Below, in pieces: positions 1 to 31,001 of a DNA stretch of 31,001 nucleotides. The position numbers and the translations under genes were made by a program. This stretch comes from a virus, in IMG/VR virus record IMGVR_UViG_3300002483_000006; one strand, written 5' to 3'. The notes below the pieces were generated by a model. The model worked only from the letters and a program-made list of their open reading frames with translations, searched no databases and was not told the DNA's origin. Within the stretch, counting starts at the first letter, position 1; every line of letters begins with the position of its first letter.

Positions 1-594
1 TATTTGCCAGTATTGTTCATCGGTTTCTTTAAGCCGTTCTATTTCTGTTATTATACTGGGGTCTAAAAACTTGTTGTCTAAATATGTGGTTTTGTAAAAT
101 TCAACATCTTCCCTATTTAGTACCTTGTCATATATCCAATGATATTCATCACTTGGGTTGTAATCTAATATTATTTTTTCTGTTGTTCTAAATATAAGCT
201 GCTGCCAATCTTCGTAGTCAAGTTCGTTAGCCTCATTAATAAATAAAAGGTCACGTTTGCGCCCCCTTATTTTTTGCGGCTGGTCTACGCTTATAAATTC
301 TATAAGGTTGCCACCTAAGTTGTATTCACTATTGCTTTTATTGTGGTGCGCTTCATCATATATATTATGCTGTTTTAATATATCAATAAAATCACGCATA
401 ACAGAACTGCGTACAGCTGGGAACGTTTTACGGCAAATGGTTACCGTTTTATCTACGTTTGTTTGGCAGTAGTGGAATATTAAATACAGGAGGATATTGT
501 AGGTCTTACCGCTACGTGTACCCCCCTGTTCTACTACTATCTTTTTTTGGCTGTCAAGTAAGTGCTCAAATACTACATTAACATCAACTGTCAC
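1..594 (-). CDS. terL: Terminase large subunit, N-terminal part only (duplicate of 29964..30557, cut by the window edge)
   Basis: Identical to the 5' part of the 29403..30557 ORF. Contains the Walker A motif GGTRSGKT. Confidence 0.85.
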   Translation of the reverse strand, partial: MTVDVNVVFEHLLDSQKKIVVEQGGTRSGKTYNILLYLIFHYCQTNVDKTVTICRKTFPAVRSSVMRDFIDILKQHNIYDEAHHNKSNSEYNLGGNLIEFISVDQPQKIRGRKRDLLFINEANELDYEDWQQLIFRTTEKIILDYNPSDEYHWIYDKVLNREDVEFYKTTYLDNKFLDPSIITEIERLKETDEQYWQI

Positions 595-938
595 CTATGT
601 ATTTTAATATTTATTTCCTTGTCTGTGGTGTCGTGCTTTATTTCACGCTTTGTACCGTTTAACCTATGCGCTTCATCATCATCTGCAATTAGCTTCATTA
701 GGCCTATTTGTAAAGTAGGGTTATCGCTTTCGTACCATTTGGCTCGCATATCTACTTTCATATTTATACGGTTTTTTGCCAGTTCGCTTTTTATAGCGTT
801 GCATTCTTGCAATTTGTGGTCATAAAACGCCCTTTTACTGAACCCAGTATAACCAAATATATCGCCTATAAAAACAAGGTTATGTTTTTTTATTACCTCT
901 AAACTTTGTTCCCTTAATTCTTCTGTATTGTATGCCAT
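591..938 (-). CDS. terS: Putative terminase small subunit (115 aa)
   Basis: Sits immediately upstream of terL, and its stop overlaps the terL GTG start (GTGA). Small, with an HTH-like N-terminal segment (LVFIGDIFGYTGFSKRAFYDH) and a basic C-terminus. The call rests on position and size. Confidence 0.55.
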   Translation of the reverse strand: MAYNTEELREQSLEVIKKHNLVFIGDIFGYTGFSKRAFYDHKLQECNAIKSELAKNRINMKVDMRAKWYESDNPTLQIGLMKLIADDDEAHRLNGTKREIKHDTTDKEINIKIHR

Positions 939-978
939 AGTATTATCTATATTTATATATAAACAATTTAGTAAATTT

Positions 979-1335
979 TTATTCGCTTATAATGGCTTCT
1001 ACTTTTTCTACTTGTTCTGGTGTAAGGTTTTGTATCTTATTTAGTATGTTTAGCTTAGTGTCGTTTAATAAGGACTCGTATATAAGTTCTAAGTCCCTAT
1101 TATAAAAGCTATGCTGCGGATACGTGTTTATACTATGTATGATGCTGGGGTGTGTTGTATTGTAGCCGTTCTTTTTATAGTCGTTTACTATTGCCATCAG
1201 CTTCATATTAAGTGCTTTGGTTAGGTAAGTGTTTACCATACTTCGCATTTCTATTACATCACGTCGGCGTGTTTGTTCAAATATGTTTACCCCTGTAATG
1301 TTTTGTACTGTGTTTGCTATTGTTTTAAGTTTCAT
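979..1335 (-). CDS. DnaA C-terminal (domain IV)-like helix-turn-helix DNA-binding protein, 118 aa
   Basis: The segment TRRRDVIEMRSMVNTYLTKALNMKLMAIVNDYKKNGYNTTHPSIIHSINTY follows the DnaA domain IV pattern (SRxRxVxxxRQxAMYLxKxLTxxSLxxIGxxFGxRDHTTVxH). No AAA+ domain is present. Confidence 0.5.
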   Translation of the reverse strand: MKLKTIANTVQNITGVNIFEQTRRRDVIEMRSMVNTYLTKALNMKLMAIVNDYKKNGYNTTHPSIIHSINTYPQHSFYNRDLELIYESLLNDTKLNILNKIQNLTPEQVEKVEAIISE

Positions 1336-1338
1336 AGT

Positions 1339-1509
1339 TTATACTATTGCGTTATCTAATTGTTCTATCATATGCCTTAACTCACTGCGTTCAAACTTTC
1401 CTGTTATTTCTGCGTTATAGGTTTTAAACGTTAAGTGATACATATCTTTGTCTGTGTCGTGTTTGCTTTCTTTTTTTCCAAGGTATTCAATTTTAATGTC
1501 AAATTTCAT
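1339..1509 (-). CDS. Hypothetical protein, 56 aa
   Basis: The track ORF begins at a TTG at 1560 that overlaps the upstream gene. The ATG at 1509 (MKFDIKIEYLGK...) lies just after the upstream stop at 1515. Confidence 0.55.
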   Translation of the reverse strand: MKFDIKIEYLGKKESKHDTDKDMYHLTFKTYNAEITGKFERSELRHMIEQLDNAIV

Positions 1510-1514
1510 AGTAT

Positions 1515-1880
1515 TTAGTTTAGTTTTAAAAATTCTGCGTTTGCGTGTTCTGTGAACCAATCTTTGTTTTCGTTATATTTGTCAACAACTGCGTCAATCA
1601 TTACAAGTTCGTCAATACTGGCTGTTTTAAGCTTGTTTACAAGCGTATCTATTTTTCTTAATACGTTTGTACACATTTCAGGGTTATTGGAATAAATAAG
1701 ATTAAAATCTGTTTTTACTATTCCCTCAAGTATTTTAGTTGTTCTGTTTACTTGTTGTTTAAGGTTTTGTTTGTATTGGTATGTTCCAACCAGTTCATCG
1801 TTTGCCTCTAATAACAACTGGCTTAATAACACCACCTTTAAATAATTTAGGTGTTTGTTGTTTATTTGTTCTGGTTTCAT
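1515..1880 (-). CDS. Hypothetical helical protein, 121 aa
   Basis: ATG start overlaps the upstream stop (TAATG). In register with the minus-strand gene array. Confidence 0.6.
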   Translation of the reverse strand: MKPEQINNKHLNYLKVVLLSQLLLEANDELVGTYQYKQNLKQQVNRTTKILEGIVKTDFNLIYSNNPEMCTNVLRKIDTLVNKLKTASIDELVMIDAVVDKYNENKDWFTEHANAEFLKLN

Positions 1881-2620
1881 TAAAATAAAGTTGTTTGTTT
1901 ACTGGTTAATATTTTGTAACTGTTTTTATTTAGTAGTATTTCGTTTGGTCGTTTAGTGTTTAGCTTTATACATTCGCCCCACTTGTTTATCAAGTATTTT
2001 ATTGTTTGCTGTTCTAACTGCTCTGTTCTGTAGCTTACCGCACCGCCTTTATTCCCATACCTTTTAAAGTTAAATAAATACTTGTGATACCGTATGCAGC
2101 CAGCTTTTTTAATATGCTGCAAAGTGTAATCATAATCTTCCTTTAATTTTAATGTTTTATCAAACCTTATTTCATTGGGTTTTGTAATTGTAAAGGGTGC
2201 AGTAATTAATATATTTTCTTGACTTGGTTTTGTTGCAAAAAATGGGTTTTCTGTTGGGGGCGCACCAGCAAAAAAATAATCTGTTTCTAAAAATTGTTTT
2301 AAAATGCCGTCAATTGCTTGCTTTACAGTCACGTATTTTTTTGTCCTTTTTCCTGTAAAATCATTTACACTTACATTAATTAAGTCATCATCTATTTGTA
2401 CGCATATTTTATTTTTATTAAAACAATAATCAAGCGCAGCGTTTCTGTTACCTACCAAACTGCCGCCTAAAATAACATTTTTTGCGCCGTTTTTAATATA
2501 TAGGTTTTTATCAATTTCATCATTAACAACAAAAACAATATCTTCCGTTCCAGTTGTTTCATATATTTGCTTTATATTTTCTGGCCTTCTGTGGCTGATG
2601 CAAGTTATAATATATTCCAT
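1880..2620 (-). CDS. GT-A fold glycosyltransferase-like protein, 246 aa (candidate DNA base glycosyltransferase)
   Basis: An N-terminal Rossmann-like strand (YIITCISHRRPENI) is followed by VFVVND, GNRNAALDY and then a DxD-type motif after a beta strand (ICVQIDDDL). Lies in the same tight operon as the TET/JBP-like gene. Confidence 0.5.
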   Translation of the reverse strand: MEYIITCISHRRPENIKQIYETTGTEDIVFVVNDEIDKNLYIKNGAKNVILGGSLVGNRNAALDYCFNKNKICVQIDDDLINVSVNDFTGKRTKKYVTVKQAIDGILKQFLETDYFFAGAPPTENPFFATKPSQENILITAPFTITKPNEIRFDKTLKLKEDYDYTLQHIKKAGCIRYHKYLFNFKRYGNKGGAVSYRTEQLEQQTIKYLINKWGECIKLNTKRPNEILLNKNSYKILTSKQTTLF

Positions 2621-2621
2621 A

Positions 2622-3077
2622 CTAAAACAATTTAGTTTGATTAGTTACTTTTTCAATACAGAATTTATCTGCCATTGCTTTACTTAATAAAAATCCTCTT
2701 TCTGTGCCACCTTTGGCAGTTTTAAAACCGTTGTAAAGCTTTGGTTTATTTCCGTGGTATATTTGCCGCAGCTGTTTGGTGCTAAATATATAAAAGCAAT
2801 CTTTATCGCCAATTACATAAAGCCAGCTTTGATCTTTAAATATACCGCTGGGGTGTGTTACATATTCATATTCACGTTCAACACTTATAAAAAGGTTGCC
2901 AGTTTTTTTAAACATTTGGTCGTTCTTTATTTCTACGCCCTGTCTGTTTTCACCTTTAAGGTACTGTTCTTCTTTTGTGGTGTAATGGCTGAGGTTAATG
3001 TTTTTTTCTGTTGTGAACCAGTCGTAAACGAATGACTCAAACTTGAGGCCGTTGCTTTGCTTAATTGTTGTTTCCAT
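2622..3077 (-). CDS. Hypothetical protein, 151 aa, possible PD-(D/E)xK nuclease fold
   Basis: GLKFESFVYDWF followed by GVEIKND (an ExK-like motif) and further acidic strands (ISVEREYE). Located between the dioxygenase and the glycosyltransferase. The fold call is weak. Confidence 0.35.
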   Translation of the reverse strand: METTIKQSNGLKFESFVYDWFTTEKNINLSHYTTKEEQYLKGENRQGVEIKNDQMFKKTGNLFISVEREYEYVTHPSGIFKDQSWLYVIGDKDCFYIFSTKQLRQIYHGNKPKLYNGFKTAKGGTERGFLLSKAMADKFCIEKVTNQTKLF

Positions 3078-3078
3078 T

Positions 3079-3258
3079 TTATTTAAAGGTTTTTAATTTT
3101 TCAATATAAATAATCGCATCTAATAGTTCTTCTTGTAAGTGGTTTAACCAGTCTGCTTTGTTAAGGTCTTGGCGTTCCATAGTTACGCCGTATTTACTTT
3201 TGCCTATGGCTGCACGTTGGTTAATTTTATCTATTACTTGTTGTTCTATTTTGCTCAT
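3079..3258 (-). CDS. Small ORF missing from the supplied track, 59 aa, with a MazG / dNTP-pyrophosphohydrolase-like helical motif
   Basis: Hand translation: MSKIEQQVIDKINQRAAIGKSKYGVTMERQDLNKADWLNHLQEELLDAIIYIEKLKTFK. ATGA overlap with the upstream stop, and it fills the 3078..3254 gap exactly. The KYG...W...LxEExxD pattern resembles the N-terminal helices of MazG-like enzymes. Confidence 0.45.
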   Translation of the reverse strand: MSKIEQQVIDKINQRAAIGKSKYGVTMERQDLNKADWLNHLQEELLDAIIYIEKLKTFK

Positions 3259-4124
3259 AATGTTAGGTATCCTGTTTTATCCATTTTTGTTTTATGCAGT
3301 TCTTCGCTGGGGCTTTTACATTTAATCATATTTTCCCTGTAATACATTACAAAACTAATACGCAGCCAATCATCACTGCAATTTGTGAACTCTGTATTGG
3401 CGTGCCATTTGTGTACATCTGCAAATAATACGTCTGTATTATGTAGGTCTACAGCTATGGCATATTCTGGCATAACAAAAAAGCCGCCGTCGTAATGCCC
3501 CTCACGATATACAATAAGGTTGCCAAACCCCTCACTAAAATCGCCAGCATCTTGATGGCAAGCCGTACGGAAGTTCTTGTTTACCGTTACAGTTGTAAAA
3601 CTTGTATCGCCTATAACGTAGTTTCTGTTCGTACCGTCTGCAATAGCTTTTTGTTTTGCGTAATGTTCTGGGCAAAGTTCCGCATATTTTTTATCAATAA
3701 ATTCTACAAACGGAATACCAGCTGTAAACTTGTCAAAGTAGTTACGTGCAAAGGCAGTTTTGCGGCAATACTTAACCATCGCACCGCTGTCCATAAAACC
3801 AACGTTGCCAGACTCTACCTTATTCCCTACCGTAATGTTACTAACTGAACCGTCCTTGCGTATGCGCTTGTGACTGCTGCCACTTGCTGCACCCCTACTT
3901 TCTGTAAGTTCTATAGAACCCTTAAAGGCATCAACACCGCTTTTTAATATATCGTAAGGTATTGCGTTTTTACGGAACCTGAACAATAGGTTTCCATAAT
4001 TATCGTAAGCATCGCAGTCCTCTGTTATAAGCTGGTTATAATGTTTATCAGTAAGGAACTTTGTTTTAAGTTTGGCAGCTTGCTTTTTTGTTAAAACCCT
4101 TTTGGCTGTTATTGTTTTAATCAT
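3255..4124 (-). CDS. TET/JBP-family 2-oxoglutarate/Fe(II)-dependent nucleic-acid base dioxygenase, 289 aa
   Basis: FTTVTVNKNFRTACHQDAGD carries an HxD iron triad (H190, D192). VHKWHANT supplies the distal His. WLRISFVMYYRE places an Arg 14 residues after that His. Compare human TET2 [20 protein letters not shown] and H...RISLVFYQHK. Confidence 0.7.
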   Translation of the reverse strand: MIKTITAKRVLTKKQAAKLKTKFLTDKHYNQLITEDCDAYDNYGNLLFRFRKNAIPYDILKSGVDAFKGSIELTESRGAASGSSHKRIRKDGSVSNITVGNKVESGNVGFMDSGAMVKYCRKTAFARNYFDKFTAGIPFVEFIDKKYAELCPEHYAKQKAIADGTNRNYVIGDTSFTTVTVNKNFRTACHQDAGDFSEGFGNLIVYREGHYDGGFFVMPEYAIAVDLHNTDVLFADVHKWHANTEFTNCSDDWLRISFVMYYRENMIKCKSPSEELHKTKMDKTGYLTL

Positions 4125-4329
4125 AGTTACGTTTTAATAGCATTAATAAAAAATCACTTAAGTTGCCTTTTTGCTGGTATGCCTCGCCAAACTCTTGTTG
4201 GATACCTTTTTTACATAGGGTTTTAAATTGCTTTAATTCCTGTCTGCTAAAATATAATATTGTAGTAGTTATTTCAACATCTTCTATTGGCGAATTATCT
4301 ACGCCCCAGTTGTCATCAAATAGTTTCAT
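4117..4329 (-). CDS. Hypothetical protein, 70 aa (possibly ribbon-helix-helix-like)
   Basis: The ATG at 4329 forms an ATGA overlap with the upstream stop. The track start at 4347 is a TTG. ILYFSRQELKQFKTLCKK ... LSDFLLMLLK has a strand-helix-helix look. Confidence 0.5.
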   Translation of the reverse strand: MKLFDDNWGVDNSPIEDVEITTTILYFSRQELKQFKTLCKKGIQQEFGEAYQQKGNLSDFLLMLLKRNYD

Positions 4330-5099
4330 AGTGTACCGCTTAAACAATAGTTATCAATATCAGCACCAGCAACAAAAAACTTGTCGTATAAGTCAATGGC
4401 CTTTTGTACCTTTTCTTCGCCAGCATAATAAAACTCCTCGCTACAATCCCAGATGCCAATATCTAAACTGCCTTTGTCAAGTACAAGGAATTTAAAATCT
4501 TGGTAACTTTTGCCAAACAAATTACAATACAAATAGCATTGAATATCGTAGCCGTACTTTTTGGCAGCATAATGGAACCCCTTTATATCGCTGGTGGTTT
4601 TAAGATCTACTATTCTGTCGCTTGCAAGTACATCGGCCTTTCCTCTAAAGGGTTTGCCCATAACTTCGCCAATGGCAGGAACTTCAAAATTACAGTTGGT
4701 TATTAACTGCAAGGCGTGTTCATTGCGGTAAAACGCATCTGCAAGCCGCTCAGCGTCGCTTTTTTCTTTGGCGGTGAATACCCTACCCAGTTCGGTTTTA
4801 GCTTCCTTAAACTTCTTTGTATTCTTGCTTTGCACGTCAATAAAGGTTTGCGCTGCAAACACATCGGGCTCAAGTATGGCGGTATGGAATAACCAGCCAT
4901 CGCGTAGGGCTTGACTTTCAGCACTACCGTACTCCTTTACAAATTTGTACGTTTTAGGGCTGGCCAGCAAAGTTTTTAAACTGCTGCTGCTTAATGCCAA
5001 TTTATCAAGCTCTCCGTAGTAAAAGTCATCGTTTTGCATTTTTTTAAGTAATGCTGCGGTGTCGTATATTTTACCGTCTAATAATTTAATTGTAGCCAT
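4326..5099 (-). CDS. PD-(D/E)xK exonuclease (RecE / Exo VIII-like, RecB/Cas4-type nuclease domain), 257 aa
   Basis: GKADVLASDRIVDLKTT gives the D...(D/E)xK motif, followed by a QxxxY motif (YDIQCYLY). The ATG at 5099 lies one nt after the upstream stop. The track start at 5114 is a TTG. Confidence 0.7.
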   Translation of the reverse strand: MATIKLLDGKIYDTAALLKKMQNDDFYYGELDKLALSSSSLKTLLASPKTYKFVKEYGSAESQALRDGWLFHTAILEPDVFAAQTFIDVQSKNTKKFKEAKTELGRVFTAKEKSDAERLADAFYRNEHALQLITNCNFEVPAIGEVMGKPFRGKADVLASDRIVDLKTTSDIKGFHYAAKKYGYDIQCYLYCNLFGKSYQDFKFLVLDKGSLDIGIWDCSEEFYYAGEEKVQKAIDLYDKFFVAGADIDNYCLSGTL

Positions 5100-5100
5100 A

Positions 5101-5298
5101 TTATATTTTTTCAAGTATTATGTATTCTAAATCGTGTAATTGGTCTGGGCTTAATAAATTATAAATATCGTAGCCACCAACTTCAACACTTTCTATTTCT
5201 ACCTCATCAGGCGAGCCAGGATAAGCAAAGGTTTGTTCTTCGCCTTTATAAAATTCGTATGCCACCTCCATAGGTATTTCGCAATAATTTATTTTCAT
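5101..5298 (-). CDS. Hypothetical acidic protein, 65 aa
   Basis: ATG start, 4-nt overlap with the upstream gene, in the gene array. Confidence 0.55.
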   Translation of the reverse strand: MKINYCEIPMEVAYEFYKGEEQTFAYPGSPDEVEIESVEVGGYDIYNLLSPDQLHDLEYIILEKI

Positions 5299-5570
5299 AA
5301 TTCGTATTGTTTTAGTTTGTTTTCAAGTTCTTGTATTTGTTCTTTTAAATCGTTTATGGTTTTGTTTTTTTGCTCACGTGTTAAGTGATACCGCTTTGTT
5401 ACTATATCTATTTCAGTTTGTAGGGTGTTTGTAAACATACCTATTTCTGTAAGTGCTTTAATGCAGTTACGTAAATCTTTGTTAAGCGGTTTGGCTTCAT
5501 TCCATTCGTTTATTTTGTCGGCCAGCCAAGTGAACCATAAATTATAGGCCTGTCGTTGCAGTAAATCCAT
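5295..5570 (-). CDS. Hypothetical coiled-coil protein, 91 aa
   Basis: ATG start overlaps the upstream stop. C-terminal heptad-like segment KEQIQELENKLKQYEL. Confidence 0.55.
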   Translation of the reverse strand: MDLLQRQAYNLWFTWLADKINEWNEAKPLNKDLRNCIKALTEIGMFTNTLQTEIDIVTKRYHLTREQKNKTINDLKEQIQELENKLKQYEL

Positions 5571-5758
5571 TAGCTTGCGTTACCTAAAATAAAGCCAATT
5601 AAAAACGTTAAAGCTGCAAATGTAATTATAGCAGCATTAATAATAAACTGCCTTGCTTTTTGCTGTTGTTCTTTTTGTTTTTGTAGTTCAGCTTTAGTGT
5701 AAACCTCAATCCTGTTTTTGCGTGTTTGGATATGTAATCCTGTTTTTGTCTTTTTCAT
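5570..5758 (-). CDS. Small tail-anchored membrane protein, 62 aa
   Basis: A basic N-terminus is followed by one hydrophobic helix (FIINAAIITFAALTFLIGFILG). Confidence 0.55.
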   Translation of the reverse strand: MKKTKTGLHIQTRKNRIEVYTKAELQKQKEQQQKARQFIINAAIITFAALTFLIGFILGNAS

Positions 5759-5759
5759 A

Positions 5760-5915
5760 TTACATCATATTATAAATTATACTTCTAACCATTTCTTGTC
5801 TTTTAAGTAAACTGTTTACTGTTTCCTTTGGTAAATTATTGTACATTAAGTTTAGCTGTAAGCTGCGCTCAATATCTGTTAGTTCCTTTTTTAAGTCTGT
5901 TAATTGTGTTCTCAT
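5760..5915 (-). CDS. Hypothetical protein, 51 aa
   Basis: The track ORF starts at a GTG at 5990 that overlaps the upstream gene by 74 nt. The ATG at 5915 (MRTQLTDLKK...) lies one nt after the upstream stop. Confidence 0.5.
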   Translation of the reverse strand: MRTQLTDLKKELTDIERSLQLNLMYNNLPKETVNSLLKRQEMVRSIIYNMM

Positions 5916-5916
5916 A

Positions 5917-6204
5917 TTATGTGTTATAAATTGCTTTACTGTGTTGTAATACTTGTATTTTTTCTGCGAGTGTACCTTGCAGCTTTCCACAAACTGGAAT
6001 ACATTCTGTTGTTACAACTGTGCCAGCTTTAAGCTTTTTCTTGTTGTACACAAAATCTTCAGTTAGTGTTACTTCTGTACGGCCACCATAACCCAACACA
6101 TCACGGTCTGGCGTTGGTGTTGGTATGCAACCATAATACTTACCTTGATAATAGATATCAATATGGTAACCTTTTATTTCAAATACTGGTTTAATTGCTT
6201 TCAT
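5917..6204 (-). CDS. Hypothetical protein, 95 aa
   Basis: ATG start, in the gene array, no recognisable motif. Confidence 0.55.
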   Translation of the reverse strand: MKAIKPVFEIKGYHIDIYYQGKYYGCIPTPTPDRDVLGYGGRTEVTLTEDFVYNKKKLKAGTVVTTECIPVCGKLQGTLAEKIQVLQHSKAIYNT

Positions 6205-6206
6205 AA

Positions 6207-6350
6207 TTATCTACTTTTAATTTCTTTAATAACCATCTTTAATACTTGGTTATTAAATTTGTTAGGGTTTGATTGCAAATTATAGTAATGATCCCATAAA
6301 TCTTTCTTTTCCCAGTTTTTGAAAATGTTTTGTGAAATAATTGCTTTCAT
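6207..6350 (-). CDS. Small ORF missing from the supplied track, 47 aa, hypothetical
   Basis: Hand translation: MKAIISQNIFKNWEKKDLWDHYYNLQSNPNKFNNQVLKMVIKEIKSR. Fills the 6205..6350 gap. It is the first ORF downstream of the conserved promoter-like block. Confidence 0.4.
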   Translation of the reverse strand: MKAIISQNIFKNWEKKDLWDHYYNLQSNPNKFNNQVLKMVIKEIKSR

Positions 6351-6361
6351 AATAATTGTTT

Positions 6362-6394
6362 TTGTTTTATAGTACGAATATACAACTTATTTAC
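6362..6394 (-). promoter_or_regulatory. Conserved 33-nt promoter-like block, copy A
   Basis: Minus strand reads GTAAATAAGTTGTATATTCGTACTATAAAACAA. It matches 26 of 33 positions of the block at 29319..29351. A further shared element, AAAAAAAATTGTAAA, lies upstream in both regions. Confidence 0.4.
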
Positions 6395-6435
6395 TTATTT
6401 ACAAAATATTTACAATTTTTTTTTTAATTTTTTTT

Positions 6436-6852
6436 CTACTCCTTCGTAAATTCACTTAAATTAATTATTGAAGCTTTTTGTTCTGGTATTAAATAACAGG
6501 GCTTTTTTACCTTTTTTTTAGTCCATAGCGTAGTATCTGGGCAATACATTTCAACTTCCTTTAGGTCTTTTAACGTGTTAAGCCAAAACAAATAATTTCC
6601 CTTTGGGTCATTAACAAAATACAGGGCTGTTTTGCCAGTTGCTATGAGTTTGTCATACTTGTATTTTTCAAGCATTTTATCTTCATAGTACGTTTTGCGG
6701 AACTTCATTTCAATAACCACATCAACACCCTTTGGGCTTTTGCCTATCGCGTCATAGTGTTCGTAACCTTTGCCAGTCCATTCCAGCTGCCAGCCGTCTA
6801 AATTTAGTAAGTGAATAACTGCTTGTTCCCATTTGTGTACATTTTTAATCAT
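6436..6852 (-). CDS. PD-(D/E)xK nuclease-fold protein, 138 aa (resolvase- or restriction-endonuclease-like)
   Basis: EQAVIHLLNLDGWQ, then YDAIG, then VVIEMKFR, giving an E...D...ExK arrangement. Confidence 0.45.
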   Translation of the reverse strand: MIKNVHKWEQAVIHLLNLDGWQLEWTGKGYEHYDAIGKSPKGVDVVIEMKFRKTYYEDKMLEKYKYDKLIATGKTALYFVNDPKGNYLFWLNTLKDLKEVEMYCPDTTLWTKKKVKKPCYLIPEQKASIINLSEFTKE

Positions 6853-7042
6853 TTTGGTATATTAATTCAATATCAGCTATCCATCGTTTTATTTGCTTTG
6901 GGTTGCAGCTGCAAGGCTCAATATATTTGTGTTCCATATATTTTGCGTGGAGTCTGCAAATTAGCTTAAATTGTGGTTGAGTAACTTTGTTGGTTGCCTC
7001 TGCCTTGTATTGTTTCCATAATAATTTGTCTACTTGTTCCAT
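6845..7042 (-). CDS. Hypothetical protein, 65 aa
   Basis: ATG start, 8-nt overlap with the downstream gene, CxC motif (EPCSCNP). Confidence 0.5.
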   Translation of the reverse strand: MEQVDKLLWKQYKAEATNKVTQPQFKLICRLHAKYMEHKYIEPCSCNPKQIKRWIADIELIYQND

Positions 7043-7182
7043 AGGTCAATATCTATATCGTTCCATTCTTCACGTCGTTGGTCGCAACCGCAATCCTTTC
7101 CTATTGCTTTGCTTACCTTTTTAACCAGCCAATGTATGCCAGTATAATAAGTAAAATAATAAACTAAATCACCGAGTTTCAT
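7030..7182 (-). CDS. Small ORF missing from the supplied track, 50 aa, hypothetical
   Basis: Hand translation: MKLGDLVYYFTYYTGIHWLVKKVSKAIGKDCGCDQRREEWNDIDIDLWNK. ATGA overlap with the sigma-factor stop. Fills the 7043..7178 gap. Confidence 0.45.
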   Translation of the reverse strand: MKLGDLVYYFTYYTGIHWLVKKVSKAIGKDCGCDQRREEWNDIDIDLWNK

Positions 7183-7670
7183 AACTGTTCTTTTATATGT
7201 TTTTTTGCGTTTGTATAAGTATTGTATAAGCTGTAATAACTTATATTTGTTTCCCTACTTAATGCGGCCACACTTTTACCGCTGGCACATATTTCAAACA
7301 CCTTGCGGTCGTACCAAAACATATCATCTAAAATAGTATCTATTTGTTTTTTACGCTGCGCATATTCAAGCTCATCAATACCAAGTTCTTCGGCTTGTCG
7401 TAGTTCGTTAATTTCCTCTATATAAGTTTTTAGTTTACGTGCCTCTTTTTTGTATATGTTTAAATAAATACCCCTTAACACTTTATAACAATAGTAGTGG
7501 TTTACGTCATCGCCGTACCAAAGGTCTAAACCTTTTTGGGTGTCTTGTATCAACTGAATGTACATTTCTTGCACAATATCTTCGCTGGTTGCTGGGTTGC
7601 AGCCAAAACTCTTTACAATACGTATCCAGTCTTGGTGTTTAAGGTATGCTATTTCAACTATATTTTTCAC
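7179..7670 (-). CDS. Phage-encoded ECF-like sigma-70 family factor, 163 aa
   Basis: Region-2-like segment SEDIVQEMYIQLIQ...YYCYKVLRGIYLNIYKKE. Region-4 HTH YDRKVFEICASGKSVAALSRETNISYYSLYNTYTNAKKHI. The GTG start overlaps the helicase stop (GTGA). Confidence 0.65.
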   Translation of the reverse strand: MKNIVEIAYLKHQDWIRIVKSFGCNPATSEDIVQEMYIQLIQDTQKGLDLWYGDDVNHYYCYKVLRGIYLNIYKKEARKLKTYIEEINELRQAEELGIDELEYAQRKKQIDTILDDMFWYDRKVFEICASGKSVAALSRETNISYYSLYNTYTNAKKHIKEQL

Positions 7671-8521
7671 AGTTTTTTAGGTACAAAGTATTCTAATGGG
7701 TCATAAATTTCGCCTACAACAAACGGCAAACCAAACTCGTTAATACTAAAGCTAAACGTTTCAAAGGCATAACCCCTTGACCGCTTGCAGCTTACCGTTA
7801 TCCATTCTTTATTAACCGTATTGGCTTCAAGTTGTATTTGTGTTTCTGTCTTTTTTTCTAAAAAGCTACCGAGGTGGCCTGTTGGTTTGTCGCTGCCGTA
7901 ATTACTATGTATTACAGTAACGATATGGCAGTTAAACTTTGCGCTCCACTCCATTATTTTTTGTACACATAGGTTACTTTCCTCAAGGTTGTTTACATCA
8001 CTTACAAGGTCGGCAATACCGTCAATGATAATAAGGCCGTTTTTATCGCCATTTTCTTTTAATATGTACTCAATAAATTCTATACGCTGTTTGTAGTTTA
8101 TTGTTCTTAATGCGTAAGTTTGGTAACACCCTACATCTTTAACATTTGCCATATCAAGCACACGTTTAAAAACCCTTTGGCTGTGCCAATGGCCTTGTTC
8201 TGTATCAAAGTGTATAAGGCACTTGTTATCGCGATGCCCTAAAATCTTACCGCCAAAGTTATTACCGCCGCTTAAATATACGCTTGCAAGTAAACTAACA
8301 AAAAACGTCTTTTTGGTTTTTGGTGGTGCTTGCACGAAGCTGAAGTTTCCGTACGTGCCTATTGGAATAGGGAATGTTTTTTCACCCTGTTTGCTTTGTA
8401 TTGTTTTTTGACCTAAACTCAGCGCAGTTGGTGGGTACTCCATAACTTCGGTCGTGTCTACGGTACACTCCTCTTTTATAAGTTCCATTAACATTTGCTG
8501 CGTTGTTTGTTCTTCTGTCAT
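7667..8521 (-). CDS. RecA-fold ATPase (AAA_25 / DnaB C-terminal-domain-like), probable replicative helicase or helicase loader, 284 aa
   Basis: Walker A-like APPKTKKT, Walker B LIIIDGIADL, then HIVTVIHSN. No primase or Toprim motif is visible. Confidence 0.6.
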   Translation of the reverse strand: MTEEQTTQQMLMELIKEECTVDTTEVMEYPPTALSLGQKTIQSKQGEKTFPIPIGTYGNFSFVQAPPKTKKTFFVSLLASVYLSGGNNFGGKILGHRDNKCLIHFDTEQGHWHSQRVFKRVLDMANVKDVGCYQTYALRTINYKQRIEFIEYILKENGDKNGLIIIDGIADLVSDVNNLEESNLCVQKIMEWSAKFNCHIVTVIHSNYGSDKPTGHLGSFLEKKTETQIQLEANTVNKEWITVSCKRSRGYAFETFSFSINEFGLPFVVGEIYDPLEYFVPKKL

Positions 8522-8550
8522 ATGTTGGTTTTTGTTTTCAGTAAAGTTAT

Positions 8551-8576
8551 AAAAAAAAGGGGGCTGTTAAACCCCC
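8551..8576 (-). terminator. Rho-independent terminator after the SSB gene
   Basis: Minus strand reads GGGGG-tttaacag-CCCCC followed by T8. Confidence 0.7.
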
Positions 8577-8587
8577 TGTAAATAAAA

Positions 8588-8896
8588 TTAAAATGGTAGG
8601 CCGTCTGCCTCTGCTTCAACAGGGTGCTGCTGTACGCCCTCCTGAACTTCTTTTTCTGCGTTTACAATAGTACCGTTATTCCAAACAACTTTGCCGTTCC
8701 CAAGATACAGCTTTTGTTTTTTGGCTTCACGTTCTTCTTGCGTTTGGCTTACAAATACGCCAGTATTATTTCCGTAACGTGTGTCATCGTTTACTGACAT
8801 TGTTAGGTTTACATAAACCGCACCGTCTTTGCCAGCTACGAATTTTTCTTTTGGGAGTTTGTCTACTCTTAGACTAAAGTTAATTAATGCACTCAT
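8588..8896 (-). CDS. ssb: Single-stranded DNA-binding protein, 102 aa
   Basis: Beta-rich N-terminal body with an acidic C-terminal tail ending EAEADGLPF. This matches the SSB C-terminal tip D-D-D-I-P-F. Located in the replication/recombination module. Confidence 0.6.
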   Translation of the reverse strand: MSALINFSLRVDKLPKEKFVAGKDGAVYVNLTMSVNDDTRYGNNTGVFVSQTQEEREAKKQKLYLGNGKVVWNNGTIVNAEKEVQEGVQQHPVEAEADGLPF

Positions 8897-8908
8897 AATT
8901 TATATATA

Positions 8909-9316
8909 TTAAAGGGTTTTAAATTCTGTTTTAGGTTTTTTAAAGCTGTCACTTTCATCTTCGCCAAATACACCAAGTTCGTAAAAACCTGTGAGTTTGA
9001 GTACGGCTCGGCTCATTGCACGTTTTTCGGCCATCTCGGCCACATACCAGCTGTTCGTATTTCCATCTTTATACGTTTCGCCTTTTAATGCGCTGCCAAA
9101 TGTTTCAATACGTTTGCCGTCTTTTTCTGCAAGTGCTTTAAATACTGCAAAATTTGGCTCACATTTAATCACTTCGTAATTAACTGCCATTTGTTCAAGG
9201 GCTTGTATTTTATCAATGCCCTGTCTTGTAATGATAGTGTAATGCTGGTGTTTGAAAAAGTCTTCTTTTGTTAGATTGTACTTTTTGTACAAATCTGTAA
9301 GTTTCTGTTTATTCAT
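8909..9316 (-). CDS. Hypothetical protein, 135 aa, possible Rad52/Sak-like single-strand annealing protein
   Basis: AEMAEKRAMSRAVLKLTGFYELGVFGEDE resembles the conserved C-terminal helix of phage SSAPs. Lies next to ssb. The protein is short for an SSAP, so the call is weak. Confidence 0.3.
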   Translation of the reverse strand: MNKQKLTDLYKKYNLTKEDFFKHQHYTIITRQGIDKIQALEQMAVNYEVIKCEPNFAVFKALAEKDGKRIETFGSALKGETYKDGNTNSWYVAEMAEKRAMSRAVLKLTGFYELGVFGEDESDSFKKPKTEFKTL

Positions 9317-9455
9317 TATTATTGTGGTTTAAATATTCTACTTCTAATATTGCCTCTAAGTATTGTACTCGGCCTTCTAACGCTTCTATTCTTGCGTTTA
9401 AATAGTCAATTGTCGTTGGGGTTGCTGCTCGTTTAACGTCCTCGTAATGTGTCAT
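9309..9455 (-). CDS. Small ORF missing from the supplied track, 48 aa, coiled-coil
   Basis: Hand translation: MTHYEDVKRAATPTTIDYLNARIEALEGRVQYLEAILEVEYLNHNNNE. Fills the 9317..9457 gap and overlaps the next start by 8 nt. Confidence 0.45.
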   Translation of the reverse strand: MTHYEDVKRAATPTTIDYLNARIEALEGRVQYLEAILEVEYLNHNNNE

Positions 9456-9457
9456 AA

Positions 9458-9658
9458 CTATTCTGTAAAGTAATCAAAAGGGTTGTCTAAATAGCCGCAA
9501 AAAATACGCAAGTCCATTACGCTGCCATACTTTAAATCGCTCACAAAAATTTTTGTTTCAAGTTCTTCATAAAGCTGCGTAACTAAATCTGGATAGTCTA
9601 AATTAGCTAAGCTTAATTTGTCTTTGTAAACTGGGTGTAATTTTTCTAATAAAGTCAT
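9458..9658 (-). CDS. Hypothetical protein, 66 aa, first gene of the early block
   Basis: ATG start directly downstream of the AT-rich 9659..9836 region. Confidence 0.55.
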   Translation of the reverse strand: MTLLEKLHPVYKDKLSLANLDYPDLVTQLYEELETKIFVSDLKYGSVMDLRIFCGYLDNPFDYFTE

Positions 9659-9706
9659 TTGTTTTATGTTTTTAAATTAATAATACACAAATTTAAAACA
9701 AAAAAA

Positions 9707-9728
9707 TTAATATAAACAAATTATTTAC
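9707..9728 (-). promoter_or_regulatory. Promoter-like box, copy C (candidate early promoter)
   Basis: Minus strand reads GTAAATAATTTGTTTATATTAA. It resembles the 5' half of the blocks at 6362..6394 and 29319..29351. Lies between the late terminator and the first early gene. Confidence 0.35.
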
Positions 9729-9743
9729 ATATTATTTTTAAAC

Positions 9744-9772
9744 AAAAAAAACCGCCCTAAAAAAAAGGCGGT
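9744..9772 (-). terminator. Rho-independent terminator closing the late (lysis/NinG) transcription unit
   Basis: Minus strand has a 6-bp stem ACCGCC/GGCGGT with a 10-nt loop, followed by T8. Confidence 0.7.
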
Positions 9773-9836
9773 CATTTTCAGCTGGTTAGCTTATGAAAAC
9801 AAAAACAAAGACTTATTAAGGTCTACACAAAAATAA

Positions 9837-10241
9837 CTAATTATCTAAACTATCTATCTTTTCTTTGTAGGTATTTATTAACATTTCTAAATCTATTAAA
9901 TCAAGCTTTACAGTTTCCCTTGTTTTTTGGTGCAGCTGTTCAGCCGTACCGCTGCCATATTTACTGTCTAAATTTATGCTGAATTTATACTGCTCACCGT
10001 ATTTATAGACATTACAACCCACACATTGAACCTGACAATTATTTTCGTCCCAACGTGTAGCCAAGTGTTTACGGCTCATAAAGTGACCGCACTGCATTCC
10101 CTTACCTTTCCAATATTCTTTTTTACCGCAAGTAAAACAAGTAACATTCCCGTTTTTATCAGCATCACGCAAGCGTATATATATGCTAAATACTTCGTCA
10201 AGTTTTGCAATTAATCTTTGTCTTTTTGTTTTTTTCGCCAT
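9837..10241 (-). CDS. ninG: NinG/Rap-family structure-specific endonuclease, 134 aa
   Basis: FSIYIRLRDADKNGNVTCFTCG...CGHFMSRKHLATRWDENNCQVQCVGCNVYKYG aligns with lambda NinG FIRERDRDLPCISCG...AGHYRT...[20 protein letters not shown]. Confidence 0.8.
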   Translation of the reverse strand: MAKKTKRQRLIAKLDEVFSIYIRLRDADKNGNVTCFTCGKKEYWKGKGMQCGHFMSRKHLATRWDENNCQVQCVGCNVYKYGEQYKFSINLDSKYGSGTAEQLHQKTRETVKLDLIDLEMLINTYKEKIDSLDN

Positions 10242-10323
10242 TTGAATAAACCCCAGTTATCTTATATTTATATAACTGTTTTTTTATGTTTTTATTTATA
10301 ACTATTTTTAACTATAAATAATG

Positions 10324-10331
10324 CAAAGTTA
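10324..10331 (-). promoter_or_regulatory. Bacteroidota-type -7 promoter element (TAnnTTTG)
   Basis: Minus strand reads TAACTTTG, inside the 117-bp AT-rich spacer upstream of ninG. No clear -33 TTG was seen. Confidence 0.3.
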
Positions 10332-10358
10332 TATATTTTATTTTAAATAAAAAAAAAT

Positions 10359-10871
10359 TTATTTTTTCCAGTGCTTTGTAATCTTTTCTGCGCTACGCAT
10401 ACCAAAGTAACCGCCATAGACCAATAATAACAGTGAAGAAAGTAGGTCTATCCAGTTTGCGTCTATTTTAAAGCCCTCTATTGAGCTATCTAATATAATG
10501 TAAATAAATAGGGTTGCAGTTAAAAAAGCAAGCGTTAAAGGTCTTATATTGCGTGTTAAATAGCTTTCTGTTTGGTTGTCGCTTACCCATCTTTTTGTGG
10601 TTTCCTGCATTTCTAACATATCGTAACGCAGTTCCTCAAGTAGTAATTCTTTATCAGCTTCGGTTAATTGTGTGCTGCCTTTTATTTGTTTACTTAATTC
10701 TTTTAAACTTTCTATTCCAGTTATACTGCCAGCGGCGTCCAATATGCTTGGGGCTATTGTTTTACCTTGTTTTACAAGCCAGCGCAACGCATCGCCTACT
10801 CTTGTTGTACCGTTTTTTTCTTTATACTTTCCTGGCATAGTTCCAACGTGCTTTAGTTTTGCGGATATCAT
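10359..10871 (-). CDS. Membrane protein of the lysis cassette, resembling the 3-TM GTA-type holin family
   Basis: Soluble helical N-terminus, then WVSDNQTESYLTRNIRPLTLAFLTATLFIYIIL and a second hydrophobic helix LLSSLLLLVYGGYFG. The start is uncertain: ATG at 10871 or at 10838. The track start at 10880 is a TTG. Confidence 0.5.
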   Translation of the reverse strand: MISAKLKHVGTMPGKYKEKNGTTRVGDALRWLVKQGKTIAPSILDAAGSITGIESLKELSKQIKGSTQLTEADKELLLEELRYDMLEMQETTKRWVSDNQTESYLTRNIRPLTLAFLTATLFIYIILDSSIEGFKIDANWIDLLSSLLLLVYGGYFGMRSAEKITKHWKK

Positions 10872-11205
10872 AATGTACAAAAGTGTCGTAGAGCCCCAGT
10901 CCGCCCTGAAGCATTAAACCCATATCAATAAAATCTTCTATAAGTGTAAAAACTTCTATAGGTTTTAAGCTATCTATTGTTATATCAGCGGCCTTTCCTA
11001 AAAGGTGTTGTGAAGTTTTTGAGCCCCCTACTTTTTTGTTATGTTTTGGGCTGCGGTATGCACTGTTAATTCTAACAGGCCTACCAGTATAATCCCTTAA
11101 AAATTGTAATTGCCCAGCCAGTTTAATAATATTTTCATAAACTTCAAGCGGCATTACAGCCCCACTTTTACACTTAAACTCTTTTATTTTAAAGTTCTTT
11201 GTCAT
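10822..11205 (-). CDS. Peptidase M15 (zinc D-Ala-D-Ala carboxypeptidase-like) endolysin, 127 aa
   Basis: FKIKEFKCKSG, YRSPKHNKKVGGSKTSQHLLGKAADI and GGLGLYDTFVHYDIR supply the H-x6-D and H zinc ligands. The ATG at 11205 is preferred over the track TTG at 11250. Confidence 0.85.
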   Translation of the reverse strand: MTKNFKIKEFKCKSGAVMPLEVYENIIKLAGQLQFLRDYTGRPVRINSAYRSPKHNKKVGGSKTSQHLLGKAADITIDSLKPIEVFTLIEDFIDMGLMLQGGLGLYDTFVHYDIRKTKARWNYARKV

Positions 11206-11386
11206 TCTTTTTTTTGTGCGTTTCGTATATCTTTTGAAACGTATATACAATAGAAGCTAATAAAAGAATAATCTTTAGACTATTCTCAACGTGCGTAAAA
11301 CTTACCCCTAAGCTAATAGCATTAAAAAACGCTAATCTCAAATCGCTTACACTCATAACATCAACCCTTTTAAAAATTTGTTCCAT
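11189..11386 (-). CDS. Putative class II-like holin, 65 aa
   Basis: Two hydrophobic segments (LRLAFFNAISLGVSF and LKIILLLASIVYTF) and a charged C-terminus (KKKNDKEL). Overlaps the endolysin start. Confidence 0.5.
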   Translation of the reverse strand: MEQIFKRVDVMSVSDLRLAFFNAISLGVSFTHVENSLKIILLLASIVYTFQKIYETHKKKNDKEL

Positions 11387-11455
11387 TTAGCGATTAACCA
11401 AAATTGTAACGCTTCTATTTTATCTGCTAAGTATCTCAGTCCTTTTACCATTTTA

Positions 11456-11788
11456 TTACATTTTATTTTCTAAATAATCAATACCATAAAAGTTGTGAAG
11501 TGGCTCACCGCTTGGCGTAACCGCATAGCTTTTCCAACCGTATGGGTGTTCTTCTATTCCGTTCCAAACTACATCTATTAAGTATTTTTCACTGAGTACA
11601 GGGTCTTTAATTACATTCCCCTCTGCATCAGTTTCGCCTTCTTCTAATACTTCGTGTCCTAATCTGACAATAGCGTGGCTGTGCGTTGGGTATTCATTAC
11701 CATTCTCATCAGTATCTACCCCTAAGCCTTTTATTTTAGTTTCAGCTTGTTCCTCGCTGTCAAAAATATATTTACCTACTTTTATCAT
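11456..11788 (-). CDS. Hypothetical acidic protein, 110 aa
   Basis: ATG start, 4-nt overlap with the upstream receptor-binding protein gene. Confidence 0.55.
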   Translation of the reverse strand: MIKVGKYIFDSEEQAETKIKGLGVDTDENGNEYPTHSHAIVRLGHEVLEEGETDAEGNVIKDPVLSEKYLIDVVWNGIEEHPYGWKSYAVTPSGEPLHNFYGIDYLENKM

Positions 11789-13551
11789 AGTGTTGTAATT
11801 TCTATTGCTTCTGCATTTGTTAATACTCTATCGTAAACTCTTGTATCGTATACCTTTCCTTCAAAGTTAAAATTCCCACTAACATTTGCAAAATTAAAAG
11901 TATCTAAACCTGTCGGCATATCGCCACTTGTATCTGTAACTCTTAAAACTCCATTTATATAAAAATTAAATTTATTTTCTTCAAAAGTAACTAATATTTT
12001 ATTTCTTGTATCAAAGTTTATAGTTTCAGAATTAAATACGACAATACTATTATTGGCTTCAACAATATATCTAACTTGCGTATTATTGTTTTGAAATTGT
12101 AAAGCAATTCTATTGTCATTTGTTCCATCGTGAATATAAATCTCTCTTTGTGCAGTTGAATTTTTAAAAGGTATTAAATCTATAAACCAACTACCCTCTG
12201 TTATATCAAACAAATCACTATCCCCACCATTTAAACACTCATCTTTTAATCTTGTTACTGTACTCGCTTCTGTTTTAATATAGCTTGAGGCATAATCGCC
12301 TTGCTCTACTTGTGCGCCAAATATGTAAATACCCTCTGTTCCTGTACCTGCATAACCAAGAGTGCCATCTTTACATAATGTAACTCTAATAATTGCACTT
12401 GTTGAAGTAGGTGTTCCTGTTACACTTAATCTTATCCAACCATTACCAAAGTCCTCATAAGCAAATTTGCCAATAGTAGTACCTATATCGCTAAGGGTTG
12501 AAATATCAAATCTAACTCTTGCCCAATTTGTATAGGGTGAGCCATTCTGGGCACATAAAAGTTCTACTTGGCTTAATTCTGACTGTTTTAAAAATATTGA
12601 AAATGTAGCGTCACTTGAAGTAGATAAACTATATGCAATGTCTTGTATATATTTAGCCGCTGAGGTTGTAGTATCAACTAACTTATCAGCACTCAATTCG
12701 CCATTAGGACTTATAATACTATTTGCCTCAATAGTTGAATTTGATTTACTCCAAGCCGCATTATCAAACTGTTCTGAATATACTTGTAAATTTCTACGTT
12801 GTGGCTCTAAAAGTAAACTTGGACAATTGCTATTTAACCAATCTAATCTTGGTACATCTGTAAAAGTTTCTACTGTTTTAGTTTCTGTTGTGCCCTCTGT
12901 TTTTATGTAATCAGATAAAGCACCCTCACTAACCATAGCACCCCAAATATAATATTGTTCGCCATTGTAATTTTGCAACCCAAAACCATAATTTTGAACA
13001 CTTGTTGAGGTTGGTATGTGTTCAGCGCTACATCTAAACCACCCATTTGATAAACTTTCAATAATTGGGTTTGACATTGTTCCTGTGGGTGCGCTTACTG
13101 TTCCTGTACTTAAATTAAAAGTGGCTGTACCTGAACCCCCTGCAAATTTATTAATTACAAACGTTGTTACATTTATTGGCTTTACAAATATTGAAATAGT
13201 ATATCTTTTCCCACTTGTAAAAGATATTCCATCATAAACATAAGAAGTTCCTGTGCCATCGCCTGTTAATTTATCTGCTGTGTTTGTACCGTTTGGTGCA
13301 AGTTCTTGGTCTGCGGTTATTGTTGTTCTTGATTTTGACCAAACAGAATTATCAAACTCCTCACTTCTTGGTTGTAGGTTAGTAATACTGCCTACTGTTT
13401 TAGCTTCCTCTATTAAACCATCTTTGCGTACTCTTGCACCTATTGACTGTCTTTCAAATTCAAAATCGCCTGTAGCATCATTCGGCAAAATAGAATATAC
13501 TTTGCCGCTTTTATATCCGCTTGGTATTAATGCTAATTTAGGGTTGCTCAT
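11785..13551 (-). CDS. Tail fibre / receptor-binding protein, 588 aa, with two tandem beta-sandwich modules and a C-terminal LamG/ConA-like lectin domain
   Basis: The internal repeat spans aa 58-219 and aa 248-429. Paired segments are SEEFDNSVWSK..APNGTNTADKL..NGWFRCS..PTSTS..YIWGAMVSEG..SDYIKTE and SEQFDNAAWSK..SPNGELSADKL..NGWIRLS..PTSTS..YIFGAQVEQG..SSYIKTE. The C-terminal FEGKVYDTRVYDRVLTNAEAIEI is typical of Laminin_G_3-type domains. Confidence 0.65.
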   Translation of the reverse strand: MSNPKLALIPSGYKSGKVYSILPNDATGDFEFERQSIGARVRKDGLIEEAKTVGSITNLQPRSEEFDNSVWSKSRTTITADQELAPNGTNTADKLTGDGTGTSYVYDGISFTSGKRYTISIFVKPINVTTFVINKFAGGSGTATFNLSTGTVSAPTGTMSNPIIESLSNGWFRCSAEHIPTSTSVQNYGFGLQNYNGEQYYIWGAMVSEGALSDYIKTEGTTETKTVETFTDVPRLDWLNSNCPSLLLEPQRRNLQVYSEQFDNAAWSKSNSTIEANSIISPNGELSADKLVDTTTSAAKYIQDIAYSLSTSSDATFSIFLKQSELSQVELLCAQNGSPYTNWARVRFDISTLSDIGTTIGKFAYEDFGNGWIRLSVTGTPTSTSAIIRVTLCKDGTLGYAGTGTEGIYIFGAQVEQGDYASSYIKTEASTVTRLKDECLNGGDSDLFDITEGSWFIDLIPFKNSTAQREIYIHDGTNDNRIALQFQNNNTQVRYIVEANNSIVVFNSETINFDTRNKILVTFEENKFNFYINGVLRVTDTSGDMPTGLDTFNFANVSGNFNFEGKVYDTRVYDRVLTNAEAIEITTL

Positions 13552-14015
13552 TATCTTTCTGTTAAAATTACTGTACTATCCACATAACGCCATATACCGT
13601 TTGACTGCCATCTGATAAATATTTTATCATCTCTACTTATTTCTACATCGTGCGCAAAATCAAATGTTAAGCGCATATTTTCGCTTGGTGTATAAGTTAA
13701 TGTTTTTGTGGCTATTTGTGTTACTTCATCGTTTTTGTATATCTGTATTGTTGCGCTTGTTCCTGTTGGTGTTCCGTATGTTACACCTCTACTTGTATAT
13801 TTATTGGCGGTCATTGTAACGCTTGTCACATAACAATCAAAAGGAACAGGAATACTTCCATAAGAGTATGGGAATTCAGTAGATGCGCCACCTTGATACA
13901 AAGTATAGTTACTTGTACCACCTAAGTAGTGTCTACGATTGAACGCCAATCGTTCAGAGGTAATACCTCTTGTGATAGCGTTTCTTGATTTTTTTTGTAT
14001 TATACTATTTAGCAT
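13551..14015 (-). CDS. Hypothetical virion protein, 154 aa, beta-rich
   Basis: ATG start; its stop overlaps the receptor-binding protein start. Sits in the structural region. Confidence 0.5.
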   Translation of the reverse strand: MLNSIIQKKSRNAITRGITSERLAFNRRHYLGGTSNYTLYQGGASTEFPYSYGSIPVPFDCYVTSVTMTANKYTSRGVTYGTPTGTSATIQIYKNDEVTQIATKTLTYTPSENMRLTFDFAHDVEISRDDKIFIRWQSNGIWRYVDSTVILTER

Positions 14016-14056
14016 CTATATAGGTTTTATAGCAAATCGCTACAGCTTGTTCTTTT

Positions 14057-14191
14057 TTATATTCCTTGCTTATATTTGCCACACATCTCGTCATAAAATC
14101 GCTTTGCTTCTCGTTGGGTTTTGGTTTCGGTATTGGCATTTATATAATTTTTTAGCTTGTTTAAATTTAGCTTTTTTACTTTATATTTCAT
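14057..14191 (-). CDS. Small ORF missing from the supplied track, 44 aa, basic
   Basis: Hand translation: MKYKVKKLNLNKLKNYINANTETKTQREAKRFYDEMCGKYKQGI. TAATG overlap with the upstream stop. Confidence 0.35.
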   Translation of the reverse strand: MKYKVKKLNLNKLKNYINANTETKTQREAKRFYDEMCGKYKQGI

Positions 14192-14691
14192 TAGAGTACC
14201 CAGCCATTAAAAGTTGTATCCGTATCAGGAGTAATATCTTCGTTTGTATTGCTGCGGTATTCTGGGAATAAGTTATGGTTAAAACTTAAATAATCAACCA
14301 TACGTGTTGAATAGTAATTTGCGTATTCCCTTGCTTTTGCAACCAAATAATCAACTTCGTTTTTATCTACGTTTTGTGCCGTTTCGCTGCTGTGCTTAAA
14401 TACACCGCCATTCTTAATTTGATAGGCCGCGAATGGTATATAATTCATTTGAGCAAACCAAATCAACGTAGGTTGTACGTACGTGTTTACAAGTGTTAAA
14501 TAATCACCTGTTAAAGTGTCAGCAATAATATCAGCACTTATTTTGTTGTATAAGTCTGAACCTAAAAGGTTTTGTATATCTATCTGCTGTGCTATCTTGA
14601 TGAACTGAATAAACTTGTCCGTATCTACATTCCCGTCAATGATAGAATTTTTAACAAGGTCAGTTCGTGATATAAAAAGTGCTGTTGCCAT
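14191..14691 (-). CDS. Head-tail connector (gp6-like head completion) protein, 166 aa
   Basis: Immediately downstream of the portal. The N-terminal ISRTDLVKNSIIDGNVDTDKFIQFIKIAQQIDIQNLLG follows the gp6-like connector pattern. Confidence 0.45.
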   Translation of the reverse strand: MATALFISRTDLVKNSIIDGNVDTDKFIQFIKIAQQIDIQNLLGSDLYNKISADIIADTLTGDYLTLVNTYVQPTLIWFAQMNYIPFAAYQIKNGGVFKHSSETAQNVDKNEVDYLVAKAREYANYYSTRMVDYLSFNHNLFPEYRSNTNEDITPDTDTTFNGWVL

Positions 14692-14693
14692 AT

Positions 14694-16532
14694 TTAATTC
14701 TTAAATCCTTTTTTGTTCCAATATTCTGCTGTGTATCCTTTTTGTGGCATATCGTTTGGGGCGACTGGCACTTGCTGTTCGTTTGCCTCTGGCTTAAAGC
14801 CCCTTTTTCTTGCCTCTGTGGTCGTTATTAAATCGCCTAACCCCTTTGCACCTTTTTTACGTACATAGGTCTTACGCAGCCATTTATGATGACAACGAGG
14901 ACCGCCTTTCCATAGCCAGATGCTGTATTTTTTTGCACCGCCCTTTCCAAACCCTGGATTAACTTCTTTTTCGCTCATTGCAAGTATATCTTCCTTGCGG
15001 TAAACTTTTTTAGCGCTTACCATTTTAGAACAAAACTGCCTTGAGTTTGTTTTGCTTACCGCTGGGCTGTACATATATCTAACAAGGAATTCGTTTCCTT
15101 CCTCTGCTGTTTGCTTACTTGTGCCATCTTGGTCACTTTTTTGGTAAGGTTTAGCGCTGCCAGTACTAACAAACTGCCACATTTTAGCCAGTAAGCTTTT
15201 TGGCTTTGGTGTATTAAGTTCTTCAATAACCGAATCAAGTTCAGCTTCGTAATCGTAGTTTACTTCTTGCTCGTCAATTACTTCAAAATCTTTTAACAGT
15301 TCTTCCTCATCTTGCCCCAGCTTTATTAATTCTTCAGCTATTTCGCTACCTAACTCGTCAGGCAAATCTTGAGCTGAACAGCATTCCTTTGCAAGTTTTA
15401 CACCAGTTTCTTCCTCACGTGTTTCTTGGTCTACTACGTTTTCAAGGTCAGTGAATTCAAGCGGCTGCAAGGTTTTAAAATACAGCTTTAAACTTATGTT
15501 ATTATATGCAAGTATTTGGTCAAAGGCGTCTATTAAAAGCGTTTGGAACGGTCTTATAACGGTATTGTCCATTAATATACTTGCGGTCTTTAATTCGTCT
15601 GCATTGTTCCCTAAACCGCTGCTGTCTTTAATACCTAAAAGCATAGGCGAAACAACCCTGTGGGCTACCATTATTTTTTTACCGCTTTCATCACTCAAGA
15701 ACTGGTATTGGTTATGAGCGTCGCTTAATTGTATTGGCTCAATGGTTGCTGCGCTTTCTGGGTTGTCATTAAAGGCGAGTATAAATTTGCCAGCATTACT
15801 ACTCCCGCTGAATTTTTGGTAAATTCTATTTTCTAACATTTGGCGTTCCTCTGCATTTGGTGTTCCGTTGTTAAAATTGATTAACATTGACGGAGCCAAA
15901 CCATTTAGGATATTGTTCAAATGATAGTTACTAATTTCCTCCTCGAGCTCGGCATATTGTAGACCACCTTGATAGTCTGGCGAACTATAATATTTGTAGC
16001 CAGCTCGGTAAGGTTTTACGTATAAAATTTCAATCGGCTCGTTGCTGTATCCAAAAGCTGGTATGCGTGTGCATTGGTCAGCGTTTTTAACTTTTTCCCA
16101 GTTGTCAGAATAATAGTAAGCTTCAATTTCGCCCTTGTCGTTACATTTTTCAGCACGTAGGTTTTCAACTGGTATGTGTTCAACCCTTGCAATAGTTTTG
16201 CGGTCTTTACTGTAAATAACCTGTATTGTACATTGACCCATCAGTTTTAGGTCATAACACAATTTACGAACACAATCCTTGTGGAATAGCGTCATCATTT
16301 TAGCGTATGCCTCGGGCTTTTTGCTGCTGTTAAGTGCATCTAAGCCCTTACCGTAAATCATTTCGCTAATTCCATTTATAATAGCGTTATTTGTTGGGCT
16401 ACCATTATAGCGGTCAATAAGGTACTGAAAATAATTATTGTCTGTACCGTATGCAACCCATTCCTTGTTAGATTTTTCTACAATTTCAGGGCTGGTGTAA
16501 GTGCTCAAATTTACTACTCTTAAATCGTTCAT
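14694..16532 (-). CDS. Portal protein with a C-terminal Mu F / SPP1 gp7-like extension, 612 aa
   Basis: N-terminal WVAYGTDNNYFQYLIDRYNGSPTNNAIINGISEMIYGKGL is portal-like. An acidic linker follows (EELIKLGQDEEELLKDFEVIDEQE). The C-terminal SRQFCSKMVSAKKVYRKEDI...WLWKGGPRCHHKW resembles the Cys/His end of Mu F-like head morphogenesis proteins. Confidence 0.55.
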   Translation of the reverse strand: MNDLRVVNLSTYTSPEIVEKSNKEWVAYGTDNNYFQYLIDRYNGSPTNNAIINGISEMIYGKGLDALNSSKKPEAYAKMMTLFHKDCVRKLCYDLKLMGQCTIQVIYSKDRKTIARVEHIPVENLRAEKCNDKGEIEAYYYSDNWEKVKNADQCTRIPAFGYSNEPIEILYVKPYRAGYKYYSSPDYQGGLQYAELEEEISNYHLNNILNGLAPSMLINFNNGTPNAEERQMLENRIYQKFSGSSNAGKFILAFNDNPESAATIEPIQLSDAHNQYQFLSDESGKKIMVAHRVVSPMLLGIKDSSGLGNNADELKTASILMDNTVIRPFQTLLIDAFDQILAYNNISLKLYFKTLQPLEFTDLENVVDQETREEETGVKLAKECCSAQDLPDELGSEIAEELIKLGQDEEELLKDFEVIDEQEVNYDYEAELDSVIEELNTPKPKSLLAKMWQFVSTGSAKPYQKSDQDGTSKQTAEEGNEFLVRYMYSPAVSKTNSRQFCSKMVSAKKVYRKEDILAMSEKEVNPGFGKGGAKKYSIWLWKGGPRCHHKWLRKTYVRKKGAKGLGDLITTTEARKRGFKPEANEQQVPVAPNDMPQKGYTAEYWNKKGFKN

Positions 16533-16879
16533 ATTATTATATAATCATTATCGTAACTATCTTCCTGAACGTATTCGCCATCATTAACAGAATAATAGTC
16601 GTTATTTGTCTGGTTAATTGTTTGGTCGGTACAAAATACCCTATCTTTATAAATAACCGCACCAGAGTCCTTAATTTCAAGCGTATAGAAGTCGCCCTCT
16701 GTAAGTGTACCAAACACAGCATCAAAGGTCATATAATCCCTTACGGTGCTGGCTGTTGGTGTTACTGTTACATTTGCACCTGTGCTTTCACTTGTTAAGC
16801 TTACTGTAATACTACCGTCTATGTAGTGGCGCGGTATTACTTTAAAAGACTTATTGCCGTTTGTACCTATTAACTTCAT
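16529..16879 (-). CDS. Hypothetical virion protein, 116 aa, beta-rich with an acidic C-terminus
   Basis: ATG start, 4-nt overlap with the portal start, preceded by a TACTTTTG box. Confidence 0.5.
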   Translation of the reverse strand: MKLIGTNGNKSFKVIPRHYIDGSITVSLTSESTGANVTVTPTASTVRDYMTFDAVFGTLTEGDFYTLEIKDSGAVIYKDRVFCTDQTINQTNNDYYSVNDGEYVQEDSYDNDYIII

Positions 16880-16894
16880 ATATTAATATATAAA

Positions 16895-16902
16895 CAAAAG
16901 TA
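16895..16902 (-). promoter_or_regulatory. Bacteroidota-type -7 promoter element (TAnnTTTG)
   Basis: Minus strand reads TACTTTTG, 15 nt upstream of the ATG at 16879 and just downstream of a terminator. Confidence 0.3.
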
Positions 16903-16925
16903 TTTTATTTTGTACGGTAATGGCA

Positions 16926-16956
16926 TAAAAAAAGGGCTGCATATTGCAACCCCTTT
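16926..16956 (-). terminator. Rho-independent terminator after the 173-aa tail-tube-like gene
   Basis: Minus strand reads AAGGGGTTGC-aatat-GCAGCCCTT followed by a T-run. Confidence 0.65.
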
Positions 16957-16976
16957 AATTTAAAACCCTTTATTTG

Positions 16977-17498
16977 TTATGGTGTTGGGTCAATTGGTGA
17001 TGAACTGTCATCAGTTGGTAATGTAGCCACAAAGAATGGAGGTGCTGTTTCCTGTGCTGTAAGCGTGAGGGTGAATCCTGAAAGGTCACCCATTGCTGCA
17101 CCTGTTACAACTGTTCCGCCTGTAACCTCTGCTCCGTGATCTTTACCAATTAAAAAACCGTTTCCGTTGTAATCTTCTACAACAATTTGCGGTCTACCAT
17201 TAGCAAGTAATTTAATTTGCTCCTGTGTTGCAACGTCTAAAAATGTAAAGGTACAATTTAGCGTCGCTTCGTAAAATGTAGTTCCGTTTTCACGTGAACT
17301 GTTAATAGCTGTTTCTAAGCTACTGTTTCCTTTTACCTCGTATTTATACCAGCTTACTGAATCGTCAAGGGTAATTGTACCCGAGCTATCTGTAAGGTCT
17401 GCGGTTGTAGTAGTGTAAGGACCAAAGAAAATATTTTTAATCCCACCTACTGCCGATTTACAAGGTAAACTTCTTCCGTTTGATACTGCGCAAGCCAT
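16977..17498 (-). CDS. Putative major tail (tube) protein, 173 aa
   Basis: Small beta-rich protein directly after the capsid gene, bracketed by two strong terminators, which suggests high expression. The N-terminal CKSAVGGIKNIFF motif and C-terminal GAEVTGGTVVTGAAMGDLSGFTLTL resemble tail tube proteins. Assigned from recollection only. Confidence 0.4.
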   Translation of the reverse strand: MACAVSNGRSLPCKSAVGGIKNIFFGPYTTTTADLTDSSGTITLDDSVSWYKYEVKGNSSLETAINSSRENGTTFYEATLNCTFTFLDVATQEQIKLLANGRPQIVVEDYNGNGFLIGKDHGAEVTGGTVVTGAAMGDLSGFTLTLTAQETAPPFFVATLPTDDSSSPIDPTP

Positions 17499-17516
17499 AT
17501 GTTTATTTTTTTAATT

Positions 17517-17548
17517 AAAAAAGGGTAAGGGTTTAATCCCTCACCCCC
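17517..17548 (-). terminator. Rho-independent terminator after the major capsid gene
   Basis: Minus strand reads GGGTGAGGG-attaaa-CCCTTACCC followed by T6. Confidence 0.75.
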
Positions 17549-17574
17549 TTTTGTTTGTTAGTTATTTATTTTAA

Positions 17575-18510
17575 TTATGCAAGTGTGTAAAGTGCCACAT
17601 CGCTACCGATTCCGTACTGAACCCCAGCAGTTGCTCTCATTACTACACGTACATTCTGGCTTCCGTCAAGGTCACCCATATCAATAACCTTAACTTCGTT
17701 CAAGTCTGACAAGAGGCCAGTTCCGAAGAATAGGTTTGATTTTTGAGCTGCTACCATATGGTCAGCTGGCATACCTGGAGCGCGGAAGATTTTAATTCCG
17801 TCATACAACAAGTTGCTTAAAGCTTGGTTGTTACCTTTGTTGTCGTAACCGTTTGCCCCAACGCCTTGAGCTGCATACCCTCCAAGGTGTCTTAAGTATA
17901 ATTGGTAAACGTTGTTAGGAACGTAGATATGCAAGTCATCTTGATATAAAACGCTGTTTGGAATAGCATCAACAAGTTTCCCTATTTCTCCAGCGACGTT
18001 CGCAGCTGTAAAAGAAGTTTCTGTTGTTACTGCATCGTTTACATCGCCGTCAGCTGCCATTAATACTGTAAGCCCATCAAACTCGCCAGCATTGGCATTC
18101 ACACCGCCCCAAATGTTAGTTTCAATTTTTTGAGCGACCTTTGCTGAAACGTGTCCAATTAAGAAATCTGCAAATGAAGGAGGAAGTTGGTCAAAAGAGC
18201 TGTAACCCATTTGGATCGCTTCCCAATCGCTGCGGAAGTCCTTTTTACAAAGCTGCAAGTTTACTTGGAATTCTTCTGGTTGTAGAATTCTTTCTGTTAA
18301 AGTGATTGTAGAAGTTGGGTCAAAGTCACAAGTTGCGTCTTTTAAAATTGCATCAGTAGATACTTTTTTAATTACTTCCTTGAACTTTACGTTTGGTTTA
18401 ATTTCTACACCACCGTTGTTTAGTGTTTCTCCGCTCAATAAAGCTGCTGAAATGTATTTTCCAGCAAATTCACCTGCGTAAGTAGTTGTGATTGAAGTTG
18501 TAGTTGCCAT
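17575..18510 (-). CDS. Major capsid protein, 311 aa (HK97-fold expected)
   Basis: Directly follows the scaffold gene and is followed by a strong terminator. Size and composition are typical of a capsid protein. Confidence 0.7.
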   Translation of the reverse strand: MATTTSITTTYAGEFAGKYISAALLSGETLNNGGVEIKPNVKFKEVIKKVSTDAILKDATCDFDPTSTITLTERILQPEEFQVNLQLCKKDFRSDWEAIQMGYSSFDQLPPSFADFLIGHVSAKVAQKIETNIWGGVNANAGEFDGLTVLMAADGDVNDAVTTETSFTAANVAGEIGKLVDAIPNSVLYQDDLHIYVPNNVYQLYLRHLGGYAAQGVGANGYDNKGNNQALSNLLYDGIKIFRAPGMPADHMVAAQKSNLFFGTGLLSDLNEVKVIDMGDLDGSQNVRVVMRATAGVQYGIGSDVALYTLA

Positions 18511-18514
18511 TTAT

Positions 18515-19144
18515 TTATTGATTTATTTTGTTAAATACTCTATCTAAAATGTTTTGCGGTCTGTTATTTGCAAAACGGTTAAGGTTTACTGCATTTGTGC
18601 TTTCAGGGTTTGCCTGAATTGGCTCTGCAGCTGGTTGGTTAAGTTCCTCTTGAACTTCTGCTGGCACTTCGTTTAATTCAACTTTTTCGTGCTTTGCAAG
18701 TTCTTCGGTTAAAAGGTTGCCTAAATCTTCTGCGCTCATTTGTTCTTTTGGCTCAAGCATTTGTTTAATTTTTTCTACCATTTGCTTAACCTCAGCGAGC
18801 TCCTCTTTTGTAGCGTAACCCATTTCTTCTTTTTCTTCTTCAAGTTCCACATCTTCCGATGCTTCAACTTCTTCGGCTGGTGCTTCTTCTTCGGCAGCAG
18901 CTTCTTTAATTTCAGAAATAAGCCCCTCTTCTTCAATGACTAAAATACGGCCATCTTCCAGCTCGTATTCACCAACAGGAACAGCCACTTTTTCGTCATC
19001 GGTAACTATAAAAATTTCGTTACCGCTTTCAAACGCTTCTGCTTCAAGAACAGTTCCGTTTTCTAACTTTTGTTGTTCTAACTTAACTTCCTCGCTAAGA
19101 TTTAGAACTTCCTTGATTTTACTGATCATATCATTCGTGTTCAT
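18515..19144 (-). CDS. Scaffolding protein, 209 aa
   Basis: Very acidic and helical (EEAPAEEVEASEDVELEEEKEE). Lies immediately upstream of the capsid gene. Confidence 0.65.
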   Translation of the reverse strand: MNTNDMISKIKEVLNLSEEVKLEQQKLENGTVLEAEAFESGNEIFIVTDDEKVAVPVGEYELEDGRILVIEEEGLISEIKEAAAEEEAPAEEVEASEDVELEEEKEEMGYATKEELAEVKQMVEKIKQMLEPKEQMSAEDLGNLLTEELAKHEKVELNEVPAEVQEELNQPAAEPIQANPESTNAVNLNRFANNRPQNILDRVFNKINQ

Positions 19145-19180
19145 ATTAATATATAAGTGTTAAAAATTAATTTTGCATTT

Positions 19181-19630
19181 TTAAGCTTTTTTCTGTATAA
19201 TAAACCACTCGCTACCGTCACTCCAAACATATATACCCTCATATTCTTTATTTATTTCATAGTAGTTAGTAGAGCCATCTAACGTATCGCTGCCACTTGG
19301 TGTTAAATAAACCCTTGTATTTGTGTTAAACCCACCGTTTGAAATAAACCTTATTGCTCTGTTTGTGCTATTGGCTGCACTTGGTAAATTAAGAGTCATA
19401 TTTCCAGCAGCACCGCTCCACGTTAATTTAACCAATTTTATATCTGCATATTGGCTGTCTGATAGGTTTATGGTTTGCCCACTTGATACGGTTATATGCG
19501 TAGGTAACAAGTAATTTACAATATCATTAACAGTACCTTTTTTGGTTGTGCCACTTTGTACAAAAACTAAATTTTCAGTTCCATCAAGTGCGGTTGTACT
19601 GTTAAGCTCTGTTATTTTTTTATCTGCCAT
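19181..19630 (-). CDS. Virion fibre or decoration-like protein, 149 aa
   Basis: The N-terminal KITELNSTTALDGTENLVFVQSGTTKKGTVNDIVNYL is the anchor-type motif common at the N-termini of phage fibre proteins. Confidence 0.4.
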   Translation of the reverse strand: MADKKITELNSTTALDGTENLVFVQSGTTKKGTVNDIVNYLLPTHITVSSGQTINLSDSQYADIKLVKLTWSGAAGNMTLNLPSAANSTNRAIRFISNGGFNTNTRVYLTPSGSDTLDGSTNYYEINKEYEGIYVWSDGSEWFIIQKKA

Positions 19631-19839
19631 TATAATTTTATTTTACTATTATTTTCCTGTAAAATTTTGCTTCTGTTTTCCTGTAATAAAAAACTAAATA
19701 ATTTTGTTATTGAACCAATACCTTGAGCCTGTAAACTACCATCACAGCATTTTCTGGAATACGTATTATCTGCGCAAAGGCAACCTCTACGGCTACCTTT
19801 AGGGCTTGTATTACTTGGCGTTTTAAATCTCCTTTTCAT
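19630..19839 (-). CDS. Small basic Cys-rich protein, 69 aa
   Basis: MKRRFKTPSNTSPKGSRRGCLCADNTYSRKCCDG, followed by a duplicated LQEN(R/N)SKI segment. ATGA overlap with the upstream ORF. Confidence 0.5.
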   Translation of the reverse strand: MKRRFKTPSNTSPKGSRRGCLCADNTYSRKCCDGSLQAQGIGSITKLFSFLLQENRSKILQENNSKIKL

Positions 19840-19961
19840 CCTTGGCCTTTATATAGTTTTTTATAATTTTTACTACTTTTTAATTTACTGGTTTTGCTTT
19901 TGGCGTGTATGCCTTTACGCTTAACCTTTTTGCGCTCTATTTTAACGGCTACCTTTTTCAT
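19836..19961 (-). CDS. Small ORF missing from the supplied track, 41 aa, extremely basic
   Basis: Hand translation: MKKVAVKIERKKVKRKGIHAKSKTSKLKSSKNYKKLYKGQG. Overlaps both neighbouring genes and fills the 19840..19960 gap. Confidence 0.45.
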   Translation of the reverse strand: MKKVAVKIERKKVKRKGIHAKSKTSKLKSSKNYKKLYKGQG

Positions 19962-21007
19962 TATATTGGTACGCAGTTAGGTACTAATTTTCCGTTCTTG
20001 GTTTTCATTCCATACTGACGGTAACCAGCTTGACAAGGTGCTTCAAGGTCAATTAAATCTAATTCCTTTAATTTGCTTAAAGCCCAACGTTTACCAGCTT
20101 TGCCACCCCACAATAGATATGATATTGTTCCACAAGCTTTAGTATCGCCCTCATCGTAGTATTCCTCTGCTCTTGACAAATAGGAATACATCCGTTTTAT
20201 TGTTTGTACGCTGATTGGTTTGCCTTGTGCCAGTTGCTGCGCTCTTACCTTACCTACTTGCGTTGCGCATTTGTTGTTTACTTTTTCGTTTAACTCAAGG
20301 CCTCTTTTGGCGTTGTTTTTTACGCCGCTGGGGTAATCGCTATAACTTTCAAACTCTATTTTTTTACCGCCCTTAACACGTTTGTCTTTTTTTACTATGG
20401 CCTTTATTTGCCCAAGTAAATATTCGCCCTCTTCTTCTTCTATTTGTTTTAGTATTTTATCGGTACTAAAATCGCCCAATGTTTTGTCTTTAGGGCGTTC
20501 CATTTTATCTGCAAAATAACCCTCTATCGAAAAACCTTTTACCTTACCAGTTTTAACAAACTCGTTCCAAATTTGGTCGTTGTTTACTTTAACACTTCCA
20601 ACCCACGTGCCTAAAGGCAGTTCCATTCCGTATTTTACGCTTTTGTCGTGTACCTTATCTTCAACTATCCAGCTTTCTACTAAACTTAAACCGTTTATTT
20701 CGTACTGGTGTTCAAGCGTGCTGTTGTTTTGTTTGCCTTGCATTAAATACATTTGCGACGCTTTTAAGACCGTATCTTTTGAAAAATATATATAGTACTC
20801 ATCTTCGCCGTTGCGTCTGTATATGGGCTTGTTTGGTATTAATAGCGCACCCATTAAAATACGCTTTTCTTTGTCTACCTCTGCAAGCTTAAATTCTTGG
20901 CTTTTAAGGGCAATGAAATCTTCCTCTATCGCTGGGTTTTCTACAACACTTATGGCTTCAATTCCAATTTCTTGCTCTTCGTCTAAAATTAATTCTACTA
21001 TACGCAT
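19961..21007 (-). CDS. XkdF-like putative prohead protease, 348 aa, with a C-terminal helical domain
   Basis: The N-terminal GIEAISVVENPAIEEDFIALK ... ILMGALLIPNKPIYR ... FSIEGYF matches the PBSX XkdF (Peptidase_S78_2-like) pattern. Positioned upstream of the scaffold and capsid genes. Confidence 0.55.
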   Translation of the reverse strand: MRIVELILDEEQEIGIEAISVVENPAIEEDFIALKSQEFKLAEVDKEKRILMGALLIPNKPIYRRNGEDEYYIYFSKDTVLKASQMYLMQGKQNNSTLEHQYEINGLSLVESWIVEDKVHDKSVKYGMELPLGTWVGSVKVNNDQIWNEFVKTGKVKGFSIEGYFADKMERPKDKTLGDFSTDKILKQIEEEEGEYLLGQIKAIVKKDKRVKGGKKIEFESYSDYPSGVKNNAKRGLELNEKVNNKCATQVGKVRAQQLAQGKPISVQTIKRMYSYLSRAEEYYDEGDTKACGTISYLLWGGKAGKRWALSKLKELDLIDLEAPCQAGYRQYGMKTKNGKLVPNCVPI

Positions 21008-21041
21008 ATTATTATATAACTGTTTTTATTATTTTTTGTCT

Positions 21042-22934
21042 TTATAGGGTTGCGCCCTCTACAATATTGTTGTTTAAGCTTTGCGCTGTTGTTACATCAT
21101 TTGCCACCACATAGGCCTGAACTGGCTGTTGTTCTTGCTCGCCTATGGCTTCAGCTAATTGACTGGTTTCTGTTGCACCTACAATATTAAAACTCGGGGC
21201 TTGCGGTTGCGCAGCACCACCACCACCAGCACCGCCGCCGCCTATTGTACTGGCTACACTATTAGCTGAACTTGTTGCTGATTTTACAGCCCCTATAATA
21301 CCAGCGAGCTGGGCTGCATAACCAATCAATAAAGGTATGTTTTGCGGGAACCCTACTTTCGCCGTTTGGGCTGTACCCTCTGCTCCTGCGACTGTACTTT
21401 TTGCAATTGCCAGCTTTCCAAATGTTATGGTCTTTTTTGCCTCCATAACCATTTCTTTCAAGGCCAAAGCTTGTTTCGCTATTAATAGCGCTTTGCCTAC
21501 GCCAGTTTCTGCGCCAGCCAAACTAATTGCATCGTCAAGGGCTTTTTGTTTTGCAGCTGTTTTTTGTTGTTCTAAACGTGCTGTTTCTTCTGCCAATTTT
21601 GTTTCTTCAGCAAGTATATCGGCATCAACCTTTTTCTTAGCTTCAACTTTTAATTCATCGTAATACCTTTGCACTTCTAACAGCTGTTCATTTGTAGCTC
21701 CTAACCTATCAAGTTCAGCAAGCTTTCTTTGTTCTTCAAGTTCTACCTTTTTTAGCTCATTATCAGCATCCCTGTTTTCTTGTTTTATGCGGTAATCGTT
21801 TTGTATTTTTTCAATGGCCGCTTGCTTTTCCTCTTCGGTCATTACATCAGATTTTGCTGCATCTTTTGTAACTTTATTGGCCTCACGTGTTGCGGTTGTT
21901 ATTTCAGCCGTCAGAGCCTTTTGTAGTTTTAACCTTTGTGTTTCTTTATTAATTACTTCGGCCTTTAATTGTGCTTCTTCATCAAGGTCTGCTTTATTAC
22001 TTTTGGTTAAGGCGTTTTCGGTTTGTTTAGCTTCAAGCCGTATTTTAGCAACTTCGGTTTCTTGCTGCGCTAAATTGTTGCTTATTTCAGCGGCTTCCTG
22101 TAATGCTTTTATTCTTTCCTCTGCCGTTACGTTTTCCTTGTCTGCGGCTTTTTCGCGTAGGGCGGCAATATCACGTTCTGCTTCGGCACGTTTAACCACC
22201 AAATCCCTCGCCATTTTTTCGGCCTTTGCACGTTGATCGGCTATTTTCGCAGCGGCTTTCGCATCATCTACAATTTCATCTTTAAAACTTTTAACGGCAT
22301 TTGTCGCCTTGTCAATACTGTTTTCAACGCCTGTAAAACTATCAACAAAACTGCTGCCAGCTTTTTTCGCACTTTCCAACGCTTCATCAAAATCGCCTTT
22401 AAATACGCTTTTTATTGCACTACCTAAAAAACCAACTGTATCAAGTATAGCTTTAAACCTGTTTGTTATATTGGTTACAAGTAAGTTTTTAAAGTCAATA
22501 AGGGCTTGTTTTGGGTCTTCAAAAACGCTTATAATCCCCTCGCCTAAATCCGCAAGTAAATCTAAAAGGTTGCCAGTAACACTACCAATCACACCCAGTA
22601 TTTTAGCAAATTTGTTTTGCCCCTCTTCGCTACGTGTAAAGGCCTGTCCAAGTGAAGTAACTGCAATTAATAAAGCCCCTATTCCTGTTCCTATAATAGC
22701 AATACGTAAACTTTTAAAGCTACCTATAACGGTTTTTAACGTGCCTTTTAAAGCTTGGAATTTACTTACTGCGCCGCCAGTTGCTTTGTCTACTGTTCCT
22801 GCCATAGCTTGCGTAGAGGCGTTTGTATTGTCTATTTCCTTGTTGGTTTCTTTTATGCTTTCCTTAAACTTGTCTAAGCCGCCAGCAGCTTTAACCGTAT
22901 CAACGTCAATTACTATCTTTTTTTCTATTGCCAT
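21042..22934 (-). CDS. Tape-measure-like protein, 630 aa
   Basis: Long A/K/E-rich coiled-coil centre, a hydrophobic segment (LRIAIIGTGIGALLIAVTSL) and a Gly-rich C-terminal region (GGGGAGGGGAAQP). Confidence 0.6.
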   Translation of the reverse strand: MAIEKKIVIDVDTVKAAGGLDKFKESIKETNKEIDNTNASTQAMAGTVDKATGGAVSKFQALKGTLKTVIGSFKSLRIAIIGTGIGALLIAVTSLGQAFTRSEEGQNKFAKILGVIGSVTGNLLDLLADLGEGIISVFEDPKQALIDFKNLLVTNITNRFKAILDTVGFLGSAIKSVFKGDFDEALESAKKAGSSFVDSFTGVENSIDKATNAVKSFKDEIVDDAKAAAKIADQRAKAEKMARDLVVKRAEAERDIAALREKAADKENVTAEERIKALQEAAEISNNLAQQETEVAKIRLEAKQTENALTKSNKADLDEEAQLKAEVINKETQRLKLQKALTAEITTATREANKVTKDAAKSDVMTEEEKQAAIEKIQNDYRIKQENRDADNELKKVELEEQRKLAELDRLGATNEQLLEVQRYYDELKVEAKKKVDADILAEETKLAEETARLEQQKTAAKQKALDDAISLAGAETGVGKALLIAKQALALKEMVMEAKKTITFGKLAIAKSTVAGAEGTAQTAKVGFPQNIPLLIGYAAQLAGIIGAVKSATSSANSVASTIGGGGAGGGGAAQPQAPSFNIVGATETSQLAEAIGEQEQQPVQAYVVANDVTTAQSLNNNIVEGATL

Positions 22935-23065
22935 TTTATTTCCTTTTTAAGTGCTTTGTATCCCTCTTTTAAAGTTGTAGGCAGTTTGTATTTGCCTTGT
23001 GCTATACGTATATTTTCGGTTTCACCATTAACGTATTTTAAGCTGTCTAATATTAATTTTATCAT
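22925..23065 (-). CDS. Small ORF missing from the supplied track, 46 aa, hypothetical
   Basis: Hand translation: MIKLILDSLKYVNGETENIRIAQGKYKLPTTLKEGYKALKKEIKWQ. ATGA overlap with the upstream stop, and it overlaps the start of the tape-measure-like gene. Confidence 0.4.
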   Translation of the reverse strand: MIKLILDSLKYVNGETENIRIAQGKYKLPTTLKEGYKALKKEIKWQ

Positions 23066-25668
23066 AATGTTGTTTCAGTTATTGTTGCATCAAAAGAATA
23101 CCCATCATTTCCACCAATATCATATTTTGACCTTACTGAAATATTATAAGTTGTACCACTTTCTAAAAAATTCAACTTATTGAAATTATAAACAGCAGGT
23201 GCGCCAATTGAAGGAACAGTATCAAATAAACCACCATCTAAATAAATATTAAAATCCGTTTCATCGCCATTACCTCTGAAAGAAATAATTATTTCGTCTG
23301 TAGAAACAGACGTTGCTTGTAATTCTGTTGGTCTGTCTAAGTACGCTACTTGACCGTTCGCTAATTGACTTACATATTCTTGTTTGTTGTATAATTCTAA
23401 ATCTGACTTGTTTGTTAATAGGTTTGTTTTTATGCTGTTAATTCTAAAAACAGTATTTGCGATTATAAGTTGGTCATTTAATTTTAATTGTGTTAAAATA
23501 CTCAATGGTAAATAAGCACTAACTTTATACAACCTTGCTTTTTTGTCAAAAACAGTTTCTACATAATCTAAATAATTTGCTTCAAATAGATTAGATGATG
23601 TTGAAGGGTTTGGCAAATCCCCCAACCACTCATCAGCTTCTAAGCCAAAATTTAACTGCATTCTATTGTTCCAACCCCAATTAAACGTACTCATATTTGA
23701 TGGTCTACGGTAATTACTTGGTGTAGTTCCGTCTATTGTTAGTTCGCTATTTGTATTAGATTGATAATGTATACAGAACAATAATGGCTCACCTATTGTT
23801 GGTTCAAACTTCTTATTTAACATTGCGCCTTGTCCGATATATGTTTGTGCATCTGTATCTTCATTGGTTAAACGTTCATACATCATTTTTTCAAAAGGCA
23901 ATTCTACTTTATAAACTCCTCCGTCCCATTGATTATCACCATAGCTTTCTTGCGAAAATGGTACACCTTGTATCTCGTCTGAATATTGTACTAAAAATGA
24001 TTTTTTGCTTTTAAAACTAAAATCCATTTCCTTATACTGAAACAACCTTTCTACAGTTGAAGTAGACATATCTACATATTTTGTAATATCATAAGCTTCA
24101 GCTGTTGTGTATTTGCCACTCCTCATAAAAACACTCGCTAATTCTACTTGAATATTATTACCATCTTTATAAACAACACAGTTAAACATTTTAAACAAGC
24201 CACTTAAAAAATCCATTACTTTCATTTCTGGCATTTGTTTGTTTATGTAAAAAGTTTTATCTGGTACATTGTTTACAGGTGTATAATTAGCTGTATAAAC
24301 AAGATTATTATATTGATAAGGCCAAGCCCCTGAATATTTTTTAATTTCTAAGGTTTGGGTCATTGTAATTGTATTATTGCTTTCAACTTCAACTATAATG
24401 TCTAAAGGGCCACCTGGCGTGATATCGTGTGTAATATCTGCATACGTGGCACTGTTTCCTCCATTTTCATAAGTATGTTCATAATAAATGGTTTCTGTAC
24501 TTCCTTTTTTAATTCTTACAGTATAACTTTCTGTTTGACTTGTATTAACATAAGCTGTTACTCTATACTTGTATTTCCAACCTGGCCATTCAATATATTG
24601 CGTTCTAACATCGCCAAAACTTGATGGGGTTGTGCTTGTGTGCGTATAATCTAATGGGTCATCAAATTGGTGTCGCCATCTATTCCTAACTATAAAAGTA
24701 TCGCCACCCTCTTCAGCGTTTGTTATATACCCCTCGTTTTTATGTAGCCACATATATACATTGCTAAACGGCTCTGAATTAAAAAACCCTGTTAAATTGA
24801 TTTGTGGGAATGTGTTGTTTATTGCGTCAATAATTGCTCTACATCTTATTGCAGGTTTTAAATCTACCCAACTTAGTTCAGTGTCTGTTATGTTATCTTT
24901 ATATCCTGCGTTTGTGTAACGCATATTTTTAGTGTGGTGGATATTAGGTACAAGTATATCTGTGCTACCAAACACGCTATTTATGTTACTGTCTGAAGCG
25001 GTAAAAAGGTCGTTTATATTAACTTCGGTATAATCAAAATTTAACGAACTTAGATAATTAAGGCCAGACAATTTTGTTTCGCCTAAAACTTCTTTTAATT
25101 CTACCGCATCGCCATAAAACACTACTTTGTATGCGTGTGGTTTATTGTCTTTTAATGATACGCTTTTAAATTGTATTTTGCCTTTTTTGTAATCTATTCC
25201 GTTTAGCTTTATTATAGCATCGTGCCTAAACCTTGCATCAAAACTGTTTTCAATATCAAAATTTTCATAGTGTCTGAATAGCTTATTGTTTAGCTTAGAT
25301 GCAGGAAGATTAAATTGTTGACTAAAAGGTGTGAACACTTTTTTAATGTCCTTTATATTTAAAACACTATCAGTTATAACAACGCTTTCATCTTCGAACA
25401 TATCTGCTCTAAAATAATCGCTTTCAATTTTATACAAATCATAGTTAGGACTAACAAAAATATCATCAGATAAACTTAATTGTGTAACGCTGTCAATAGC
25501 TGTTACTGTCGCTGTTTCTTGTGTTCTTTGGTTTGTAACTAAATCGCCAACTATAACACCTAACTCTGAAAAATCTAAATTAGTGTCAATTAGTTTGTTT
25601 GTAGAAAAACTTTTAGCTGACCCCCTTACAATATTAAACCCTTTTATGTATAATTCAATTATCTGCAT
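23062..25668 (-). CDS. Large tail/baseplate protein (Tal-like), 868 aa, with a C-terminal fibronectin type III-like domain
   Basis: Largest ORF in the genome, coupled to the upstream 370-aa gene. The C-terminal LQATSVSTDEIIISFRGNGDETDFNIYLDGG...GTTYNISVRSKY has an FN3-like strand pattern. Confidence 0.5.
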   Translation of the reverse strand: MQIIELYIKGFNIVRGSAKSFSTNKLIDTNLDFSELGVIVGDLVTNQRTQETATVTAIDSVTQLSLSDDIFVSPNYDLYKIESDYFRADMFEDESVVITDSVLNIKDIKKVFTPFSQQFNLPASKLNNKLFRHYENFDIENSFDARFRHDAIIKLNGIDYKKGKIQFKSVSLKDNKPHAYKVVFYGDAVELKEVLGETKLSGLNYLSSLNFDYTEVNINDLFTASDSNINSVFGSTDILVPNIHHTKNMRYTNAGYKDNITDTELSWVDLKPAIRCRAIIDAINNTFPQINLTGFFNSEPFSNVYMWLHKNEGYITNAEEGGDTFIVRNRWRHQFDDPLDYTHTSTTPSSFGDVRTQYIEWPGWKYKYRVTAYVNTSQTESYTVRIKKGSTETIYYEHTYENGGNSATYADITHDITPGGPLDIIVEVESNNTITMTQTLEIKKYSGAWPYQYNNLVYTANYTPVNNVPDKTFYINKQMPEMKVMDFLSGLFKMFNCVVYKDGNNIQVELASVFMRSGKYTTAEAYDITKYVDMSTSTVERLFQYKEMDFSFKSKKSFLVQYSDEIQGVPFSQESYGDNQWDGGVYKVELPFEKMMYERLTNEDTDAQTYIGQGAMLNKKFEPTIGEPLLFCIHYQSNTNSELTIDGTTPSNYRRPSNMSTFNWGWNNRMQLNFGLEADEWLGDLPNPSTSSNLFEANYLDYVETVFDKKARLYKVSAYLPLSILTQLKLNDQLIIANTVFRINSIKTNLLTNKSDLELYNKQEYVSQLANGQVAYLDRPTELQATSVSTDEIIISFRGNGDETDFNIYLDGGLFDTVPSIGAPAVYNFNKLNFLESGTTYNISVRSKYDIGGNDGYSFDATITETTL

Positions 25669-26780
25669 TAACGTATGTTGTTTATCGTGTCAAACGCAAA
25701 ATCTATTTCTATTGTGTAATTAATAAGCTTATCGTTTAAGTGTGTTTTGTAGTTTAAACTGCTACTTGCTACGTTTATAGGTAGTGTTTTATTTTCTATC
25801 TCTATCCAACAATCTTCGCTTAATTGCATTTGCTTAAATACTTCGTTGTAAACCTCTGGATAAAACCCTGTATTTAGTGTTAGTTTTTCAGTACCGTTTT
25901 TAGTTAATATTTTCTGTTGGTGTCTACTTGTGTCATAAGCACCATTGACAATAATATTACGCTTAAAATCTTCTTTTTTAGTTGTAAGTACCTCGTTTGT
26001 TCTTTTGAAAAACCACAAATCCTGTAATGCACCGAACTTATTTACAAACGTTACTTTATAAGGTTGGTATTTACATTCCTCTATATTGTCTACAGTTAGT
26101 TTTATAACATTATCAGTAGTATCTATGTATATCGTGTCAAAGTCAAACAATGTAAAGTCATCTACAAACTCCTGTAAACATACGCTATTCTCAAACGTTC
26201 CACCGTCCTGTATTACTCTGTTTTCGTATTCGTCTGCACCATTAACCCCATTTGTAACGTATTCTATTTGCTCATCACTTTCAACGCTACTTGTTACAGC
26301 TTTGGTGTATACTTGTTGTCCGTTTAGTTCGTATGTTACTTGTGTGGTCTTGGACGTATCAACTGGAATAACAGCTGGGGCATCATCAAGCTTTACTACC
26401 TTAGTATTTGACTGTAATAAGGCACTATCATTCTGGGGGTTTGCTTCGTCCTCATAATATCCGTATCCATCAAAACCTGTTAATTGTGTGTAGCTTGTAA
26501 AACTTCCTGCGCTACCAAGTATGTAATTTTTAGTTCTGTAATCCACCCATACATTAGCACTTGAATAATCGCCATCAAAAGTTTGTAGTATATAATCTCT
26601 AACTATCTCGCCTATTTCAAACGTAACATTATTACTTACAGCAAACGATGATAATTCAAACTTATTACTTCTATCGGTTGTTTGCGTTCCTGTATATACA
26701 TATAGTTCCATATCTACCTGTGTTAAGTTGGTAGCACTTATGTTTATGTAGTATGGGCTTCTTGCGTTGATTTTAGCCAT
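25668..26780 (-). CDS. Tail structural protein, 370 aa (Dit-like by position)
   Basis: Its stop overlaps the start of the 868-aa tail protein gene. Beta-rich. The assignment is positional only. Confidence 0.4.
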   Translation of the reverse strand: MAKINARSPYYINISATNLTQVDMELYVYTGTQTTDRSNKFELSSFAVSNNVTFEIGEIVRDYILQTFDGDYSSANVWVDYRTKNYILGSAGSFTSYTQLTGFDGYGYYEDEANPQNDSALLQSNTKVVKLDDAPAVIPVDTSKTTQVTYELNGQQVYTKAVTSSVESDEQIEYVTNGVNGADEYENRVIQDGGTFENSVCLQEFVDDFTLFDFDTIYIDTTDNVIKLTVDNIEECKYQPYKVTFVNKFGALQDLWFFKRTNEVLTTKKEDFKRNIIVNGAYDTSRHQQKILTKNGTEKLTLNTGFYPEVYNEVFKQMQLSEDCWIEIENKTLPINVASSSLNYKTHLNDKLINYTIEIDFAFDTINNIR

Positions 26781-27353
26781 TTATAATTCTTTTAAATTTA
26801 TTTGTATTTGTTTTTCTATACCTACGGAATACGCTTTTAACAAGTCATCTGGCAGTCGTTTAAAAGCCGCTTCAAATGGCTTTGTAAAAAACATACTTGG
26901 CCGTATCCCTCTGTAATAAATATTACGTGCTATAACGTATCCAACTGCATCGTAACCGCCTTTTGTAAAACGCCCTTTTTTATCTCTGAACCTTATACCT
27001 TTGCGCTGGGCATAGCTCGCCATACTTTTGGCAAACTGTTTAAACGTGCCTTTTTTACTGCCAGTTCCAAAACGGTAAGGGCTGTTCGGGGCTTGCTGGC
27101 CTGTTATTTTACTGTTCGGCGATACTTTGCTGGGGTCTTTACCTTTTACACCTTGATCCTGGAACTTACCGTAGTCAGCCATTTTAAAGACCATAGACGT
27201 CGTTTTACCGTTTACTTCTATATCACCCTTTAAACTATTATAAAGTTCCTTAGAATAGTTCTTTTTGCCTTTACTTAAGTTGCTGCGGCTTTGTTGTATA
27301 ACGTATTTAGCAAACTTGTTTAATTCGTCACGTAAGTATTTATCGCCTAACAT
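26781..27353 (-). CDS. HK97 gp10-like neck / tail-completion protein, 190 aa
   Basis: SKELYNSLKGDIEVNGKTTSMVFKMADYGKFQDQGVKG ... GIRPSMFFTKPFEAAF follows the gp10-like pattern (YGxFxxxG ... rPFlxPa). Confidence 0.5.
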   Translation of the reverse strand: MLGDKYLRDELNKFAKYVIQQSRSNLSKGKKNYSKELYNSLKGDIEVNGKTTSMVFKMADYGKFQDQGVKGKDPSKVSPNSKITGQQAPNSPYRFGTGSKKGTFKQFAKSMASYAQRKGIRFRDKKGRFTKGGYDAVGYVIARNIYYRGIRPSMFFTKPFEAAFKRLPDDLLKAYSVGIEKQIQINLKEL

Positions 27354-27817
27354 ATATCAATATCGTTTCTTACAAACACATCAAAGGTTGCAGCCCAGCC
27401 AGCGAGTCGGTTTTCAAACCTTTCGTAAAACGGCTCAAGGGTTGCATCGCCATCTAATTGGTATTGGTCATTATATAGTACACCCCTACGCAGCACCATA
27501 ACTAATTTATTTAATACTGCCAGCTGGGTGTTTAAAACATCTTGCTCGTTGTCGTTACCTACAAAAATATCAGTAGTCGCGTTTTTACTTTCATCAACTA
27601 TATCCATAGCCATTACAGTAATGTTAAACGTAAGTGTTTGTTCTTGCGTTGTAACGTTGTTTATTATTATATGACTCAATGGGAATATACTTTGCTTTGC
27701 CAAGTCAATATCGTATAGGTCGCCTGTTGTTACGGTGTTTACATTTACGTCGCTTAACAGCTGGTCTTTTATTGCTTTGGTTAGTAAGTAAAACCCTCTT
27801 ATTCCTGTGTGGCTCAT
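27347..27817 (-). CDS. Neck / tail-terminator-like protein, 156 aa
   Basis: 7-nt overlap with the gp10-like gene. QSIFPLSHIIINNV is similar to motifs in DUF3168-type tail completion proteins. Weak call. Confidence 0.35.
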   Translation of the reverse strand: MSHTGIRGFYLLTKAIKDQLLSDVNVNTVTTGDLYDIDLAKQSIFPLSHIIINNVTTQEQTLTFNITVMAMDIVDESKNATTDIFVGNDNEQDVLNTQLAVLNKLVMVLRRGVLYNDQYQLDGDATLEPFYERFENRLAGWAATFDVFVRNDIDIC

Positions 27818-27899
27818 TTAAATTTGCTTTTTATTTGTCTTGCTTCTAATTCGTTTTTTTCCTTTGTATATGTTAAGTACAAAAGGCATTCATTTACGT

Positions 27900-28544
27900 T
27901 TAATTTAGTGATATATTCAAACCTTGTAATATCTCCGCCAGCGATTGCATAGATGCTGTTGTACCAGCCCCATTTTCTTGTGAATACAGATACTCCGCTA
28001 AGGTCTCCTGATTCTTGCTGTCCAAAGAGGTCAGGATAACTGTCGATAACTCCTTGCCTAAATTGTAAAAAAAAACAACCGCACCAAGTACCGCATCCAA
28101 TGGGAATTGTTTAGCCAGCTCGCTGGTGTTTGGGTCGTATTCTTTTATGGTGTACCTATCGCCTGTTCTGTGTTCTATTGGCCTGTAAAGTACATTAACC
28201 GCCCTATGTAAATTAAGGTTATCGCCTATAAAGGTATCAAGGTCTACATACTCGCCAAATGTTATATCTTCAAGGTTTGGTATAAAGCCATATTGTACAC
28301 CCTTACAAGTAAACCTATTTAAAAGCTGGTGTTTAGTATCAAACAGGTTGTTTATGATATCGCATATTTCTGCTATGTCTGTGGCTCGCATATTACGAAC
28401 AACAATAGGCGGCACGTTGCAAAATATTTCAATCATCTTTAATTGCGCTTGTGCGTCCTCCATATCGCCCAGCTGTACGAACCTTTGGTATTGCCCTAAA
28501 GTTATTTCGTTTAAGCTGCTGGGTATTTTTAAATTTACTTCCAT
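27900..28544 (-). CDS. Hypothetical protein, 214 aa, first gene after the terminator at 28593..28618
   Basis: ATG start preceded by a CGTTTATATATTA box. It contains the repeated phrases LNEITLGQYQRF and LEDITFGEYVDL. Confidence 0.55.
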   Translation of the reverse strand: MEVNLKIPSSLNEITLGQYQRFVQLGDMEDAQAQLKMIEIFCNVPPIVVRNMRATDIAEICDIINNLFDTKHQLLNRFTCKGVQYGFIPNLEDITFGEYVDLDTFIGDNLNLHRAVNVLYRPIEHRTGDRYTIKEYDPNTSELAKQFPLDAVLGAVVFFYNLGKELSTVILTSLDSKNQETLAEYLYSQENGAGTTASMQSLAEILQGLNISLN

Positions 28545-28592
28545 ATAATTGTACTTACTAATATATAAACGTTTTTAAATATTTTTAGGCAT

Positions 28593-28618
28593 AAAAAAAC
28601 CCCCACTATTTGTGAGGG
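28593..28618 (-). terminator. Rho-independent terminator ending the three-gene cassette
   Basis: Minus strand reads CCCTCAC-aaata-GTGGGGG (7 bp including one G-U pair) followed by T7. Confidence 0.65.
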
Positions 28619-28633
28619 TGTTTGTGTTAATTG

Positions 28634-28801
28634 TTATAACTTATCATTTAGGTCATCTAATAAAGCGTACAAAGAAAAATCATTAATATCCTTTTGCTTA
28701 ATTCTGTCCTTAAGCACACGCTTTAACCTATGCGCTTGTTTTTTTGTTAATTGTATCCCTATAGTGTTGTTTGTATATAGGTCGCTGTTTGGTGTTCTCA
28801 T
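28634..28801 (-). CDS. Small ORF missing from the supplied track, 55 aa, possibly ribbon-helix-helix
   Basis: Hand translation, checked codon by codon: MRTPNSDLYTNNTIGIQLTKKQAHRLKRVLKDRIKQKDINDFSLYALLDDLNDKL. Confidence 0.45.
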   Translation of the reverse strand: MRTPNSDLYTNNTIGIQLTKKQAHRLKRVLKDRIKQKDINDFSLYALLDDLNDKL

Positions 28802-28829
28802 AATTGTTGTTTTTGTTTATTCTTATTTA

Positions 28830-29039
28830 TTAATATCCGTTTCTGTTTAAGTTATATCCTAATTCATTGGCTGCATAGTTTATATGCTTTTGTGTGGTTA
28901 CAGACCACCACCCTAACTGAATGGCTTCTTTTTTGATATGGTCTAAACGTGCCACCCTTGTATCGTAGCTGTAAATATAGCCGTTACCTTTCCAGCTTTG
29001 TATTTTTAAGTTTTGTTTGTATTTGTTAAAAGTTCCCAT
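28830..29039 (-). CDS. Hypothetical protein, 69 aa
   Basis: ATG start. YSYDTRVARL...WWSVTTQKHINY looks like a conserved small-protein motif of unknown function. Confidence 0.55.
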   Translation of the reverse strand: MGTFNKYKQNLKIQSWKGNGYIYSYDTRVARLDHIKKEAIQLGWWSVTTQKHINYAANELGYNLNRNGY

Positions 29040-29048
29040 AGTTGTTTT

Positions 29049-29300
29049 TTATTTTATAAATTCTACATTTTTTAGGGCTTCAGCTTTTAGTATTTCGTTA
29101 GCTTTTTCCCTTGCTAATTTTATAACAGTTTCTAAGCCTGTTATTGTAAAAACAGTTGGGTGATCTAAGATATGTATTTTAGGTGCATCATCGTCAATTA
29201 ATGCAGCTTCAAAAAAACCGTCATTATTAAAATCTGATAAACTTAATACAAACCTTGAATTGATTTGGAACTGTGCTACGTCGTGAGTTTTTGTTTTCAT
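29049..29300 (-). CDS. Hypothetical protein, 83 aa
   Basis: ATG start. First gene after the promoter-like block at 29319..29351. Confidence 0.55.
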   Translation of the reverse strand: MKTKTHDVAQFQINSRFVLSLSDFNNDGFFEAALIDDDAPKIHILDHPTVFTITGLETVIKLAREKANEILKAEALKNVEFIK

Positions 29301-29318
29301 AATATTTGTTTTTTGTTA

Positions 29319-29351
29319 TTGTTTTACATTGCGAATATATAACGCTTTTAC
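29319..29351 (-). promoter_or_regulatory. Conserved 33-nt promoter-like block, copy B
   Basis: Minus strand reads GTAAAAGCGTTATATATTCGCAATGTAAAACAA, matching copy A at 26 of 33 positions. The element AAAAAAAATTGTAAA lies upstream at about 29379..29393. Confidence 0.4.
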
Positions 29352-29402
29352 ATAACTACCAAACTTTTTAACAACTTTTTTACAATTTTTTTTGTTTACA
29401 GG

Positions 29403-30557
29403 TTAGTGAACTGCATATTTTCCAAAGTTAGGACGGCTTAAAATTGAATAAGTTGCGTAACGTACAGCATCAATTATGTGATTATTCTTGTCTACTGGCT
29501 TGTTTGTTAGTTTGCCACTTCTGTCCTCTGCCCATTTGTAGTTTCTAAATTCTTGTATTGCGTTGTTACTGTCTGCGGTTATATGTATTTTAAAGCGTTT
29601 AAGCAAGTCTATTCCAGCGTTAATACTATCACGCCCCTTTAAGCTGGGTTGTATATTATGCCCCATCCTGCGCAGTTCGTCAATTAAACGTGGCTCAGCT
29701 GCATCAAAATAAATTGGGTTGCGCCCTATTGGTAAGCTTTTAAAATGGTCGCTGATATCACGTGTGGTCATCATAGTCCTATACAGGTGTTCTTTTATAT
29801 ATAGGTTATAATCCTTTTTATATACGCTTACAAGTGTGCTCGGGTCGTTAGTGTACCCAGCATCTGCGCCGTAGCTTATAAGTTCAGCATCGTGTGGAAT
29901 ATGCGGTACTTCTATATAATTAAATATCGTTGCTTTGCTTACACCCCTAACCCCAAGGCCGTATATTTGCCAGTATTGTTCATCGGTTTCTTTAAGCCGT
30001 TCTATTTCTGTTATTATACTGGGGTCTAAAAACTTGTTGTCTAAATATGTGGTTTTGTAAAATTCAACATCTTCCCTATTTAGTACCTTGTCATATATCC
30101 AATGATATTCATCACTTGGGTTGTAATCTAATATTATTTTTTCTGTTGTTCTAAATATAAGCTGCTGCCAATCTTCGTAGTCAAGTTCGTTAGCCTCATT
30201 AATAAATAAAAGGTCACGTTTGCGCCCCCTTATTTTTTGCGGCTGGTCTACGCTTATAAATTCTATAAGGTTGCCACCTAAGTTGTATTCACTATTGCTT
30301 TTATTGTGGTGCGCTTCATCATATATATTATGCTGTTTTAATATATCAATAAAATCACGCATAACAGAACTGCGTACAGCTGGGAACGTTTTACGGCAAA
30401 TGGTTACCGTTTTATCTACGTTTGTTTGGCAGTAGTGGAATATTAAATACAGGAGGATATTGTAGGTCTTACCGCTACGTGTACCCCCCTGTTCTACTAC
30501 TATCTTTTTTTGGCTGTCAAGTAAGTGCTCAAATACTACATTAACATCAACTGTCAC
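29403..30557 (-). CDS. terL: Terminase large subunit (PBSX/Terminase_3-like), 384 aa
   Basis: Walker A GGTRSGKT and Walker B LLFINEANE. Nuclease motifs GADAGYTNDPSTLV and NHIIDAVRYA. The GTG start overlaps the terS stop. Confidence 0.9.
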   Translation of the reverse strand: MTVDVNVVFEHLLDSQKKIVVEQGGTRSGKTYNILLYLIFHYCQTNVDKTVTICRKTFPAVRSSVMRDFIDILKQHNIYDEAHHNKSNSEYNLGGNLIEFISVDQPQKIRGRKRDLLFINEANELDYEDWQQLIFRTTEKIILDYNPSDEYHWIYDKVLNREDVEFYKTTYLDNKFLDPSIITEIERLKETDEQYWQIYGLGVRGVSKATIFNYIEVPHIPHDAELISYGADAGYTNDPSTLVSVYKKDYNLYIKEHLYRTMMTTRDISDHFKSLPIGRNPIYFDAAEPRLIDELRRMGHNIQPSLKGRDSINAGIDLLKRFKIHITADSNNAIQEFRNYKWAEDRSGKLTNKPVDKNNHIIDAVRYATYSILSRPNFGKYAVH

Positions 30558-30901
30558 CTATGTATTTTAATATTTATTTCCTTGTCTGTGGTGTCGTGCT
30601 TTATTTCACGCTTTGTACCGTTTAACCTATGCGCTTCATCATCATCTGCAATTAGCTTCATTAGGCCTATTTGTAAAGTAGGGTTATCGCTTTCGTACCA
30701 TTTGGCTCGCATATCTACTTTCATATTTATACGGTTTTTTGCCAGTTCGCTTTTTATAGCGTTGCATTCTTGCAATTTGTGGTCATAAAACGCCCTTTTA
30801 CTGAACCCAGTATAACCAAATATATCGCCTATAAAAACAAGGTTATGTTTTTTTATTACCTCTAAACTTTGTTCCCTTAATTCTTCTGTATTGTATGCCA
30901 T
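30554..30901 (-). CDS. terS: Putative terminase small subunit (same gene as 591..938)
   Basis: Identical ORF at offset 29963. Confidence 0.55.
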   Translation of the reverse strand: MAYNTEELREQSLEVIKKHNLVFIGDIFGYTGFSKRAFYDHKLQECNAIKSELAKNRINMKVDMRAKWYESDNPTLQIGLMKLIADDDEAHRLNGTKREIKHDTTDKEINIKIHR

Positions 30902-30941
30902 AGTATTATCTATATTTATATATAAACAATTTAGTAAATTT

Positions 30942-31001
30942 TTATTCGCTTATAATGGCTTCTACTTTTTCTACTTGTTCTGGTGTAAGGTTTTGTATCT
31001 T
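30942..31001 (-). CDS. 3' end of the DnaA domain-IV-like gene (same gene as 979..1335), cut by the window edge
   Basis: Identical to 979..1038. Confidence 0.5.
   Translation of the reverse strand, partial: KIQNLTPEQVEKVEAIISE

Follow-up and report, generated by a model that had tools for sequence, protein, structure and literature searches.

The window analysed here, a stretch of 31,001 nt, consists of one genome unit of 29,963 bp and a wrap of 1,038 bp (positions 1-1038 are identical to positions 29964-31001), in agreement with an earlier note on this DNA in which the genome was taken to be complete. The source is a small marine phage genome. All features discussed below are on the minus strand. 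The ORF list shows four ORFs, tightly packed as one operon, at 1880..4124, as had been described in the earlier note, being a TET/JBP-family (5mYOX) Fe(II)/2OG dioxygenase of 289 aa (TET, 3255..4124), a 59-aa ORF (p59, 3079..3258), which overlaps TET by 4 nt, a 151-aa ORF (p151, 2622..3077) and a glycosyltransferase of 246 aa (GT, 1880..2620). A further ORF, p70/p76, which was not listed in that note, overlaps the start of TET by 8 nt. It encodes 70 aa when read from the ATG (4117..4329) and 76 aa in the longest ORF, from the TTG at 4347; gene callers start its homologs at Met7, giving proteins of 70-72 aa.

The proposed cassette is preserved in part when the close relatives are considered. 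TET, p151 and the GT recur, with p151 after TET in 28/43 and the GT downstream of TET in 37/43 close relatives, and p70/p76 is found upstream of TET in 43 of 46. Only L002 and L019, which are 99% identical to this phage, have p59 between TET and p151; in other relatives its homologs (71-95 aa) are located about 2 kb upstream of TET. These positions suggest that p59 was probably inserted locally, as a small gene outside the conserved cassette. Neither p59 nor these homologs have a Pfam or NCBIfam match at E<=1, and the PHROGs matches of p59 are with function-unknown families only. The assignment of p59 as a MazG-like NTP pyrophosphohydrolase is therefore not supported, there being no profile match either for p59 or for the longer homologs.

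The Pfam family Tet_JBP (PF12851) matches residues 117-264 of the 289-aa protein with 82.4 bits (cutoff 34.9, E=2.8e-23). The catalytic core (3360..3557) has the H190-Q-D192 motif of the Fe site, the distal histidine (H238/H241) and, within 'RISFVMYYRE', the arginine for the 2OG carboxylate (R255), and these residues are invariant in an alignment of 20 sequences, down to 38% identity, confirming the dioxygenase motifs that had been recognized previously. The sequence profile has only a weak match in the PDB (TET2, E=0.59). Homologs number 1,023, and the best 120 of these 1,023 are 288-293 aa long and at least 73% identical; the nucleotide identity with gp26 of Nonlabens phage P12024L is 72%.

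The gene contexts of the relatives bear on the substrate. TET is 42-48% identical, over its full length and including the C-terminal segment past the last conserved Cys, to TETs that are encoded directly behind ParB_N proteins, GATase and P-loop kinase genes being also present, an arrangement that has been published for the ParB-dependent T-dioxygenases. Where the TETs of relatives are 71-75% identical, an amino acid:DNA transferase (ADDT/AADT; PF18724, E=1.3e-21) and a P-loop kinase follow TET, in place of the GT; AADT and P-loop kinase machinery is known for 5hmU-derived thymidine hypermodification. Both contexts favour thymine as the substrate. We infer that the 289-aa enzyme is a DNA thymine C5-methyl hydroxylase, which would convert the C5-methyl group of thymine in phage DNA into that of 5-hydroxymethyluracil (5hmU). 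No prior methylation step is needed for this reaction, because thymine already carries the methyl group.

The 246-aa protein, a putative TET-associated glycosyltransferase (TAGT) of the GT-A type, aligns with all positions (1-205 of 205) of the Pfam TAGT model (PF20691), with 27.1 bits (E=4.7e-6), which is 0.4 bits under the cutoff of 27.5. It is also matched by phrog_842 (1e-15) and, in hhalign, by the P12024L-type TAGT (97.3%, P=2e-11, 230 columns), which itself scores 76.3 bits against PF20691; a search of the PDB with its sequence profile gives no match. The acidic motif D77-D78-D79 in 'IDDDL' (2384..2392) is a putative metal/nucleotide-sugar-binding DxD, of which D78 and D79 are invariant in the alignment of both GT subtypes. 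The previous description as a glycosyltransferase with an acidic motif is in good agreement with these data. Downstream of TET, all 43 close relatives with sufficient 3' sequence have a GT or, alternatively, a protein of the AADT cluster, which suggests that TET carries out a general priming step for enzymes that decorate hydroxymethyl-pyrimidines. The GT is accordingly placed here as the candidate enzyme that glycosylates the 5-hydroxymethyl group generated by the dioxygenase. It would move a sugar from a nucleotide-sugar onto this group. The expected product is a glycosyl-5hmU similar to base J, and this modification would presumably protect the DNA against nucleases of the host. In the literature searched, no demonstration of a glycosyl-5hmU product in a phage was found. 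Considered together, it is reasonably probable that this locus, as a module of the phage 5mYOX (TET/JBP) type, serves to hypermodify thymine after replication, and of the three readings that had been proposed for this locus, thymine hydroxylation followed by glycosylation is the best supported.

The small ORF upstream of TET occupies the position that is taken by ParB in other genomes. Among close relatives, p76 is in this slot in 34/40 and ParB in 0/40, and among distant relatives p76 is there in 0/18 and ParB in 16/18, so that the two are mutually exclusive in one slot. When p76 is compared with the TET-adjacent ParBs by hhalign, residues 8/14-69 align to ParB residues 157/161-210 (of 215-221) with Prob 92-94% (P=1.7e-7 to 5.3e-7), the controls being at <=5% and the reversed alignment at 0.1%. 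HMMER alone does not find a full-length ParB related to p76, and the exhaustive search gives short stand-alone proteins only. Judged from the profile comparison, p70/p76 resembles the C-terminal domain (CTD) of the TET-associated ParB activator, and it is a candidate partner with which the dioxygenase would probably work together. Such a ParB-CTD-like mini-ORF in the ParB slot is absent from the published descriptions of T-dioxygenases and looks unreported.

The phage T-dioxygenases have been split into ParB-dependent and ParB-independent enzymes, and 5mYOX176 needs both the nucleotide-binding domain (NBD) and the CTD of its ParB (O'Toole et al. 2026, PMC13229309). The same study reports the sequence preferences YTY for 5mYOX97 and NTR for 5mYOX176/ParB, with partial conversion, and discusses an epigenetic-like role. 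It is possible, with these properties in mind, that the locus is an epigenetic-like system for regulation or packaging, in which 5hmU or glycosyl-5hmU marks are placed sparsely and at specific sequences and do not give bulk protection against restriction, or that the dioxygenase requires its small partner for activity; the conserved ParB-CTD-like protein, which suggests regulated activity, also fits. This possibility is nevertheless regarded as unlikely, as the bulky decorators (GT or AADT) in 43/43 relatives and the many family members in marine viromes fit defence evasion at least as well, although the sequence as such gives no distinction between marking and a defence role.

In p151, the invariant residues include 'GENRQGxEIKND', with the invariant E49-x-K51 on a strand. 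The protein family has 95 members and no sequence-family match, Pfam and NCBIfam included. The AF2 model has a pLDDT of 88.4 and a pTM of 0.83, with values below 50 for the tail residues 148-151. Its best fold match in the PDB is I-Ssp6803I, a homing endonuclease of the PD-(D/E)XK type (prob 0.99, E=0.017, TM 0.44-0.45), followed by RecU (TM 0.35-0.37), and the matches in BFVD are uncharacterised phage proteins and one NO VEIN C-terminal-domain protein. The nuclease fold that had been proposed for p151 thus has weak matches at the level of the predicted structure but none at the level of sequence families, and p151 may tentatively be described as a small protein with a putative role as a PD-(D/E)XK-like nuclease or in DNA binding.

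The GT and p151 share a C-terminal pentapeptide, QTTLF (1883..1897) in the GT and QTKLF (2625..2639) in p151, and these are the only two of the 111 ORFs in the window that end in Q..[LIM][FLI]. Of the GTs, 38/40 from close relatives carry the tail versus 0/7 from distant relatives, and Q..[LM]F is the C-terminus of 23 of the 31 p151 homologs. In this lineage the tail is conserved in enzyme families that are unrelated to each other, related kinases included, and in the AF2 model of p151 it is disordered. Bacterial proteins that bind the beta sliding clamp reportedly have the consensus motif QL[SD]LF, as Dalrymple et al. are said to have described in 2001. The tails of the GT and p151 resemble this clamp motif in having the Q-x-x-L-F pattern on what is predicted to be a flexible terminus, and they would probably dock on a common platform, which could be the sliding clamp of the host or a complex of the dioxygenase and p70. 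TET/p70 may be considered as the alternative partner, as the tail is confined to relatives of the p76-type lineage. The lineage-specific QxxLF tail common to the GT, p151 and related kinases is another feature that looks unreported.

Concerning methyltransferases, the Pfam scan of all 65 ORFs gives no match for DNA_methylase, N6_N4_Mtase, Dam, thymidylate synthase or ParB. A diverse set of nine methyltransferases (C5 and N6/N4) from related loci has no match in the six frames (tblastn, phmmer --max); the best hit, with E=0.038, covers 21 aa and is on the non-coding strand. The motif scan finds no methyltransferase catalytic motif in a real ORF, and there is no Rossmann/SAM-type signal in Pfam, NCBIfam, PHROGs, the methyltransferase searches or the motif scans. 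No C5-cytosine methyltransferase (C5-MT) is found in the whole 29,963-bp genome, hence there is none within about five genes of TET. This is also what had been reported earlier, both for methyltransferases and for thymidylate-synthase-like enzymes. The idea that an unassigned ORF encodes a new methyl- or hydroxymethyl-installing activity, as a divergent methyltransferase or a pre-replicative hydroxymethylase, in which case the system would be no true orphan, draws on the fact that about half of the ORFs of the genome are without family assignment, p59 and p121 being among those of unknown function. It is highly improbable, as no SAM-type, C5-MT, N6/N4 or ThyA-like signal is seen in any search, the conserved neighbours of TET are explained otherwise (ParB-CTD-like and PD-(D/E)XK-like), and p59 is not conserved in the cassette.

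Some of the relatives do have methyltransferase genes. Within a few kb of TET, C5-MT-like genes are found in 5 of 46 close relatives, an intact-looking one of 362 aa (PF00145, 2e-58) in L028 and L042 and shorter ones in L026, L046 and L013, which implies that a 5mC route exists or existed in the lineage. The presence of these genes is in favour of a route in which a host C5-MT, either of a restriction-modification (R-M) system or an orphan Dcm-like enzyme, installs 5mC that is converted by TET into 5hmC and then glycosylated by the GT (the Clade A/B scheme with its first step left to the host), as is the weak dual activity of TET89, which acts on 5mC besides T (PMC8256090). Set against this, N6/N4 methyltransferases are similarly frequent (3/46), and the TETs of the nearest distinct relatives belong to cassettes for the hypermodification of thymidine (ParB, GATase, P-loop kinase, AADT) and not to C5-MT cassettes. 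The C5-MTs that are associated with clade C/D TETs are mostly inactive (Burke et al. 2021, PMC8256090), a C5-MT is present in only 6% of the phage 5mYOX pathways surveyed (O'Toole et al. 2026, PMC13229309), and R-M methylation would yield sparse sites only. The host-5mC route, disfavoured by the contexts of the relatives, is therefore judged quite unlikely.

The interpretation as a thymine-hypermodification module is also consistent with published work. The premise of the earlier note, that the described phage TETs use 5mC supplied by an adjacent C5-MT, is true of Clades A/B only (Burke et al. 2021, PMC8256090). In the same study, about 10% of the T in E. coli DNA is oxidised by TET89 (5mYOX89), and for TET89 and 20-odd Clade C2 enzymes the conversion of T into 5hmU in E. 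coli is 9-15% (PMC8256090; PMC13229309). GTs are the commonest neighbours of phage TET-like genes (31%; O'Toole et al. 2026, PMC13229309), which together with the low frequency of C5-MTs makes an orphan TET with a GT the common case and no anomaly. The novelty that had been attached to a base-J-type pathway in a phage is not supported, as phage T-dioxygenases have already been published (Burke 2021, Pyle 2023/24, O'Toole 2026). The genome fits as a new member of this known thymine-oxidising class, with the ParB-CTD-like mini-ORF and the QxxLF tail as two apparently new accessory features.

The placement within this class is indirect, from the scores to ParB-associated TETs and the published descriptions. 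With Clade C2, whose members are about 290-300 aa long and have GT, MT and endonuclease neighbours (PMC13229309), the locus shares a stand-alone Tet_JBP enzyme (289 aa here, 290 aa in 5mYOX89 and 97), the lack of a full ParB gene, the independence of an adjacent C5-MT and the GT and endonuclease-like p151 as neighbours, with N6/N4 or C5 MTases in relatives. It differs in having the conserved ParB-CTD-like mini-ORF upstream, which is not described in the papers. With Clade C1 (5mYOX176/ParB176), it shares the 42-48% full-length identity of TET, the small gene overlapping the start of TET, which is homologous to the ParB CTD in profile-profile comparison, and the use of AADT and P-loop kinase decorators in close relatives, whereas ParB's N-terminal NBD is missing from the whole genome, only the CTD-like 70-aa protein being present, and the decorator is a TAGT glycosyltransferase instead of the kinase/AADT/GATase set. 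The EFI-style scores of TET to the ParB-associated TETs (58-78) are above the 1e-50 cutoff where C2 is said to split off, which argues for the Clade C1 side, and TET could be one of the Clade C1 enzymes that have no ParB, of which some are reported as inactive on both T and 5mC in E. coli (PMC13229309).

The 5mC-hypermodifying C5-MT/TET/GT systems of Clades A/B, described by Burke et al. 2021 and by Pyle et al. 2023/24, have in common with this locus the superfamily, the logic of oxidising a C5-methyl group and then glycosylating it, and a GT-A-type GT, but their defining adjacent C5-MT is missing here and the nearest relatives are in thymidine-type contexts. The trypanosomatid base J system (the thymidine hydroxylases JBP1/JBP2 and the glucosyltransferase JGT) is alike in the predicted sequence from T to 5hmU and O-glycosylation by a GT-A enzyme, and the phage GT-A DNA glycosyltransferases structurally match the putative T. 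cruzi JGT (Pyle et al.). This likeness is distant and at the level of the superfamily only, with the sugar and product of the phage being predicted; the phage TET is minimal (289 aa), without a J-binding or SWI2/SNF2 domain, and its proposed role is protection of the phage genome, as opposed to eukaryotic transcription control.

Among cultured isolates, the Nonlabens (Persicivirga) phage P12024L, whose host is in the Flavobacteriaceae, has the same p76-TET-TAGT core in gp25-gp28 (NC_018272), and its p76 homolog, gp25, is 60% identical. It has neither p151 nor p59, and there is no adjacent C5-MT. Its TAGT is of the other subtype, being 21% identical to the GT described here, and has the tail QLEIF. 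The N6/N4 methylase gp28, which directly follows this GT, ends in QxxLF.

The 289-aa protein encoded at 3255..4124 on the minus strand is clearly predicted to be a dioxygenase of the TET/JBP family (TET), as had been proposed in the earlier note. It matches the Pfam model PF12851 with 82.4 bits (cutoff 34.9), and H190-x-D192, H238/H241 and R255 are invariant in an alignment that extends down to 38% identity. At the sequence level the family is large and uniform, with 1,023 homologs, the best 120 of which are 288-293 aa long and at least 73% identical. A peptide-seeded search of one genome from each of 185,579 species of bacteria and archaea finds no relatives of this TET; apparently the lineage is confined to viruses and has no prophage copies. 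Marine viromes contain the family in great abundance, so that its chemistry would affect the sequencing, restriction and counting of the DNA of marine Bacteroidota phages. The TET gene is 72% DNA-identical to gp26 of the cultured Nonlabens (Persicivirga) phage P12024L, in which the gene order is gp25 (a homolog of the small ORF p76 discussed below), gp26 (TET), gp27 (a TAGT-type glycosyltransferase) and gp28 (an N6/N4 methylase).

The TET gene lies in a tightly packed run of minus-strand genes, consisting of a PD-(D/E)XK/DUF3799 exonuclease (4326..5114), a small ORF (p70/p76, 4117..4347, with the ATG at 4329 as the most likely start), TET, a 59-aa ORF (p59, 3079..3258), a 151-aa protein (p151, 2622..3077), a 246-aa glycosyltransferase (GT, 1880..2620) and a 121-aa ORF (1515..1880). 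The overlaps or gaps at the cassette junctions are 8, 4, 1, 1 and 1 nt, which makes the translational coupling claimed previously plausible. The minus strand carries 34 of the 43 window ORFs of at least 100 aa. The first 1,038 bp of the window (1..1038) recur identically as its last (29964..31001), so that it is a single genome of 29,963 bp, circularly permuted or terminally redundant, plus its wrap, in agreement with the description of the genome as complete. The ORFs of the first 1 kb recur at the window end, being duplicated by the wrap. A Pfam scan of all 65 ORFs matches terminase, portal, protease, NinG, lysin and other phage proteins. By Pfam, the window has no DNA polymerase, clamp or primase, and the only replication-type genes are an AAA_25-type ATPase, NinG and a RecE-like exonuclease; replication of this phage presumably depends on the host.

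DNA methylases of every class, thymidylate-synthase-like enzymes and ParB are all absent from the matches of the same Pfam scan. The six-frame translation, when searched with nine diverse C5 and N6/N4 methyltransferases from related loci, gives no credible match, the best one (E=0.038) covering 21 residues on a non-coding strand, and methyltransferase catalytic motifs are absent from every real ORF of the window. Thus the reported lack of a C5-cytosine methyltransferase (C5-MT) and of a thymidylate-synthase-like hydroxymethylase is borne out. Two C5-MT candidates elsewhere are also discarded: gp28 of P12024L is an N6/N4-type enzyme, and a 389-aa protein cluster present in 31 loci, suspected from its length alone, is the terminase large subunit.

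The phage TETs characterised by Burke et al. 2021 (PMC8256090) had been chosen for an adjacent C5-MT; in the same study TET89, a Clade C2 enzyme, converted about 10% of T into 5hmU in E. coli. The conversion of T into 5hmU has since been shown in vivo and in vitro by O'Toole et al. 2026 (PMC13229309), who find a C5-MT in only 6% of 5mYOX pathways and glycosyltransferases as the commonest neighbours (31%). With these frequencies a TET with a glycosyltransferase and no methyltransferase is typical, and the literature already takes the thymine reading as its default. The sequence facts of the earlier note are right, and its base-J-like thymine route is the most likely reading in view of the contexts of the relatives. 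The claim that this would be a new kind of system is not upheld, since the orphan arrangement is already known as the majority case and the route is a published expectation. Glycosyl-5hmU has been predicted as the final product in a phage, but we found no report in the literature that shows it.

The contexts of the relatives were obtained by retrieving 67 IMG/VR loci and annotating their neighbourhoods: 46 close relatives (TET identity at least 67%) and 21 more distant ones (36-48% over full-length matches). Of the 46 close loci, 43 have the small upstream ORF and the other three are cut at TET; ParB is found in none of the 46. Among the 43 close loci with sufficient downstream sequence, TET is followed by a GT (37) or by a protein of the amino acid:DNA transferase (AADT) cluster (7), which together account for all 43, and p151 is found downstream in 28. 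C5-MT-like genes occur in five and N6/N4 methyltransferases in three of the 46. In the distant relatives a ParB_N protein (PF02195) lies directly upstream, overlapping the TET start, in 16 of 18 loci, and a GATase and a P-loop nucleotide kinase are also encoded, as in the published context of the ParB-dependent T-dioxygenases. Two close relatives (L028 and L042, TET 71-75% identical) have p76, TET, a PF18724 AADT (E=1.3e-21), a P-loop kinase and, later, an intact C5-MT. An AADT together with a kinase is machinery for thymidine hypermodification, derived from 5hmU, and the same TET plugs into different sets of decorating enzymes across its relatives. Both the sequence neighbours and the interchangeability of the downstream decorators tie this TET lineage to thymine, and on these grounds it is probable, though well short of certain, that the window cassette converts T via 5hmU into glycosyl-5hmU. 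If so, this phage and the cultured P12024L would provide a simple, tractable system for showing a base-J-like glycosylated thymine that a bacterial virus makes after replication.

In these two loci (L028:2051-5505 and L042:797-4251) the AADT set takes the place of the GT, the kinase ends in QQSLF, and the cassette also encodes a 208-aa protein with faint SAM-methyltransferase-like matches; the intact C5-MT has 362 aa. Short C5-MT-like proteins of 201-288 aa are seen at L046:2360-3022, L013:1954-2595, L026:5389-6252 and L049:849-1451. Their similarity to PF00145 is confined to its N-terminal third to half, and two of them end in QxxLF; they are reminiscent of the motif-deficient, inactive C5-MTs beside clade C/D TETs (Burke et al.).

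The small ORF p70/p76 overlaps the TET start, and counterparts are present in the close relatives (L001-L046) and at L062:5802-6020. Its sequence is strongly conserved, with 27 invariant columns out of 70, and the family comprises 101 representatives when clustered at 50% identity. By hhalign, residues 12-77 of p76 align with the last ~60 residues of TET-adjacent ParB proteins (P=1.9e-5). When deeper alignments are used (237 p76-family sequences, Neff 4.7, and 34 TET-adjacent ParBs from 80 further loci), the probability is 92-94% and P=1.7e-7 to 5.3e-7. Among 194 other neighbourhood clusters serving as controls, the only other match (87%) is the small ORF upstream of TET in L062, a ParB-less relative (TET 42%); all other clusters score at most 5% against p76, and a reversed ParB alignment scores 0.1%. 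The common pattern consists of a strand ('TILYF' and 'MVQLF'), 'E..FK', 'NLSD' or 'NLTD', and a final helix ending in K..Y. The AF2 monomer of p76, predicted with moderate confidence (pLDDT 72), has an extended segment followed by two helices. Foldseek finds no significant PDB match for it; the weak top matches include the RHH protein CdbA, which at E ~7 is not evidence. A HMMER search of 1.84 billion proteins with the p76 profile retrieves no full-length ParB, so that the link with ParB comes from profile-profile comparison and synteny, p76 and ParB being mutually exclusive in one genomic slot. Homology of p76 with the C-terminal domain (CTD) of ParB is likely on this basis. ParB176 needs both its nucleotide-binding domain and its CTD (O'Toole et al. 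2026, PMC13229309), whereas p70/p76 corresponds to the CTD-like part only; a CTD-only partner would therefore be a different arrangement.

In the classification of O'Toole et al. 2026 (PMC13229309), the ParB-independent enzymes (Clade C2) are ~290-300 aa long, with GT, methyltransferase and endonuclease neighbours, and those that depend on ParB (Clade C1) are accompanied by a GATase, a P-loop kinase and an AADT. The length and neighbours of the TET studied here fit Clade C2. Its EFI-style scores against ParB-associated TETs are 58-78, above the 1e-50 threshold where C2 is said to separate, so that it may instead be one of the Clade C1 enzymes that have no ParB. When expressed on their own, some enzymes of that kind showed no activity on either T or 5mC (PMC13229309).

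The assignment of the gene at 1880..2620 as a glycosyltransferase agrees with a match over the full length of the Pfam TAGT model, although at 27.1 bits this is just below the cutoff of 27.5, and with a match to phrog_842 (1e-15) and the invariant acidic motif D78-D79. A second GT subtype of the relatives scores 76 bits against TAGT, and its hhalign match to the window GT (97.3%, P=2e-11) identifies the two as homologous. Pyle et al. found a structural match between the GT-A DNA glycosyltransferases of phages and the putative base-J glucosyltransferase of trypanosomes. Searches of PDB chains with sequence profiles of TET, GT and p151 give no useful match. For p151, in which a possible nuclease fold had been noted, there is no sequence-family match, but the AF2 model is confident (pLDDT 88.4) and its best PDB matches are PD-(D/E)XK enzymes, namely I-Ssp6803I (prob 0.99, E=0.017, TM 0.44-0.45) and RecU. 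In BFVD it matches phage proteins that are themselves uncharacterised, together with one NO VEIN C-terminal-domain protein; E49-x-K51 is invariant and lies on a strand. These features weakly suggest a PD-(D/E)XK-like nuclease, which would correspond to the endonuclease neighbours of Clade C2.

GT and p151 share a C-terminal tail, QTTLF (1883..1897, minus) and QTKLF (2625..2639, minus), and are the only two of the 111 window ORFs with an ending of this QxxLF type. Among the 699 unique neighbourhood proteins of the first set of loci, 63 carry a QxxLF ending, namely 33 of 40 unique GT sequences, 18 of 24 p151 sequences, 7 of 13 P-loop kinases, both of two short C5-MT-like proteins, the single N6/N4 methyltransferase of P12024L and two other proteins. 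Otherwise unrelated DNA-modifying enzymes of L001-L046 (GT, p151, P-loop kinase and methyltransferase) thus carry the same ending. The tail is lineage-specific, being present in 38 of 40 GTs of close relatives versus 0 of 7 of distant ones, and in 7 of 7 versus 1 of 8 P-loop kinases; it is not a general feature of 5mYOX pathways, since across 80 independent ParB-type loci a single protein out of 580 carries it. In the AF2 model of p151 the tail is disordered. The tails of GT and p151 resemble the bacterial beta-clamp-binding consensus QL[SD]LF, and with no phage polymerase or clamp detected by Pfam, it is attractive to suppose that the polymer-level modifiers are tethered to the clamp of the host. 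It is equally possible that QxxLF docks onto TET/p70 instead of the clamp, as the tail co-varies with the p76-type lineage. A link between a clamp-binding motif and phage DNA-modification enzymes was not found in the literature.

As leads, the ParB-CTD-like mini-protein and the common docking tail are modest, and their combination into a third, so far undescribed subclass of phage T-dioxygenase systems is a speculative proposal that we consider rather doubtful. In such a system the ParB activator would have shrunk to a lone CTD mini-protein, p70/p76, translationally coupled to TET, whose activity would depend on it or be tuned by it. The TAGT glycosyltransferase, the PD-(D/E)XK-like protein, the 5hmU kinase and the methyltransferases would be recruited via the common QxxLF peptide, either to the host sliding clamp or to the TET/p70 complex, giving a replication-coupled assembly line for base-J-like glycosyl-5hmU. 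Dependence on the mini-ParB, if true, could account for the inactivity of ParB-less Clade C1 TETs expressed alone, and both leads bear on the role of ParB and on these inactive enzymes, points raised by O'Toole et al. 2026. The side observations also hint at how post-replicative modifiers locate newly made DNA.

Two further variations of gene content are seen. At L030:7325-8419, and at the same position in L033, a 365-aa protein occupies the GT slot directly after p151; it belongs to the AADT BLAST cluster, has no Pfam match when searched alone, and may be a divergent transferase. The other concerns p59, whose description as MazG-like is unsupported by profile searches and is dropped. It is a shortened copy of a family of 71-95 aa ('...LNHLQEELMDAxLYIxKLK') and probably lies outside the conserved module. 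Only in the window and two 99%-identical relatives is it found between TET and p151, whereas its homologs elsewhere lie ~2 kb upstream of TET (for example L021:3404, L023:3836, L039:4195 and L040:4398), which suggests that p59 was moved by a local rearrangement.
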